NCBI GenBank assembly: GCA_965223665.1
Contig: OZ245011.1
Span: 320,001-384,000 of the forward strand
DNA length: 64,000 nt
Source: Nitrospinaceae bacterium
Lineage (GTDB): Bacteria > Nitrospinota > Nitrospinia > Nitrospinales > Nitrospinaceae
Direction of reading: 5' to 3'
Positions 1 to 64,000 of this stretch are shown piece after piece. Both the position numbers and the translations under genes were made by a program. The notes beneath the pieces were generated by a model. The model was not told where the DNA came from. It did no database searches and worked only from the letters and a program-made list of their open reading frames with translations. The number at the start of each line of letters is the position of its first letter. Position 1 is the first letter of the stretch.

Positions 1-1
1 C

Positions 2-598
2 CATTCGGATGGTTACGGGGGTAAATTCTAGTAAAAAAGTCGAACAGCAGAGGGATTGACCACACATTCCTAAACCTGTCACTGCTTTAGCTTCATCGCG
101 AACTCCCACTTGTCTCATTTCAATTCGATGTCTTAACCTGGCTGCAAGTTCTTTGACTAACTCCCTAAAATCTACTCTTCCTTCAGCGGTAAAGTAAAAA
201 ATCGATTTTTTCATCTCTTCAAAATAAACGACCCGACTTAGATTCATTGGTACATTAAGCTTATCAATTAACTCAAGGCAAATTTGTGTGGCATTAATTT
301 CTCTTTCTTTTTTTTCTGTTTCCTTTTGTAGGTCTCCTGTATTGGCTATTCTTAAAACTTTTAATGTGGGGATTTCTACTTTCCCAAAATTAATAATTTT
401 ATTGGAAGCCACAACTCCCATTTTGGTTCCATCTGCTGTATTGACCATGACTTGCTGACCAACTTTCAGGCTTAAGCTTCCTGGGTCGCACAAATCCGAC
501 TTATCAGTACCTCGAATTCTTACCCCAATAACAAATTTTGGGGGAGAGGTTGAACCCTCCGATTTCTTATCCTGGTTAGTTAGAATATCTGGTGGCAT
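2..598 (-). CDS. ricT: PSP1-domain / RicT (YaaT)-family protein, 3' end runs off the window
   Basis: Not in the ORF track. Hand translation from ATG 598 gives MPPDILTNQ...IFYFTAEGRVDFRELVKELAARLRHRIEMRQVGVRDEAK...GMCGQSLCCSTFL, the PSP1 signature. Sits directly downstream of holB, the usual synteny. Confidence 0.9.
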   Translation of the reverse strand, partial: MPPDILTNQDKKSEGSTSPPKFVIGVRIRGTDKSDLCDPGSLSLKVGQQVMVNTADGTKMGVVASNKIINFGKVEIPTLKVLRIANTGDLQKETEKKEREINATQICLELIDKLNVPMNLSRVVYFEEMKKSIFYFTAEGRVDFRELVKELAARLRHRIEMRQVGVRDEAKAVTGLGMCGQSLCCSTFLLEFTPVTIRM

Positions 599-600
599 TT

Positions 601-1611
601 TTATGCAGCCTCACAAAAATTAAGGAGCATATTTTCTAAAGACAATTGAAGATTCGCATTTGCCAAAATTGTTTGTTGCGTATCATGAATTGTTGAGGCT
701 AATTTCAACCATTGAGATGAAGATTTTCTTTTACAAATTGACGTCATTTGCGGTTCTAAGTCTTTATTAATTAATTGTCCTTTGGAAGCAGAATTTCTTA
801 AGAACGCCATATCTCTGACCAAACCCTGCATTTCTTCTAAGACTTCCATAATTATGTGGTGCTCTCGACCCATTTTTTTGGTCCATTGAAAAAGAACATT
901 TATATTTTTAAATGAAATTAGATCAATAAGTTTTATGAGTTCATCTCTATATTCTGCAAGACTTAAAATATCTTCTTCCAGCGCTCTTTTTACCTGACCC
1001 TTCGAGCGACTCACCCGAAAATCCAATTCCTGAGGATCAAATTCTATTTCAGACTGTTGAAGTAAAACTTGCTTGATAGCAGATAGAGGTAGAGGGCTAA
1101 AACGTATGGTTTGGCAACGAGATAGAATGGTTGGCATTAATTTATGAATATTGGAAACAATAAGAATTAATATAGTTGAGTCGGGGGGTTCTTCGAGAGT
1201 TTTTAAAAATGAATTTGCTGCCTGTATATTTAATTGTTCAGCATCATCAATGATGGCAACCTTAGTCCGGCCTTCATAGGGTAGATATCCTAGTTTGGTT
1301 TGCAGGTTTCGGATTTCGTCAATTTTTATTACTGCTTCACGGGCTGTGGGGGTAGAGCGAGTGGGTTTTATTAAAAAAATATCGGGATGAAGTTCCCGTT
1401 CGATTTTGCGACAAGAGTCGCAATCATCACAGGCTTCTACAGGCCCTGAGGGCAAGCAATTCAAAGCCTTTGCGAGTTCAAAAGCGGTTCGCTTCTTGCC
1501 TATGCTTTCTGGCCCGAAGAACAAATAGGCATGGGCCAATTGGTTTTTTCTAAGGCTATTAGATAGAATATGTTTAACTTGGTCTTGACCAAGGATTTTT
1601 TCCAATGACAT
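601..1611 (-). CDS. holB: DNA polymerase III subunit delta'
   Basis: HAYLFFGPESIGK, Zn motif C..CDDCDSC, AANSFLKTLEEPP, TILSRC. Confidence 0.95.
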   Translation of the reverse strand: MSLEKILGQDQVKHILSNSLRKNQLAHAYLFFGPESIGKKRTAFELAKALNCLPSGPVEACDDCDSCRKIERELHPDIFLIKPTRSTPTAREAVIKIDEIRNLQTKLGYLPYEGRTKVAIIDDAEQLNIQAANSFLKTLEEPPDSTILILIVSNIHKLMPTILSRCQTIRFSPLPLSAIKQVLLQQSEIEFDPQELDFRVSRSKGQVKRALEEDILSLAEYRDELIKLIDLISFKNINVLFQWTKKMGREHHIIMEVLEEMQGLVRDMAFLRNSASKGQLINKDLEPQMTSICKRKSSSQWLKLASTIHDTQQTILANANLQLSLENMLLNFCEAA

Positions 1612-1799
1612 GATTTCTTATTACTCAACATATATTCAAAAACGTTTAGTTTACGTTAGCTCAATTCACTTTAACAAAAGAACTTAATCTAAAAAAGAAA
1701 TAAGTTGTATTTTATATAAATCAGATAATCATATTATATCTCATTAAGTTCTGTAAATGAAATTCATGGAAAGGGGAAATCCACAGGATCTCAATATTA

Positions 1800-1828
1800 T
1801 TGCAACCTTATTAGGATTTTGTTATAAA
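1800..1828 (+). promoter_or_regulatory. Candidate sigma-70 promoter for the ferredoxin gene
   Basis: TTGCAA-N17-TATAAA with an extended TG, about 55 nt upstream of ATG 1883. Confidence 0.4.
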
Positions 1829-1882
1829 TTCAGGCTTAATTTGCTAAAATGTTAGTACTTTAATATTTGATTGGAAATTATT

Positions 1883-2209
1883 ATGGCTGTAGCCGAACGA
1901 GCAAAACGAAATGTAAAACGAAAACGCAAACCCAAGATATTAGCCGTCATCAATGATGCCTGTACCGGTTGTGGCGGATCTCCTATATGTATTACTGAAT
2001 GTCCTGTAGATAGCTGTATGTATGAAGTTGGAAACCCATCTGCCCCAGTATTTAATAGGGTAGAGGTTGACCCATTGCTTTGCATTGGGTGCAAGAAATG
2101 TATTTCTAAAGGGCCTATGGATACTTTCCTGGAGGGATGTCCCTGGGATGCAATTGACATGTTGCCTCTTAAGGAATATGAAGAAGAGTATGGGGAGTTA
2201 CCTTACTAG
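1883..2209 (+). CDS. 2x[4Fe-4S] ferredoxin-like protein with motif insertions and a basic N-terminus
   Basis: CTGCGGSPICITECP and CIGCKKC-x12-CP. ATG 1883 preferred over TTG 1871. Confidence 0.85.
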   Translation: MAVAERAKRNVKRKRKPKILAVINDACTGCGGSPICITECPVDSCMYEVGNPSAPVFNRVEVDPLLCIGCKKCISKGPMDTFLEGCPWDAIDMLPLKEYEEEYGELPY

Positions 2210-2526
2210 GAAAGAAAGAGCTATCTTACCTGAGCATTTAAGATTTTGAAGTAATTTAAATTTAGTCAGTTTTTCTGATTAGATGTTTACTTTTTAAAGT
2301 GCTTTCGTGTCTATTTTTCTAATTGTCCTTGGAATTTTAGAAGATTTTCACCATTACCTTTATTTATTCACTTGAATATCTTTGAAACTCCTTTTATTAT
2401 TAGTTTTCCAGGTAGGGCTGGGAATTTTGAAAATCAAGAGTTCTTCCTAAAAATGATTTCATCCACGTAGAAACCCTTCAATTATTTGGAGTTTGTTTGT
2501 TTTCCTCGGATGAATCAAAAAACATT

Positions 2527-2554
2527 TTGAATTAACAAAGAATCTAGGTATGAT
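2527..2554 (+). promoter_or_regulatory. Candidate sigma-70 promoter of the atp operon
   Basis: TTGAAT-N16-TATGAT, about 50 nt before the first atp gene. Confidence 0.35.
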
Positions 2555-2605
2555 AAGCCCTTTTTTGGCCCTCTCCGGTCGCTTATCTCCTGCCAAAACA
2601 ACTAA

Positions 2606-2869
2606 ATGGAAAATGATACTGGTTTCCGTAAGGGATTGAGTTTGGCATTTAGGCTAGGGGTGGAATTAGTGGTGGCAGTAGCCATCGGTGCATTAATGGG
2701 CTATGCGGTAGATTACTATTGGGAAACTCAACCCTGGGGTTTAGCTATTGGATTTTTACTAGGTGGTGCTGCAGGGTGCCTTAATGTATATCGTACCGCT
2801 GTTTTTTTGCAGGAAAAAGAATCCGAGGAGAAAGATTCCGAAGACCCTCCAGAAAATCCAGAAAATTAA
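2606..2869 (+). CDS. atpI: AtpZ/AtpI-family ATP synthase accessory protein
   Basis: Two TM helices, G.ELV...GY.VD...T.PWG...G.LLG..AG..NVYR pattern, first gene of the atp operon. Confidence 0.85.
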   Translation: MENDTGFRKGLSLAFRLGVELVVAVAIGALMGYAVDYYWETQPWGLAIGFLLGGAAGCLNVYRTAVFLQEKESEEKDSEDPPENPEN

Positions 2870-2890
2870 CTTTTAAAATTGATTATATAA

Positions 2891-3619
2891 ATGGAAAACC
2901 CTTTACATCATTTTGAATTACATCCCATCATTCCAATTAATATCATGGGATTAGACTTATCAATTAACAAAGCTGTTGTGGCAATGTGGATTGGTATGGC
3001 ATTAATATTTGGGTTATTTATGTTGGTGATTAAAGGAGGAGTGAAATTAATTCCTGGGAAATTACAAAGTGTCCTTGAAATGGTTTTAGAGTTTATAAAA
3101 GGGCTGGTAGATGAATTTATTGGGAAAGAAGGAAAAAAATATTTTACATTTGTGGCAACTATTTTTTTCTTTATTCTTTCTTGTAATTTAATTGGTTTGA
3201 TCCCGGGTTCCTATACCATTACTAGTCAGCTTGTTGTGACCGGGACATTTGCTTTAATAATTTTTGTGATGACTTTGATTATTGGCTTTGCCAAGCATGG
3301 AGGTCATTTTTTTAGTATTTTGGTTCCTCCGGGTGTACCTGGAATTTTAATCCCGCTTATGGTTCCAATTGAAATGATTAGTATGCTTGCAAAACCGATT
3401 TCTTTGTCGGTTCGTTTGTTTGCCAATATGACCGCAGGTCATACTGTTCTTGCAGTGCTTTTTGGATTGGCCCTCGCTTCTCCCTTATGGGTCAGTTGGC
3501 TGCCATTTGGGTTTACAATTGTTATCAATGGTTTAGAAATTGCCATTGCTTTTATTCAAGCTTATATATTTACAACCCTCACCTGTGTGTATATAGGTGA
3601 TGTTATTAAACTTCATTGA
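2891..3619 (+). CDS. atpB: ATP synthase Fo subunit a
   Basis: SLSVRLFANMTAGH, LEIAIAFIQAYIF. Confidence 0.97.
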   Translation: MENPLHHFELHPIIPINIMGLDLSINKAVVAMWIGMALIFGLFMLVIKGGVKLIPGKLQSVLEMVLEFIKGLVDEFIGKEGKKYFTFVATIFFFILSCNLIGLIPGSYTITSQLVVTGTFALIIFVMTLIIGFAKHGGHFFSILVPPGVPGILIPLMVPIEMISMLAKPISLSVRLFANMTAGHTVLAVLFGLALASPLWVSWLPFGFTIVINGLEIAIAFIQAYIFTTLTCVYIGDVIKLH

Positions 3620-3646
3620 GTTAATTTTTTAAGAGAGGAGTTAGGA

Positions 3647-3874
3647 ATGGATGCAACCGCAGCAGCGTTTTTAGGTATGGGTTTGTGTGCAGCTGGATTC
3701 TTTGGTGCAGCAATTGGAATTGCCTATATCTTTTCCAAAACGATTGAGACTGTTGGCCGCCAACCCAACGCCGAAGGCCGAGTGGCTAAATATTGCTGGA
3801 TTGGATTTGCTTTGGTGGAAGCTGTCGCGCTTTATGGATTGGTTTTAGCGTTTATCATTATGGGGAAAGTATAG
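3647..3874 (+). CDS. atpE: ATP synthase Fo subunit c (H+-type by motif)
   Basis: RQP loop and ALVEAVALY with the essential Glu. No Q...E(S/T) Na+ signature. Confidence 0.95.
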   Translation: MDATAAAFLGMGLCAAGFFGAAIGIAYIFSKTIETVGRQPNAEGRVAKYCWIGFALVEAVALYGLVLAFIIMGKV

Positions 3875-3933
3875 ATATCGGCAACACTTAATTGTTTACA
3901 ATATTAATTTAACCATCAAATTGAAAATCTATC

Positions 3934-4452
3934 ATGCCACAATTTGAGCAAGTTTCTGTTTTTACATCTTTGATTTTTTGGTCTGTTATTTCTTTTGGGT
4001 TATTGCTTTTTTTGCTCAAGAAATATGCGTTTCCGCCAATTTTAGAAATGCTCGAAGCGCGCCAAAAGAAAATCGAAGGCGATATTCAAAGCGCTGAAGG
4101 CCTTAAAAAAGAAGCGGAGAAAATTAAGCAGGATTTTGAGGCGCAACTTAAAACCGCGCATGAAAAAGCAACTACGATTGTCCAGTTGGCTAATGAGGAA
4201 GCAAGGAAAATTCAGGATAAAACCATCAGCGAAACTCAAGCCAAGGTCCGGCAAATGCAAAAAGAAGCCGAGCACGAGATTTTATCTACTCGAAATAAAT
4301 TGTTAGCTGAAATCCGGGATTATGTTTCCACTTTAACCATAGCTTCTACTGAAAAAATTTTAAAACGAAGTTTAGGTGAAGAGGATAAAAAGCGTTTAGT
4401 GGATGAGTCGATTGAAGAAGTTGTAGAAAGTTTAGACCAAAGAAACAATTAA
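3934..4452 (+). CDS. atpF: ATP synthase Fo subunit b
   Basis: N-terminal TM, FPPIL..LEARQKKI, coiled coil, operon position. Confidence 0.93.
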   Translation: MPQFEQVSVFTSLIFWSVISFGLLLFLLKKYAFPPILEMLEARQKKIEGDIQSAEGLKKEAEKIKQDFEAQLKTAHEKATTIVQLANEEARKIQDKTISETQAKVRQMQKEAEHEILSTRNKLLAEIRDYVSTLTIASTEKILKRSLGEEDKKRLVDESIEEVVESLDQRNN

Positions 4453-4470
4453 AATTAACTACTCGTTTAT

Positions 4471-5025
4471 ATGATTGAAAACCAAATAGGTAAACGGTTT
4501 GCAGAAGCACTATCCGATTCGATTCAAGAGGAGGGTAAATTGAGTTCCGCTCTAACCAATTTGCAAACCTTAGTGAGTGCATCTCAAAGTGATCCAATGG
4601 TATCGCGTTTTTTTATTCATCCTTCTATTCCGGATGATAAAAAATCAGCATTTGTTCGAGAATTATGTGACAAAATAAATGCCATTCCAGAAGTAAGTAA
4701 TTTGTTGAAAATTCTTCTGGACCGGGGGAAGATGACTTACCTGAAAAATATTGTTGAATATTTTGAGTACTTTGTGATGAAGCGACTCAATCAAGTTCGA
4801 GTTGATATAGTTTCTGCATCTCCATTGTCTGAAAATCAAATCAATAAATTAAAAACATCGTTAGACCAGGTTTTAGGAAAAAGCGCGATCATCGAATCGA
4901 AAGTCGATGAATCTTTAATTGGCGGATTGCGGTTAAGTGTGGGGAGTTTAGTAGCGGATGCCTCAATAAAAAACCGGCTTGCCCTTTTGAAACGGTCTAT
5001 TGAAAGTGAGGAGGTATTAAGGTGA
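4471..5025 (+). CDS. atpH: ATP synthase F1 subunit delta
   Basis: [15 protein letters not shown]...DASIKNRL. Confidence 0.93.
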
Positions 5026-6527
5026 GTTTGCGAGCGGATGAAATCAGTTCCTTAATTCAAAAGCAAATTCAGGGATTCGAGGAGGGGATTGAGCTCAAAG
5101 AGACCGGGCGAGTCATCTCTGTTGGGGACGGAATTGCTCGGATCTATGGCTTGGAAAAAGCTATGTCTGGAGAATTGCTTTCGTTTCCTAATAATCTTTC
5201 CGGAATGGTGTTGAACCTCGAAGAAGATAATATTGGTGCGGTCCTTTTAGGCTTTGACGACAAAGTCAAAGAAGGAGATGAAGTTAAAAGAACGGGCCGA
5301 ATTATGGAAGTCCCGGTTGGACCCGAATTAGTGGGGCGTGTAGTGGATGGGTTGGGTCAGCCAATTGATGGAAAAGGGCCCATTGATGCAAAACAAACTG
5401 GTCCGATTGAAAGAATAGCCCCGGGTGTAATTGATAGAAAATCGGTCCATGAGCCCATGCAAACCGGAATCAAAGCTATTGATGGAATGATTCCAGTTGG
5501 ACGAGGACAACGTGAACTTATTATTGGGGATCGTCAAACCGGAAAAACGGCAGTGGCTCTGGATACGATTATTAATCAAAAAGGTCAAAATGTTTTTTGT
5601 ATTTATGTTGCCGTGGGTCAGAAGCGATCTACAGTAGCGCAGGTGGTTAAAAGCCTGGAGGAACATGACGCTATGAAATACACAACTGTGGTTGCGGCCA
5701 CAGCCAGTGACCCAGCACCTATGCAATTTATTGCCCCTTATTCCGGATGTGCCATGGGAGAGTATTTTCGGGATAACGGTCAGCACTGTCTAATTGTTTA
5801 TGATGATTTGTCAAAACAGGCGGCTGCTTACCGACAGCTTTCCTTGCTGTTGCGGCGTCCTCCTGGACGTGAGGCCTATCCGGGTGATGTATTTTTTCTC
5901 CATTCTCGATTGTTAGAGCGAGCAGCAAAATTGAGTGATGAACTCGGTGCAGGATCATTGACTGCCCTGCCGATTATTGAAACTCAAGCGGGTGACGTTT
6001 CGGCTTATATCCCAACTAATGTGATTTCTATTACCGATGGACAGATATATTTAGAAACTGACCTTTTTTATTCTGGTGTTCGGCCTGCAATTAACGTAGG
6101 ACTGTCTGTATCCCGGGTGGGTGGTTCCGCCCAGATAAAAGGTATGAAGCAAGTTGCCGGTCAGTTGCGACTTGACTTAGCACAATATCGGGAAATGGCC
6201 GCATTTGCTCAGTTCGGCAGTGATTTGGATCCTGCAACTCAGGCGCAGTTGGCTCGAGGAGAACGTCTGGTTGAGTTATTAAAACAACCTCAGTATAAAC
6301 CTTTGAGTGTTGTTCAACAGATCATGTCGATTTTTACCGGAGTCCGCGGTTTATTGGATGATATTAAGGTAGGAGATATTGGAAGATTTGAAGAAAGTTT
6401 CTTAAATTATGTTGAGGAAAAACATAAAGATTTAGTCGAAAAAATTAAGACGGATAAGAAGCTGGATGATGAATCAGAAGGAAAACTTCAGGAAGCCCTC
6501 AAGGCTTTTAAAGAGATTTTTCAATAA
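5022..6527 (+). CDS. atpA: ATP synthase F1 subunit alpha
   Basis: [23 protein letters not shown] start overlaps the atpH stop. Confidence 0.98.
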
Positions 6528-6536
6528 GAAGAAGAG

Positions 6537-7400
6537 ATGCCTAATTTAAGAGACGTAAAGCAAAGAATTCGTAGCGTAAAAAATACACAGCAAATGACCA
6601 AAGCAATGAAGTTAGTTTCGGCTTCAAAGCTTCGGAAAGCGCAAGAAGCGATAATGACTGCCCGACCTTACGCTCTCAAGCTTAGAGAAATGATGAACCA
6701 TCTTGCGGCGCGTTGCAATAAAGACCTGCATCCCTTATTGGAAAATCGCGATGGGAAAAGGGTATTGCTAGTGGTGATCACAGCCGATCGAGGTCTTTGC
6801 GGAGCCTTTAACAGTAATATCCTTAAAAAAGCTACAGGATTAATCAGGCAAAATAGTGAAAATGAAATCTCATTTTTTCTGGCAGGAAAAAAGGGTTTGG
6901 ATTTTTTTCGCAATCGGCCCTACAAAATTCTTGATCAATATTTGGGGTGGACAAAGGACTTTAATTACCTGAAAGCTGTAGAAATTGGTGAAATGATTGC
7001 CAAGCTTTTTACGGAAAAACAAGTCGACAAAGTCTATTTAGTTTACAACGAATTTAAATCGGTTCTGAGACAAGAGGTGATTGAAGAACAACTGCTTCCA
7101 ATTGTACCCGGAGAGGTAGAAGAGGAAACAGGCTATCCAATGGATTATATCTATGAACCGGATGAAGAAGCCATACTTGAGGATATATTAAAGCGTCATA
7201 TGTCAGATCAAGTTTATCGCGCGTTTTTAGAGTCCAGTGCAAGTGAGCATGGGGCGCGAATGACAGCGATGGACAATGCTTCTCGAAACGCAAAAGAAAT
7301 GATTGGAAAACTTACTTTATTTTATAACCGTACGCGTCAGGCTTATATCACTAAAGAATTGATTGAAGTGGTAAATGGAGCTGAATCGCTAAAGGGATAG
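6537..7400 (+). CDS. atpG: ATP synthase F1 subunit gamma
   Basis: TKAMKLVSASK, DRGLCGAFN, RQAYITKELIE. Confidence 0.98.
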   Translation: MPNLRDVKQRIRSVKNTQQMTKAMKLVSASKLRKAQEAIMTARPYALKLREMMNHLAARCNKDLHPLLENRDGKRVLLVVITADRGLCGAFNSNILKKATGLIRQNSENEISFFLAGKKGLDFFRNRPYKILDQYLGWTKDFNYLKAVEIGEMIAKLFTEKQVDKVYLVYNEFKSVLRQEVIEEQLLPIVPGEVEEETGYPMDYIYEPDEEAILEDILKRHMSDQVYRAFLESSASEHGARMTAMDNASRNAKEMIGKLTLFYNRTRQAYITKELIEVVNGAESLKG

Positions 7401-7414
7401 ACTAGAAAATTTAG

Positions 7415-8841
<1,427 letters not shown>

Positions 8842-8842
<1 letters not shown>

Positions 8843-9246
8843 TGGCTCAAAAAATTCATCTCACCCTTGTAACTCCTGAAAAGGAGATGGTCAATGATAC
8901 TGAAGTGGATCAAGTCAATGTTCCTGGAAGTGAGGGAGACTTAGGGTTCCTGGCTGACCACGCCCCCTTAATCACTACAATGCGACCTGGTAGGTTTTCT
9001 TATGAAAAAGGCAATGAGGTCGTAGAATTGGTGGTTAGCCATGGCTACGCCGAAGTATCGGATAATCGAGTCATTGTTTTGGCCGAAACTGCTGAGTTTC
9101 TGCATGAAATTGACCATCAGCGTGCTGAAGAAGCTCGGGCAGAGGCTGAGAAGCTTCTAGCCAAACCTGATTTGGCCGAAGAAGAGTTTAAGGAAACGCA
9201 AAATAAACTCTTTAGAGCCATTGCCCGTTTGGAAACTAAAAACTAG
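8842..9246 (+). CDS. atpC: ATP synthase F1 subunit epsilon
   Basis: LVTPE, GDLGFLADHAPLIT, last gene of the operon. Confidence 0.95.
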
Positions 9247-9258
9247 CAATATTTTCCC

Positions 9259-9285
9259 TTAAGAATTTCCACTTCCCACCGATAT
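9259..9285 (+). promoter_or_regulatory. Candidate sigma-28 (FliA) promoter
   Basis: TTAAGAAT-N11-ACCGATAT against consensus TAAAGTTT-N11-GCCGATAA, about 50 nt upstream of ORF 9339. Confidence 0.4.
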
Positions 9286-9338
9286 AAAAGTATCTAGCTC
9301 CCCAAGTCACTATAAATTTTTCTTAATTCTGGGAAGAA

Positions 9339-10028
9339 ATGGAATTCTTCTTTATTAATTCTTTAAGAGTTGCACATAGAAACGCCCTGATAGTTGTTTT
9401 TTTATTTTTTTTAGGGTTTTTTAAACTAATTAATTCTGCCAATGCTCAAACCCCAGCTGATTTACAACTGAATAGAATTGATATTTTTTCGAATCTAGAT
9501 TCTAAATTTCCAGACAGCGCTCTCTCTATCCAGTCCCCTTTAAATGTAAACTATCTATTCCTTTCCAACAATTTATTGTTAAGATCCAATATTCAAAACT
9601 CATCTGTTAATTTTCGTCTGGAAGGTATTAGAAAATTCCCGTTTGCATCTCTCGGTAGTCAAATTTCAAAATCCAATGCTATTAATTCAGACAACCCGGA
9701 AAATCAGCTAAGCTTTATGAAGGGTTATTATGATTTTAATTTAGGGGGGGAAATGACTCCCTTTTTAGTTGCGGGATTTGGAGGAACTTCTGTTAATGTG
9801 CGACAACTTACTATTAGTTCCATTTCCCCTGTGGATAGTCAAGATCTTGCATTAGCTTATCAATTAGGAGGGGGCTTGAGTTTTCCTATTTCAGACAACG
9901 GAACGCTGCTGTTAGGGTATAAATTTTTTAAAATCCAAGACTTTACCCGCGACGATTTATTAGGAAACCCCATTCAATCCGGCTTCGAAAATCATCAAAT
10001 TACAATTGGACTAAAAACAAGGTTTTGA
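9339..10028 (+). CDS. Outer-membrane beta-barrel protein (OmpA/Opa-like porin family)
   Basis: Signal-like N-terminus, GYYDF...TPFLVAGFG, LAYQLGGGLSF, LGYKFF, C-terminal Phe. Start uncertain. Confidence 0.75.
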   Translation: MEFFFINSLRVAHRNALIVVFLFFLGFFKLINSANAQTPADLQLNRIDIFSNLDSKFPDSALSIQSPLNVNYLFLSNNLLLRSNIQNSSVNFRLEGIRKFPFASLGSQISKSNAINSDNPENQLSFMKGYYDFNLGGEMTPFLVAGFGGTSVNVRQLTISSISPVDSQDLALAYQLGGGLSFPISDNGTLLLGYKFFKIQDFTRDDLLGNPIQSGFENHQITIGLKTRF

Positions 10029-10075
10029 TTTGATTAGATAATAAAATCCATAAGTTTATTAAAATAGCCAAAAAA

Positions 10076-12913
10076 TTACACTAGACAACTCTTTAAGTAT
10101 TTTCCGGTATATGATTTCTTTTGTTTTATAATTTCTTCAGGAGTTCCACTGACTAGAACTTCACCCCCGCGATGTCCCCCTTCAGGTCCTAAATCAACAA
10201 TATAATCGGCAGTTTTAATTACATCTAAATTATGTTCAATGATTATTACTGTGTTCCCTGCATCCACTAACTTAGAAATCACTCCTAACAAATGGCCTAT
10301 ATCGTGAAAGTGAAGACCAGTAGTGGGTTCATCCAATATATATAGGGTTTGACCGGTATTGCGCTTACTTAGTTCTTTTGCCAGTTTGACTCTTTGAGCT
10401 TCTCCCCCGGATAGTGTAGTTGCAGGTTGGCCAAGATGTATATAATCTAAACCCACACTTGTAATAGTTTCCAGTTTTGATCTTATGGAAGGAATATTTT
10501 GGAAAAAATCCAAAGCTTCTTCAGTGGTCATTTCTAAAACCTGAGAAATATTTTTTCCCTTGTATAAAATTTCTAAGGTTTCTCGATTGAACCGTTTGCC
10601 ATGACAAACCTCGCAAGTTACAAATATATCAGGAAGAAAATGCATTTCTACTTTGATAATGCCGTCCCCCTGGCAATCTTCACAGCGTCCGCCCTTAACA
10701 TTAAAACTAAATCTTCCCGGTTTGTAGCCACGTGCCCTGGCTTCGGGGATTTCACTATACAAGTCTCGAATTAAAGTAAAGAGTCCGGTATAAGTAGCAG
10801 GATTGGAGCGGGGAGTACGCCCGATTGGAGACTGATCAATATCGATTACTTTATCTAGAAATTGAGTTCCTTTTATTTTTTTGAACTTTCCTGGTTTTTC
10901 GGTAGCATTCCAAAAGTGCTGGGCCAAAGCTTTGTATAGAATATCTATGGTAAGAGTACTTTTTCCTGAACCCGATACGCCGGTTATACAAGTAAGAGCT
11001 CCCAAGGGAATTTTTACATTAATATTTTTTAAGTTATTGTGTGCCGCCCCCTGGATCTCTAAAAAATTTGCATTTCCCTTACGTCGTTTTTTGGGAACGG
11101 GAATTTCTTTTTTACCAGTTAAATATTGACCGGTTAAGGACTTTTTATTTTTAAGTAATTGCTTCGGGGGCCCAGAAAATATTATTTCACCTCCATGAAT
11201 ACCGGCACCCAGCCCTAAATCGATAACGTAATCTGCTTCACGAATTGTATTTTCATCATGCTCAACCACGATGACCGTATTTCCTAAATCTCGAAGTTTG
11301 GTTAGAGTGTTTAAAAGCCTTTCATTGTCCCTTTGATGAAGTCCAATGCTGGGCTCATCCAATACATATAGAACTCCCATCAAGCTAGAGCCTATTTGCG
11401 TAGCAAGTCGAATTCGTTGACTTTCTCCTCCCGAAAGAGTTGCAGAAGTTCTATTTAAAGTTAAATAATCTAAACCCACATCCATTAAAAACTTTAAACG
11501 TTCCTTTATTTCTTTAACAATCCTCCGAGCAATTGAAAATTCCTGATTCGTAAATTTGAGGGTATTAAAAAACTGTTGGAGTTCTCCTATAGATATTCCG
11601 GTAAGATCGATTATATTTTTGTTTCCTACTTTCACGGAAATTGCTTCCCTTTTTAAACGGGTTCCATTGCAGGCTGGGCAGGGAAGGGCACGCATGTATT
11701 GAGCGATTTCATCTCGGGTGGAAGACGAATCAGTTTCTATATAACGCCGTTCTAAATCCGGGATAACTCCATCATAAGTTCCCGTATAACTATGGCGACG
11801 ATTTCCTTTTTCATAGAAATATTTTACAGGTTGACCTCCAGCACCAAAAAGAACTATTTCCTGAGTTTTTTTTGGAAGATCTTTAAAGGGAGCGTTTAAC
11901 TTGAAATTAAACTGATCGGATAATGCTTCCAACATTTGAAAAAAGTAAACAGAGGTTTTCTTTCTCCAGGGAACGATTGCACCGTTGCGAATTGATAGCC
12001 TGGAATCAGGAACTACCAAGTCGGGATCAATAACCATTTTATTTCCAAGGCCATCGCATTGAGGACAAGCACCACTAGGATTGTTGAATGAAAATAACCT
12101 TGGTTCTAATTCGGGATAACTAATGCCACAGTAATTGCAGGCAAACTTTTCGCTAAATAATAAATCATTCGAGGATTTCTCTACTTTCCCGTTTCCTAAA
12201 ATTGAAACCACCAGATTTCCTTCTCCTTGAATAAGAGCGGTTTCAACCGAATCTGCAAGGCGCTTTCCCATGTTGTTTTTTATAATTAAACGATCCACTA
12301 CGGTATCAATTGAGTGCTTGAATTTTTTATTTAAATTGATTTCTTCCTCAAGAGAACGAATTTCTCCATCTATCCGTGCTCTAACAAACCCCTTTTTTCG
12401 CAGTTCCAAGAGTTCTTTTTTAAATTCTCCTTTTCGATCCTTGACCAAGGGAGACAAAATTAGAACTTTGGATCCTTCCGGAATGGATTGAACCTGATCT
12501 ACAATTTGTTGAACTGTTTGTGAAGAAATTTGGCGTCCACATTTGAAACAAAATACATGGCCTACGCGAGCGTATAGCAATCTTAAATAATCATAAATTT
12601 CGGTTACTGTACCAACTGTAGATCGTGGGTTTTTACTTGATGTTTTTTGCTCTATGGAAATCGCAGGGGAAAGACCTTCAATGTAATCGACATCCGGTTT
12701 TTCCATGAGTTCCAGAAATTGGCGAGCGTAAGCTGAGAGTGACTCGACGTAGCGGCGTTGTCCCTCAGCATATATGGTATCAAATGCTAATGAGGATTTA
12801 CCCGAACCACTAAGGCCTGTAATTACTACAAGTTTATCACGGGGCATAGAAACATTAATGCTCTTTAGATTGTGTTCTCTAGCCCCTTTGATAATTATTT
12901 TTTCAATTGACAT
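10076..12913 (-). CDS. uvrA: Excinuclease ABC subunit A
   Basis: Two ABC cassettes ([21 protein letters not shown] twice) and Zn fingers. Confidence 0.98.
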
Positions 12914-12941
12914 ATATTATTTAAAAGCAAAACTAAAAGCT

Positions 12942-14765
12942 TCACTTAAAGAGAAAGTTCCATTTTTTGTCGACCAGGTTTTTAATGTCTTGCGACATTT
13001 TTATTTCTTCTGGCCATTGTTGAGTGTATCCCTCATCAGGAAATTTTTTTGTGACATCGATGGCTATCCGTTGACCATCGACATAGGTATCTCTTTCAGG
13101 GTCCAGGTTATTAAAAAGTTTCCAAAGAACTTCAGTTTTATTATTTAAATCCACATGTGCTTCAAAAGCGATTATTATTCCAATTTCCTTTTGTCCTGGA
13201 TCTTCGAAAAAAGATTCGAAAAATTTTTTCACATCATCGGAATTTATTTTTTCTATTGAGACTAACATGATTGGACACTTGGTATTCAATTTGATAACTA
13301 GGCTATCTTTTATTTCCTGATAATTTTGCTTTAAAAGTGTATCTAAATTTATTTCCGAGTTAATAAGTTTTAAATTTGAGTCATTTTTGGATTTTGGTTC
13401 CCCATCAATTTTTTGAGTGGCATCGATTCCTAATTTAGAACCATATAGGGCCGAGTCAGAGGCATGGTTTAAAACATCTAAAATTCCTTCAGAAAAAAAT
13501 AAGTCAATTTCTATATCAATATTGTTTAAGATAGTCTCTAAAACCAGCTTTTCATCGTGAACATTAATTTCAGAGTCAACAACCACAATAATTTTCACAA
13601 AACTCATTTGACCTGCTCCCCACAAGGTGCTCATTAAACGGCGTGCCTGCATGGGAAATCGCTTGTCAATGGAAACGATGACACAATTATGAAAAACACC
13701 TTCTAAAGGCATATTCATATCGACAAGCTCTGGAAGTTGTGTCTGAAGAAGGGGGAGAAAAATTCGTTCAGTTGCTTTCCCTAAATAAAAATCTTCCTGA
13801 GGGGGTTTGCCGACAATGGTAGTCAGATATATGGGGTCTTTACGATGGGTTATGGCCGTTACATGAAATACTGGGTAATCTCCATCTTGAGAGTAATAGC
13901 CCGTATGATCTCCAAAAGGTCCTTCCAACTTTAATTCACTTGGATCTATAAAACCCTCTAAAACAATTTCAGAATTTGCGGGAACCTCAAGGTTGACGGT
14001 TTTACATTTAACTAATTGAACAGGTTTTTTTCGGATAAAACCAGCAAGTAAAAATTCATCAATTCCATAAGGGAGAGGAGCCGAAGCTGCATAACAAGAT
14101 ACGGGATCAGCCCCAATGGCTACCGCGACTTCCATCTTTTTATTTTGCTTTTTATAGTCATGAAAAAAATGAGCTCCATCCTTATGGATGTGCCAATGCA
14201 TGGCCGTTGTATTTTTATCAAAAACCTGCATTCTATAAAGTCCCACATTTCTGATTTTTTGATCGACACTCCGGTTGATAACCATAGGAAAAGTAATGAA
14301 TGGTCCTGCGTCTAAGGGCCAACATTGCAAAATAGGTAAAATACTTAAATCAACTTGATCTTCAGTAAGGACCACTTCTTGACAAGGGGGAGATTTTGAA
14401 TGAATAAGTTTAGGTGGAAAAAAAGAAGCTTCTAAAAGCATTGGAAGTAGCTTTGCTTTGTCAAATAAAGTGGTTGGGGGTTTGGTTTTTAGGTATTTTT
14501 CTATATCTTTTGCAATTTTATATACATCCTTGACACCAAGGGCCAGGTTCATTCGATTCGAACTTCCAAAAGCATTTATTAGAACAGGAATATTGCTTCC
14601 TTTAACATTTTTAAACAACAGTGCTTTTCCACCCTCTGGACTCTTGGAAATTCGATCTGTGATTTCAGTTATTTCTAATATTGGAGAAACTTCATCCTGG
14701 ATATGTATGATTTCTCCGTGACTATCTAAAAGTTTAATGAATTCTCTAAGGGAATTTGTAATCAT
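12942..14765 (-). CDS. UbiD-family decarboxylase, menaquinone (futalosine pathway) MqnL-type
   Basis: [27 protein letters not shown], and a duplicated C-terminal domain (607 aa). Confidence 0.85.
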
Positions 14766-14888
14766 CCGTAAATAAGTCCAAATTTAAGCAAAGGGACATT
14801 ATATCTTAGTCTGATTATCATTTTGTAATTTCTTACTCTCCCTTGTGCAAAATTATTAAAGAAAATTGGTATATGGTAGGATGAACCT

Positions 14889-15812
14889 ATGTGGGTATTT
14901 ATTTGTAAACGATTGTTGCATGGGATTCCTGTTTTACTTGCGGTAGCGACTCTCACCTTCTGTATAATGCATTGGGCGCCAGGGGGTCCCTTTGACCGTG
15001 ATAAAAAACTTCCACCAGAAATAATTGCTAATATTGAGGCAAAATACCATTTAGATAAACCTCTCTGGCAACAATATCTTTTATACATGAAGCAGCTATG
15101 TCAAGGAGATTTGGGTCCCTCTTATAAGTATATTGGTCGTGATGTTGCGGATATTATTAAAGATACGTTTCCAGTATCGGTTTCCTTAGGGATTTGTGCT
15201 GTGTTAGTAACCTTAGGACTTGGGATTCCAGCCGGAATTTTTTCTGCAGCAAAACAAAACTCACCACTCGACCATTTTTTCATTATAGTTGCAACTTTAG
15301 GGATTTCCTTTCCCAGCTTTGTCCTTGGTACATTTTTAATTTTATTATTTTCCCATCAATGGAATTTATTGCCTCCTGCCCTATGGGAGGGTCCTCGCCA
15401 TATGATTATGCCTGCTTTTGCTTTGGGGGCTGGATTTGCAGGTTATATTGCCAGGCTTACTCGATCTTCGGTATTAGAAATTTTGTCAGAAGATTATATA
15501 CGAACAGCTCGTGCAAAAGGTTTGAGTAACACAAGGGTTTTATTGAAACATGTATTTTTAAATTCTCTAACTCCTATTGTATCAGTGATGGGCCCTCTGA
15601 CGGCAGGTTTGATAACAGGATCTTTTGTCATTGAATTTATATTTTCGGTTCCCGGGATGGGAAACTTTTTTATTACGGCTGTAACCAATCGAGATTATCC
15701 ATTAATCATGGGTGTTACTATGCTTTATGCGGTATTGATAATTTTAGCCAATGTGATTGTGGACATCATTTATGTAAAACTCGACCCTAGGGTGAAATTA
15801 ACTAATCAATAG
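14889..15812 (+). CDS. oppB: Oligopeptide ABC transporter permease
   Basis: APGGPFD, GDLGPSY, DYIRTARAKGL, NRDYPLIMG. Confidence 0.9.
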   Translation: MWVFICKRLLHGIPVLLAVATLTFCIMHWAPGGPFDRDKKLPPEIIANIEAKYHLDKPLWQQYLLYMKQLCQGDLGPSYKYIGRDVADIIKDTFPVSVSLGICAVLVTLGLGIPAGIFSAAKQNSPLDHFFIIVATLGISFPSFVLGTFLILLFSHQWNLLPPALWEGPRHMIMPAFALGAGFAGYIARLTRSSVLEILSEDYIRTARAKGLSNTRVLLKHVFLNSLTPIVSVMGPLTAGLITGSFVIEFIFSVPGMGNFFITAVTNRDYPLIMGVTMLYAVLIILANVIVDIIYVKLDPRVKLTNQ

Positions 15813-15814
15813 AT

Positions 15815-16645
15815 ATGTTGTCTGAAATAAAAAAATTTTCTTGGCCGGCCAGATTTAGTTTAATTTTTATTTTGCTTGTGATGCTAATTGGGATAATGGC
15901 GCCTTGGATTTCACCTTATTCTTATCAAGAACAGGATACTTTAAAAACTTTATCCCCTCCCTCGGCTGTACATTGGATGGGGACCGATCAGCTGGGTCGA
16001 GATTTATTTTCCCGATTAATTTTTGGAGCAAGGGTTTCCTTATTTATTGGAATTTCTACAACTTTGATTGCAATGGTGATAGGAACTATTTATGGGGGAA
16101 TATCCGGATATGTGGGAGGTAAGACTGACAATATTATGATGCGAATCGTGGACGTTATTTTTTCATTGCCAGATTTGCTTATGATTATTCTAATTACCAT
16201 GGTTTTGGGACGGGGCCTTTTGGGCCTTTTTTTGGCTTTAACTATTGTTAGTTGGGTTACCGTTGCACGAGTGGTGCGTGGAGAAGTTTTAAAAATAAAA
16301 GAGATGGCCTATGTGGAAGCCGCTCGTGTAATAGGAGCTAGTAATTCAAGAATATTATTTCACGAAATTTTACCCAACATTCTTGGGATACTAATTGTCA
16401 CTTTAACTTTTCGCATTCCTGTAGCGATTTTAGCAGAGTCTACTTTGAGCTTTATCGGTTTAGGAATTGCTCCTCCTTTTAGTAGTTGGGGTACTTTAGC
16501 GAATGATGGATGGACAGCAGTCAAATTTTACCCTCATTTAATCTTGTTTCCTTCCCTGGCTATATTTTTTACAATTTTGTCGTTTAATCTTCTTGGGGAG
16601 GGTATTCGCGATTACTTTGATCCTCGAAAAAGTCTTAAAGTTTAA
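15815..16645 (+). CDS. oppC: Oligopeptide ABC transporter permease
   Basis: HWMGTDQLGRD, YVEAARVIGA, FNLLGEGIRD..DPR. Confidence 0.9.
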   Translation: MLSEIKKFSWPARFSLIFILLVMLIGIMAPWISPYSYQEQDTLKTLSPPSAVHWMGTDQLGRDLFSRLIFGARVSLFIGISTTLIAMVIGTIYGGISGYVGGKTDNIMMRIVDVIFSLPDLLMIILITMVLGRGLLGLFLALTIVSWVTVARVVRGEVLKIKEMAYVEAARVIGASNSRILFHEILPNILGILIVTLTFRIPVAILAESTLSFIGLGIAPPFSSWGTLANDGWTAVKFYPHLILFPSLAIFFTILSFNLLGEGIRDYFDPRKSLKV

Positions 16646-16648
16646 TAA

Positions 16649-16661
16649 AATCAATAAGTTA
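16649..16661 (+). promoter_or_regulatory. IHF-type binding site
   Basis: AATCAATAAGTTA is an exact match to WATCAANNNNTTR in an AT-rich intergenic region. Confidence 0.35.
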
Positions 16662-16799
16662 GTTTATTTGCAAAAGAAATTTATGGGGTTTTTTTTCCGG
16701 AATTAAAGGGATAAAATAATTACATGAAGGGATATTTGCATTTTGGGAAGTTTTATTTATTTCCTAAAAATTTATTATTTTAAATTGCACTATTTCATA

Positions 16800-16827
16800 T
16801 TGACATAACAATTTAGTGCATTAAAAT
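16800..16827 (+). promoter_or_regulatory. Candidate sigma-70 promoter bracketed by an inverted repeat
   Basis: TTGACA-N16-TAAAAT, with TGCACTA...TAGTGCA arms flanking the -35 box. Confidence 0.5.
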
Positions 16828-16884
16828 TAGCGACTCTTATGTTCTTACCCAAGGAATAGGTGGTTAATTTTTTGAAGGAATAAT

Positions 16885-17166
16885 TTGATTATGAGTGCCT
16901 TAAAATCAGATCTTATTTGCGAGATTATTCGTAAATCGCAAACTAATCTTTTAAAAAAGAAAACCGGAGACAATGGTGATTGCAATGAGCAATTAGTTTT
17001 GCATTGGGTAAAAAATAATGCGAAGAGTTATAGAGATTATTATTGTGACCAACTAAGCCATTGTTCAACTTCCGAGCTGGGCGTTATTTTGAAAGAATTA
17101 CAAGAATCTATGAAAGATTTAAATGACTTATTAATTAATTCCCCGAGTTTTGTAGAAAAAGTTTAA
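16885..17166 (+). CDS. Hypothetical protein (93 aa)
   Basis: ORF with a GAAGGA RBS and upstream promoter. Start may be ATG 16891. No family recognised. Confidence 0.65.
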   Translation: MIMSALKSDLICEIIRKSQTNLLKKKTGDNGDCNEQLVLHWVKNNAKSYRDYYCDQLSHCSTSELGVILKELQESMKDLNDLLINSPSFVEKV

Positions 17167-17171
17167 ACAAA

Positions 17172-17801
17172 ATGGAAGAAAACAAATCAAAGACAGAATC
17201 TCCCCCAGGAGCAACCCCCGCAGAAAAGCCTAAGGTTGCACCTAAGCCTGCAGCAAAGCCTGCACCTAAAGCAGTTCCAAAAGCGGCAGCGAAACCTAAA
17301 GTTGAAAAAAAACCTTTAATTGACAACGGGAATGGAACAATTACCGATCCTAATTCTGGATTAATGTGGAAACAAAGTGATGCTTGGTTAGATATGCATA
17401 AATTTTTTACATGGGACAATCACACCGAGTATATCGAAAAATTTAATAAAGAGAAATTCGCAGGTTTCGAAGATTGGAGAATTCCTAGTAAAGCAGAGGC
17501 GATGACTTTATTTGATAAAACTTTGGAAAATCTCGATAAAAATGGTACTAAATTTCCTTTAGATCCTATCTTTTCTGCTGGAGGAGCTTCTACAACCTGG
17601 ATTAGTGAATGTACTCCTGAAAAGGTGGTTCGTTTTGATTATAAAATAGGAAATGACTTCGCTTATCCTCCTACAGAGATTTGGTCTTCTATGAGATTAG
17701 TTAGAAAAACCGAGGTGCCTGATCAAAAAGAAAAATCTGAAACTGAGGAAAAGAAAGCTGAGGCTAGTAAGCCCGCAAACCCTGAAGTTAAGCCTGCCTA
17801 G
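17172..17801 (+). CDS. DUF1566 (Lcl C-terminal-like) domain protein with Pro/Ala/Lys-rich termini
   Basis: DNGNGTITDPNSGLMW...FAGFEDWRIPS..E..TL, the DUF1566 signature. Confidence 0.85.
   Translation: MEENKSKTESPPGATPAEKPKVAPKPAAKPAPKAVPKAAAKPKVEKKPLIDNGNGTITDPNSGLMWKQSDAWLDMHKFFTWDNHTEYIEKFNKEKFAGFEDWRIPSKAEAMTLFDKTLENLDKNGTKFPLDPIFSAGGASTTWISECTPEKVVRFDYKIGNDFAYPPTEIWSSMRLVRKTEVPDQKEKSETEEKKAEASKPANPEVKPA
17238..17297 (+). repeat. Imperfect 12-bp coding tandem repeat (APKP/AAKP), five units
   Basis: gcacctaagcct gcagcaaagcct gcacctaaagca gttccaaaagcg gcagcgaaacct. Confidence 0.7.
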
Positions 17802-17846
17802 GTTTCAAAGGCATTTACTCCAATAAATTTGTAATTTATCCTTTTC

Positions 17847-18137
17847 TCAAGGTTTTTTTTTCACCCATTCCTGCATTACTTGGGCCGTGAGCCCTGGATT
17901 TTTTAGAGCATATTTTCTAACTGCTAACCTCATAGCCTGCATCTTTGGGTCACCAATTGGCAAGCTCCTTTTGGGTGGGGCTTTAGACCCTGGAATGAGT
18001 TTTTTCCTTTGGTTCGGTAACGGGGTTTGTGGGTTAGATTGTGGGGCCCGCGGAATAGAATTAAATGAAACAAATAATAAAATACCTGCAAGAATTGAAA
18101 CTATAGAAAGAAAACCCAGGAGCAATGAAAACTTCAT
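17847..18137 (-). CDS. Small single-TM protein with a Pro-rich linker and FliF-C-terminus-like helix
   Basis: N-terminal hydrophobic helix and C-terminal ALKNPGLTAQVMQEWVKKK. Starts 14 bp downstream of the DnaJ-like gene on the same strand. Confidence 0.65.
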   Translation of the reverse strand: MKFSLLLGFLSIVSILAGILLFVSFNSIPRAPQSNPQTPLPNQRKKLIPGSKAPPKRSLPIGDPKMQAMRLAVRKYALKNPGLTAQVMQEWVKKKP

Positions 18138-18151
18138 AATTTCTTATCGTA

Positions 18152-19087
18152 TTATTGGTCAGAAATATGAAACTTTACTATAAAATCTCCTCTTTTTTTT
18201 CCCCACGGATCGGTGGAACCCGCTCCTGAAATACGATACTCTTCTCCTGTAAGGGTACCTTCCTCTACCGAAATGGTTTGGATTGAATCTAGTGTCTGGA
18301 CTTCAAGGGGGCCCCCTTCATTTGCTAATTCAGGGGAAATGAAAATATCTGCATATATATCCTTCTTAAATTTTTTAAATTGAGGGTGTTGTTTAATATT
18401 TATTTTTAGCATCAAATCGCCTGGAGGACCACCATTTCGACCTGCCCCACCTTCGTTGGGAAGACGCAAAGTATATTGGTCTACCACCCCAGAAGGAATT
18501 TCCACATTCAAGGTTACCTGTTTTACTACCCTTTGCGACCCTTTACAGTTGAGGCATTCATTTTCTTCTTCATTCATTCCAGTTCCATTGCAGTTTTCAC
18601 AAATTACCTGCTTTTCATAATGGAAGGGCATATTGCCTCCCAATGCTGCTGTGACAAATGGGACTTCAATAAAAAACTGCAGATCAAATCCTCGAGTTGG
18701 CCAATCTGGATCAATGGGGACTTCTTCATCAAATCTCGTATTTGAAAATGGGTCTTGTGGATTTTCCCTGGGTCCTTGACGTTGGTATTTATAGCCAAAA
18801 TCAAAATCACTTGCTTGTTGTTGGGAATAAGATTGCGAATACGATTGGGATGTCCTCTGTGCCTGAACTCGCATTCGATCATATTGCTTTCTTTTTTTGG
18901 AATCGATTAGAACAGAATAGGCTTCTGATATTAATTTGAAATTTTCCTCAGCTTTTTTGCTTCCTTGGTTGGTATCTGGATGGTGTTTTTTAGCTAATTC
19001 TCTATAACGTTTTTTTATTTGTTTAGGTTTTGAATTAGAGGCAACACCTAAAATTTTATAATAGTTTTTCTCTGCGGAAATTTGCAT
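18152..19087 (-). CDS. DnaJ-class co-chaperone (J domain, reduced Zn finger, C-terminal domain)
   Basis: NYYKILGV...HHPD J domain, only two CxxCxG motifs, GGPPGDL. Confidence 0.9.
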   Translation of the reverse strand: MQISAEKNYYKILGVASNSKPKQIKKRYRELAKKHHPDTNQGSKKAEENFKLISEAYSVLIDSKKRKQYDRMRVQAQRTSQSYSQSYSQQQASDFDFGYKYQRQGPRENPQDPFSNTRFDEEVPIDPDWPTRGFDLQFFIEVPFVTAALGGNMPFHYEKQVICENCNGTGMNEEENECLNCKGSQRVVKQVTLNVEIPSGVVDQYTLRLPNEGGAGRNGGPPGDLMLKINIKQHPQFKKFKKDIYADIFISPELANEGGPLEVQTLDSIQTISVEEGTLTGEEYRISGAGSTDPWGKKRGDFIVKFHISDQ

Positions 19088-19131
19088 TCAAATAGAACCC
19101 AAGAAAGAATAAGGATTTTTTTATTCTATCT

Positions 19132-19905
19132 TTAACTATGATGGAGTTCAACAGAAGGAGTTGCAAAAGGTTGGGGTGCCAAGTGTTTGGTTTCTTGGAT
19201 TGTATCCCCAAACGGAGTCTCGGTTAATAAAGCAAATAATAAATCGCGTTGAGTTTTCGATTTGTGAGGACAAAATTGATCTCTAAATTTAATCATTAAT
19301 ATTTCGCTATTCATTTTAGAATTTCTTTCAGTAGGCCAAAGAAGAATTTTTTCTGAGCTTAATTTTTCTACCCGTGCAAAGTTAGAGGGTTTAAAAATGT
19401 GGTGGCTGAAAGCACCTTTGAATTCAAGAAAATTACTTTTTCGATTTATATATCCAATATCTAACTGGTTGGGAATAAAACCAAATAGGTTCCCCGGCTT
19501 CAATCCATAGATGACAACAAAGTTTGAGTTCTTATTTACTGGAGTGATGTTTGCAAACTTTTTATTGTAAATAGAACGAAACCAACTATTTGAAAAATCC
19601 AGCCACCTGAAAGCGATAGCCCCAACAAATATTATGTTCAATATGAATGTATATGGATTTTTAGTTATTAGAAAGTAAACGAAAAACGCAATAGTTATGC
19701 CAAAGAATACGCTTATTACTAGGTTAAAGGTATCCATATTTAAATAAAAACCTAAAATTTCTTTCCCGAAAGGTGGTTGATTTTTTTGTAAATGGTAGCG
19801 TCGTTTCAAGATAAGACAGGTAGCCACTGCTAAAGAAAATGACAATATGGTTATAGGAAAATTAAAAAATGCGATTAGGTAAGCTACCAATAATAATTCC
19901 GTCAT
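19132..19905 (-). CDS. Hypothetical membrane protein
   Basis: 257-aa ORF with about three N-terminal TM helices and a soluble C-terminal part. Confidence 0.65.
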   Translation of the reverse strand: MTELLLVAYLIAFFNFPITILSFSLAVATCLILKRRYHLQKNQPPFGKEILGFYLNMDTFNLVISVFFGITIAFFVYFLITKNPYTFILNIIFVGAIAFRWLDFSNSWFRSIYNKKFANITPVNKNSNFVVIYGLKPGNLFGFIPNQLDIGYINRKSNFLEFKGAFSHHIFKPSNFARVEKLSSEKILLWPTERNSKMNSEILMIKFRDQFCPHKSKTQRDLLFALLTETPFGDTIQETKHLAPQPFATPSVELHHS

Positions 19906-20274
19906 AGTAATAAATTTGATCCTTAAAAATAATTAAGTTGAGTTGCCTATCCTCAATACCCTTTGCAAATGACTCTCTTCACATTCTATTTATAAGAAAC
20001 AATAGTTGTTTGGTCAAGAAGAAAAGCTTCATAAGTCCTTATAAACAAAGGAGTTCTAATGAACCTTGAATGTAATTGTTATGGGAGAATGGAAGTGTTT
20101 TTTTTAGAAAAAATATTTAATTTTAGAAAGCGTCACGTTATATAATCGAATTGGATTGAATATACCCGGATTTGAAATACGCCCAAAGGAGAGGGAGTTT
20201 TAACAGTAAATAATATTTTCTGGGAAATAAAATGTAAGTCTTTGTAGATATCTTTTTTCTCCAAGAGAATTTAA

Positions 20275-20823
20275 ATGAAAAAATATTTTCAAATTTTTGT
20301 GTTTTTGAACCTAGTTTTTCTCGTTGGTTGTATGCATCCAATATCAAAAACTCTTCGTGACCAAACGGATCCCAAGGTAACTTTTGGTCAAATTCGCAAT
20401 AATGTGGATGCTCATGTTGGGAAAAAAGTTGTTTGGGGAGGTACCATTGTCGAAACACGAAACTTGGAAAGTGGAACTGAGGTGGAGGTAGTTCAACATA
20501 AACTAGATTCTTTTGGTTATCCTGAATCTGGAGATCAAACCGCAGGAAGATTTATATTTAAATATCGGGAATTCCTTGAGCCAGAAATTTATTCTAATGA
20601 AAGGCACGTGACGGGTGCTGGTACCGTGATAGGAACAAAGTCAGGAAAAGTAGGTGAAACAAATTACGAGTTTCCTGTGGTAGAGGTTGAGGAATTACAT
20701 TTGTGGGAAAAAAGGTATCCTGACTGGGGTTATCCTTATTCAAATTTTGGGTTTTTCTGGGGGTATCCTGGATATTACGGACCCTATTATGGTCGTTTTG
20801 GCAGAAGCTATTACTTTTGGTAA
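20275..20823 (+). CDS. Slp-family outer-membrane lipoprotein
   Basis: Lipobox LVGC, VVWGGTIV, GRFI...FLEP..Y...R.VT, Y.FPVV, Tyr/Gly/Trp-rich tail. Confidence 0.88.
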   Translation: MKKYFQIFVFLNLVFLVGCMHPISKTLRDQTDPKVTFGQIRNNVDAHVGKKVVWGGTIVETRNLESGTEVEVVQHKLDSFGYPESGDQTAGRFIFKYREFLEPEIYSNERHVTGAGTVIGTKSGKVGETNYEFPVVEVEELHLWEKRYPDWGYPYSNFGFFWGYPGYYGPYYGRFGRSYYFW

Positions 20824-20877
20824 TTTGTAAAAAAATTTTCTCCTTTTAAAAATCCCTATCTTCAAACACCATTTGAT

Positions 20878-21663
20878 TTAATTATTTAATGAAACTTCTC
20901 CGCTTCCAAAATGCAAGGTTTCACCGGAATCTGAAATTATAATTAAATTTCCTTGTTCATCAATATTTTGAGCAATCCCTTTTATTTTTTTTTGTCCCTG
21001 GCTTAATATAACCTTTCTACCGAACACATCAGTATTAGCTTTCCATGTTTCCAAAATGGATTTCGCACCTGTCTCCTTAAAGTTTTTGTAATATAGTTCT
21101 ATTTGGCGCAGAAGGGCTTGAATAAAATCGAGCACTTGAACCTGATTCCCATTTTCTATAAGCAGGGATGTGGCAGTTTGGTCAATAGGGGAAGGGAATT
21201 GGGAATGGTTTAAATTTACACCAATTCCAACAATGACTGCTTTTTGGTTGAGTCGGGAAATATTTTCGGTAAGGATTCCGCTTACTTTTTTATTATTAAT
21301 TAAAACATCATTGGGCCACTTAAGAGTTCCGGGTTTATTACTAAATTGATTGATGGTTTTAACTACAGCTACACCGGCCATTAAAGTAAAAATAGGTAGG
21401 TTATTAAAATTAAATGGGTAGTAAAATAAAATGGAACAATATAGTCCTGATTTTTTTTCTGAGTGCCAGGCTCGACCAAACCGTCCTTTTCCTTGAGTTT
21501 GGCTATCTGCCAACACTACAGTCCCATTTGGAGGATCCTCATTAATTAACTTCTTTAGGATTTCATTTGTTGAATCGACCACTTCATAGCAAATAATTTT
21601 AGAGCCAACCAATTGGCCCTTTATGGAATTAGGTACCCTTAATATATTTTTGTAATAAGACAT
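20878..21663 (-). CDS. birA: Biotin-[acetyl-CoA carboxylase] ligase (group I, no HTH)
   Basis: DSTN, QTQGKGRFGRAW, LKWPNDV..KKVSGIL. No N-terminal DNA-binding domain. Confidence 0.93.
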   Translation of the reverse strand: MSYYKNILRVPNSIKGQLVGSKIICYEVVDSTNEILKKLINEDPPNGTVVLADSQTQGKGRFGRAWHSEKKSGLYCSILFYYPFNFNNLPIFTLMAGVAVVKTINQFSNKPGTLKWPNDVLINNKKVSGILTENISRLNQKAVIVGIGVNLNHSQFPSPIDQTATSLLIENGNQVQVLDFIQALLRQIELYYKNFKETGAKSILETWKANTDVFGRKVILSQGQKKIKGIAQNIDEQGNLIIISDSGETLHFGSGEVSLNN

Positions 21664-21740
21664 AAGAGAATTTTCGAAAATTCCGTTATAATCAAAAGAA
21701 AATATTAATTTACTTAAAATATCAGAAAAAAATAATATTT

Positions 21741-22262
21741 ATGGAATCTTACAAGCGCGCCTGCCGTTATTTCTACTATCGATTTATACGCTTGCAAGCC
21801 AGTCCAGAGAATTTGGCTCGGGGGGTGGCATTGGGACTTTTTATAAGTACCACGCCTACCATGGGCTTTCAAACCTTTATTGCCTTGTTTTTTGCTGCTA
21901 TGTTGCGGTGCAGCAAAATGTGTGCAGTTGTGGCCGCCCAGTTTACCAATGCAATAACCGCCCCTTTTATATATGCGGGAACTTACTATTTAGGTGCTAA
22001 AATTTTGGATGAATCCCTTCCTGAAAACCAACTCGATAATTTCTCCCTTCAAACGTTATGGGATATGGGTCCTTCTGTATTTAATTCCCTTTGGGTAGGG
22101 GGGTTAATAATAGGAACCCTATTAGCCATAATAGGATATTTTGTGGTATTGGGAATAGACGTAAAGGCACATAGACAAATTATTCGGGCCAGATATCAGG
22201 CAAAAAGGCAAATGGAGCGTATTAAGCGAAAAAATGCCCCCGCCCTTGAAAAAATTGATTGA
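21741..22262 (+). CDS. DUF2062 membrane protein
   Basis: SPENLARGVALGLFI..TP..G.QT, TNAITAPFIY. Confidence 0.85.
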   Translation: MESYKRACRYFYYRFIRLQASPENLARGVALGLFISTTPTMGFQTFIALFFAAMLRCSKMCAVVAAQFTNAITAPFIYAGTYYLGAKILDESLPENQLDNFSLQTLWDMGPSVFNSLWVGGLIIGTLLAIIGYFVVLGIDVKAHRQIIRARYQAKRQMERIKRKNAPALEKID

Positions 22263-22341
22263 ATTGTTTGAGAAATATTGATAAAAAGCAGATTCCCAAT
22301 TGGGAGGAGCCTAGGTTTGTCGAACAATGAGGAGATTTTTA

Positions 22342-22512
22342 ATGAAAAAGTTGTTGATCTTAATAGCATTAGCAATGTTTGCCTTGAGCAATGTTGGGTG
22401 TGGAGATATTTCAGGAGAATGTGCTCACGGGGTTTGTAAAGAAAGTTACTACAAGGAAAAGGGTTCACCTGATAATCCTAAGCCTGCCGAAGGTGAAGCA
22501 GCCAAAGAATAA
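22342..22512 (+). CDS. Small putative lipoprotein (56 aa)
   Basis: GAGGAG RBS, MKKLLILIALAMFALSNVG-C signal, mature part contains CAHGVC. Confidence 0.7.
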   Translation: MKKLLILIALAMFALSNVGCGDISGECAHGVCKESYYKEKGSPDNPKPAEGEAAKE

Positions 22513-22611
22513 GTATTATTTTTCTCCTTGCCCATTCAGGTAACCTGGTAAAGGGGAAATACATCGGCCGTAAAATTTAATTTTAAAAATGACATTGGGT
22601 AGAGTTCATTG

Positions 22612-22646
22612 AAAAACCTGCACGGGGAAAGTGCGGGTTTTTTTTT
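22612..22646 (+). terminator. Intrinsic terminator, possibly bidirectional
   Basis: aaaaacctgcac-ggggaaa-gtgcgggttttttttt is a GC stem followed by a T-run, with an A-run on the other side. Confidence 0.75.
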
Positions 22647-22765
22647 GAAACTTAGTTGAAGGCGTTTGAATTTTCTAACAACCCAGGCGGCGGCAATGCT
22701 ACAATATGCCAATCTAGGATTTTCCAATTTTTTAAATACAATAAAATTTTTTATTGGAAGGAACT

Positions 22766-23098
22766 ATGTCTAGACCACCAACTACTGTTGAGCATGTAAG
22801 GCAATCCCAAGAACACTTTAAAAGTGGGATGGATTTGCACAAAGAACAAAAGTATAAAGAAGCTATTGAAGAATTTAAGAAAGGAGCTGAAATTAATCCT
22901 TTTGAAGAAAATCATATTAAAGAACTAACTCAAAGGCTTAAAGCAATGTCAGCTAAACTGGTTCAAGAGAGTACGGCATACATGGGATGTGCAGCGGTTC
23001 ATCTAAATGAATTAATTCGTGAGTTAAGTGAAGATGAATGTCAGCAAGTTCCAATTGATGAGTCTTTACAGAAAGCTTTTGACTCTTGGAATGAATAA
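22766..23098 (+). CDS. Small TPR-like hypothetical protein
   Basis: HFKSGMDLHKEQKYKEAIEEFKKGAEINP is a single TPR. GGAAGG RBS before ATG 22766. Extended -10 TGCTACAAT at 22697. Confidence 0.75.
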   Translation: MSRPPTTVEHVRQSQEHFKSGMDLHKEQKYKEAIEEFKKGAEINPFEENHIKELTQRLKAMSAKLVQESTAYMGCAAVHLNELIRELSEDECQQVPIDESLQKAFDSWNE

Positions 23099-23115
23099 AA
23101 AATGGATAGGCAAAA

Positions 23116-24318
23116 ATGGACCAAGAAGTTTTATATAATGTTTTCCGACAGGAAATAAGGGAAAGAAAAATTCCTTTGAGTTTGGGTAAAACCTGCCCAG
23201 TTAAGTGTGCTTTTTGTTATGAAAAGGACCACAGTTATAGGCCAACCATTGATCCACCCCGCACGACAGAAGAACATTGGAAATTTATGTTGAAAGAAAT
23301 TCAAAGCTATCCTACGAAACCGGGAGAAGCTTGGTTGTTGGGTGGAAACGAATACATGGAATGGACAGATATTTTTTTACATCCAAAAGCAATGGATTGG
23401 CTTGAAGAATTTTTAGACACTACAGATAAAATGATAGTGTTCTTTACTGTCGGTTATGTGCAGCCCGAAAGAATAAATTACTTAGTTGAAAAGTATCCGG
23501 GGCGGATAAACTTTGAATTATCTGTCATAACTATGGGTGAGCACAGGAAAAAATTGATGCCACATGCCCCTACTGTGGATCATTTATTTAAAATTCTAGA
23601 TGGTCCTGCAGTAACTTCCGCCAATTTTTATTCTTTTGGTCCAAATACGATGTCAGAAGATGCAAAAACCATTTCAAGAATTAATAAAAATTGTTTATTG
23701 TGGATGGGATGTTTAACTCCTTTAAAGTATATAGATTCGGATACCAGTAGTTTAATGCGGGAAGGAAGAAAGTTTTTGCCCGAAGAGGCCAAGAAAATTT
23801 ATTTTGAAGATTACCCAAATACAAAGATGATCCATACTGAGTCGTATATTTCCGTTTTTCTTGCCCGGCAAAAAATACTAAAAACTTTTGATGCATGTGA
23901 ATTAGAAAAAAAGGATACCGTAGTGGTTTCTGCCAGCCTTTACAAATTACTAACGTTGTTAAGAAAAAATAGAGCAAAGTATCTTTTTGTACCTAATCAC
24001 ACTTTAGGAGGCGATTCTGATTGTGCCACCTTATTAACATTCGATGATGTGACTCGTAGGTTGACACATGAATCTCAAGTGTATCTTCCTCAGGTAATCA
24101 TGGAACATCCTTCTAATGTTGAAAAGGATATCACTGGAACTACATTTGAGGAATTTAAAACTAGATTTCCACGGACAAGATTTCGGGTTTTGAAAAAGGT
24201 TAATTCTAAATTATCTAATAAAAAACTTTATGAAAAAGGCTATCTTAAAAATTACGTGGAAGATTATCTAGGGCACCCTCTAGCAAAAAAAATTGCAGAT
24301 GTTCCCCTCCCTAATTAA
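23116..24318 (+). CDS. Radical SAM protein with a DUF512-like C-terminal domain (no PDZ)
   Basis: C27-x3-C31-x2-C34 (CPVKCAFC). C-terminal VPN.TLGG..DCATLLT.DDV...VYLPQ resembles DUF512. Confidence 0.75.
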   Translation: MDQEVLYNVFRQEIRERKIPLSLGKTCPVKCAFCYEKDHSYRPTIDPPRTTEEHWKFMLKEIQSYPTKPGEAWLLGGNEYMEWTDIFLHPKAMDWLEEFLDTTDKMIVFFTVGYVQPERINYLVEKYPGRINFELSVITMGEHRKKLMPHAPTVDHLFKILDGPAVTSANFYSFGPNTMSEDAKTISRINKNCLLWMGCLTPLKYIDSDTSSLMREGRKFLPEEAKKIYFEDYPNTKMIHTESYISVFLARQKILKTFDACELEKKDTVVVSASLYKLLTLLRKNRAKYLFVPNHTLGGDSDCATLLTFDDVTRRLTHESQVYLPQVIMEHPSNVEKDITGTTFEEFKTRFPRTRFRVLKKVNSKLSNKKLYEKGYLKNYVEDYLGHPLAKKIADVPLPN

Positions 24319-24427
24319 AATAAGCGCAATTTAATTCCGTAAAATTTGTATATAAGTTACCAGATAAAATGAACTGGAGGTCTTGTCATGCTTCCCGATA
24401 AGCCTCGGTATCCAAAGGGGGAGGACA

Positions 24428-24616
24428 ATGAAATATTGGTTAAAAGTTGTATTTATCGATAATAGTGAGTTGAAATTAGATGATACTGAAAAACATTTTA
24501 TTAGTGATGATTTAGAGATTTTAGAAATTACAACTGAAAAGGAAGTATTTATTGTTCCAGTGCGTCAAATAAAATACATTTCTTGTGATTCTAAAATTTT
24601 CAAAGAGGGAACTTAG
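24428..24616 (+). CDS. Small hypothetical protein (62 aa, beta-rich)
   Basis: Strong GGGGAGG RBS before ATG 24428, MKYWLKVVFIDN...VFIVPVRQIKYI. Confidence 0.7.
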   Translation: MKYWLKVVFIDNSELKLDDTEKHFISDDLEILEITTEKEVFIVPVRQIKYISCDSKIFKEGT

Positions 24617-24656
24617 AGTACTCTTAAGAATGTCTAAAAAACTAGTTTGGAATTTT

Positions 24657-25073
24657 TTAGAACTTTATTCGCGCTTTTTTTAACCAAGAATCTTGGTCGA
24701 AATTAGACTGACAAAATTCTTGAAACAATTTTTCATGATCCGTTAAACTTTGACCATCAATTTTTTGTTCGGAATTTTCCATTGGAATATGGCCAAACTC
24801 TAAAACAGTCCTTGGTTTAGGTGGTTCTCCAGCAGGTTCCAATTTGTAAATCGGATCATTTGGAGTTTTGGGGTTAAGGTGTGAGTTTAATTCTTCCAAA
24901 CTTAATAACAGGTTCACCACAGAAGACTTTTTGATTAAATCTTCTTTATCCAGTTGTTTAAGAAGTAATTTAATCTCTCCTGAGGAAGTGATAGCATTCA
25001 TAATTGCCCCGCTAAGCTTCTCAAAAAATTCATCGGCTTTTGCGTTGTCAGGCTCCATAAAAGTACCCTCCAT
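24657..25073 (-). CDS. Hypothetical protein, probably sigma-54 dependent
   Basis: 138-aa ORF ending ...LTDHEKLFQEF...DSWLKKARIKF, with a -24/-12 site upstream. Confidence 0.7.
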   Translation of the reverse strand: MEGTFMEPDNAKADEFFEKLSGAIMNAITSSGEIKLLLKQLDKEDLIKKSSVVNLLLSLEELNSHLNPKTPNDPIYKLEPAGEPPKPRTVLEFGHIPMENSEQKIDGQSLTDHEKLFQEFCQSNFDQDSWLKKARIKF

Positions 25074-25128
25074 TTGTCAACAAATTATGGATTTATATTA
25101 TAACCCCATGTTTTTAGAAATAGAATAG

Positions 25129-25146
25129 AAGCAATTAGTATGCCGC
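25129..25146 (-). promoter_or_regulatory. Sigma-54 (-24/-12) promoter
   Basis: Minus strand reads gcGGCATactaaTTGCtt, i.e. GG-N10-GC with a near-consensus TGGCAC-N5-TTGC, about 55 nt upstream of ORF 25073. Confidence 0.6.
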
Positions 25147-25453
25147 TGGAAGAATCTTGGGGCTTTCAAAAATAAGTCATTATTTTTGAATAAGTTCTTG
25201 GAATTTATGAACATTACTTTTAGCAAAGATTTTTAAATAGGTCAAATATTTAATACCTTTTTTTAGGAAAAAATTTCCCAATCCAATCCCGGGTAATTCC
25301 AAAATTTAAGTAGGGGTAAATTTCTTTAGTAAGAAATATCATTTTTGTACCGAGTGTGTGTCTTGACTATTAGCTCAATAACTTATAATATCGTTTCAAT
25401 AAAAGAAATAAGCTCCTATTTTATATAAAGTTATTCCAATCCTTGAAATTCTA

Positions 25454-26428
25454 ATGCCTTTCCCCATTCATAGACCGAGAAGATTAAGAAAAACCCTGGC
25501 TATAGAAGATATGGTAAGAGAAACCTCTCTATCCGTCCAGAATTTGATTTGTCCGATTTTTGTTTGTGAAGGTAAAGGAAAGAAGGATGAGATTAAATCG
25601 ATGCCAGGGGTGTATCGATTTTCTCTGGATAATTTGGTAGAAGAAGTTAAAGAAATTAAATCGCTAAATATTCCTGCCATAATCCTATTTGGAATTCCTG
25701 ATAGAAAAGATTCTTTGGGCTCGGAGGCTTACAATCCAAATGGCATTGTTCAGAGGGCAATTAAGGAAATAAAGTCTTCTGTACCGGATTTAGTAGTTAT
25801 AACGGATGTTTGTATAGACGAATATACAGATCATGGTCATTGTGGATTAATTGAAGGAAACGAGATTTTAAATGATCCGACATTGGAACTTTTAGCTAAG
25901 ATGGCCAAAACCCATGCAGATTCTGGAGCAGATATTGTTGCCCCCTCAGATATGATGGACGGTAGGGTTAAAGCAATACGAGAGGTGCTGGATTCGAATG
26001 GACATATAAACACCATAATTATGTCTTATGCTGCAAAATATGCCTCAGCCTTTTATGGGCCCTTTAGAGATGCCGCTGATTCAGCACCCCAATTTGGTGA
26101 CCGCTGTTCTTATCAAATGGACCCAGGGAATAGTGATGAAGCACTGCGTGAGGTATCAGAGGATATAAGTGAAGGGGCAGATATTGTGATGGTGAAACCT
26201 GCTTTAGCCTATTTAGATATTATTTATAGGGTTCGTAAGGAGTTTAGAGTCCCAGTTGCTGCATATAATGTTAGCGGTGAGTATTCAATTGTTAAGGCTG
26301 GAGCGGAGAAAAATTGGATAGATGGTGTACGAGTCATGATGGAGATTTTATTAAGTATAAAAAGGGCAGGGGCGCAAATGATATTGACTTATGCTGCAAA
26401 AGAAGCCGCCAAAATTCTTAACGATTAA
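25454..26428 (+). CDS. hemB: Porphobilinogen synthase (Zn-type)
   Basis: [31 protein letters not shown]. Confidence 0.97.
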
Positions 26429-26471
26429 ATTCTTAAACAAAATTTTTTAAAAAACAATTTGGGAAGTCTAT

Positions 26472-26501
26472 TTGAAAATCAGAGGATTTCCTCAGTATAA
26501 T
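26472..26501 (+). promoter_or_regulatory. Candidate sigma-70 promoter with an internal palindrome (possible XRE operator)
   Basis: TTGAAA-N18-TATAAT with GAGGA-TT-TCCTC in the spacer. Confidence 0.45.
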
Positions 26502-26536
26502 TATTCCGAGGTTTAGTTTAGAAAGGAGCAGTTCTG

Positions 26537-27187
26537 ATGTCAATTTTGGCGCAAAATATAAAAACGATCCGGAAGGAATTAAAATGTACTCAATCCTCAA
26601 TGTCCGATATTCTAAAGGTCGGGTTTAGGACATATGTCCGATATGAAGCAGGGGAAAGAGATGCTCCGGTTTCAGTCCTTGTGAAGTTAGCGCGCTTAGG
26701 AAACATTTCCTTAGAACAATTACTGACCCAGAAAATAAATAAGGAGAACGTAGTTCCAATTGATGTAGAGACATTGGATATTTCTTCTCCGGAAGTCAAA
26801 TCAGTGAATTTTAAAACAGGAAAAATTCTTTTTAAGAAGCCAAGTAGAGAAGAAATGTTAGCGGCTCATGAATCTGAAAAAGTAGCGCTATCCCTATTTC
26901 GTAAAATGTCCGATAGTGATCAAAAGCGTTTTATTAAGGAAATTGAGAAAAAATATAAATCCGCACGAGTAAATATTAAATCAATTGTTCCGGCTTCAAG
27001 ATTAAAACAAGATAGAAAATTGGTTCCGGATGAGGAACCTAAGGTAACTAAATCTCCTGCTAAACCCAAACTATCAAAAAGAAAAGGTAAACCTGGAAGG
27101 CGAAAATTGGATAGAAAAGCATTGAGAGAAAAAGTGGAGAGTTTGAGAAAAGTTACGCAAACAGTAAAAAAAATTACCGTGAGATGA
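26537..27187 (+). CDS. XRE-family HTH protein with a Lys/Arg-rich C-terminal tail
   Basis: LAQNIKTIRKE...TQ...VRYEAGERD.P...L.KLA...ISLEQLL. Confidence 0.85.
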   Translation: MSILAQNIKTIRKELKCTQSSMSDILKVGFRTYVRYEAGERDAPVSVLVKLARLGNISLEQLLTQKINKENVVPIDVETLDISSPEVKSVNFKTGKILFKKPSREEMLAAHESEKVALSLFRKMSDSDQKRFIKEIEKKYKSARVNIKSIVPASRLKQDRKLVPDEEPKVTKSPAKPKLSKRKGKPGRRKLDRKALREKVESLRKVTQTVKKITVR

Positions 27188-27191
27188 TACT

Positions 27192-28085
27192 TTGAAAAAT
27201 TCTGGTGTTTGGGGAAATATAAATGGAGTTGCTTTTTTCTTTATTTTATTTCTCTTGGTTATTTTGGAATTTGGCACTCAAATGATCGAAAAGGGGGTGG
27301 GCCATTATTTAAAATGGCAAAATCACCTTAGGCCTCAATTAGGGAGAATTTGGGAAAAAGATCGTCAAAATATAATGGCTCAAAAGAAAATTGAATCCAT
27401 TTTAGCGAGTCTAAATATTCAAGAACGATCCGCGGAGTCTATTCAATCCTTTAAAGATCTCTTTGAACAATTAAACCCCTCCTTTCCTCAATTAATTTCA
27501 AGAAAGAAATTTTTGGAACTTTATTATGAATATCCCGGGGCTTGGTCCCATAAAATTGTTTCACCATATGATTTGGTAGAAATTGATTCACATAAAAATT
27601 GGAGAAGAGTTTTATTAACTCGATTCGGACCCTGGATTACCATGAGTTTTATTGACAGTCAAAATTTACCGATTAGGGAGATATTTATTTCTTATGAAAG
27701 TGTAGAACCTATTCAATCTACCCAAACCATTCAAAAAGGGACACTGGAAGAAAATAACTTTAGAAAAGAGTGGATATTTACTCTTCAAAACTATCTACTG
27801 ATGTTGAAAAAGTTGGATCCTGAAACCCGCAGTGAATTGTTACCGGATCCCAAGTGGTTTTTGAGTAAAAGGTACTTTATTTCCAGGGTTGGAATTAAAG
27901 AAGATCGTTCGGAAAATAAGTTCCCTCCTCCTTATGTTTTAGGGGTAGAATATGAAAGTGAGTTTTTTTCAGATGTTCTAATTTTGCCTGTACCTCCTGA
28001 AATGGCCACAAACTTATTATCCCAAATGGAAATGGCCTATTCCCATTCTGAAAATCCTAGTAATTCTCCGTTTCAAGAGTTCTAG
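27192..28085 (+). CDS. Hypothetical protein with an N-terminal TM anchor
   Basis: 297-aa ORF tightly coupled between the XRE gene and the PBP gene. Confidence 0.7.
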   Translation: MKNSGVWGNINGVAFFFILFLLVILEFGTQMIEKGVGHYLKWQNHLRPQLGRIWEKDRQNIMAQKKIESILASLNIQERSAESIQSFKDLFEQLNPSFPQLISRKKFLELYYEYPGAWSHKIVSPYDLVEIDSHKNWRRVLLTRFGPWITMSFIDSQNLPIREIFISYESVEPIQSTQTIQKGTLEENNFRKEWIFTLQNYLLMLKKLDPETRSELLPDPKWFLSKRYFISRVGIKEDRSENKFPPPYVLGVEYESEFFSDVLILPVPPEMATNLLSQMEMAYSHSENPSNSPFQEF

Positions 28086-28102
28086 AAATTTGGAGTTTCA
28101 TC

Positions 28103-30166
28103 TTGTTTCAACGTTTCATTGAAAAAATAGTTTTTACTTTTTTCGCACTATTTTTAATTTTAGCTATAAGTGCTGGGGGGATATATTTTTCGTTGCGAAA
28201 TGATTTACCCCAATTACCAGACAGTTTAGAAAAAATTAATTTGAGTTTGCCTACAGAAATTTACTCTGTGGATGGAGAAGTTTTAAAAGTCTTGGGACAA
28301 AGGCATCCGGTTCCAATTGAACAAATCTCTCCTTTTTTTACTAAAGCTATTATTGCCGTGGAAGATTCTCGGTTTTACTCACACAACGGCTTGGATCACC
28401 TGGGTTTAGCACGTGCGCTTTGGCGAAATTTATTGGCCGGTGGGATTCGTCAGGGAGGAAGCACTATCACTCAGCAATTATCGAAGAATATGTTTTTTTC
28501 TTTTGAAAGAAAATGGGTGAGGAAAATAAAAGAATTATTAGTGGCATTACAATTAGAAGCGACGTTTTCAAAAGAAGAAATACTGGAAGCTTATTGTAAT
28601 CAAGTTTATTTTGGAAGTGGAGCTTATGGGGTGGAAGAGGCCGCGCAAATATATTTTGGGAAACGAGCTAAAGAGTTGACCCTTTTTCAAGCTGCCTTAT
28701 TAGCGGGTTTGCCAAACTCTCCAAACAATTCTAATCCATTTAAAAATATAGACCGAGCTTTAAAAAGAGCACAATATGTATTGTCGCGAATGTATAGAAC
28801 TAAATTTATTACTAAATGGGAAATGGAACATGCTGTTGAGGACGAATTGGATCTCCAGCCCCCACGTAAAGATTCCAACCCCAACCAATATTTTGTTCAG
28901 CATGTAATTGAAAAATTAGAAAAGGATTACGGAAAAGAATTTGTTCACTTTGGTGGCCTACGGGTATTTACTACTTTGGATACAAGATATCAATTTATGG
29001 CGGCCAAGGCGGCAGAAAATCATTTGAAGGTTTTAGATAATCTTTTTCCAAAGGATGAAAATAGTAAAAATCAGAGGCTTCAAACTGCCATTGTTACAAT
29101 TGAAAATAAAACAGGGGCGATTCGGGTAATGTTGGGTGGAAGAAAATATTCTGAAAGCCAGTTCAATCGTGCCACGTCAAATAATCGTATGCCGGGTTCT
29201 TCATTTAAGCCTATAGTTTATCTTTCTGCAATGGAGAACTTGGGGATTTCTCCTGCAACCGTTGTAAAGGATGAGCCTTCTACTTTTAAAATTCCAGGAA
29301 GTCCACCGTGGAAGCCAAAAAATTTCAATGATAAATATTCGGGTGATTTGATCCTAAAAAAAGCATTGATGAAATCTCTCAATGTTGTTTCAGCCAAACT
29401 AGTTTATGAATTAACACCAAGAAGAGTAATAGAAACTGCCCACCAGATGGGAATCGCAAGTCGACTTGGAAATAACTTATCTTTAGCTTTGGGAACTTCA
29501 GGCATCTCACCCTTAGAGTTAGCTACAGCCTATAGCGTAATTGCAAATTTAGGAATTCTAAATGAACCCTATTTTATAAAAAAGATTGAAGACTATAGAG
29601 GAAATACCTTGTTTGAGCATTTCTTTTATGGAGTTCAACGTTTTTCACCTAAGGCAATGTATCCCCTCTTGGATATGATGGTTGGGGTGGTAGAAAATGG
29701 AACCGGGCGAAATGTTCGTAAACTAGGTTTTAAACATCCAGCAGGTGGAAAAACAGGAACATCAAATGACTATAAAGATGCTTGGTTTAATGGTTTTACT
29801 CGGGATCTTTCAACTTCAGTTTGGGTTGGATATGACAATAATTCACCTATGATTGATAAAAGAAATCGAGGCCTAACGGGGGGAGTCGCTGCAGCCCCAA
29901 TTTGGGCTTATTTTATGAAAAGAGTTTTATCCAATCAAACTCCTGTTAATTTTCCAATCCCAGAGGGAATTCGTATGGTTGCGGTAGATTCAAAAAATGG
30001 ATATCTCCCCAGCCCGGATACTAAAGAAAAAATGGAAGTGGCGATTAAAAAAGAAGTCATTATTACCTTACCCCCCTCGGGAAATGATTCAACTTCCTCG
30101 TGGAAGGGAAATGAGCCGCAAATAACAACTGCGCCAATTGAGGAATCCGGTGTACCAGAGCTTTAA
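28103..30166 (+). CDS. Class A penicillin-binding protein (PBP1A family)
   Basis: GT motifs EDSRF..H.G, GGSTITQQL, RKIKE. TP motifs SSFK, SLN, KTGT. Confidence 0.93.
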   Translation: MFQRFIEKIVFTFFALFLILAISAGGIYFSLRNDLPQLPDSLEKINLSLPTEIYSVDGEVLKVLGQRHPVPIEQISPFFTKAIIAVEDSRFYSHNGLDHLGLARALWRNLLAGGIRQGGSTITQQLSKNMFFSFERKWVRKIKELLVALQLEATFSKEEILEAYCNQVYFGSGAYGVEEAAQIYFGKRAKELTLFQAALLAGLPNSPNNSNPFKNIDRALKRAQYVLSRMYRTKFITKWEMEHAVEDELDLQPPRKDSNPNQYFVQHVIEKLEKDYGKEFVHFGGLRVFTTLDTRYQFMAAKAAENHLKVLDNLFPKDENSKNQRLQTAIVTIENKTGAIRVMLGGRKYSESQFNRATSNNRMPGSSFKPIVYLSAMENLGISPATVVKDEPSTFKIPGSPPWKPKNFNDKYSGDLILKKALMKSLNVVSAKLVYELTPRRVIETAHQMGIASRLGNNLSLALGTSGISPLELATAYSVIANLGILNEPYFIKKIEDYRGNTLFEHFFYGVQRFSPKAMYPLLDMMVGVVENGTGRNVRKLGFKHPAGGKTGTSNDYKDAWFNGFTRDLSTSVWVGYDNNSPMIDKRNRGLTGGVAAAPIWAYFMKRVLSNQTPVNFPIPEGIRMVAVDSKNGYLPSPDTKEKMEVAIKKEVIITLPPSGNDSTSSWKGNEPQITTAPIEESGVPEL

Positions 30167-31703
30167 ATATTTCTTCATTCGACTTGGGTTATCATTTTTG
30201 TTTTTATTGACCACAGGTTACGTGGTTTTATTTTTTATCCATGAAGTGGCAATGGAAGGATTACCCGTTAATGATTTGTCCATAAAATGGATGCTTTTAT
30301 TTTTGAGCCTATTTACTGGGTTTTTTCTTTATGGAGTCTTTGGAGATTATCAATTCAAAAAAGCCATTTCTGAAGTTAAAAATATAGATTTTCGAGAAGC
30401 TGGAGAGGAAATGGTTTCTCGATTTAAAACATTATTTCGATTTACAGAGTCATCTTACTTTTTGCCAGCGAAAGGTCGCCAATTAAGAGAGGAAATCACT
30501 TTAGACTATGCCAATTTTTTAATGAATCTTGGGCGCGAAGATGAAGAAGCTCTCAATATATATTTAAAAGCTTATCTTTTAGCTCCTGATGAAGAGCAAT
30601 TTAGAAATGTTTTGGTCTCGATTTTAACAAATAAAGAAAAACTTTCGGAAAATGAGATTGATTTACTAATAATAATCTTAAAAAAAGAAAATTTTAAAGG
30701 TACTGAGATTGTTAATCACTTGGTCAGTATATTATTGGCTAAAAAATCGATTGGAACTAAAACCGAAGGAGTATATTTAAGTGCCTTAAAACAACAAAGT
30801 GACCATTCAGAAGAAATAGTGGAATTTTGGTTGCCTATTTTACTAAAACAAAACCGAGCGGATCACTTTGCGATTCAATTTTATTTAAATGCGTTTGAAA
30901 GGATAAATCCTGAATATTATAAGCATATGGTGGATTTAATTGGTGCATGCTATTTAGATAAACGATTTAAGATTATGGACCCTGAGTTGCATGATCGATG
31001 CAAGTCGTTTTTTGAAAGGCTTGAACCAGAAATTCGAGAACGAATTATTAGGTTTTTTAGAAATCAAAATATTTCTGAGCGTTGGAAGAGAGTTCGTTTG
31101 TTTCGATCGGAAGATAAGCGACTTTTAAAAACAGCTAAAACGGTTGTTGGGTTAGATGTGGGGAGTGGATCTCCGGTCAAGGATGCTTTCATTTCATTAC
31201 TGAAGGGATTGTTATTTAGTGTATTTGATGCACTGAACTGGATTGGTTCCTTAAAGTGGAAATATAAACTTTTAATAATTTTATTGGCAATTTCTTTAAT
31301 TTTGGCAGGTAAGTATTGGGTGAGTTTTGAATCCCTGTTTCCTCCGGACCCTACAACAACTCCAATTAACAAATCGCCTGAGGTTGTAAGTCCTGAAGAT
31401 GCCTTAGTGACCATTCATACCCTTCAAATTGCTGCTGTAACTTCCCAGTCTCAGGCGAATAAAATAATGCGCAAATTGAAAAAAAATAAAATTAAGGGAG
31501 TTTATCTAATTAAAACCAAACGGGAGTCGGGAGGCTTTTGGTATAAAATTAGGTTAGGGAAATTTAGCAACAAACAAAAAGCTCAACAATATGCCGCGAG
31601 CTTAATTGAACAAAAATTGATTCGCAATTATTTTATTATCTCTTTGGGTGAAACCCGTTTGTCTCAAAAAAATAATTTACCATTAGAACCTAAACAAAAA
31701 TAA
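30138..31703 (+). CDS. Membrane protein with a C-terminal SPOR domain
   Basis: TM helices, helical central region, HTLQIAA...WYKIRLGKFSNKQKA. Confidence 0.8.
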   Translation: MRNPVYQSFKYFFIRLGLSFLFLLTTGYVVLFFIHEVAMEGLPVNDLSIKWMLLFLSLFTGFFLYGVFGDYQFKKAISEVKNIDFREAGEEMVSRFKTLFRFTESSYFLPAKGRQLREEITLDYANFLMNLGREDEEALNIYLKAYLLAPDEEQFRNVLVSILTNKEKLSENEIDLLIIILKKENFKGTEIVNHLVSILLAKKSIGTKTEGVYLSALKQQSDHSEEIVEFWLPILLKQNRADHFAIQFYLNAFERINPEYYKHMVDLIGACYLDKRFKIMDPELHDRCKSFFERLEPEIRERIIRFFRNQNISERWKRVRLFRSEDKRLLKTAKTVVGLDVGSGSPVKDAFISLLKGLLFSVFDALNWIGSLKWKYKLLIILLAISLILAGKYWVSFESLFPPDPTTTPINKSPEVVSPEDALVTIHTLQIAAVTSQSQANKIMRKLKKNKIKGVYLIKTKRESGGFWYKIRLGKFSNKQKAQQYAASLIEQKLIRNYFIISLGETRLSQKNNLPLEPKQK

Positions 31704-31712
31704 TTCAATATT

Positions 31713-33044
31713 ATGAGTTTAAATTTAAATTATGAAAATGTTAAATCTCTTGTTTTAGAAGAAGAGATACAAAGCTTGCAACCTGAAGTGACTCGTTTGC
31801 ACAATGATTTAGAAAAAGGACAGGGACTGGGTAAAGAGTTTCTCGGATGGTTGCATTTGCCATCGCAAGTTTCTAAAGAATCCATAAAGGAAATAAAAGA
31901 GACAGCGATGAAAATTCAAAATGATTGCGATGTATTTATTTGTATTGGGATTGGTGGATCTTATTTAGGGGCGCAAGCAGCATACTCATTTTGTTTGCCC
32001 ACATTTTATAATCAAATTCCTTCAAGCAAAGGTAAGGCTCCTCAAGTCTATTTTGCTGGCCATAATATCAGTTCCGATTATTTGAACGATTTGTTGCAAA
32101 TTATTGAAGGCAAAGATATTTGCATTAATGTTGTTTCCAAATCAGGGACTACCACTGAGCCTGCTATTTCTTTTCGTGTTTTAAAGGAAATTGTTGAGAC
32201 AAAATATGGTTTTGAAAAGGGAAAGGAAAGAATTTTTGTGACCACGGATGGCTCCAAAGGAGCTTTGCGTTCTATGGCAGATTCAACTGGTTATAAAACA
32301 TTTGTAATTCCAGATGATGTGGGAGGACGTTATTCTGTATTGACTCCTGTGGGTCTTTTACCGATTGCAGTTTCGGGAATAGATATTGAGGAATTGTTGG
32401 AGGGCGCTAAAGAGGCCGAAGCGTTAGCTAGTAAAGAAACTTTATTTGATAGAAATCCCGCTTATCTTTACGCGGCCATACGACATTTATTATATTTACG
32501 CGGGAAGCATACAGAAGTTTTGGCTACTTTTCACCCAGCTTTACATTTTGTTGCAGAATGGTGGAAACAATTAACTGGAGAAAGTGAAGGAAAAAATTCG
32601 CATGGAATTTATCCCTCTTCGGTTCAATATACAACCGATCTTCATTCCATGGGACAGTGGATTCAAGAAGGAAACCGATTCATATTTGAAACATTTTTAT
32701 GGATTGCTAACTCTAATAATCAAATGGAAGTTCCATTATTTAAAGATGATGTGGATGGATTAAATTATTTAGCAGGAAAGTCTCTGGACTATATAAATTT
32801 AAAAGCTTATGAAGGAACGGCACAAGCACATTTAGAAGGAGGGGTTCCAAATATGACTTGGGTATTACCGGACCGTAGTCCCCATACATTGGGTCAATTG
32901 TTTTATCTTTTTCAAAGAGCAATTGCCATTTCAGGATATTTAATGCGTGTGAATCCTTTTAACCAGCCAGGAGTGGAGTTTTACAAAAAAAACATGTTTC
33001 AATTACTAGAAAAACCAGGATATTCAAAGGGAGAATCGCAATGA
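31713..33044 (+). CDS. pgi: Glucose-6-phosphate isomerase
   Basis: GIGGSYLG, SKSGTTTE, DVGGRYSVL, GESEGK, NQPGVE.YK. Confidence 0.96.
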   Translation: MSLNLNYENVKSLVLEEEIQSLQPEVTRLHNDLEKGQGLGKEFLGWLHLPSQVSKESIKEIKETAMKIQNDCDVFICIGIGGSYLGAQAAYSFCLPTFYNQIPSSKGKAPQVYFAGHNISSDYLNDLLQIIEGKDICINVVSKSGTTTEPAISFRVLKEIVETKYGFEKGKERIFVTTDGSKGALRSMADSTGYKTFVIPDDVGGRYSVLTPVGLLPIAVSGIDIEELLEGAKEAEALASKETLFDRNPAYLYAAIRHLLYLRGKHTEVLATFHPALHFVAEWWKQLTGESEGKNSHGIYPSSVQYTTDLHSMGQWIQEGNRFIFETFLWIANSNNQMEVPLFKDDVDGLNYLAGKSLDYINLKAYEGTAQAHLEGGVPNMTWVLPDRSPHTLGQLFYLFQRAIAISGYLMRVNPFNQPGVEFYKKNMFQLLEKPGYSKGESQ

Positions 33045-34285
33045 GTGCAGTGAGCAAAGATTTAGAGAGTTTAGTTCATGAAATTGCTTATCAAAAAATT
33101 AGTGACGGCCATGCGAATAAGGATTTTAAAAGCGATCCTCTATTATCTCAATTAAAAACTACAGGCACCGAACTTTGGATAGACACAGGCGATTTAGAAT
33201 TGGCTCAATCCATATGGCGGTCAGAGCTAACTGCTTTGACTACCAATAATACCCTTGCAAATCAGGTGGTGCAAAAAGGGGTTATGGACGGCGTAATTCA
33301 AGAAACTGTAAAAATATTAAAAGAATCTTCTTTAGGTTTGTCAGAATCTGATTTGGTTATGGAAATTGGATTTGTGATTAATTGTCGAATCGCTTTGCGA
33401 TTGGTTGAGGCTTTTAAGGTGAAGGTAAGCGTCGAATTGCATCCTGCGATATCTAGAGATATAGAAAAAACTTTGTATTACGGTCGCCGTTATTTTAATG
33501 TTTGTCCGGAATTTTTTATTGTAAAAGTTCCTCTTACACCAGAAGGTTATTTATCCGTAAGAAAATTAAGGCAGGAAAAAATTCCTATTAATTTTACTTT
33601 GGGTTTTTCCGCTCGACAAAATTACCTGGCAGCTTGTCTGTCAAATCCTAATTTTGTTAATGTGTTCTTAGGAAGATTAAATGCTGTGGTTGGAGATAAT
33701 TCTTTTGGAGATGGAAAATTCGTAGGCGAGAAAGTGACATTAGAAACGCAAAAAGCGATATTGGAGGCCCGTTCCCAACATTCCTCCATCACGCGTTTAA
33801 TTGCAGCAAGTATTCGCAATGGGGATCAACTTGCCTCTTTAGCAGGGGTTGATGTCCATACTATTCCACCTGCGGCTATGAAAGAATTTCAGGAATCTGG
33901 GAGAACGGCTGATCAAATCCAAAATAATCTCCAGGCAGATTTAAATCCTAAATTTGAGGATCACCCCTGGAGTTCAAAGGTAAAAGATTTATGGACATTG
34001 GATTCGGGCTTTAAATTAATTGTTGAAGAATTGATTCAACGGACTGATTTGGATTCTATGACTGGTGAGGATTTAGTGAAATTTTTTGAGGATCGGAATT
34101 TTGACTTGTTTTATAGGTTTTCTAAAGAAGAATTAAAAACTATTTTTGAACACGGGAAAATTCCTCAACTTAGTCATTGGCCAGATAGGGTTGCCTTGGA
34201 TGATTTAATGACCCATTCAGCACTACAATCATTCACCAAAGATCAGAATTCCTTAGATGATCGAATTCGCTCCTTTCTAAAATAA
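33041..34285 (+). CDS. tal: Transaldolase family protein, long form
   Basis: LWIDT, TTNN, VSVE, IVKVP (Schiff-base Lys), INFTLGFS, FLGRL. Confidence 0.85.
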   Translation: MSAVSKDLESLVHEIAYQKISDGHANKDFKSDPLLSQLKTTGTELWIDTGDLELAQSIWRSELTALTTNNTLANQVVQKGVMDGVIQETVKILKESSLGLSESDLVMEIGFVINCRIALRLVEAFKVKVSVELHPAISRDIEKTLYYGRRYFNVCPEFFIVKVPLTPEGYLSVRKLRQEKIPINFTLGFSARQNYLAACLSNPNFVNVFLGRLNAVVGDNSFGDGKFVGEKVTLETQKAILEARSQHSSITRLIAASIRNGDQLASLAGVDVHTIPPAAMKEFQESGRTADQIQNNLQADLNPKFEDHPWSSKVKDLWTLDSGFKLIVEELIQRTDLDSMTGEDLVKFFEDRNFDLFYRFSKEELKTIFEHGKIPQLSHWPDRVALDDLMTHSALQSFTKDQNSLDDRIRSFLK

Positions 34286-34287
34286 AT

Positions 34288-35280
34288 ATGATTTTGGCTG
34301 GGGATATTGGTGGAACCAAAACCAATTTAGCTCTATTCACAGTTTCCTCTGGAGAATTATCGTTAAAAATAATTCGTACATATAAAAGCTCCGAATTTTC
34401 TGATTTCTTTTCCTTACTAGAAAAGTTTCTAAAAGAAATTCCACAAAAATTAACAAAAGTCTGCTTGGGAATAGCGGGACCAGTAATAAATGGAAGATGT
34501 CAGGTAACCTATCTGCCTTGGGTTATCGATCAAAAAGAGCTACAAGAAAAATTAGGAATTAGCTCGGTGATATTAATTAATGATTTAGCAGCAATGGCAG
34601 GGGCAATTCCTTTTCTTTCCTCAACAAAATTAGAAACCATTCATTCAGGTAAAGAAATTTCCAAAGGTAAAATTGGTGTATTAGCGGCTGGGACTGGCTT
34701 GGGCCAGGCTTTTTTGATTCCCGACCCAAGAGGTAGTTATCTAGTTTTAGAAACAGAAGGAGGGCAATGTGATTTTCCTGCTCGTTCTTCAACTGAAATT
34801 GAGTTATTGACCTTGATTAAACAACTTTTTGGACGGGTAAAAATTGAACATATATTGTCAGGGGCTGGACTAATCCGAATTTATGAATTTATAAAAGAAA
34901 AAGGTGGAGAAAAAGAGATTTCCTGGTTAAAAGAGGAATTTAGAAGATTAGGAAAAGTTGAAGCAATTTGTGAATTTGGTTTATCAAAAAAAGAAATCAA
35001 TTGTTTTAAAGCCCTGGAATTATTTTCTCAAATTTATGGTGCAATCGCCGGTAATTTAGCTCTTCAGTTAGTGGCAAGAAAGGGGATTTATATTGGAGGT
35101 GGGATTGCCCCTAAAATCTTACCGTTCTTAAAATCCTCTCTTTTTGTGGATTCTTTTTTGGATAAAGGAGAATTTAAGGACTTTATGAAAGAGATTCCTG
35201 TAAAAGTTATTATGGATATTCAGGCCCCTTTGTGGGGTGCAGCATATTTTGCCTTGGGTGAAAAGGTTTATCAGTGGTAA
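34288..35280 (+). CDS. glk: Glucokinase
   Basis: LAGDIGGTKT, LIND, AGTGLG, EGG, GIYIGGGIAPKI. Confidence 0.93.
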   Translation: MILAGDIGGTKTNLALFTVSSGELSLKIIRTYKSSEFSDFFSLLEKFLKEIPQKLTKVCLGIAGPVINGRCQVTYLPWVIDQKELQEKLGISSVILINDLAAMAGAIPFLSSTKLETIHSGKEISKGKIGVLAAGTGLGQAFLIPDPRGSYLVLETEGGQCDFPARSSTEIELLTLIKQLFGRVKIEHILSGAGLIRIYEFIKEKGGEKEISWLKEEFRRLGKVEAICEFGLSKKEINCFKALELFSQIYGAIAGNLALQLVARKGIYIGGGIAPKILPFLKSSLFVDSFLDKGEFKDFMKEIPVKVIMDIQAPLWGAAYFALGEKVYQW

Positions 35281-35332
35281 AGTATCCCTTCCAAAAACCA
35301 TTCCGTTAATTTTTTAGATTATTGAAGGAACC

Positions 35333-36541
35333 ATGAAAACAAAACTGAATAAAATTGTGTTGGCCTATTCTGGAGGATTGGATACCTCTGTAATTATGAA
35401 ATGGCTGGAGGAGAAATATGAGGCTGAAATAATTGCTTACTGCGCTGATATTGGACAAGGGGAAGAATTGGAACCTGTAAGGGAGAAGGCCTTGGCTACC
35501 GGGGCCAAAAAAGTATTTATTGAGGATTTGAGGGAAGAATTTGTAAAAGATTTCGTATTTCCCATGTTGCGGGCAAACGCTTTTTATGAAAACAATTATT
35601 TATTGGGAACTTCTATAGCTAGACCCTTAATTGCAAAAGAACAAATCAGAATAGCGCAACAGGAGGGTGCCGAAGGAGTTTCGCATGGAGCAACCGGTAA
35701 AGGAAATGACCAGGTTCGATTTGAGTTAACTTATATGACTCTCCAACCGGATATTACAATTATTGCCCCTTGGAGAGAGTGGGATCTAGATTCTCGTAGT
35801 AGTTTGATTGATTATGCGAAAAAACATGGGATTCCAGTACCTGTTACTAAATCCAAACCTTACAGTATGGATAGAAATATGTTCCATATAAGCTACGAGG
35901 GAGGGGAGTTAGAAGACCCTTGGTTTGAGCCCGATGAATCTATGTTCCTATTAAGTGTTTCCCCTGAAAAAGCCCCTGATAGTCCAACAGTACTTGAAAT
36001 CAGCTACGAAAGCGGCGATCCTGTAGCTATTAATGGCGAAAAAATGAGCCCAGCGAAATTGTTATCGCAACTTAATGAATTTGGCGGAAAAAATGGTATT
36101 GGGCGAGTTGATATTGTTGAAAACAGGTTTGTTGGAATGAAATCCCGTGGAGTTTACGAGACTCCAGGTGGAACTATTTTACATGTAGCCCACCGAGCTC
36201 TTGAAACTCTGGTTGTGGATCGAGAAGTAATGTTTTTACGAGATTCAATGATTCCCTCTTATGCTCGTATGATTTACAACGGTATGTGGTATTCACCTGA
36301 AAGAACTTTACTTCAAAATTTAATGGATGGTGTTCAACAGCACGTTTCGGGAGTGGTTCGGTTAAAATTATATAAAGGAAATACGATAGTTACTGGCTGT
36401 AAGGCAAATAAGCCGTTATACTGTAAAGACACTGCATCCTTTGAAAAAGATGATTCTTACCGTCAAAATGATGCGGAGGGTTTTATACGGCTCCAAGCAT
36501 TACGATTGAAATTATATTCGCAAACATTTGGTAATAGTTAA
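35333..36541 (+). CDS. argG: Argininosuccinate synthase
   Basis: [34 protein letters not shown]. Confidence 0.98.
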
Positions 36542-36555
36542 AAGTATTTATTTTT

Positions 36556-37950
36556 ATGAGTAATATTCTAGTTGTTGATAACGAAAAAAGTATGCGCGAT
36601 TTGTTATCAATTGTTTTGGCAAAAAGTGGACATGAAATTCATACTGCTAGAAACGGTATCGATGCAGTAAAAATGATTGAAGACCAGGAATTTGATGTAG
36701 TCCTTACAGATATTAATATGCCGCGGTCAAATGGAATTGATGTATTGGATGCAGTGAATCGCCTTTACCCAGAAACTCCGGTCATAATGATGACAGCCTA
36801 TGCCTCTGCTGAGACCGCTGTCGAAACCATGAAAAAGGGGGCCTACGATTATATTGCCAAGCCATTTAAGATTGAAGACCTACAGTTAATAATCAAAAAT
36901 GCCACAGAGAAGAAAAAACTGTCCTCAGAAAACGTTTATCTAAAGTCGGCTCTAAATGACAAGTATAAATTTGCTAATATTATTGGTAAAAGTGAAGGAA
37001 TGCGAAAGGTATTTGACTACATTCACAAAGTAGCGAGTAGTAATGCTACCGTTCTTATTGATGGAGACAGTGGAACCGGTAAGGAATTAGTTGCTAGAGC
37101 TTTACATTTTAATGGCGCTCGAAAAAACTATCCTTTTATTTCTATCAATTGTGGAGCCATGCCAGAGAATCTCCTTGAAAGTGAATTATTTGGACATGAA
37201 AAAGGGGCATTTACCAGTGCAGATACAGTAAAAGAAGGATTAATGGAGGCAGCTAATAAAGGGACTTTTTTTCTGGATGAAATTGGGGAAGCACCTTTGT
37301 CAATTCAGGTAAAACTATTGCGTGTTTTGCAGGAAAAAGAATTTACGCGGGTTGGGGGGACTAAACCCATCAAGGCGGACCTAAGAATAATTGCAGCTAC
37401 GAATAGAGATTTAGTTCAAAGTGTTAAAGAAAAAGAATTTCGTGAGGATCTTTATTATAGATTAAAGGTCATCAACATACGTATTCCCTCCCTCAGACAG
37501 CGAAAAGAGGATATTCCACTTCTAATTCAACATTTTATTGATAAGTATAACAAAGAGCATGGTCAGGAAAAAAGAATTCAAGGAGTAAACCCTGAGGCTA
37601 TGAGTCTATTAGAAAATTATGACTGGCCCGGAAACGTTCGTGAACTTGAGAATACAATAGAAAGAGCGGTGGTTCTGGAAACCAACGATAAAATTGGGAT
37701 TTCAAGCCTTCCAGAAGAAATTCTTGGAACCCCGATGAAAACAGAAAATATGATACCTAATTTTGCTGAAGAACCTATTGACTTAGAAAAAACTTTAGAT
37801 AGTATTGAAAAGAAAATTTTACTAGGTGCTTTAAATAAAACGGATGGTATGATGAACAAGGCGGCGAAATTACTTAATTTAAGTTTTCGTTCTATGAGAT
37901 ACCGAGTAAAAAAGCATAATCTTAAGGGGAACGCCGAATTGCAGGAATAA
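36556..37950 (+). CDS. Sigma-54-dependent response regulator (NtrC/PilR-like)
   Basis: REC (VDN, TDINMP), AAA+ [22 protein letters not shown], Fis [14 protein letters not shown] (PilR-like). Confidence 0.92.
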
Positions 37951-38001
37951 TTCATTCTGAACTATTCTCAAAGAATAATCTTCAATTTCTTTCCTTGTGC
38001 C

Positions 38002-40017
38002 ATGCTGCACTATTTAAAAACAATCACTATAATTTTACTTTTAAATTTATTGCCTTCGAATGGTTTTTCGCAAGGGTTTTTCGAGACAAGTGATGAAATC
38101 GTTTTGTTTCAACGTGCTGAAACTTTCTTCCATGAAGAAAAATTCTTAGAATCTAGACAAATATATGAGAAATTCATTCAAAAATATCCTCAAAGTCTTC
38201 GTTATCCAAAATCAATATTTAGATTAGGACAAATTGATTTTAAAAATAAGTCTTACTTAACGGCTCTTCGATCTTTTGAACTTTTTTCAGAGAATTACTC
38301 AAGTTCCAGTTGGATTTACCATGCGAAGCTTAAAATTGCTCAGTGTTATTTTTGGCTTGAGCGATATCAAGAGGCGAAACCTCTTTTACGCGAAGCATTG
38401 AAAGCCAATCCTGATATAGGACAAAAATGGCAAGCACAAACTTATTTAGGAATGATAGCCGATAAAAAAGAAAATTATAATCGTGCCATCGATCTCATGA
38501 AAAAGGTTGTGGCGGAATCCTCTAATGCTACTTTTAAAAGTATAGCGGAAAAAAATATCGAAGTTATAGTCAATCAAAAACTAAATAAGGAACAACTAAT
38601 AGCGCTGATTGAAAAAAGTGATACCGAATATCCAGCAGACCTTGCCTTAACCCGTTTGATCTCAATCTATAGATCGAATCGAAATTTATTTCAATTTGAC
38701 TCCGCGATCAAGACCTTTATTGAAAAATTCCCTAACCATAATTTAACACCTGATTATGAAAAAATTTTGGCAAATCAAAAAATAGATGAAAACCGGAGGG
38801 AACTAAAAATTGGTGTGGTATTACCCTTGTCTGGTAACCGGGCTTTGGTGGGTCAGCAGGTGTTGCAGGGTATTCAATTAGCTTTTAATAATTTATCTCT
38901 ACAAGAAAGAAGCCGGTTTGCGCTAAAAGTAAAAGACTCAGGTTTGGGGCAATCGGTTCAAAAAATTGTGGAAGAACTTTCTCAGGATCCCAATGTGGTT
39001 GGAATCATTGGGCCTGTCTTTAGTGAAGATATCCTAAATATTGTCTCAATTATTGAAAAGTATAAATTACCCATTTTTTCTCCTACAGCTTCTACTTCAG
39101 GTTTGGCAGATCTTAGTCCATTTGTTTTTAGAAATGCCCTTACTAAAGAAGTGCAAGCTACGTTTTTAGCGCGCCATGCTGTAAATGATTTGGGTCTCCA
39201 TCGCTTTATGGTTGTTTATCCTGAAACTTCTTATGGAGAAACAATGAAAGAAGTTTTTGTAAAAGAAGTAACGGGGCTGGGAGGTCATGTTGTCGATGCG
39301 CTTTCTTATAAAAGAAGTCAAAATGATTTTAAGAAATTAATTTTTCATATTGGAGGAGCTTCCGATCAACAGTTGAAATCTAAAGCTATGAGATATTTAC
39401 GTAGTGGAAGAACGCCGCCCGAATTAAATGATAAAGGAAATATTTCGCGTCCTGCAATTGATAGTGGATTGTTTTCGGGGAATGAAGTTGAAGGATTAAA
39501 TGTAAGCCTGGAGTTAAACTACGATTCAATTTTTATTCCCGGATATTATGATAAGATTTCTCTCCTGGCTCCCCAATTGGTTTTTTATAATATTGAAAAT
39601 GTCCTTTTATTGGGTGGCAATGGTTGGAATTCTCAAGAATTAATTGATAATGCGAGAAACTATTTAAAATCCGTTTTGTTTGTGGATGGATTTTTTGCAG
39701 AATCCTCACAGCCTGAGACTCAGGATTTTGTGGAAAAATATGAAACTAATTTTGGGGAAAGACCTTCAGTTTTAGCTGCTCAAGCCTTTGACACTTCAAA
39801 TATTTTTATTAAACTTTTGAAGGAAGGGGCAGACAGTAGAATAAAGATTAAATCGGGACTTGAAACTATTAGAAATTTTTCAGGGGTAACGGGTAATACT
39901 TCAATAAAAAATAATGGAGACTCAGAAAAGTCTTTAGTTCGTTTGACAGTCCAGGATGGAGAAATAATGGTACTAGATGAAGATGATACTAATGCCTTAG
40001 GAAACTCTGAGTTCTAG
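38002..40017 (+). CDS. TPR plus periplasmic-binding-fold protein, LpoA-like penicillin-binding protein activator
   Basis: N-terminal TPRs, KIGVVLPLSG..A..GQ.VLQG, IIGP, FSGVTG. Converges on a PBP1A gene. Confidence 0.75.
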   Translation: MLHYLKTITIILLLNLLPSNGFSQGFFETSDEIVLFQRAETFFHEEKFLESRQIYEKFIQKYPQSLRYPKSIFRLGQIDFKNKSYLTALRSFELFSENYSSSSWIYHAKLKIAQCYFWLERYQEAKPLLREALKANPDIGQKWQAQTYLGMIADKKENYNRAIDLMKKVVAESSNATFKSIAEKNIEVIVNQKLNKEQLIALIEKSDTEYPADLALTRLISIYRSNRNLFQFDSAIKTFIEKFPNHNLTPDYEKILANQKIDENRRELKIGVVLPLSGNRALVGQQVLQGIQLAFNNLSLQERSRFALKVKDSGLGQSVQKIVEELSQDPNVVGIIGPVFSEDILNIVSIIEKYKLPIFSPTASTSGLADLSPFVFRNALTKEVQATFLARHAVNDLGLHRFMVVYPETSYGETMKEVFVKEVTGLGGHVVDALSYKRSQNDFKKLIFHIGGASDQQLKSKAMRYLRSGRTPPELNDKGNISRPAIDSGLFSGNEVEGLNVSLELNYDSIFIPGYYDKISLLAPQLVFYNIENVLLLGGNGWNSQELIDNARNYLKSVLFVDGFFAESSQPETQDFVEKYETNFGERPSVLAAQAFDTSNIFIKLLKEGADSRIKIKSGLETIRNFSGVTGNTSIKNNGDSEKSLVRLTVQDGEIMVLDEDDTNALGNSEF

Positions 40018-42401
40018 AATGATTCTTCAGATGATTCAAGAGATTCAATGTTTTTATCTGGTGCTTTTTCGTCCAAAAAAGCTTCAAAAATAGCTTCTTC
40101 ATCATTAAAGGAAGCCTCCAACCCAGTTTTAGGATTAATTTTTGTGAATTTAATATCCTGGGGAATTGGAAAACTTTGAACGGGCCTTCCCCTTAGAGTT
40201 TCCTCCATGAATTTCAGCCAAATTGGAATTGCTGCCCGAGAACCTGTTTCATTCACACCCAATGATTCGTCCCTGTCTTTTCCAACCCAAACCCCTGTTA
40301 CCAATTCGGGCGTATACCCTATAAACCAAGCATCAATATAATTATTAGTAGTTCCAGTTTTAGCTGCAACGGGTCGTCCTAGCTTCCGAACCTTCATCCC
40401 GGTTCCTTCTTTTACAACGCTCTCTAATAGACTGGTTACTAAATAAGCTAAGCCGGGGGAGAATACTTGTTCCGTTTCAGGTTGTGAACTAAAAATTATT
40501 TCATCTTTTCGATTTTTAATAAAACGCACGGGCGTGGGTTCAATACGTTGCCCTTGATTAGCAAATACAGCGTATGCGGATACAATTTCAAAAAGAGTCA
40601 TGCCAGAAGAACCTAATGCAATAGACAAATTATTGTCTAAATGGCTTTCTATCCCTAATTTACGGGCTACCTCGATGGCTTTGTAAACACCAATATTTTG
40701 TAAAAGTTTAATTGTGACCACATTTCGCGAATGGGTCAATGCGGTACGAATTGAGGTGGGCCCAAAAAATTTCTTTTCAAAATTAACGGGTTTCCATTTA
40801 TCAAAAGTATCTTCTTTTTCTTTAAAAATAACTGGAGAGTCTATAATAATACTTGCCGGGGTATATCCATCTTCCAACCCCGCAGCAAAAATAATTGGTT
40901 TAAAAGCAGAACCTGGTTGACGAATTGCTTGTGTTGCTCGGTTGAATTGGCTTTTAGTGAAATCATATCCTCCGACCATTGCTTTAATATGACCCGTATA
41001 CGGGTCCAAAGAAATTAACCCTGACTGAACCTCGGGATCTTGTTCAAGTTCCAATTCCCAAGATCCACCTGGCGTTTCTTTAATCATTTTGACCCAAACA
41101 ATGTCTCCCGAAGAAAGAGCTTCTTTAACACTTTTTATTCTTACTCGTTTCCCATCTAACTTTATATTAGGTTTTCTTGCCCACTCCATTGACTCTAGAA
41201 AAATTAATCCCTCAGTTCTACCTAAATAAACCTTAGCTTTATTTTTACTTACATCGGTCACTATTCCTTTTACAATATCACCTTCCTGAAAGAGTCTATC
41301 CCCTATATCTTTATTCCATTCTTTTATTTTTTGATTTAATAATTCCAGATCTTGTTTAAAATCCTCTTTACCTTCAGGTCCCCGGTAACCATAACGTTTG
41401 TCAGCTTTTTTTAATCCAGTTTTTATGGCTTTTTGTGCATTCTCTTGAGCATTGATATCTAAAGTTGTGTGTATTTCTAATCCATCGCGGTACAATTTAT
41501 TGCTTCCATATTTTTCCTGGATGAACTGCCTTATATACTCGGTAAAATAGGGAGCGCGATTTAGTTTTTCCATTTCTCCCTGAAGTTTGATTTCCTCTTT
41601 GACAGATTCGCGCTTTTCCTTTTCGGAAATAAATCCCAAAGATGCCATACGGCGAATAACATGATTACGCCTCTTAAAGGCTTTTTTGTAATCGCGGTAA
41701 GGTGAATAATGATTTGGCGCCTTTGGAAGGGCAGCAATGGTAGCACATTCACTTATGCCTAATTCTCCAACTTTTTTTCCAAAATAAGTCCTGGCCGCTG
41801 ATTCTACGCCATAACTACCATGTCCGTAATAAATTTGGTTCAGATACATTTCCAAAATTTCATCTTTTGTGAAAACTAATTCCAAGCGAATTGCCAGAAT
41901 GGCTTCTTGAATCTTTCTTTTAAAACTTTTTTCGAATGAAAGGAATAAAGTTTTTGTTAACTGTTGAGTAATTGTGCTACCCCCTTCAACGACATGTCCT
42001 GCCTTTAAATTTGTTAGAAATGCTCTGAAAATTGCTTTTGGATCAATCCCAAAATGATGGTAAAAGTTAGAATCTTCGACTGCTAATGTTGCCTGTTTTA
42101 AACGAAGAGGAATTTTGGATAGAGGAATCAAAATTCTCTTTTCAATATAAAACTCTGCTATTAGTTCATCAGTATCAGAAAAAACTTTGGTGATGGTGCT
42201 GGGTGAATAATCCCTTAATTCTAATACGTCCGGTAATCCTTTAGAATATTTTGAATAAAGAATCCAGCCTCCTATAAAAGAAGTTATCAAAACAATAAAG
42301 AATATTGAAACCAGTGATCTGATTACAAATTTTTTCAGTTTTCCCGGTTTCTTTTTTTTATTTTTAAAAGGAGATTGATTCTTTAGGATTTTATCTTTCA
42401 T
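40014..42401 (-). CDS. mrcA: Penicillin-binding protein 1A with OB-like insertion
   Basis: EDSNFYHH.G, GGSTITQQL, RQPGSAFK, SRN, KTGTTN, and an insert (GYRGP...) typical of PBP1A. Confidence 0.92.
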   Translation of the reverse strand: MKDKILKNQSPFKNKKKKPGKLKKFVIRSLVSIFFIVLITSFIGGWILYSKYSKGLPDVLELRDYSPSTITKVFSDTDELIAEFYIEKRILIPLSKIPLRLKQATLAVEDSNFYHHFGIDPKAIFRAFLTNLKAGHVVEGGSTITQQLTKTLFLSFEKSFKRKIQEAILAIRLELVFTKDEILEMYLNQIYYGHGSYGVESAARTYFGKKVGELGISECATIAALPKAPNHYSPYRDYKKAFKRRNHVIRRMASLGFISEKEKRESVKEEIKLQGEMEKLNRAPYFTEYIRQFIQEKYGSNKLYRDGLEIHTTLDINAQENAQKAIKTGLKKADKRYGYRGPEGKEDFKQDLELLNQKIKEWNKDIGDRLFQEGDIVKGIVTDVSKNKAKVYLGRTEGLIFLESMEWARKPNIKLDGKRVRIKSVKEALSSGDIVWVKMIKETPGGSWELELEQDPEVQSGLISLDPYTGHIKAMVGGYDFTKSQFNRATQAIRQPGSAFKPIIFAAGLEDGYTPASIIIDSPVIFKEKEDTFDKWKPVNFEKKFFGPTSIRTALTHSRNVVTIKLLQNIGVYKAIEVARKLGIESHLDNNLSIALGSSGMTLFEIVSAYAVFANQGQRIEPTPVRFIKNRKDEIIFSSQPETEQVFSPGLAYLVTSLLESVVKEGTGMKVRKLGRPVAAKTGTTNNYIDAWFIGYTPELVTGVWVGKDRDESLGVNETGSRAAIPIWLKFMEETLRGRPVQSFPIPQDIKFTKINPKTGLEASFNDEEAIFEAFLDEKAPDKNIESLESSEESF

Positions 42402-42475
42402 GAATTATGGGAAGTTGATAGATTAGGAGTTTGTAAATGACTAGCTTAACTCGAATTAAGTTAAATTGGAAATAA

Positions 42476-42889
42476 CTAAATCCGACCCTCTTCAAGATCA
42501 ATAAGGTCAACCCACTTTTGAATATCTTTTCGATTTGAATCCAGTTGGTCTCGGAGTTCATAAAAACGCTTCCATTTTTCTGGAGAATCTGGTTGACTAT
42601 TTAATATAGAATCATTAATTTCTTCGATTTTTTCAGAAGAGTGGGATATGGCAAGTTTGGCTACCCAGGTTTTAATTTGGTTTTCCTCCATAGTGCAGGC
42701 TTTATCTGAAAACTCCTCTTTGTCAATTTTCAGAAAATCCAAAATAATGCTATCTAAAGGGCAGGGATAAATATAATCTCCCAATGTATTATTTTTATAA
42801 GCTCGTGCTTTATCGACCATTCTCCCAACATGAACCAAGTCTGAAATCTTTTCCTTAGGTGATCTTGGAAATTGAGAAGTTAAATCCAT
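42476..42889 (-). CDS. DUF5069-family protein
   Basis: DL....PRSP...L....RMVDKARA...LGDYIY.CPLD...DLIDLEEGR. Confidence 0.8.
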   Translation of the reverse strand: MDLTSQFPRSPKEKISDLVHVGRMVDKARAYKNNTLGDYIYPCPLDSIILDFLKIDKEEFSDKACTMEENQIKTWVAKLAISHSSEKIEEINDSILNSQPDSPEKWKRFYELRDQLDSNRKDIQKWVDLIDLEEGRI

Positions 42890-42941
42890 ATTTTTCTTCT
42901 GGAAGGTGAGGAATCAATATAGATAATAATCATTATTATTG

Positions 42942-43409
42942 TCAGTCTAATCGGACTCGATTTAACTGTCTATATAATTTTGATTTTTTAATTACTGAAG
43001 CGCCTTCTGTTCCAAGGTGATTTCTGAATAAGTCCAGGGTTGTCAGTTTGGGAAAACTTTCCGAAGCAGCGAAGTGCTTTGCTCCTTCTTCACCAATTTT
43101 ATTGAACTTAATAATTAGTTGATCCAATTCTGGAAAATTTGTAGATTCAGCTAAAGATAAAGCCCCTTTTTCAGTGATGTTATTTGATTTTAAATTTAAA
43201 ATTTTTAATTGGGTTAAATAAGGACTTTCCGCGATAGCGGCGACTCCTGTATCACTAATTTCGTTGTCTCCCAATTCCAAGCGGCTTACTTTAGATAAAA
43301 CTTCCATTTTCGATAAAGTGGTGACACCCTCATCTCCTAATTTACGATTCTCTAAATCTAATATACCATCCGAGTTCAGGTTGTTTTGTACTAATTGTTC
43401 GATATCCAT
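42942..43409 (-). CDS. Leucine-rich repeat protein (RI-like, about 28-aa repeats)
   Basis: Repeated L..L.L..N.I...GA..LA.S. Confidence 0.85.
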   Translation of the reverse strand: MDIEQLVQNNLNSDGILDLENRKLGDEGVTTLSKMEVLSKVSRLELGDNEISDTGVAAIAESPYLTQLKILNLKSNNITEKGALSLAESTNFPELDQLIIKFNKIGEEGAKHFAASESFPKLTTLDLFRNHLGTEGASVIKKSKLYRQLNRVRLD

Positions 43410-43530
43410 TTTTATGAATTTTAGAAGATTGAAAAATAATTATGTGACAGTGTATTGAATTTTTGTGGCGTGATCAACATTTCCTTGATAGGTTAATTCC
43501 TTTATTATTTTGACCTCTTAAAGGATTTAA

Positions 43531-46500
43531 ATGGCCGATAAAAAAATTGAGGGTATTTTTTCCTACCATGAACAAACCAAGCACCGTTATCAAGGGTATG
43601 CCAAGGGGCCTGGCCATTTAGATTGGGCTACTCAGCCTAATCCCTTTCGTCGTTTTCAGGAGGCTCCGCTGGTTTATTTACCTCCTATAGTTGAAGATGA
43701 ATCCCCTCCTTATTTCAAATTATTTGAATCTAGCCCAATTCCTTCCCAGGAAATTAATGTTTATCAGATTTCCCGATTTTTAGAATTATCTTTGGCAATA
43801 TCAGCGTGGAAACAAATGGGTGATTCGAAATGGGCCTTGAGGAGTAATCCATCTAGTGGAAACTTACACCCAACAGAAGGTTACTTAATTTTGGATTCGT
43901 TAAAAAATGTCCATAATCAAGCGGGGGTTTATCATTATGCCCCTGAGGAACATGGGTTAGAAAGAAGGACAGAGTTTTCTTCGCAATTGTTTAATGAATT
44001 AATAGAAGAAGTTCCGAAAGATGCCTTTTTAATGGGTCTTACTTCCATTCACTGGAGAGAAGCCTGGAAATATGGAGAGAGGGCTTTTCGTTATTGCCAA
44101 CATGATATTGGTCATGCCCTGGCTGCTTTAAGAATTGCGGCCGCAGTTCTGGGGTGGAATTTGATTTTAATTGAAGCTATAAGTGACATGCATTTGTCCC
44201 AATTGTTAGGCTTGGACCGTAAGGGTGATTTTTTAAATGCAGAATTAGAGCACCCTGATTTACTTGCTATTGTTACGAATTGTAAAACATCTAATGTTGT
44301 AACCAGTGGAATAAATACTGTTGCTCTAAACAAAATTGTCGATCAACCCTGGTTTGGAAAAGCTAATCGTCTTAGCTCTAATAATCGTATTTGGGATGCG
44401 ATTGACTTTGCAGCAGAGCATTCAATAAAAAATGAATCCAAATCTCTTAATTCTAATTTTCAAAGAACTTCTTATTCATTAACAAATTTTTCTTTAGAAT
44501 TGCGTCAAGAGAGAATTTCTTGCAGACAAATTATTCGCCAAAGAAGAAGTGCGGTTTCTTTTGATGGGGTTACTGGATTGACCGATCAGCAATTCTATTC
44601 AATTCTAATTCAAACCATTCACAATATTCCCTGGGATTGCACTACTTGGGAGCCTCGGATCCATCTGGCGTTATTTGTTCATCGAGTAAAGGGGATAAAG
44701 CCAGGCCTGTATTTTTTAGTGAGAAATAATTTAAAACTGGAAAATTTGAAAGAATCCATGAAGTCAGAATTTGTTTGGGAGAATCCCTCTGGTTGTCCAG
44801 ATGATTTAAATCTTTATTTGTTGCAGGAAGGTTCTTTTCAAACAATTGCATCCCGCGTGAGTTGTAATCAAGATATCGCCGGCCAAAGTGCTTTTAGTTT
44901 AGGGATGATTTCGGACTTTTCTTCTCCAATTAAAAGTGAGGGAGCTTGGTACTACAGAAGATTATTCTGGGAATCTGGAATGCTAGGTCAGATGCTTTAC
45001 TTAGCTGCCGAGTTTTCTGGTTTAAGGGGTACAGGGATTGGCTGTTATTTTGATGACCCGGTTCATGAAATTTTGGGCCTTCAAGACAACAGCTTTCAGA
45101 GTCTATATCATTTTACCATTGGAGGCGCAGTAGAAGATAAGCGATTATCTACTTTGCCATCTTATACCTGGTCGTGTGATTTGGTTCGTCCAAGGTTTGT
45201 TTCAAGAAATTCTGGTTGTGAAATAAATCCCAGTCAAAGGATTTTGAAAAGTTTGCCAGAAAAAGCAAAAGTGTCATGGAGGGGAAGGGGGTTATCCAGA
45301 ATTGGATTGGGTACAAGAAACTTTAGTTTGATAAACTCACAACACGAAACTTCTTTAATGTCCTATCTTAAGGGGCCAATGAATGTTGTTGAGGTTTCGC
45401 CGGATTGGACACATGGATCGGATGAGATATTATTGGGTGACTGTATAAATAAAACTTTGGAATCGGAATTAATGGAGGCTGAAGCCCTTTTTATAATTTC
45501 TAGAACAGGACCCGTACGGGGAAATAATTTAAGAATGTTTGAGGAAATGAACCGTCGTAATCAGCCTATTCCAAATATTTTTGATTTAAAGGAAGGTTTA
45601 GGCCATTGCCTCCACCCGGAGTTCCTCAATGACCAAATGTTAAGGTCTATACATCGTATAGGTTGCTCAAGTCTGGATTTATTACTAGTAGATGTGCCTT
45701 ATGCACTAGTAAAAATTCTGGGTAAGGTGGAATTGTTTAAACAATTAAAAATGTCCTCAGAGTTTTTACAAATGCAGTGTCAGAAAGGGAGATTGAAGGG
45801 GTTCGGAGTTTCTTTAGGTGATTTATTTCCAGAAAATGAAAACGCACCCTGGTTTACCCCTAAAGAAATTTTTCAAGTGTTTAGGGAGTTCCAAGGATTT
45901 CAGGCTGTAGAATTAGTAGGAAACTTTATAGAAAGCAGACCCTTTAAGGAATTCAATGGGAACAAATCTTTTATCCAAGAAATCAAAGAGAATGGATTGC
46001 TAACATTAGTTGGTACACCACTAAGAGCCCATTATGAAGGGCGAGAAATTTTGTTGATTGATTATCCAAATATCGAGGAAATAGATTCTGAAGCTAAATG
46101 GGATTGGGTACTGGGTGAGCTAGAATCCACAACAAACCAAATTCATTTATCTTCAATGGCGGATGGCAGAACATTAAAAGAGGTATTACAGGCCTCGGGG
46201 ATATCTTCACCGTTTTATTTTCGTCGGGCGGTTGAAACAGCTCAAAAATTTCAACCTCAGAATTATGATCAAGTAAATCAAGTGGAACAAAATATAAATA
46301 ACCTCTATTTACGTGCACGTGGGTTGGGTGAACAAGTTGTGCAAGCGCGGTTATGGGATCCCGCGCATTTTGATGAAAAGATGAATGAGGCGCATGAATT
46401 GTTAGACTGGGTAATACAATGTATTAAAATTCGTGGAAGCCAGGGAGAATCGAGCTTTTATGATGAAATTCGAGATAAGTATTTCCCAAACCTTAGTAAC

Positions 46501-46623
46501 GACATTTCTTTGCAGACCTTGGGAATATTGTGGTTATTTGATCATGGTGTGGATATTGTTCTTAATGGTATGAGGCGACAAAGTTATATCAACGAAGCTA
46601 AGGCAATATTAGAAGGATTGTAA
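43531..46623 (+). CDS. SagB/ThcOx-type (duplicated nitroreductase) protein fused to a degenerate aldo-keto reductase domain
   Basis: YHEQTKH, LRSNPSSGNLHPTE, WKYGERAFRY, RRSA, GTGIGCYFDD. C-terminal half IGLGT...HCLHPEFL..Q...S..R is AKR-like. Confidence 0.85.
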   Translation: MADKKIEGIFSYHEQTKHRYQGYAKGPGHLDWATQPNPFRRFQEAPLVYLPPIVEDESPPYFKLFESSPIPSQEINVYQISRFLELSLAISAWKQMGDSKWALRSNPSSGNLHPTEGYLILDSLKNVHNQAGVYHYAPEEHGLERRTEFSSQLFNELIEEVPKDAFLMGLTSIHWREAWKYGERAFRYCQHDIGHALAALRIAAAVLGWNLILIEAISDMHLSQLLGLDRKGDFLNAELEHPDLLAIVTNCKTSNVVTSGINTVALNKIVDQPWFGKANRLSSNNRIWDAIDFAAEHSIKNESKSLNSNFQRTSYSLTNFSLELRQERISCRQIIRQRRSAVSFDGVTGLTDQQFYSILIQTIHNIPWDCTTWEPRIHLALFVHRVKGIKPGLYFLVRNNLKLENLKESMKSEFVWENPSGCPDDLNLYLLQEGSFQTIASRVSCNQDIAGQSAFSLGMISDFSSPIKSEGAWYYRRLFWESGMLGQMLYLAAEFSGLRGTGIGCYFDDPVHEILGLQDNSFQSLYHFTIGGAVEDKRLSTLPSYTWSCDLVRPRFVSRNSGCEINPSQRILKSLPEKAKVSWRGRGLSRIGLGTRNFSLINSQHETSLMSYLKGPMNVVEVSPDWTHGSDEILLGDCINKTLESELMEAEALFIISRTGPVRGNNLRMFEEMNRRNQPIPNIFDLKEGLGHCLHPEFLNDQMLRSIHRIGCSSLDLLLVDVPYALVKILGKVELFKQLKMSSEFLQMQCQKGRLKGFGVSLGDLFPENENAPWFTPKEIFQVFREFQGFQAVELVGNFIESRPFKEFNGNKSFIQEIKENGLLTLVGTPLRAHYEGREILLIDYPNIEEIDSEAKWDWVLGELESTTNQIHLSSMADGRTLKEVLQASGISSPFYFRRAVETAQKFQPQNYDQVNQVEQNINNLYLRARGLGEQVVQARLWDPAHFDEKMNEAHELLDWVIQCIKIRGSQGESSFYDEIRDKYFPNLSNDISLQTLGILWLFDHGVDIVLNGMRRQSYINEAKAILEGL

Positions 46624-46762
46624 AAAAGGCTTTATGTCAATGTTTTCAATTAGCTGATGCCACTTTTTCTGCCCTTATAAATAGTAGAAAAGGGTTTGAT
46701 TTGGTGTTCCCAAAAATGATAAATTGAGGGAATAAGTTAACTCACTTTTGGGAGGTTACACT

Positions 46763-47125
46763 ATGAAAAAGTTCTTTTCTATTTTTACAACTCTTATCAT
46801 ATTATCATTGCCTTTATTTGCAATAGCCAGTGAAGGACCTATGAAAACTCCAAGTGGCGCTAATGCTGAAGCCGCGAAACATAATGACGAAGGAATAGAT
46901 CATTGGAACCAGGGCCATTTTGATGTAGCTTTAAAGCATTTCCAAGCTGCTTCCAAAATTGATCCAAGCATTGGAGAGATTCATTTTAATGAAGCGATTT
47001 CTTTAGATAAATTGGGTAAGCATGGAGAAGCTACCATGCATTTTAAAGCGGCAAAAGGCAAAGCTAATGGGAATAAAGCAATACTTAATTCAAATATCTT
47101 AAATGCTCATATTGGTGGTCATTAA
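46763..47125 (+). CDS. Secreted small TPR protein
   Basis: GGAGG RBS, signal peptide, two TPR motifs. Confidence 0.8.
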   Translation: MKKFFSIFTTLIILSLPLFAIASEGPMKTPSGANAEAAKHNDEGIDHWNQGHFDVALKHFQAASKIDPSIGEIHFNEAISLDKLGKHGEATMHFKAAKGKANGNKAILNSNILNAHIGGH

Positions 47126-47273
47126 TTAAACTCTGATTTTGAATTCAGCATAGATTATTGAAATTAATGAAGTAATTAAATTATTTGTTGGAGAACCTCA
47201 AATTTTTGCTAAGGTTTGTGCTATACTCCACGAATAATTTGACTTTATTTCATTATATAAGGAGTTTTTTGCC

Positions 47274-47807
47274 ATGATGGGAATTGGTTTCCCGGAATTG
47301 ATGGTTATATTAATCATCATTATGATCATTTTTGGTGCTGGTAAATTGCCTCAAATTGGCTCTGCTTTTGGACAAAGTATTAAAAACTTTAAATCCTCCA
47401 TGAAAGAAGCTGCGGAAGAAGAAGCAGCGGAAAGTGAAGCTTCGGAAGATTCAGCTGGAGAATCTCCCGTTGCTCAAGAGGGACAAGAAGGAGGAGAGAT
47501 TCCAAATAATCCAACAGAGACAGTTGCTGCCAATAAGGAAAGTACTGTAAAGTCTCAGGTTCAACCATCTTCTCAGCAGACGACCGCAACCCAGGGTACC
47601 AAGCCCAAAGATAAAAAGAAGGAAGAAAAGTCTGAAGAAGAGAAAATGATTGAAGATGCGATTAAAGAATTAAAAGAAAAACGTATTGGTACCATTAGAA
47701 CGCCGCATGACGGATTGGTTCAACAAAACGATGTTTTTACTGATTCATTAAAGCGCAATCCTTGGGGCAAAGGACGTGATCGTGGTGTTCAAAGGGACGT
47801 TTTATAA
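47274..47807 (+). CDS. tatA: Twin-arginine translocase TatA/E with a long C-terminal extension
   Basis: GIGFPEL..IL.II.IIFGAGKLPQIG..FGQSIKNFK. Confidence 0.9.
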   Translation: MMGIGFPELMVILIIIMIIFGAGKLPQIGSAFGQSIKNFKSSMKEAAEEEAAESEASEDSAGESPVAQEGQEGGEIPNNPTETVAANKESTVKSQVQPSSQQTTATQGTKPKDKKKEEKSEEEKMIEDAIKELKEKRIGTIRTPHDGLVQQNDVFTDSLKRNPWGKGRDRGVQRDVL

Positions 47808-47822
47808 AGAGTAATCATGATT

Positions 47823-48830
47823 TTAAGGTTCTTCATGGGAGGAAGCTCTCCCCCCTGAAGGCCTTAAAGCCATTTCCCATCCTAAAAATAATCCAATTCC
47901 AATCCAAACCAATTCTCGCACTCTCCTTACTAAGGAAACTGTTAGACCAAAATCAATTGACATTCCGAATGACTTAAAAATCCATACCAATCCTCCCTCC
48001 TGAGCCCCTAAGCTTAAAGGTATGAAAAAACTGCAAACTCTAATAAGTTGCGTTAAAGCTTCAATGAGCCAAAGTTTTTGAAGAGTCATTTCCATTCCCA
48101 AAAACCTGGTGGTTATGTAAAGCTCTAAGATACCTGTAATCCAACCTAAGAACCCAAAACCAATTGAAGCCCAAAACTCCTTAGAGTGCTTTTTATAGTA
48201 ATTAATCATCATTTGGTCTAATGCTATGAATTGAGAGAGAAAACCTTCTTCAGAATTTACCTTAAATAATTTTGATAAAAAATTAGAAAACTTACTTAAT
48301 CCTCCTGTAATTTGAAATATCAAAAATAAAAAAATTAAAGTAGAAAAAATAATAAGAGCAGTAAGACTTATTTGTATAAATTGACTGGAAATAGAAGATG
48401 AATGAAAGAGAAGGTAAACCCCTGGAAGAAAAAAAAAGATTAAAGAAATCAAAAGAGTAGTGCGGCCGACTACTTGGGAAGCCAATCCCTGTTTAAATCC
48501 CAAACTATGATGATCTTTTAACAATTGAGCTTTTACAGGCTCGCCGCCTAAGGTTCCTAAAGGTGTAAGAGCATTAAAAGATTCTCCTATGGTGCGTATT
48601 TTAAATAAACTAAAAACAGAAAAGTTTGTTGCTTCTTGAGGTTTAAAAGCGTATTTCCACGATAAAGTGTCCCACCATATAACTATCCCATAAGTGAGGA
48701 TAATCCAAACAAAGCCACTGCCAAATTTCTTCATTAATTCGAGCACAGAAGAAATATCTACTTTTTGGAGAACCCATGCAAATAATAGGACACCAAAAAT
48801 AATAAAGATAAACTTGAAACTTTTTGACAT
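47823..48830 (-). CDS. Lysylphosphatidylglycerol synthase TM / flippase-like membrane protein
   Basis: IGESFNALTPLGTLGGEPVK, IPLSLGAQEGG, LVRRVRELVW. Confidence 0.85.
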   Translation of the reverse strand: MSKSFKFIFIIFGVLLFAWVLQKVDISSVLELMKKFGSGFVWIILTYGIVIWWDTLSWKYAFKPQEATNFSVFSLFKIRTIGESFNALTPLGTLGGEPVKAQLLKDHHSLGFKQGLASQVVGRTTLLISLIFFFLPGVYLLFHSSSISSQFIQISLTALIIFSTLIFLFLIFQITGGLSKFSNFLSKLFKVNSEEGFLSQFIALDQMMINYYKKHSKEFWASIGFGFLGWITGILELYITTRFLGMEMTLQKLWLIEALTQLIRVCSFFIPLSLGAQEGGLVWIFKSFGMSIDFGLTVSLVRRVRELVWIGIGLFLGWEMALRPSGGRASSHEEP

Positions 48831-48949
48831 AGATTAGGTATGGAATAATCGCTAAAAATATTATTGCAATTAAGTGCTTTATTTGGAGGCGGCTAATAAA
48901 AAAATATTATAAGGGGTATTTAATGGGGAGCAAAAAAAATCTAATTTAT

Positions 48950-50140
48950 TTATCGGTCACACTCTCCACCGATCATATTGATCATATCAAAGGTAGGGAT
49001 GATATCGGCCAGCATTTGGCCTTTAACAATTTCTTCGACGCCGGCGGTCATAGTAAAGCAAGGAGGACGCACTCGGCATTTAAATGGTCGTCCACTTCCA
49101 TCACTGACTATATAAAAACCTAATTCACCATTGGCTGCCTCGGTTGCCATATAAACTTCACCCACAGGAGGTTTAAGGCCTTCAATTGTCATTTTAAAAT
49201 GTGCGATCATTTCTTCCATCTTAGAATAGACATCTTGCTTAGAAGGTTGACGCATATATGGGTTATCTACATTGATCGGACCATCGGGTATATCTTTCAT
49301 AGCTTGCTTAATAATTCGAAAGCTTTGCTTGATTTCTTCCATACGTACTAAGTACCTATCGAAATTATCTCCAACCGTTCCAATGGGAATATCAAAGTCA
49401 ATTTTATCGTAAACTAAATAGGGTTCAGCTTTTCGAATATCATAATCGACACCACAAGCACGTAAGCAGGGCCCTGTATAACCAAATGAAATTGCTGATT
49501 CTTTAGAAAGAATCCCTGTATCCCGCATACGATCGAGAAAAATTCTATTTTTAGTCAACAGTTTATCTACGTCTTCAAATAAAGAATCTAATTTGGGATA
49601 TACTGCTTTTAGATCATCGTCGAAGTCTGGAGGCAAATCACACATTAGACCCCCGATTCGGACATAGTTTGAAGTTAATCGCGCACCACATACTTTTTCA
49701 AGTAAATCCCAAATGATTTCCCGTGTTTCAACAAAATAAATAAAAGCAGTCAAAGCCCCTAATTCCAAAGCGGCTGCGGCAATATTCGTATAGTGGTCTG
49801 CTATTCTTGAAAGTTCGTTGGTTACTACCCTGATATATTGGCATCGTTCTGTAGCTTCAATTCCCAATAATTTTTCGACTGCAAGTGCATAGCCAATATT
49901 ATTCATAATTGCTGAACAATAATTCAATCTATCTGTATATGGGAACACATTAGTCCATGTAACGCTTTCACACATTTTTTCAAAACCACGGTGCAGATAA
50001 CCAACATCAATAACACAATCAACAACAGTTTCTCCATCCAGTGTTAATAGAAACTTGACCGTACCATGGGTAGCGGGGTGTGAAGGCCCCATATTCAAAA
50101 CTAAATGCTCAGTATGTAAACTTTCTTTTAAATCAGACAT
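48950..50140 (-). CDS. nuoD: NADH-quinone oxidoreductase subunit D
   Basis: NMGPSHPATHG, GYLHRGFEK, YTDRLNY, GECDR. No NiFe CxxC motifs. Confidence 0.95.
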   Translation of the reverse strand: MSDLKESLHTEHLVLNMGPSHPATHGTVKFLLTLDGETVVDCVIDVGYLHRGFEKMCESVTWTNVFPYTDRLNYCSAIMNNIGYALAVEKLLGIEATERCQYIRVVTNELSRIADHYTNIAAAALELGALTAFIYFVETREIIWDLLEKVCGARLTSNYVRIGGLMCDLPPDFDDDLKAVYPKLDSLFEDVDKLLTKNRIFLDRMRDTGILSKESAISFGYTGPCLRACGVDYDIRKAEPYLVYDKIDFDIPIGTVGDNFDRYLVRMEEIKQSFRIIKQAMKDIPDGPINVDNPYMRQPSKQDVYSKMEEMIAHFKMTIEGLKPPVGEVYMATEAANGELGFYIVSDGSGRPFKCRVRPPCFTMTAGVEEIVKGQMLADIIPTFDMINMIGGECDR

Positions 50141-50175
50141 AAGATATTGTTAGGAAACTTTCCACTTCTATAATT

Positions 50176-52806
50176 TTAATTGGCTTTTGAAATTTTTACT
50201 GATACTAATCCTTCTTCCCCGTTTCTTAACATGTTAATAGGAATATCGGGCCAGTTTTTAGGAATATAAACAATTCCTTTTGGAGATCTACCATTGACTT
50301 CTACCGGTAAATCTACAGATAAGGATTGTGATTCCACACGAATTTTATCGCCAGATTGAATTCCCAATTCTTTGGCATCAGCTGAATTAATTTCTGCAAT
50401 ACAATCAGGGCCAACATCCACGAGAGCTTTTGCATAGTGTGTGTAATTACCAATATGAAACATGTGATTATTAGCAATTAACTTCATTGGAAATCCATCC
50501 TTATCGGATTGGGAGTCGCCTTCAGTTACGATAGAAAACCCTGGTTTGTCACCAGATTTTGTAGGAGTCCATTGTTTATACCGGTTACCAGGGAACAGTC
50601 CCCGGTAGGAAGGGGTAACCTTTTCAATTTCTTCATGTAAATCAGAAAGAAACGTATAATCTAAGGTTTTCCCACATTTGTCAGCTAATTCTATGAAAAT
50701 ATCAAAATCTGGACGGGATTGACCTTGAGGTAAAACGGCAGGTGCCACTTTCTGAACATGCCGTGTCATATTTGTGAAAGTTCCTTCTTTTTCCGCATAA
50801 GTACTTGTGGGTAAAATTATGTCGGCTAATTTTGCTGTTTCTGTCATATAAACATCCTGAACCACCAGGAATGGGACCGTTCGCAAGGCCTCTTTTGCCA
50901 ATGACCCCTTATAGTAGGAGTGACAAGGATCCTCTCCGGCAATGTAGAGCATTTTTACCCAACCTTTGACACAGTTATTCCAAAGGTCCTCCACTAAGTT
51001 ATCTTGTTCAAGTTTTAATTCCTTGACTCCCCATGCTTCGCCCAAGTTTTTGAGTGCGTCAGTATCATTAAGGGATTGGTAACCTGGCAAATAAGCAGAT
51101 GTCATTCCCATATCATTAACGCCCTGAGAATTACAATGTTCTCTTGGAGGATAGGCGCTAACGCTACCTTCACCACCAATATGAACCAATACACACAAAT
51201 TCAAAATGGCAGCTAATATGTTTTTGCCCTGGCCGGTATCTAATATATCGTTTCCTAAAAGAATGAACCGATCTGCTTTTTTAGCGAATTTTTCAGCAGC
51301 TTCTGTTAACAAAGTGTCGCTAATTCCAGTCGCTTTTTCTGCATAATCGGCAGTGTACTTTGTTAGCGAATTGGATAATTCATTAAAATTAGAAATAGCC
51401 GATTTTACTTTTTCTAAATCTACAAGGTTTTTTTCAATAATAATCTGGCATATTCGGTTTGCAATTACTAGATCTGATCCAGGTGAATAAGTGAGGCGCG
51501 TTTCTGATCTGGACTCATGTTTAAATTCAACTTTTCTCGGATTTGCAATTAGAATATCTGTATTGAGTCTTATTGCCGCTTTACGAATTGCATTTCCTGC
51601 TACTGGGTATTCTGAAGGAATGTCGGTATTAAACAAAAGGACTACATCCGCTTTTTCCAATTCAGGAATAGGTTTGCTGATTATTCCATTATCAAAACAA
51701 CCAACCATGAATTCATTAAGATAAGGGGCTCTTAAATTTGCCAGATTAGTTACCTGATTGGAGCCTAAGATTCCGCGATAAAGTTTTTGTAATAGATAGT
51801 TTTCTTCATTGGTTAGTTTTTCTCCTCCAATTGCTGCAATAGTATGCGGTCCACTTCGATTGACTGTTGTTTTGAATCGGTCCGCGATGGTATCTAAGGC
51901 TTCTTCCCAAGAAATTTCTTTAAAGGTTCCACCCACGTTCATTAATGGGGTTTGAATCCTCTTTTCATTTTGAACCATTCCATGGCCGAACCGACCTTTA
52001 GCACAGAGATTACCTTCGTTGATTCCAACATCAAAATTCTCATCGGCTTCAATTCGGATTAAATTTCCTTTTTTTGTTTGAAGGCGGATTGTACAACCCC
52101 AGGAACAAAAGTTACAGGTAGAATGCGTATTATCAAACATTGCAGCCAATCCTCTTGCCTCTGAGGATAGGTCCATTAAAGCACCGGTTGGGCAAACGGT
52201 AATACACTGGCCACAAAATTCACAATCAAGCGGCTCATCATTTGCAGTTCCAATTGTTACTTTATACCCGCGCTTATGGAAGTCCAGCGCCTGGACTCCT
52301 TGAACTTCGTCACAAACCCGAACGCACATCCCGCACATAATGCATCGGTTTAAATAAAATTCGATAATGGGATTTGTTTTAATACTTGGTTCGTTTCGAC
52401 GTTTGATTTCAAACCGGCCATTATAAAGCTTTAGCCAATCTGTATTGTCTTGAAGAGGACAAACTCCGGATTTGTCGCAAATGGGGCAATCTAAAGGATG
52501 TTCAACCAAAAGCATTTCAAGACAAGCCTGATTATACCGGTTGGTTTCCTCCGTATCACTTTTGATTTCCATTCCCTCTGAGACGGGATGAGTGCAGGAA
52601 TAGACCAAATCTTTTTTGCCATCCACCTGCACTTCCACCATACAGGTTCTGCAGGCAGCAAATGGTTTCAATTGTCGGTTAGAGCAAAGGTTTGTGATGT
52701 AAATTCCTTCACGTTTAGCCGCATCTAAAATTACTGTTCCCTCAGGGGCGGAATATGGTTTCCCATTGATTGAGAAATTGACGACCTTTTGTTCTTTAAC
52801 GCTCAT
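50176..52806 (-). CDS. nuoG: NuoG-like / formate dehydrogenase-alpha-fold Fe-S protein without the catalytic Cys/Sec
   Basis: 2Fe-2S (C..AACRTC..C), HPLDCPICD..C, CIMCGMCVRVC, CEFCGQCITVCP, CNFCSWGC..C, molybdopterin-fold domains. Confidence 0.8.
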   Translation of the reverse strand: MSVKEQKVVNFSINGKPYSAPEGTVILDAAKREGIYITNLCSNRQLKPFAACRTCMVEVQVDGKKDLVYSCTHPVSEGMEIKSDTEETNRYNQACLEMLLVEHPLDCPICDKSGVCPLQDNTDWLKLYNGRFEIKRRNEPSIKTNPIIEFYLNRCIMCGMCVRVCDEVQGVQALDFHKRGYKVTIGTANDEPLDCEFCGQCITVCPTGALMDLSSEARGLAAMFDNTHSTCNFCSWGCTIRLQTKKGNLIRIEADENFDVGINEGNLCAKGRFGHGMVQNEKRIQTPLMNVGGTFKEISWEEALDTIADRFKTTVNRSGPHTIAAIGGEKLTNEENYLLQKLYRGILGSNQVTNLANLRAPYLNEFMVGCFDNGIISKPIPELEKADVVLLFNTDIPSEYPVAGNAIRKAAIRLNTDILIANPRKVEFKHESRSETRLTYSPGSDLVIANRICQIIIEKNLVDLEKVKSAISNFNELSNSLTKYTADYAEKATGISDTLLTEAAEKFAKKADRFILLGNDILDTGQGKNILAAILNLCVLVHIGGEGSVSAYPPREHCNSQGVNDMGMTSAYLPGYQSLNDTDALKNLGEAWGVKELKLEQDNLVEDLWNNCVKGWVKMLYIAGEDPCHSYYKGSLAKEALRTVPFLVVQDVYMTETAKLADIILPTSTYAEKEGTFTNMTRHVQKVAPAVLPQGQSRPDFDIFIELADKCGKTLDYTFLSDLHEEIEKVTPSYRGLFPGNRYKQWTPTKSGDKPGFSIVTEGDSQSDKDGFPMKLIANNHMFHIGNYTHYAKALVDVGPDCIAEINSADAKELGIQSGDKIRVESQSLSVDLPVEVNGRSPKGIVYIPKNWPDIPINMLRNGEEGLVSVKISKAN

Positions 52807-52825
52807 TCGATCTCAACTCCAATTC

Positions 52826-53347
52826 TTAATCGTCAACCGAGTACTGATCACAAATATCATAGGTTTTTTCAGGGTCAATGCTACCATGAGTGTCATCGCC
52901 AATGATAGCCATTGGTGCAGCCCCACAGTTTCCTAAACAAGAAGCAAACTCTAAGGTAAATAACTTGCTTGGATCAGTTTCTCCCTGTCCCATATTGTAT
53001 TTTTCTTTGAGCTTTTCAGCGATTATAGGAGCCCCTTTTACAAAACATGCTGTTCCATAACACAATTTATATATGTATTTCCCAGGTTCAGTTATACGAA
53101 ATTGTTTATAAAAAGAAATCACTCCATAAATTTCTGCACGGGTTAAATTAAGCTCATCCATGATGACTTGAATGGTTTCCTCAGGTAGCCACCGGAATTG
53201 TTCCTGTACTTTTCCCAAAATTGGAATCAAAAATTGGCGGGAGCGGCTGGGAAATTGATCTAAAACCTTGTAAACCACTTCCAGGTCTATTGATTCATCT
53301 TTTATTTCAGGGGAAGGTTCGGTATTTTCTGAAGTAGTAGAGTTCAT
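52826..53347 (-). CDS. nuoE: NADH-quinone oxidoreductase subunit E (thioredoxin-like 2Fe-2S)
   Basis: LIPIL..VQ, GVISFY, CYGTAC...CLGNC. Confidence 0.9.
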   Translation of the reverse strand: MNSTTSENTEPSPEIKDESIDLEVVYKVLDQFPSRSRQFLIPILGKVQEQFRWLPEETIQVIMDELNLTRAEIYGVISFYKQFRITEPGKYIYKLCYGTACFVKGAPIIAEKLKEKYNMGQGETDPSKLFTLEFASCLGNCGAAPMAIIGDDTHGSIDPEKTYDICDQYSVDD

Positions 53348-53455
53348 GGAATATAAATTTTTTAGAGAACTAACTCCAAAAGTTGCTTGTTAATTAGTTC
53401 GGTTGACGAGCTAGTTTGTTGTTTAATATAACGCCAAAACAATTAAAAAACACGA

Positions 53456-53485
53456 AGTATATAGGCCCAAATCCATAACTGTCAA
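53456..53485 (-). promoter_or_regulatory. Candidate sigma-70 promoter of the nuoE-G-D operon
   Basis: Minus strand TTGACA-N18-TATACT, about 110 nt upstream of nuoE. Confidence 0.5.
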
Positions 53486-53814
53486 CTTAATAATTGATTA
53501 AAGATAGGAGTAGGAAATGAATTAAAGTTAAAGGTAGATTTTTTATTTCAAAATTTGTTTTTTCAAGGCTAAACGAAGTATGATTTCTGGTTTTTCCAGC
53601 TTTTTTAGGAAAAGTGAAATTATTAATATTGCTACTAAAAAGGTGGTTTATTAGCCAACAACAGGTTGCAAAAATTGAAGAAAACTATTTACATACCTTT
53701 AAGGAATGTTTTGCCAAATATATAAATTTAAAATAGCTGGAATTGGAGCAAAATCTTGGTATGAAGTTAATCTAAAGAATACCTACTTTAGGGTATTTTT
53801 GCGAATGGATAGTC

Positions 53815-56070
53815 TTACTTTAAATTGTACTGTGATTTTGAATAAACAGGTTGTATCGAAGGCAACTGATCAGTTGATTTTAATTGGATTAGGTTAGAAT
53901 AAGCCCCTGAATGTTTGGGGTTTATAGATAAGGCGGTTTGAAAAGCCTCAAAAGCTGCTTTTTTGTTGTTAGTATTCAAATAATACTCTCCCAATGAAAA
54001 ATAAATATCTTCATCCTGGGGATTATTCTTTAAAGCCTTTTTTAAAGTGTAAATAGCTTCCCAATATTGATTCATTTCCCCTAAAGACCAAGCGATATTT
54101 TTATAAAGTTGGCTGTTTTGAGGATACTTTTTCAAGGCTTTTTTAAAAGTTTGTATGGCCTCCTGATGACGTCCCAGTAATTCGTAAACGAGTCCCAATT
54201 GATTTAAAGATTTTAAGTGGTCTTTATCGTATAAAAGTGCTTTTTGAAGGGCGTCTATGGCTGTTTCATGACGACTCAAAATTGTATTTATTTTCCCGAT
54301 CTGATAGTACACATTTGCTTTGCTGGGACTCAATTCAATTGCTTTTTGGTAAACATTTAAGGCTTCTTCGTATCGATCAAGTTTTAAAAAAGCTGTGGCT
54401 AACCCAATTAACAGTTTTTGATTTGTAGGTTCTTTTTCCAAGGATTTTTCATAAGGGAAAATAGCCAGTTTAAATTGATGGGTTTTTAGATAATTTTCAG
54501 CAATCAACTTTTGGGCTTTTAAATTGTCAGGCTGTTTTTGAATAATTTTTTTTAGATAAAATATTCCCTGCTTGGGTTGATTTAGATAAGAATAAGCAAA
54601 ACCCAATCCAAACTCCGCTCCAAAGTTGTTTGGAATTAATTTCAAAGATTTTAAAAAAGGGTTAATCGACTTTTTATAATTTGAAAGCTTTAAATATGCT
54701 TGTCCAAGGTATTGAAACCCCCATCCCAACTTTTTGTCTAACCGAGTTGCTTGTTTTAACGGGAGTATGGCCTCTTTATATTCTTTTGTAAAATAAAGTG
54801 ATCGTCCCAGATTGAACCAGGTTTCGGCTGAATTTTTATTGTGTTTTAAAGTTTCTCTTAATTCAGGAATAGCGTGAGCATATAGCTCCATTTCCAAAAA
54901 ACATTTTGATAGTTTTTCATGGGCCTCTTTGTGGTTTGGATTCAATCGAACCACTTCTTGAAAAGCAGATACTGCTTCAGGATATTGTTTTAAATCAAAG
55001 TTTATTTTGCCTATCTTATAAAAGGATTTTATGCTCTTAGGATTTACCCTGACCACTTGTCGGTATTGTTCAATGGCTTTATGGGGAAAGTTTAACTTTT
55101 CATAGGATTGGGCCATTTTATAATAAGCGGTCTTATAATTTTTGTTTAACCTAACAGCCTCTGCAAAATATTTATTGGCTTTTTTAAGATTTTGCAATTT
55201 ATAGTAAATCCAACCTAATTTATAAAAAGCTTTTGAGTCTTTAAACCTGACTTTGATCAATTTTTTATAAGGCTTTATTGCTAATTTTAGTTTTCCAAGG
55301 TTGATATAAGCTTTTCCTAAATACTCCAAAGCAATGTCATTACTTGGATAAATAATCAATGCATCTTTTAAAGGTTTGAGAGCCTGTTCGGAGTGTCCTG
55401 ATTTTACTAAGGTCCGCCCAATAGCGGCATGAATTGAGTGCAAATTTGGGGAGAGGTCCAAAGCTTCCTGATAATACATTATGGCACTTTGATATTTTTT
55501 TAAAGCCTCAAAGTTTTCCCCAAGCTCCAAAAGCCAATCTGGTTGGTTGGGGTCCAATTGTAGGGCCTTTTGAATTTCCTCAACAGCTTTTTGGTGGTTT
55601 TTTAGTTTTGAAAGGGTTGCTCCCAATGCAAAATGGGAAGAGGCCAAATTGGGACTTAAATTAATTGAGGTTTCAAGGTGTTCTTTAGCTTTGGAATAAC
55701 GTTGCAATAAACGGTAAGCATTTCCTAAACCATATTGAGCTTCAGGATAATTGGGATCCAGTTGCACAGCCTCTAAATAAGATTGAGCCGCTTTTTTATT
55801 TTTATGTAAGGCAAGGTAGCTTTCGCCCAAATGAAAATAGGCTGATGGAAATAGGGGTTCTAATTCAATTACTTTTTTATATTCTTGAATGGCTTCTTTA
55901 TATAATCCCATTTGTTCAAATGATCGGGCTAAACCAAAATGCGCCAGGTGGTCATTTGGGTTGGTTTTCAAGACCATTTTATAATCTTGGACACCCAAAA
56001 AATCCGCAAAACATGGAGAAAAAGTTCCCAAAATCCAAAAACAACTGAATGCGATAAATAGTTTTTTCAA
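53815..56070 (-). CDS. Secreted all-TPR protein (about 20 repeats)
   Basis: Signal peptide, then continuous 34-aa repeats A...LG..Y......EA...Y.KA..L.P. Confidence 0.9.
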   Translation of the reverse strand: MKKLFIAFSCFWILGTFSPCFADFLGVQDYKMVLKTNPNDHLAHFGLARSFEQMGLYKEAIQEYKKVIELEPLFPSAYFHLGESYLALHKNKKAAQSYLEAVQLDPNYPEAQYGLGNAYRLLQRYSKAKEHLETSINLSPNLASSHFALGATLSKLKNHQKAVEEIQKALQLDPNQPDWLLELGENFEALKKYQSAIMYYQEALDLSPNLHSIHAAIGRTLVKSGHSEQALKPLKDALIIYPSNDIALEYLGKAYINLGKLKLAIKPYKKLIKVRFKDSKAFYKLGWIYYKLQNLKKANKYFAEAVRLNKNYKTAYYKMAQSYEKLNFPHKAIEQYRQVVRVNPKSIKSFYKIGKINFDLKQYPEAVSAFQEVVRLNPNHKEAHEKLSKCFLEMELYAHAIPELRETLKHNKNSAETWFNLGRSLYFTKEYKEAILPLKQATRLDKKLGWGFQYLGQAYLKLSNYKKSINPFLKSLKLIPNNFGAEFGLGFAYSYLNQPKQGIFYLKKIIQKQPDNLKAQKLIAENYLKTHQFKLAIFPYEKSLEKEPTNQKLLIGLATAFLKLDRYEEALNVYQKAIELSPSKANVYYQIGKINTILSRHETAIDALQKALLYDKDHLKSLNQLGLVYELLGRHQEAIQTFKKALKKYPQNSQLYKNIAWSLGEMNQYWEAIYTLKKALKNNPQDEDIYFSLGEYYLNTNNKKAAFEAFQTALSINPKHSGAYSNLIQLKSTDQLPSIQPVYSKSQYNLK

Positions 56071-56182
56071 TAGGTTTCCCTCAATATCAGTTCTTTTCTC
56101 CTATCGGCATTTTTATCTAAAAAAATAGTGTGTGGTTAATAAATTGAGGTGGAATTGAAAAAACTGATCTAATGGTACTGAA

Positions 56183-57199
56183 TTAGCCTTGCTTACGATG
56201 AAGTTGATACTTACGGACGGCAAAATTATGGTCTTTTAAATTATTTGAAAATTGGTGGCTTCCATCTTGTCGTGAAACAAAATAAAGATGGTTGGTTTGG
56301 GCAGGTTGGATCGCGGCATGTATGGAAGCCAACCCGGGATTCGCAATGGGGCCAGGGGGCAGACCAAAATGCTTATAAGTATTGTACGGTGAATCAATGG
56401 ATAAATCTTTTTTTCTAATATTCCCATCAAAATGAGCCATGGCATAAATTACCGTTGGATCGGTCTGGAGTCGCATTCTTTTCTCAAGGCGATTATGGAA
56501 AACAGAAGAAATAATTTTTCTTTCGGAGTCCAATCCGGTTTCTTTTTCGATAAGAGAGGCTAAAGTTATCACTTCATGAAAGGTTAACCCTGATTCTTTT
56601 ATCATTTCTTTAGTTGATGGATTCAAAACCTTTTCTTTAAATGTATCAACCATTTTCTCAATGATTTTTCGCTCTCCAGTGTTTTTGCTGAAACGATAGG
56701 TTTCTGGAAAGAGGTATCCTTCTAAACTCTCTGCAGATATTTTTAAAGATTTAATTAATTCAGAGTTTTGTGTTTCTGAAATAAATTTTTTAGAATTGAC
56801 TAAGCCTTCTTTTTCTAAAATCGACGCAATTTCAGCAATGCGATGGCCCTCTGGTATGGTTACGGTATGTAGATGGGTACGGCCGTTGGAAATAATATCC
56901 AGGATTTCGTATGGTGTCATTTGCCCTGATAATTGATATTCACCCGCTTGAATGTGGTCTTGCTTTCCTTGAAAATAGGTGAACATCATGAATTGTTTTT
57001 CACTTGAAATTATTTTCTTGGATTCTAATTGATGGGAGACTTGACGCAACGTTGTTCCATTAGGAATTTCTAAAACTGAAAGATTTGAAGGGATGTTGCT
57101 TGGGGAAAATGCGAAATTATAAAGGGTGCCAACAATAGAAATACATAGAACAACAACTAATATTGCTAAACCCACTAAAAATTTTTTTATGGTTCGCAT
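56183..57199 (-). CDS. mltG: Endolytic transglycosylase
   Basis: TIPEG, LEGYLFPETY, LASLIEKET, LQTDPTV, SPYNTY...GLPPGPI. ATG 57199 preferred. Confidence 0.95.
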   Translation of the reverse strand: MRTIKKFLVGLAILVVVLCISIVGTLYNFAFSPSNIPSNLSVLEIPNGTTLRQVSHQLESKKIISSEKQFMMFTYFQGKQDHIQAGEYQLSGQMTPYEILDIISNGRTHLHTVTIPEGHRIAEIASILEKEGLVNSKKFISETQNSELIKSLKISAESLEGYLFPETYRFSKNTGERKIIEKMVDTFKEKVLNPSTKEMIKESGLTFHEVITLASLIEKETGLDSERKIISSVFHNRLEKRMRLQTDPTVIYAMAHFDGNIRKKDLSIDSPYNTYKHFGLPPGPIANPGLASIHAAIQPAQTNHLYFVSRQDGSHQFSNNLKDHNFAVRKYQLHRKQG

Positions 57200-57254
57200 A
57201 AAAGGAATCCCCAAATGTTGGATAATTTATGAATCGGCAATTTTGGGGTTTGCC

Positions 57255-58325
57255 TTAATTGATGATTTCTTTTAATTTTTCAAGAAATGCATCATTTTCC
57301 TCAGGAGTTCCAATAGTAACCCTTAGGCAGTTTTTAAGCCTGGGGTGACTGCTGAGGTCACGAATTAGTATACCTCTTTCTGCCAATTGATTAAATAGTT
57401 CTGTTGAATTATGGGTTGTGCGAAAAAGTATAAAATTAGCATCTGAAGAAAATACAGCTAAGGAAGAAAACTGGGAAAGTGATTTTTTAACTCGGTCTCT
57501 TTCTTGAAGTATGGTATCTATTTGTTCTTGAATAGGTTCAAAGTTGTTTAACAATTGTTCAGCTAAGTTTTGCGAAACTGTGTTGGAATTGTATGGCAAT
57601 CTCACCTTATTGATTTCATTGATTATAATGGGGTCTGCGATGGCGTATCCCACTCGCAGTCCAGCCAAGCCAATTTTAGAAAGACTTCGTAAGATTATGA
57701 CATTATTGTGGTTTGAAATTTTCTCTAAATAGGTCGTTTTCGAAAAATCAAAATACGCTTCATCTACCACAACTATTCCAGAAAAGTTTTCTATCACCAG
57801 TTGAATTTCTTTTTGGGAAAAGCAATTTCCAGTTGGATTGTTAGGATAACTAAAAAATATAATTTTAGGTTTGTTATCTTTAATTGAGCTTAATAAATCG
57901 TTTGCTTTAAAATTCCATTGCGCATCTAGAGGAATGGTGTGTGTTTTTAAGCCCATACCTTTTGCTAATATGGAATACATTGCGAAAGTAGGGTCAGGAA
58001 AGGCAACTGTTTCACCCATATCACAAAAAATCTGTAAAATGATTTGAATCAATTCATCTGAACCATTTCCTAATACCAGGGACTCTGTGGAAATATTTAA
58101 TTTTTTTGACAAAGTTTTTCTTAAGGTTGCCGAATCAGGGTCGGGGTATCGATTCAAATCGTAAGTACGAAAGGATTCCTCAAATAATTTTTGAATACTT
58201 GAAGGAAGGGGAAACGAATTTTCATTTGCATGTAATTTGACAGCGCAATCAACGTTATCCACATGATAAGGTTTTAAAGTTTTTACTTTGTCTTTTACCA
58301 AAGCTAGTAAGTCTACATTTGCCAT
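57255..58325 (-). CDS. hisC: Histidinol-phosphate aminotransferase
   Basis: KLHANEN, NRYPD, GNGSDE, PNNPTG, DEAY, RSLSK.GLAGLRVG. Confidence 0.95.
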   Translation of the reverse strand: MANVDLLALVKDKVKTLKPYHVDNVDCAVKLHANENSFPLPSSIQKLFEESFRTYDLNRYPDPDSATLRKTLSKKLNISTESLVLGNGSDELIQIILQIFCDMGETVAFPDPTFAMYSILAKGMGLKTHTIPLDAQWNFKANDLLSSIKDNKPKIIFFSYPNNPTGNCFSQKEIQLVIENFSGIVVVDEAYFDFSKTTYLEKISNHNNVIILRSLSKIGLAGLRVGYAIADPIIINEINKVRLPYNSNTVSQNLAEQLLNNFEPIQEQIDTILQERDRVKKSLSQFSSLAVFSSDANFILFRTTHNSTELFNQLAERGILIRDLSSHPRLKNCLRVTIGTPEENDAFLEKLKEIIN

Positions 58326-58330
58326 AAAAG

Positions 58331-58951
58331 TTAATCCATTTCCATTAGTTCTCTTAAGCTAGGACAAGAACTTTGAAACCTATTAGTTTTGCTTTTTTCC
58401 GCCTGAACAATTGCTGAAATATTTTTAACCACATCTTCTACTACATTATTAGTTAATACATAGTCGTACAAGGACCATTTTTTTATTTCTAGTTTTCCAA
58501 CTTCAATTCGTTGATCAATTTTTTCTGCTGACTCAGTTCCCCTGCTATTGAGGCGATTTTTTAGCTCTTCCAAGGAAGGAGGTAGGATGAATATGAAAAT
58601 ACCGTTAAAATTTATCTTTTTTAATTTTTCTGCTCCTTGTACATCAATTTCCAAAATTAAATCATTTCCTTTATCTAGAATATTCTCAATTGTGGAATGG
58701 GCGGTTCCATAAAAATTTCCATAAATTTCAGCCCATTCCAAAAATTCGTCCTCTTTAATCATTTCTTGAAATTGACTTTTGCTAATAAAGAAATAGTCTT
58801 TTCCATCAGTTTCATTGGTTCTTGGGGATCGAGTGGTATGAGAAATGGAAAACTTAATATCTGGAAAATCCGTTTTTAATTTCTGACAAATAGTGGTTTT
58901 GCCTGTTCCCGAAGGAGCTGAAAGAATAATGGCTAAACCTTTTTGTTTCAT
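58331..58951 (-). CDS. gmk: Guanylate kinase
   Basis: SAPSGTGKT, SHTTRSPR..E.DG.DY.F, EIDVQG. Confidence 0.96.
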   Translation of the reverse strand: MKQKGLAIILSAPSGTGKTTICQKLKTDFPDIKFSISHTTRSPRTNETDGKDYFFISKSQFQEMIKEDEFLEWAEIYGNFYGTAHSTIENILDKGNDLILEIDVQGAEKLKKINFNGIFIFILPPSLEELKNRLNSRGTESAEKIDQRIEVGKLEIKKWSLYDYVLTNNVVEDVVKNISAIVQAEKSKTNRFQSSCPSLRELMEMD

Positions 58952-58996
58952 TCAGTTGTGATCCCTAATTATAGTTTTGATAGAAATAGTGACAGG

Positions 58997-59878
58997 TCAT
59001 TCGATGTTTTGGAGTTGCTCGCGTATTTTTTCCAAGTGGCTTTTTATTTCGATGACTTTTTGGGAGATTTCATAGTCAGGAGATTTCGATCCAATAGTGT
59101 TCACTTCCCTATTAATTTCCTGGACTATAAATTCCAATTTTCTTCCAATGGGTTCTGTCATTTTAATAAAATCAAAGAACTGTTTTAAATGGCAATTCAT
59201 TCGGGTTAGTTCTTCAGAGATATCGCATCTGTCTGCAAATAATGCTACCTCTTGAGCTAATCGCCCGGGATCCAGTTCAATTCCTTCAGAAAGGGTTTTA
59301 ACTTTCTCATTAAGCTTATGCTTATAATCTTCTACGACTTGAGGTTGTCTCAGACTAATCTGCTGATTTAAAGTTTCAATGGTTTGAATATTTTTAGTTA
59401 AATCATTTTGCAAATGCTTCCCTTCTTCCTGCCTCATTTTTATTAAAGAAATTAATGCCTCCTCCACGGACTCTAAAACTAAAGACTCCTGATTTTCATC
59501 AAGTGACATGGGTTCAGTTTTGATAATGTCTTTAACATTTAAAAGTGCTTCCAAAGGAAAATCACCAGAAAGTCCAACCTCATTTTTAATTTTTTCTAGT
59601 GCCTGGATATATTGTTTTGCCAAAGGGACATTAGATGTAACTTCTAAATCTGATCCGTTTTCTTCATTCTTTTCTACATTAATGAATATGTCAAAAGAAC
59701 CACGAGAACATTTGGATTTTATTAATTTTTTTAGAGGAAGTTCCAGCGAGGAAAGATATTTAGGAAAACGAGCATTAATATCAATAAAGCGGTTATTAAC
59801 AGAACGGATCTCAACCTTACAGGATATTATTCCATTCTGTTTTTCTGACCGGCCATAGCCGGTCATACTTTTTAGCAT
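58997..59878 (-). CDS. yicC: YicC/YloC-family endoribonuclease
   Basis: SMTGYG, EIRSVN.RF, DISEELTR, GRKLEFIVQE.NRE.NTIGSK, REQLQNIE. Confidence 0.93.
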   Translation of the reverse strand: MLKSMTGYGRSEKQNGIISCKVEIRSVNNRFIDINARFPKYLSSLELPLKKLIKSKCSRGSFDIFINVEKNEENGSDLEVTSNVPLAKQYIQALEKIKNEVGLSGDFPLEALLNVKDIIKTEPMSLDENQESLVLESVEEALISLIKMRQEEGKHLQNDLTKNIQTIETLNQQISLRQPQVVEDYKHKLNEKVKTLSEGIELDPGRLAQEVALFADRCDISEELTRMNCHLKQFFDFIKMTEPIGRKLEFIVQEINREVNTIGSKSPDYEISQKVIEIKSHLEKIREQLQNIE

Positions 59879-59892
59879 TCCTTTAACAACCT

Positions 59893-62277
59893 TTATGCTT
59901 TTTCAATGACAATTTTATGATGTCCGTTTTCTTTCACCTGGGATAAAAGCTTATGACCATCGTTTTGGACACTTCGAGGAACATTTTTTGCGGGTTCACC
60001 ATCATCCAGCAAAACTTCCAATACCTGACCGCTTTGCATCCCCTCTAATTTAAGCTTAGTTTTAACATAATTAAAAGGGCATTTAACTCCTAAAAGGTCA
60101 ATAGTCTCGTGATTAGAATTTGCCTCTTGGTTATTTTCTGAAAGTGCTTCCTGAACATTACCGGTCGAGCCCACTCTAATCCGAAGGCTTTTATCCGACT
60201 GCATTTTGTTATGGGCTTTTTGAGATTCGATAACAAGTCGGTTACATTCATCTAACGACTCTTCAGCTTTTTTCAAATCAGCCTTTTCCGGATCTTCTTG
60301 GAAGCGTTTAGTAACCCCTTCATGAGATTCAGATACAATACCGGTTTCAACAATTAACGATTCAAATTTGCTGAGAGTTTCTAAGTTATCGGTAAAATCC
60401 ATTCCTTCAGTGACCAATAAGGCTCTTGCTGCTGAGGCAATTCCTCGATTGGCTTGACGAACACATTCTGCGAATATTTCTTTTTCAAAAGCACGTTGAC
60501 TTTGAAAAAGTGCACGCTCTGCTTCAGAAAGATGATCCGTTATCATATCTGTGACCGCACCAGCACATTCACCCTGTCCTCGGTCATCCAATGAAAACTT
60601 TTCTTTAGCGTGGTAGTCAATATAAGACTGAGGAGATTCCTCAATGGATGGCAGTTCTTTAAGATCAGCTAGAAGCTCAATGAAATACCCTTTACCCATA
60701 CGCTCAAAAAAACTTGGAAATGATTCTCCTTCTTTTCTTTCTCGTTTATAGTTTTCCACCGTTCGACGAGTTGCATTGGGTACGTTTTTTGCCGGAATTT
60801 TAATAACATTTGTTCCAAACTTAACCCCATCTTCATTAATTTCTCCACCAAGCATCACTTCATAATGAGGAGCTAAAACCCCATTAATTTTTTTTGCTGA
60901 GCCGGAGAATCCAATGGAAGCAATGTGATGTTGACCACAAGAATTCGGGCATCCGCTGGCTTTTATTGATACTCCGTCCAATTGTGAGGAATCTGTGACC
61001 TCATTTTCAACATCATCTGTAATTTGATTAATCAAACCGCGGGAATGGGTGATCCCTAAATTACAGGTTTCAGATCCGGGACAGCAGGTCATATCTTTAA
61101 GTTCTTCGGTGCCAGCTTTATGAAGATCGATTTCCTTTAGAGCACCATAAACATTGCCTAGGGCATCTTCTGAAACCCAAGGAATCATAATATTTTGATG
61201 GACCGTATTGATGAGTGTATCTCCAGCAAGCTTTAATGCAATATCAGCCAGTGCTCGAGCTTTGGTGCTATCAATATCACCTAATTGAAGTTTGACATGG
61301 ACATTGTAAAATCCATGTTGCCGTTGTTCGTGAGTATTTCGTGTTTTCCAATTTTGGAACAATGGGTCGGATGCAAACGCTACATTTTTTTCAAACTCAG
61401 GTGTTTTGGGAGTAACTTCATCCAGAGCCTCAATGGTTGGATAAACTGTATCCTTTTGGGCCTCAAATTCTTCTTGAATCATACTTGTAACTTTTTCAAT
61501 ACCATATTTATCCACAACATATTTAAATCGAGCCTTGTTTCTGTTTCTTTTATCTCCATACTTATCAAAAACTTTTACGATAGCTTCGCAAGTGCGCAAT
61601 AGCTCTTTAGCAGGAACAAAATCAGAAAACGGTTGAGCGGCATGTGGAAACGATCCCAAGCCTCCACCAATTATCATTTTAAATCCCCGTTCACCATCTT
61701 TAACAACTGCGGTCATTCCAATATCATGAATTGGGGCCAGTCCGCACCCTTTGCATCCACCTAAACTGATTTTAAACTTTCTAGGTAAATTTTGGGTTAA
61801 TGGATGTCGTATTAAAAATTTGGAAACAGCTCCGGCATAAGGAGTTACATCAAACAATTCATTTTTACAGGTACCAGATTTATGGCATGCTGTAACATTG
61901 CGAACGGTATTTCCACAAGCTTCACGAGTGGTTAGGCCGTGATCGGCTAAATCCTGCAACGCCTGCGGTACATCATTTATTTTTACAAAATGGAACTGAA
62001 TATCTTGGCGAGTGGTTACATGAAGAATTCCATTTGAATAATTATCTGCGAAGTCAGCAAGACAAATTAATTGATCCGAAGTGTATTTACCAAAAGGAAG
62101 TTTGGTTCGCACCATATGGACATCGTTTTGTCGTTGGCCATATATTCCTTGTTGAAGGCGAAACCTTTTAAAATCTTCTTCACCTACATTTCCTTGATTG
62201 AGGCGTTCCACTTCTGCAGCAAAATCTTCAATTTCTTGTTTAATTTCTTGAGGTATATTTAAAACCTTGGTATCCAT
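59893..62277 (-). CDS. Ferredoxin-dependent siroheme sulfite/nitrite reductase fused to HEPN-like and TusA/SirA domains
   Basis: TTRQDIQ, RNVTAC, CCPGSETCNLG, SGCPNSCGQH, and C-terminal IDLLGVKCPFNYVKTKL..E.M..GQVLEVLLD. Confidence 0.88.
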   Translation of the reverse strand: MDTKVLNIPQEIKQEIEDFAAEVERLNQGNVGEEDFKRFRLQQGIYGQRQNDVHMVRTKLPFGKYTSDQLICLADFADNYSNGILHVTTRQDIQFHFVKINDVPQALQDLADHGLTTREACGNTVRNVTACHKSGTCKNELFDVTPYAGAVSKFLIRHPLTQNLPRKFKISLGGCKGCGLAPIHDIGMTAVVKDGERGFKMIIGGGLGSFPHAAQPFSDFVPAKELLRTCEAIVKVFDKYGDKRNRNKARFKYVVDKYGIEKVTSMIQEEFEAQKDTVYPTIEALDEVTPKTPEFEKNVAFASDPLFQNWKTRNTHEQRQHGFYNVHVKLQLGDIDSTKARALADIALKLAGDTLINTVHQNIMIPWVSEDALGNVYGALKEIDLHKAGTEELKDMTCCPGSETCNLGITHSRGLINQITDDVENEVTDSSQLDGVSIKASGCPNSCGQHHIASIGFSGSAKKINGVLAPHYEVMLGGEINEDGVKFGTNVIKIPAKNVPNATRRTVENYKRERKEGESFPSFFERMGKGYFIELLADLKELPSIEESPQSYIDYHAKEKFSLDDRGQGECAGAVTDMITDHLSEAERALFQSQRAFEKEIFAECVRQANRGIASAARALLVTEGMDFTDNLETLSKFESLIVETGIVSESHEGVTKRFQEDPEKADLKKAEESLDECNRLVIESQKAHNKMQSDKSLRIRVGSTGNVQEALSENNQEANSNHETIDLLGVKCPFNYVKTKLKLEGMQSGQVLEVLLDDGEPAKNVPRSVQNDGHKLLSQVKENGHHKIVIEKA

Positions 62278-62595
62278 AACAGGCCCTGATTCCGTGAAAT
62301 GTTATTGCAATGAGACCGACAACTTTATATGTTTGGTCAATAGAAATAAGATTGCAAATTATTATTGAGGGCAATTTCTCTTAATTACAAAATGATGATA
62401 AAGAACCCCCAATTATTGCAACTGATTGTTTATCATATAACAAATTGGAATTAAAAAACAGAGGAATACCTTTAAACCGTAACTTTATGCATTTTGGTCA
62501 TAAATTTATACTTTTGAATTTTGGGGTATTTTTTTTAATATTTAGCAAATAAGCCTTATTTCCGGTTTATTAGGCTATACCTGGAGGACTAAGAA

Positions 62596-63333
62596 TTGGA
62601 ATCTCTTGATATCGCCACTTATTGGATATGGGCAAACTTTTTGATTTTTTTGACTGTATTTTCGGTCGCAATTTATATAAACCAAAGTTTTAATATTTGG
62701 CTGGTTGGTCTAATTTATATTCTTCCTCTTGTTCCTGTGGGTTTAGGTGAAGACAATTTAGCCAGGTTTTTAATCCAATCATTGCAAAACTTGGTATTTG
62801 GTGTGATTGAAATTGTGATTTTTGTGATCACTGTCCGCGAGGCTGATTTTAAATTTGATAAACCTCAAATAAAACAATTTGTCGGTCATGTTTTACCCAT
62901 AGCCATTGCTTCCATTGGGATGTCATTTTTTTCTCGAGTATCTATAGAACCTGTGAAAATGGGAGAAATGATATTGATCATGCTGATTTTTCTAATAGGT
63001 TGTGTTTTACGTGTTGTTGCAGTTTATCAGCTGGGTGCGGTGGCTTTTAAATTTGATATTATTTTTCGAGAAAATCAAAAAATGCAAACCCAAAAACTTT
63101 ATTCTATTATTCGGCATCCTTCGTATACCGCAATGGTTATTGTATTTCTCTCCTACGGCTTAACCACACATCACTGGATTGCGGGAATCCTGGGTTTATT
63201 TTTAGTTTGGTTTGGACTTCAATACCGGATTTTTTATGAGGAAAAAGCACTGCAAGATCACTTTGGCGATGATTACATCCAGTATCAAGCTAAAACAGGG
63301 ATGTGGATACCGTTATTAAAAAAGAAACTTTAA
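62596..63333 (+). CDS. Isoprenylcysteine carboxyl methyltransferase (ICMT/PEMT) family membrane protein
   Basis: LYSIIRHPSY, RI..EEKAL...FG..Y..Y......WIP. Confidence 0.85.
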   Translation: MESLDIATYWIWANFLIFLTVFSVAIYINQSFNIWLVGLIYILPLVPVGLGEDNLARFLIQSLQNLVFGVIEIVIFVITVREADFKFDKPQIKQFVGHVLPIAIASIGMSFFSRVSIEPVKMGEMILIMLIFLIGCVLRVVAVYQLGAVAFKFDIIFRENQKMQTQKLYSIIRHPSYTAMVIVFLSYGLTTHHWIAGILGLFLVWFGLQYRIFYEEKALQDHFGDDYIQYQAKTGMWIPLLKKKL

Positions 63334-63351
63334 GAAACTAAACATATTTGC

Positions 63352-63798
63352 TCAATTAATTTCACTGGGAAACCAACTTTTCCAAAGTGGTTGGGATATT
63401 CCTGCATTTTCAGTCGGGGATTGAAACCATAAGGATAAAATGAAAAGAACGATTATGTATAAGTAACTTGCTCCAAAAAAAAGGGGTTGATTTATTGCAA
63501 GATTTTTGTGATTTTTTAAGCCTGATTTTACGATCCCTTTGACACGATAAAAGTTTGATATGGATATTAAAACAAATAGTACTAGCGGGCTATATTGAAA
63601 TATGGCCATAATAAAAGCTACCAAAGGGGAGACTAGCAATAAAATGGGAACTTTTAGAAAACTGTTTTGGGTTAATTCATCACATATATTTAATACGGCT
63701 AAATAAACGACTAAATAAAATAAACCAGTTAACATTAACCAAATTAAAAACGAAGCAATAGTAGAGCCGCCTATGATGTCTTCCCAACCTAGAATCAT
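63352..63798 (-). CDS. Hypothetical membrane protein
   Basis: 148 aa with about four TM helices. Confidence 0.65.
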   Translation of the reverse strand: MILGWEDIIGGSTIASFLIWLMLTGLFYLVVYLAVLNICDELTQNSFLKVPILLLVSPLVAFIMAIFQYSPLVLFVLISISNFYRVKGIVKSGLKNHKNLAINQPLFFGASYLYIIVLFILSLWFQSPTENAGISQPLWKSWFPSEIN

Positions 63799-63854
63799 TT
63801 TGGAAATTTACCAAAGCCCGCTACTAAAGGCAAATGGGTTGCAGGGAGTTTTTT

Positions 63855-64000
63855 ATGACTCAAGAAAGTAAAGATTTCGGTGTGGCTGGAGAGAAAGCGG
63901 CAGAAAAATATTTAAAAAAGAATGGCTATAGAATTATTAAAAAAAATTATCGAACTCCCATAGGGGAGATCGATATTATTGCAGAACAAGATAAAGCCCT
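63855..64000 (+). CDS. yraN: YraN-family (UPF0102) protein, truncated by the window end
   Basis: Not in the ORF track. Hand translation gives MTQESKDFGVAGEKAAEKYLKKNGYRIIKKNYRTPIGEIDIIAE, with a GGGAG RBS. Confidence 0.9.
   Translation, partial: MTQESKDFGVAGEKAAEKYLKKNGYRIIKKNYRTPIGEIDIIAEQDKA

What the first reader, a model, noticed from the sequence alone, without database searches (positions are those of the whole stretch)
22697..24616. Candidate cobalamin-dependent radical SAM (DUF512/Mmp10-like) modification system with small partner proteins
Seen: after a strong terminator (22612-22646) and an extended -10 box come three co-oriented genes: a 110-aa single-TPR protein, a 400-aa protein with CxxxCxxC at residues 27-34, and a 62-aa protein. 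The enzyme's C-terminus (VPNHTLGGDSDCATLLTFDDV...VYLPQ) resembles DUF512, and it lacks the N-terminal PDZ domain of the common bacterial DUF512 proteins. Known: DUF512 is the cobalamin-binding domain of the radical SAM protein methyltransferase Mmp10, which methylates an arginine of methyl-CoM reductase. Inference: this is a B12-dependent radical SAM methylase in a non-methanogen with an unknown, possibly protein, substrate. The TPR protein (AYMGCAAVHL stretch) could be an adaptor or the substrate.
Basis: partly seen in the sequence, partly recalled or inferred. Interest (0 to 1): 0.75.

Follow-up and report, generated by a model that had tools for sequence, protein, structure and literature searches.

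The report
B12-type radical SAM enzyme with tiny partner
This gene encodes a radical SAM enzyme built like the vitamin-B12-dependent protein methylase Mmp10, and it always occurs together with a 62-residue barrel protein, which is therefore a concrete candidate partner or substrate for an enzyme class whose reactions are mostly unknown.

Summary
Pfam does not call DUF512 in the 400-aa protein. A family profile matches DUF512-bearing relatives (hhalign E 1.4e-13). An AlphaFold model superposes over both domains on pfDUF512 (Z 18.5) and Mmp10 (Z 18.2), about 5 Z units above any other radical SAM enzyme. The Tyr after the third Cys and the GG...LLT motif, which holds the lower-axial Leu, are conserved. 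Cobalamin binding is therefore likely but not shown.

The real partner is the 62-aa acidic beta-barrel, not the TPR protein. In 301 Nitrospirota genomes the enzyme and the small protein occur in exactly the same 50. They are usually 26 kb to 2.4 Mb apart there. They are adjacent in Nitrospinales and in a few other MAGs. The TPR-like protein is found only in Nitrospinales.

The family sits mainly in two nitrite-oxidiser lineages but does not track NXR strictly. The substrate is unknown. My best guess is radical methylation of the small protein, or of something it carries. Verdict: a new variant of the DUF512/Mmp10 class, with moderate to high interest.

The parts
22617..22646 (+). Intrinsic-terminator-like hairpin ending the upstream unit. 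GC core 22617-22623/22631-22637, 7-nt loop, U9 tract. An A-tract at 22612-16 can pair with the U-tract.
   Evidence: the 22600-22655 stretch folds at -23.9 kcal/mol, z -6.4; sequence; not listed by the consensus scan
22697..22705 (+). TGCTACAAT, an extended -10-like box about 60 nt upstream of the first gene. Function not tested.
   Evidence: read from the sequence; no -35 box, so absent from the scan
22766..23098 (+). 110-aa acidic protein with one sub-threshold TPR-like motif and an invariant QES-AYMGCAAVHL stretch. Always directly upstream of the enzyme in Nitrospinales, but not found elsewhere. A lineage-specific neighbour and possible accessory.
   Evidence: 39 of 39 places adjacent, gap 9-430 nt; no orthologue
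23116..24318 (+). 400-aa radical SAM enzyme of the DUF512/Mmp10 structural class, without PDZ.
23194..23220 (+). Codons for C27-x3-C31-x2-C34-Y35: the [4Fe-4S] ligands plus the aromatic residue that lies between cluster and corrin in Mmp10, pfDUF512 and csDUF512.
   Evidence: invariant; role of the Tyr/Phe taken from PMC11659888
23908..24150 (+). Residues about 265-345: Rossmann-like C-terminal domain that aligns with the cobalamin-binding DUF512 domain.
24007..24039 (+). Codons for G298-G299-D-S-D-C303-A-T-L306-L307-T308. The motif aligns with the GGNIGTAGLLT string of pfDUF512; by my count with an assumed +1 chain/native offset its first Leu is the lower-axial L286.
   Evidence: alignment to 9cg2; paper; conservation
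24428..24616 (+). 62-aa acidic (pI 4.8) five-stranded small beta-barrel preceded by a GGGGGAGG ribosome-binding site. Invariant H23, D27, Q47-I-K-Y50 and C53-D54. The obligate partner of the enzyme.

Best explanation
The 400-aa gene encodes a PDZ-less enzyme of the DUF512/Mmp10 class of radical SAM enzymes. Its N-terminal partial TIM barrel carries the C27/C31/C34 [4Fe-4S] site and a GGNE (76-79) SAM-binding motif. Its C-terminal Rossmann-like domain most likely binds cobalamin base-off above L306, with Y35 between cluster and corrin.

By analogy with Mmp10 and the DUF512 proteins characterised in vitro, one SAM would methylate cob(I)alamin. A second SAM would be cleaved to a 5'-deoxyadenosyl radical that abstracts a hydrogen atom from the substrate, and the substrate radical would then take the methyl group from methylcobalamin.

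The enzyme works as a two-gene module with the 62-aa acidic beta-barrel protein encoded 109 nt downstream. I think this protein is most likely the substrate, or the carrier that presents the substrate. The site would be one of its invariant residues (H23, K49, C53, D54) near the C-terminal end of the barrel.

The 110-aa TPR-like protein is a Nitrospinales-specific add-on.

Shown: the fold class, the motif conservation and the phyletic coupling of the two genes. Inferred: cobalamin binding, methyl transfer and the role of the small protein.
For: Fold. The AF2 model has pLDDT 86.7 and pTM 0.83. The top nine Foldseek PDB hits are all DUF512-class: pfDUF512 9cg2 E 6.6e-10, Mmp10 7qbt 1e-8, csDUF512 9cg1 1.6e-8. 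The next hit, SkfB at 3e-5, covers the radical SAM core only. VIA-align gives Z 18.5 for 9cg2 (300 residues, model 13-364) and Z 18.2 for Mmp10 (322 residues, model 15-378). The best other enzyme scores 13.3 over about 200 residues.

Sequence. The family-only profile A3 against P0177, which carries PF04459 above cut-off, gives hhalign probability 98%, E 1.4e-13 over 329 columns. Against P0180 it gives 96%, E 1.8e-9. 10 of 19 family members give sub-threshold DUF512 hits. Profile A1 hits 9cg2 at E 1.6e-10, and the best stretch is the GG...LLT motif.

Residues. Y35, G298, G299, L306, L307 and T308 are invariant or nearly so. They match pfDUF512 Y47 and L286 as described in PMC11659888.

Cofactor supply. 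The genome has CobS and 12 B12-binding-domain proteins over cut-off.

Partner. In 301 Nitrospirota genomes the enzyme is found in 50 and the small protein in 50, and the two sets are identical. Of 34 same-contig pairs, 32 lie 26 kb to 2.4 Mb apart.

In 41 Nitrospinota relatives both genes are in the same 38 genomes, adjacent and co-oriented at 39 of 39 places. The pair stays adjacent in different contexts in family f5. It also stays adjacent in three Nitrospirota MAG loci and in two MAGs of another phylum.

In those last two MAGs the pair lies just downstream of corrin-biosynthesis genes: CbiD at E 8e-92 and a tetrapyrrole methylase.
Against: Pfam's DUF512 model does not hit the window protein at E <= 1.

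The family-only profile finds no solved structure by sequence. The PDB hit comes from a profile that includes two DUF512-bearing sequences.

The Thr that hydrogen-bonds the dimethylbenzimidazole base in pfDUF512 (T252) aligns to V/M271. The next residue is Ser in this protein but Ala in most family members.

No cobalamin riboswitch or any other Rfam family lies in the window.

Nothing here shows contact between the two proteins.

The co-occurring genomes are related to one another, so 50 of 50 represents far fewer independent events.

A folded, highly conserved 62-aa protein is unlike typical radical SAM peptide substrates. It could equally be a subunit or chaperone.
Confidence: 0.6

Rival explanations
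1. Same enzyme class and same two-gene module, but the 62-aa barrel is an obligatory accessory subunit. It could be an adaptor, a chaperone or a cofactor-handling protein. The methyl acceptor would then be something else: another protein, an RNA or a metabolite.
For: The small protein is acidic (pI 4.8, charge -4.4). The last 56 residues of the enzyme are strongly basic (pI 10.0, charge +7.9), which suits a docking pair. Its fold is a generic Sm/SH3-like small barrel (best Z 6.2; Hfq about 6.0). The list also includes the nickel chaperone CooT at Z 4.3. Its cross-phylum conservation (55-63%) matches that of the enzyme (55-57%), as expected for co-evolving subunits.
Against: No other candidate substrate gene travels with the pair in the contexts examined. 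The acidic charge argues against RNA binding despite the Sm-like fold.
Confidence: 0.3
2. The C-terminal domain keeps the DUF512 fold but no longer uses cobalamin. The enzyme would then do cobalamin-independent radical chemistry, for example a cross-link, an epimerisation or a Cys-mediated methyl transfer. The family-specific invariant cysteines C199 and C303 could take part.
For: The base-binding Thr is not conserved. Pfam's DUF512 model fails. C199 and C303 are invariant in the family, including the Nitrospirota members, but not in distant relatives. The family sits on a very long branch from other DUF512-like proteins.
Against: The lower-axial Leu, the GG motif and the Tyr after the third Cys are all kept. 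All four DUF512 proteins tested in PMC11659888 bound cobalamin. In one lineage the pair lies next to corrin-biosynthesis genes.
Confidence: 0.15
3. One reading: the TPR-like protein is the adaptor or substrate of the enzyme and belongs to the core system.
For: It lies directly upstream and co-oriented at 39 of 39 places in 38 Nitrospinota genomes. It has an invariant AYMGCAAVHL stretch.
Against: No orthologue was found in family f5: 4 genomes gave only generic TPR hits at E 0.002-0.009. None was found in 5 other genomes that carry the pair; 1 of 5 gave a generic hit at E 0.002. None lies beside the pair in loci L017, L021-L024 or L037. The whole region is syntenic in Nitrospinales, so adjacency there says little.
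Confidence: 0.1
4. The neighbours are unrelated to the enzyme, and the apparent system is only inherited gene order.
For: Synteny from BirA to PBP1a is broadly kept across the order.
Against: The presence sets of enzyme and small protein are identical in 301 Nitrospirota genomes even though the genes are unlinked there. The pair is adjacent again in unrelated contexts.
Confidence: 0.03

Closest known systems
pfDUF512 (Pyrococcus furiosus, PDB 9CG2), a PDZ-less DUF512 radical SAM protein shown to bind cobalamin; its substrate is unknown
   Same: Two-domain layout without PDZ. Best structural match: Z 18.5, 300 residues, 18% identity. It shares the Cx3Cx2C-Tyr motif and the GG...LLT motif with the lower-axial Leu.
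   Different: There is no significant direct sequence match from the family-only profile. The base-binding Thr is not conserved. This family has about 55 extra, basic C-terminal residues and two extra invariant Cys. It also has an obligate 62-aa partner. No such partner came up in the parts of PMC11659888 that I read (sections 14 parts 1-2 and found passages).
Mmp10 (methanogenesis marker protein 10, PDB 7QBS/7QBT), the cobalamin-dependent radical SAM arginine C-methyltransferase of methyl-coenzyme M reductase
   Same: Same overall fold over both domains: Z 18.2, 322 residues aligned. It is the only member of the class with a known substrate, which is a protein side chain. It is the model for the mechanism proposed here.
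   Different: Only 12% identity. There was no HMMER or NCBIfam hit. The host is a Nitrospinota bacterium and not a methanogen. The Tyr115 iron ligand of Mmp10 could not be mapped here.
csDUF512 and the common bacterial PDZ-radical SAM-DUF512 proteins (PDB 9CG1; Pfam PF19238 + PF04459)
   Same: Same C-terminal cobalamin-domain fold: Z 13.7; profile hit at E 8.9e-5.
   Different: Those proteins have an N-terminal PDZ domain and a shortened beta3-alpha4 barrel with a DDD motif. This protein has no PDZ and a fuller barrel.
Small Sm/SH3-like beta-barrels (Hfq, DUF903/YgdR lipoproteins, CooT)
   Same: Five-stranded small barrel of the same size: Z 6.2-4.3, Foldseek E 0.02-0.05.
   Different: No significant match (all Z below 8). 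No sequence family was found: no Pfam or NCBIfam hit and only unnamed clusters in the ESM Atlas. It is acidic, so it is unlikely to bind RNA like Hfq.

Membership tests
Radical SAM superfamily (PF04055) | Cx3Cx2C motif that ligates the [4Fe-4S] cluster | tested here: met
   C27, C31 and C34 are invariant in 31 of 31 aligned sequences, including distant relatives.
Radical SAM superfamily (PF04055) | Pfam model match above the gathering score | tested here: not met
   The window protein scores 17.9 bits against a cut-off of 29.5, E 0.0036. All 19 of 19 family members match at E <= 1, best 3.1e-8. The partial TIM-barrel fold matches many radical SAM structures at Z 11-13.
DUF512 cobalamin-binding domain class (PF04459; Mmp10, pfDUF512, csDUF512) | Pfam PF04459 match above the gathering score | tested here: not met
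   No hit at E <= 1 for the window protein. 10 of 19 family members give sub-threshold hits, best E 0.027. The distant relatives P0177 and P0180 pass the cut-off.
DUF512 cobalamin-binding domain class (PF04459; Mmp10, pfDUF512, csDUF512) | C-terminal Rossmann-like alpha/beta/alpha domain following the radical SAM barrel, superposable on solved members | tested here: met
   Z 18.5 (9cg2), 18.2 (7qbt) and 13.7 (9cg1), with alignments running to model residues 364-378. The next unrelated enzyme scores Z 13.3. Foldseek gives E 6.6e-10 to 1.6e-8.
DUF512 cobalamin-binding domain class (PF04459; Mmp10, pfDUF512, csDUF512) | [quoted passage not shown] | tested here: met
   L306 aligns with the first Leu of GLLT in 9cg2. 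That Leu is L286 by my count, which assumes a +1 offset between chain and native numbering. L306 is at least 90% conserved and L307 is invariant. Residue roles are from PMC11659888.
DUF512 cobalamin-binding domain class (PF04459; Mmp10, pfDUF512, csDUF512) | Hydrophobic/aromatic residue directly after the third Cys, between cluster and corrin (Y23, Y47, F95) | tested here: met
   Y35 follows C34 and is invariant in the family.
DUF512 cobalamin-binding domain class (PF04459; Mmp10, pfDUF512, csDUF512) | Thr/Ser hydrogen-bonding N3 of the dimethylbenzimidazole tail (T252 pfDUF512) | tested here: inconclusive
   By the HMM alignment, T252 falls on V/M271. The neighbouring residue 272 is Ser here and Ala in most members. 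No residue-level structural alignment was available.
DUF512 cobalamin-binding domain class (PF04459; Mmp10, pfDUF512, csDUF512) | Binds cobalamin and forms methylcobalamin from SAM | not testable with these tools
   This needs purified protein. The genome does encode CobS and 12 B12-binding-domain proteins, but no CbiD.
Mmp10 proper (MCR arginine methyltransferase) | Sequence orthology to Mmp10 | tested here: not met
   12% identity in the structural alignment. Mmp10 chains are absent from the HMMER searches of PDB sequences. There is no NCBIfam hit except a chance HxsC4 match at E 0.052.
Mmp10 proper (MCR arginine methyltransferase) | Methyl-coenzyme M reductase substrate present in the genome | not tested
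   No search for McrA was run. The named homologues are all from Nitrospinota or Nitrospirota.
PDZ-containing bacterial DUF512 proteins | N-terminal PDZ domain | tested here: not met
   No PDZ family at E <= 1. The cluster motif starts at residue 27.
TPR proteins (110-aa gene) | TPR repeat model above the gathering score | tested here: not met
   TPR_2 scores 20.8 bits against 27, and TPR_1 16.7 against 27.8; one motif, residues 16-45.
Sm/Hfq-like proteins (62-aa gene) | Significant fold or sequence match to Sm/Hfq | tested here: inconclusive
   Best Z 6.2-6.0 and Foldseek E 0.02-0.05. None reaches the level that stands out from chance.

The most novel reading that the evidence does not exclude
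The enzyme and the 62-aa barrel form a self-contained protein-modification system. The cobalamin-dependent radical SAM enzyme would install a methyl (or other) group on an invariant residue of a dedicated small carrier protein. That would create a modified protein or protein-derived cofactor found almost only in the Nitrospina and Nitrospira nitrite-oxidiser lineages, and shared between those two phyla by gene transfer. It would be the first DUF512-class enzyme outside methanogens with an identified protein substrate.
Probability: 0.2. Interest if true: 0.8.

Novelty: new variant of a known kind. Interest (0 to 1): 0.6.

Why it matters
DUF512 was recognised as a cobalamin-binding radical SAM domain only in 2022-2024. 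Apart from Mmp10, no member has a known substrate (PMC11659888, sections read).

This family lies outside what Pfam's DUF512 model detects, so it extends the class.

It comes with a partner protein whose presence matches the enzyme's genome for genome. That turns 'unknown substrate' into a simple experiment: co-express the two genes and weigh the small protein.

The family is a single-copy, highly conserved core gene of marine Nitrospinales. It also occurs in a large subset of Nitrospira-like genomes. These are the main nitrite oxidisers of oceans and of many soils and wastewater plants, so an unknown B12-dependent function there bears on their vitamin dependence.

Tried and rejected
It was then declared unavailable, so nothing was folded and there is no verdict.

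2. A link to nitrite oxidoreductase. NxrA of this genome (L025) was searched in the same samples.
- Nitrospirota: NxrA at 47% identity or more is in 63 of 301 genomes. Of these, 41 have the pair and 22 do not. Nine genomes have the pair but no NxrA.
- Nitrospinota: genus g9 (4 genomes, 91-96% complete) has the enzyme but no NxrA match. Family f6 has a distant NxrA-like gene (42-43% identity) but no enzyme.
- The four MAG genomes of L021-L024 have no close NxrA.
- So the distribution centres on nitrite-oxidiser lineages but is not tied to NXR.

3. Context of distant relatives.
- The metagenome scan with P0173 found nothing.
- The word-indexed search with alignment A2 returned only 3 proteins.

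4. Fused forms of the small protein. Four longer proteins were found. One is joined to pyrroline-5-carboxylate reductase; proC lies next to the small gene in Nitrospira-like genomes, so this is probably a gene-calling artefact. The others are 123-134 aa. None is informative.

5. Expression. No RNA holder was listed, and no reads were laid.

6. Rfam. No family reached the gathering score in the whole window, so no cobalamin riboswitch was found.

7. Literature. Searches for 'DUF512' (26 papers), 'Nitrospina + radical SAM + cobalamin' (1 paper) and 'Nitrospina + Nitrospira + radical SAM' (2 papers) were judged from the listings only. None described this family.

8. The gene set around the trio gives no functional hint. 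It comprises a DnaJ-like protein, Slp, BirA, DUF2062, HemB, an HTH protein, PBP1a, SPOR, PGI, transaldolase and glucokinase.
Full report
**1. The observation**

ORF listing and sequence confirm three co-oriented genes on the + strand.
- A 110-aa protein lies at 22766-23098.
- A 400-aa protein lies at 23116-24318.
- A 62-aa protein lies at 24428-24616 and is preceded by a GGGGGAGG ribosome-binding site.

The upstream hairpin is real. The 22600-22655 stretch folds at -23.9 kcal/mol, z = -6.4, with 0 of 200 shuffles as good. The hairpin has a GC core at 22617-22637 followed by U9. The consensus terminator scan missed it.

TGCTACAAT lies at 22697-22705. I did not test whether it acts as a promoter.

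The 'single TPR' is a sub-threshold Pfam call: TPR_2 at 20.8 bits against a cut-off of 27.

**2. What the enzyme is**

*Direct family scans are almost blind to it.*
- Pfam gives only Radical_SAM at E 0.0036, and no DUF512 or PDZ at E <= 1.
- NCBIfam gives nothing meaningful.
- HMMER against all PDB sequences gives nothing, either with the single protein or with a family-only profile.

*The family is sharply bounded.*
- The 5.8-billion-protein index returned 775 proteins at E <= 0.001. The 120 best all share at least 66% identity, and every one that carries a name is from Nitrospinota.
- Among 1.84 billion cluster representatives there are only 60 hits. One is a full-length representative at 56% identity (P0121). 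The rest are fragments or distant relatives at E 1e-9 to 4e-4.

*Bridging evidence for DUF512.*
- Two of the distant relatives, P0177 and P0180, carry PF04459 (DUF512) above its cut-off.
- The family-only profile A3 aligns to P0177 over nearly its whole length: hhalign probability 98%, E 1.4e-13.
- A3 aligns to P0180 with probability 96%, E 1.8e-9.
- 10 of 19 family members give sub-threshold DUF512 hits, best E 0.027.

*Structure.*
- An AlphaFold2 model was built from a 31-sequence alignment that includes those distant relatives. It has pLDDT 86.7 and pTM 0.83.
- The nine best Foldseek hits in the PDB are all DUF512-class. They are pfDUF512 9cg2 (E 6.6e-10), Mmp10 7qbt (1e-8) and csDUF512 9cg1 (1.6e-8).
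- The next hit, SkfB at 3e-5, covers only the radical SAM core.
- VIA-align gives Z 18.5 for 9cg2 (300 residues, model 13-364). It gives Z 18.2 for Mmp10 (322 residues, model 15-378) and Z 13.7 for csDUF512.
- The best unrelated radical SAM enzyme scores 13.3 over about 200 residues.

The protein therefore has the two-domain DUF512/Mmp10 fold, of the PDZ-less kind.

**3. Is the cobalamin site kept?**

PMC11659888 (sections read) names three recurring features of the site:
- a Leu below the corrin (L286 in pfDUF512, L322 in Mmp10);
- an aromatic residue right after the third Cys (Y47, Y23, F95);
- a Thr that hydrogen-bonds the dimethylbenzimidazole base (T252 in pfDUF512).

In the profile-to-9cg2 alignment, G298-G299-x6-L306-L307-T308 aligns with the GGNIGTAGLLT string of pfDUF512. 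This puts L306 on the axial Leu. My count assumes a +1 offset between chain and native numbering. The profile used there includes two DUF512-bearing sequences.

Y35 follows C34. Y35, G298, G299, L307 and T308 are invariant in the family, and L306 is at least 90% conserved. This holds when the Nitrospirota members are included.

The Thr position is not kept. It falls on V/M271, and the next residue is Ser here but Ala in most members. So two of the three features are met and one is inconclusive.

The genome can supply the cofactor. CobS is present, and 12 proteins carry a B12-binding domain over cut-off. CbiD was not found. Cobalamin binding is likely but remains an inference.

**4. Which neighbours belong to the enzyme?**

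*Inside Nitrospinota.* In 41 relatives, all three genes are found in the same 38 genomes. This includes 28 of 28 high-quality genomes. The three genomes without them are 65-72% complete. At all 39 places the genes share contig and strand. The gaps are 9-430 nt and 23-512 nt.

This is weak evidence on its own, because the whole stretch from BirA to HemB and PBP1a is syntenic across the order.

*Beyond the order.*
- In family f5 the flanks differ and the TPR gene is gone. The enzyme and the 62-aa gene stay adjacent.
- Three Nitrospirota MAG loci and one MAG of another phylum carry the enzyme (55-56% identity). The small protein (57-63% identity) follows about 20 nt later, in unrelated contexts and without the TPR gene.
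- A second genome of that other phylum shows the same arrangement.

*Co-occurrence without linkage.*
- In a sample of 301 Nitrospirota genomes the enzyme is present in 50.
- The small protein is present in 50.
- The two sets are identical.
- Of 34 pairs on one contig, only 2 are adjacent. The other 32 lie 26 kb to 2.4 Mb apart.

Perfect co-occurrence without linkage is strong evidence that the two proteins need each other. These genomes are related to one another, so the number of independent events is much smaller than 50.

The TPR-like protein has no orthologue in 4 f5 genomes or in 5 other pair-carrying genomes. It is a Nitrospinales-specific neighbour.

**5. The small protein**

- It has no Pfam or NCBIfam family.
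- The ESM Atlas finds only unnamed clusters from Nitrospinota and Nitrospirota.
- Its AlphaFold model (pLDDT 88) is a five-stranded small barrel.
- The best matches are DUF903 lipoproteins and Hfq. They score Foldseek E 0.02-0.05 and Z 6.2-6.0, which is not significant.
- It is acidic (pI 4.8), whereas the last 56 residues of the enzyme are strongly basic (pI 10.0).
- Invariant residues are Y3, K6, F9, D11, N12, E14, H23, D27, L29, E33, P44, Q47-I-K-Y50 and C53-D54.
- No informative fused form exists.

**6. Distribution**

- In Nitrospinota the enzyme is in 98 of 120 genomes.
- It is in 97 of 105 genomes of families f1-f5 and in 0 of 14 genomes of f6-f9.
- A tree places the Nitrospirota and other-phylum sequences as one well-supported clade (100/100) beside an unresolved Nitrospinota group. 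The whole family sits on a long branch from distant relatives.
- The family centres on two nitrite-oxidiser lineages but does not track NXR. In Nitrospirota, 41 genomes have both, 22 have NxrA only and 9 have the pair only.
- Nitrospinota genus g9 has the enzyme but no NxrA match.

**7. Mechanism proposed**

By analogy with Mmp10 and the DUF512 proteins characterised in vitro:
- one SAM methylates cob(I)alamin;
- a second SAM, bound to the cluster, yields a 5'-deoxyadenosyl radical that abstracts a hydrogen atom from the substrate;
- the substrate radical takes the methyl group from methylcobalamin.

I think the small barrel is most likely the substrate or the substrate carrier. The main rival is that it is an obligatory subunit.

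In one lineage the pair lies directly downstream of corrin-biosynthesis genes: CbiD at E 8e-92 and a tetrapyrrole methylase. This fits a cobalamin link, but it is a single evolutionary observation.

**8. Novelty**

The class is known and this family is not. Pfam's model misses it. Judged from the listings, none of the papers found describes it. PMC11659888 does not mention Nitrospir*.

Two earlier unchecked notes of this scan report other DUF512-class enzymes with small partner genes. I did not test whether those partners are related to this one.

I rate it a new variant of a known kind, with interest 0.6.

Noticed in passing
G000 contig C1 3002631-3006089 (locus L025 1632-5090), outside the window: NxrA of this genome is 89-99% identical to nearly all full-length matches across the families of the order (exceptions: 62% in G041, 56% in G080). 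The radical SAM enzyme is only 65-79% identical in those genomes. The nitrite oxidoreductase is far more uniform than a core gene. This suggests either extreme constraint or recent spread within Nitrospinales.
   Followed up: no
window 24657-25073 (-): A 138-aa protein with no Pfam or NCBIfam family lies tail-to-tail with the 62-aa gene. It matched at 34-40% identity in 6 of 8 Nitrospinota loci examined, not in L014 or L017. It was not found beside the pair in Nitrospirota loci.
   Followed up: partly
window 22327-22512 (+): A 61-aa ORF has a lipoprotein-like signal (…LSNVGCGD…) and two further Cys. It lies between DUF2062 and the terminator. It is conserved in family f1 loci and has no Pfam family.
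   Followed up: no
loci L027-L031 (Nitrospira-like genomes): In these loci the enzyme is flanked in conserved order by three genes. They are a 310-aa PhzF-like protein, a short protein with a J-domain-like motif and a second radical SAM gene (…ATRGCYWGRCTFCDHG…). The 62-aa gene sits elsewhere, next to a proC-like gene. Names are from reading the sequences; I did not run family scans on them.
   Followed up: no
loci L024 2563-5907 and L037 3764-4216: In the two MAGs of a third phylum the pair lies directly downstream of corrin-ring biosynthesis genes: CbiD, a CbiT-like methyltransferase and a tetrapyrrole methylase. In L037 a small toxin-antitoxin-like insert lies in between. The toxin-antitoxin label comes from reading the sequence.
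   Followed up: partly
window 50680-51960 (-): A molybdopterin oxidoreductase (PF00384, E 2.9e-59, open frame 878 aa) lies in the window. It is one of five such genes in the genome.
   Followed up: no
window 23116-24318, residues C199 and C303: Two extra cysteines are invariant in the whole family, including the Nitrospirota members, but are absent from distant DUF512-like relatives. C303 sits three residues before the presumed lower-axial Leu. Their role is unexplained.
   Followed up: no
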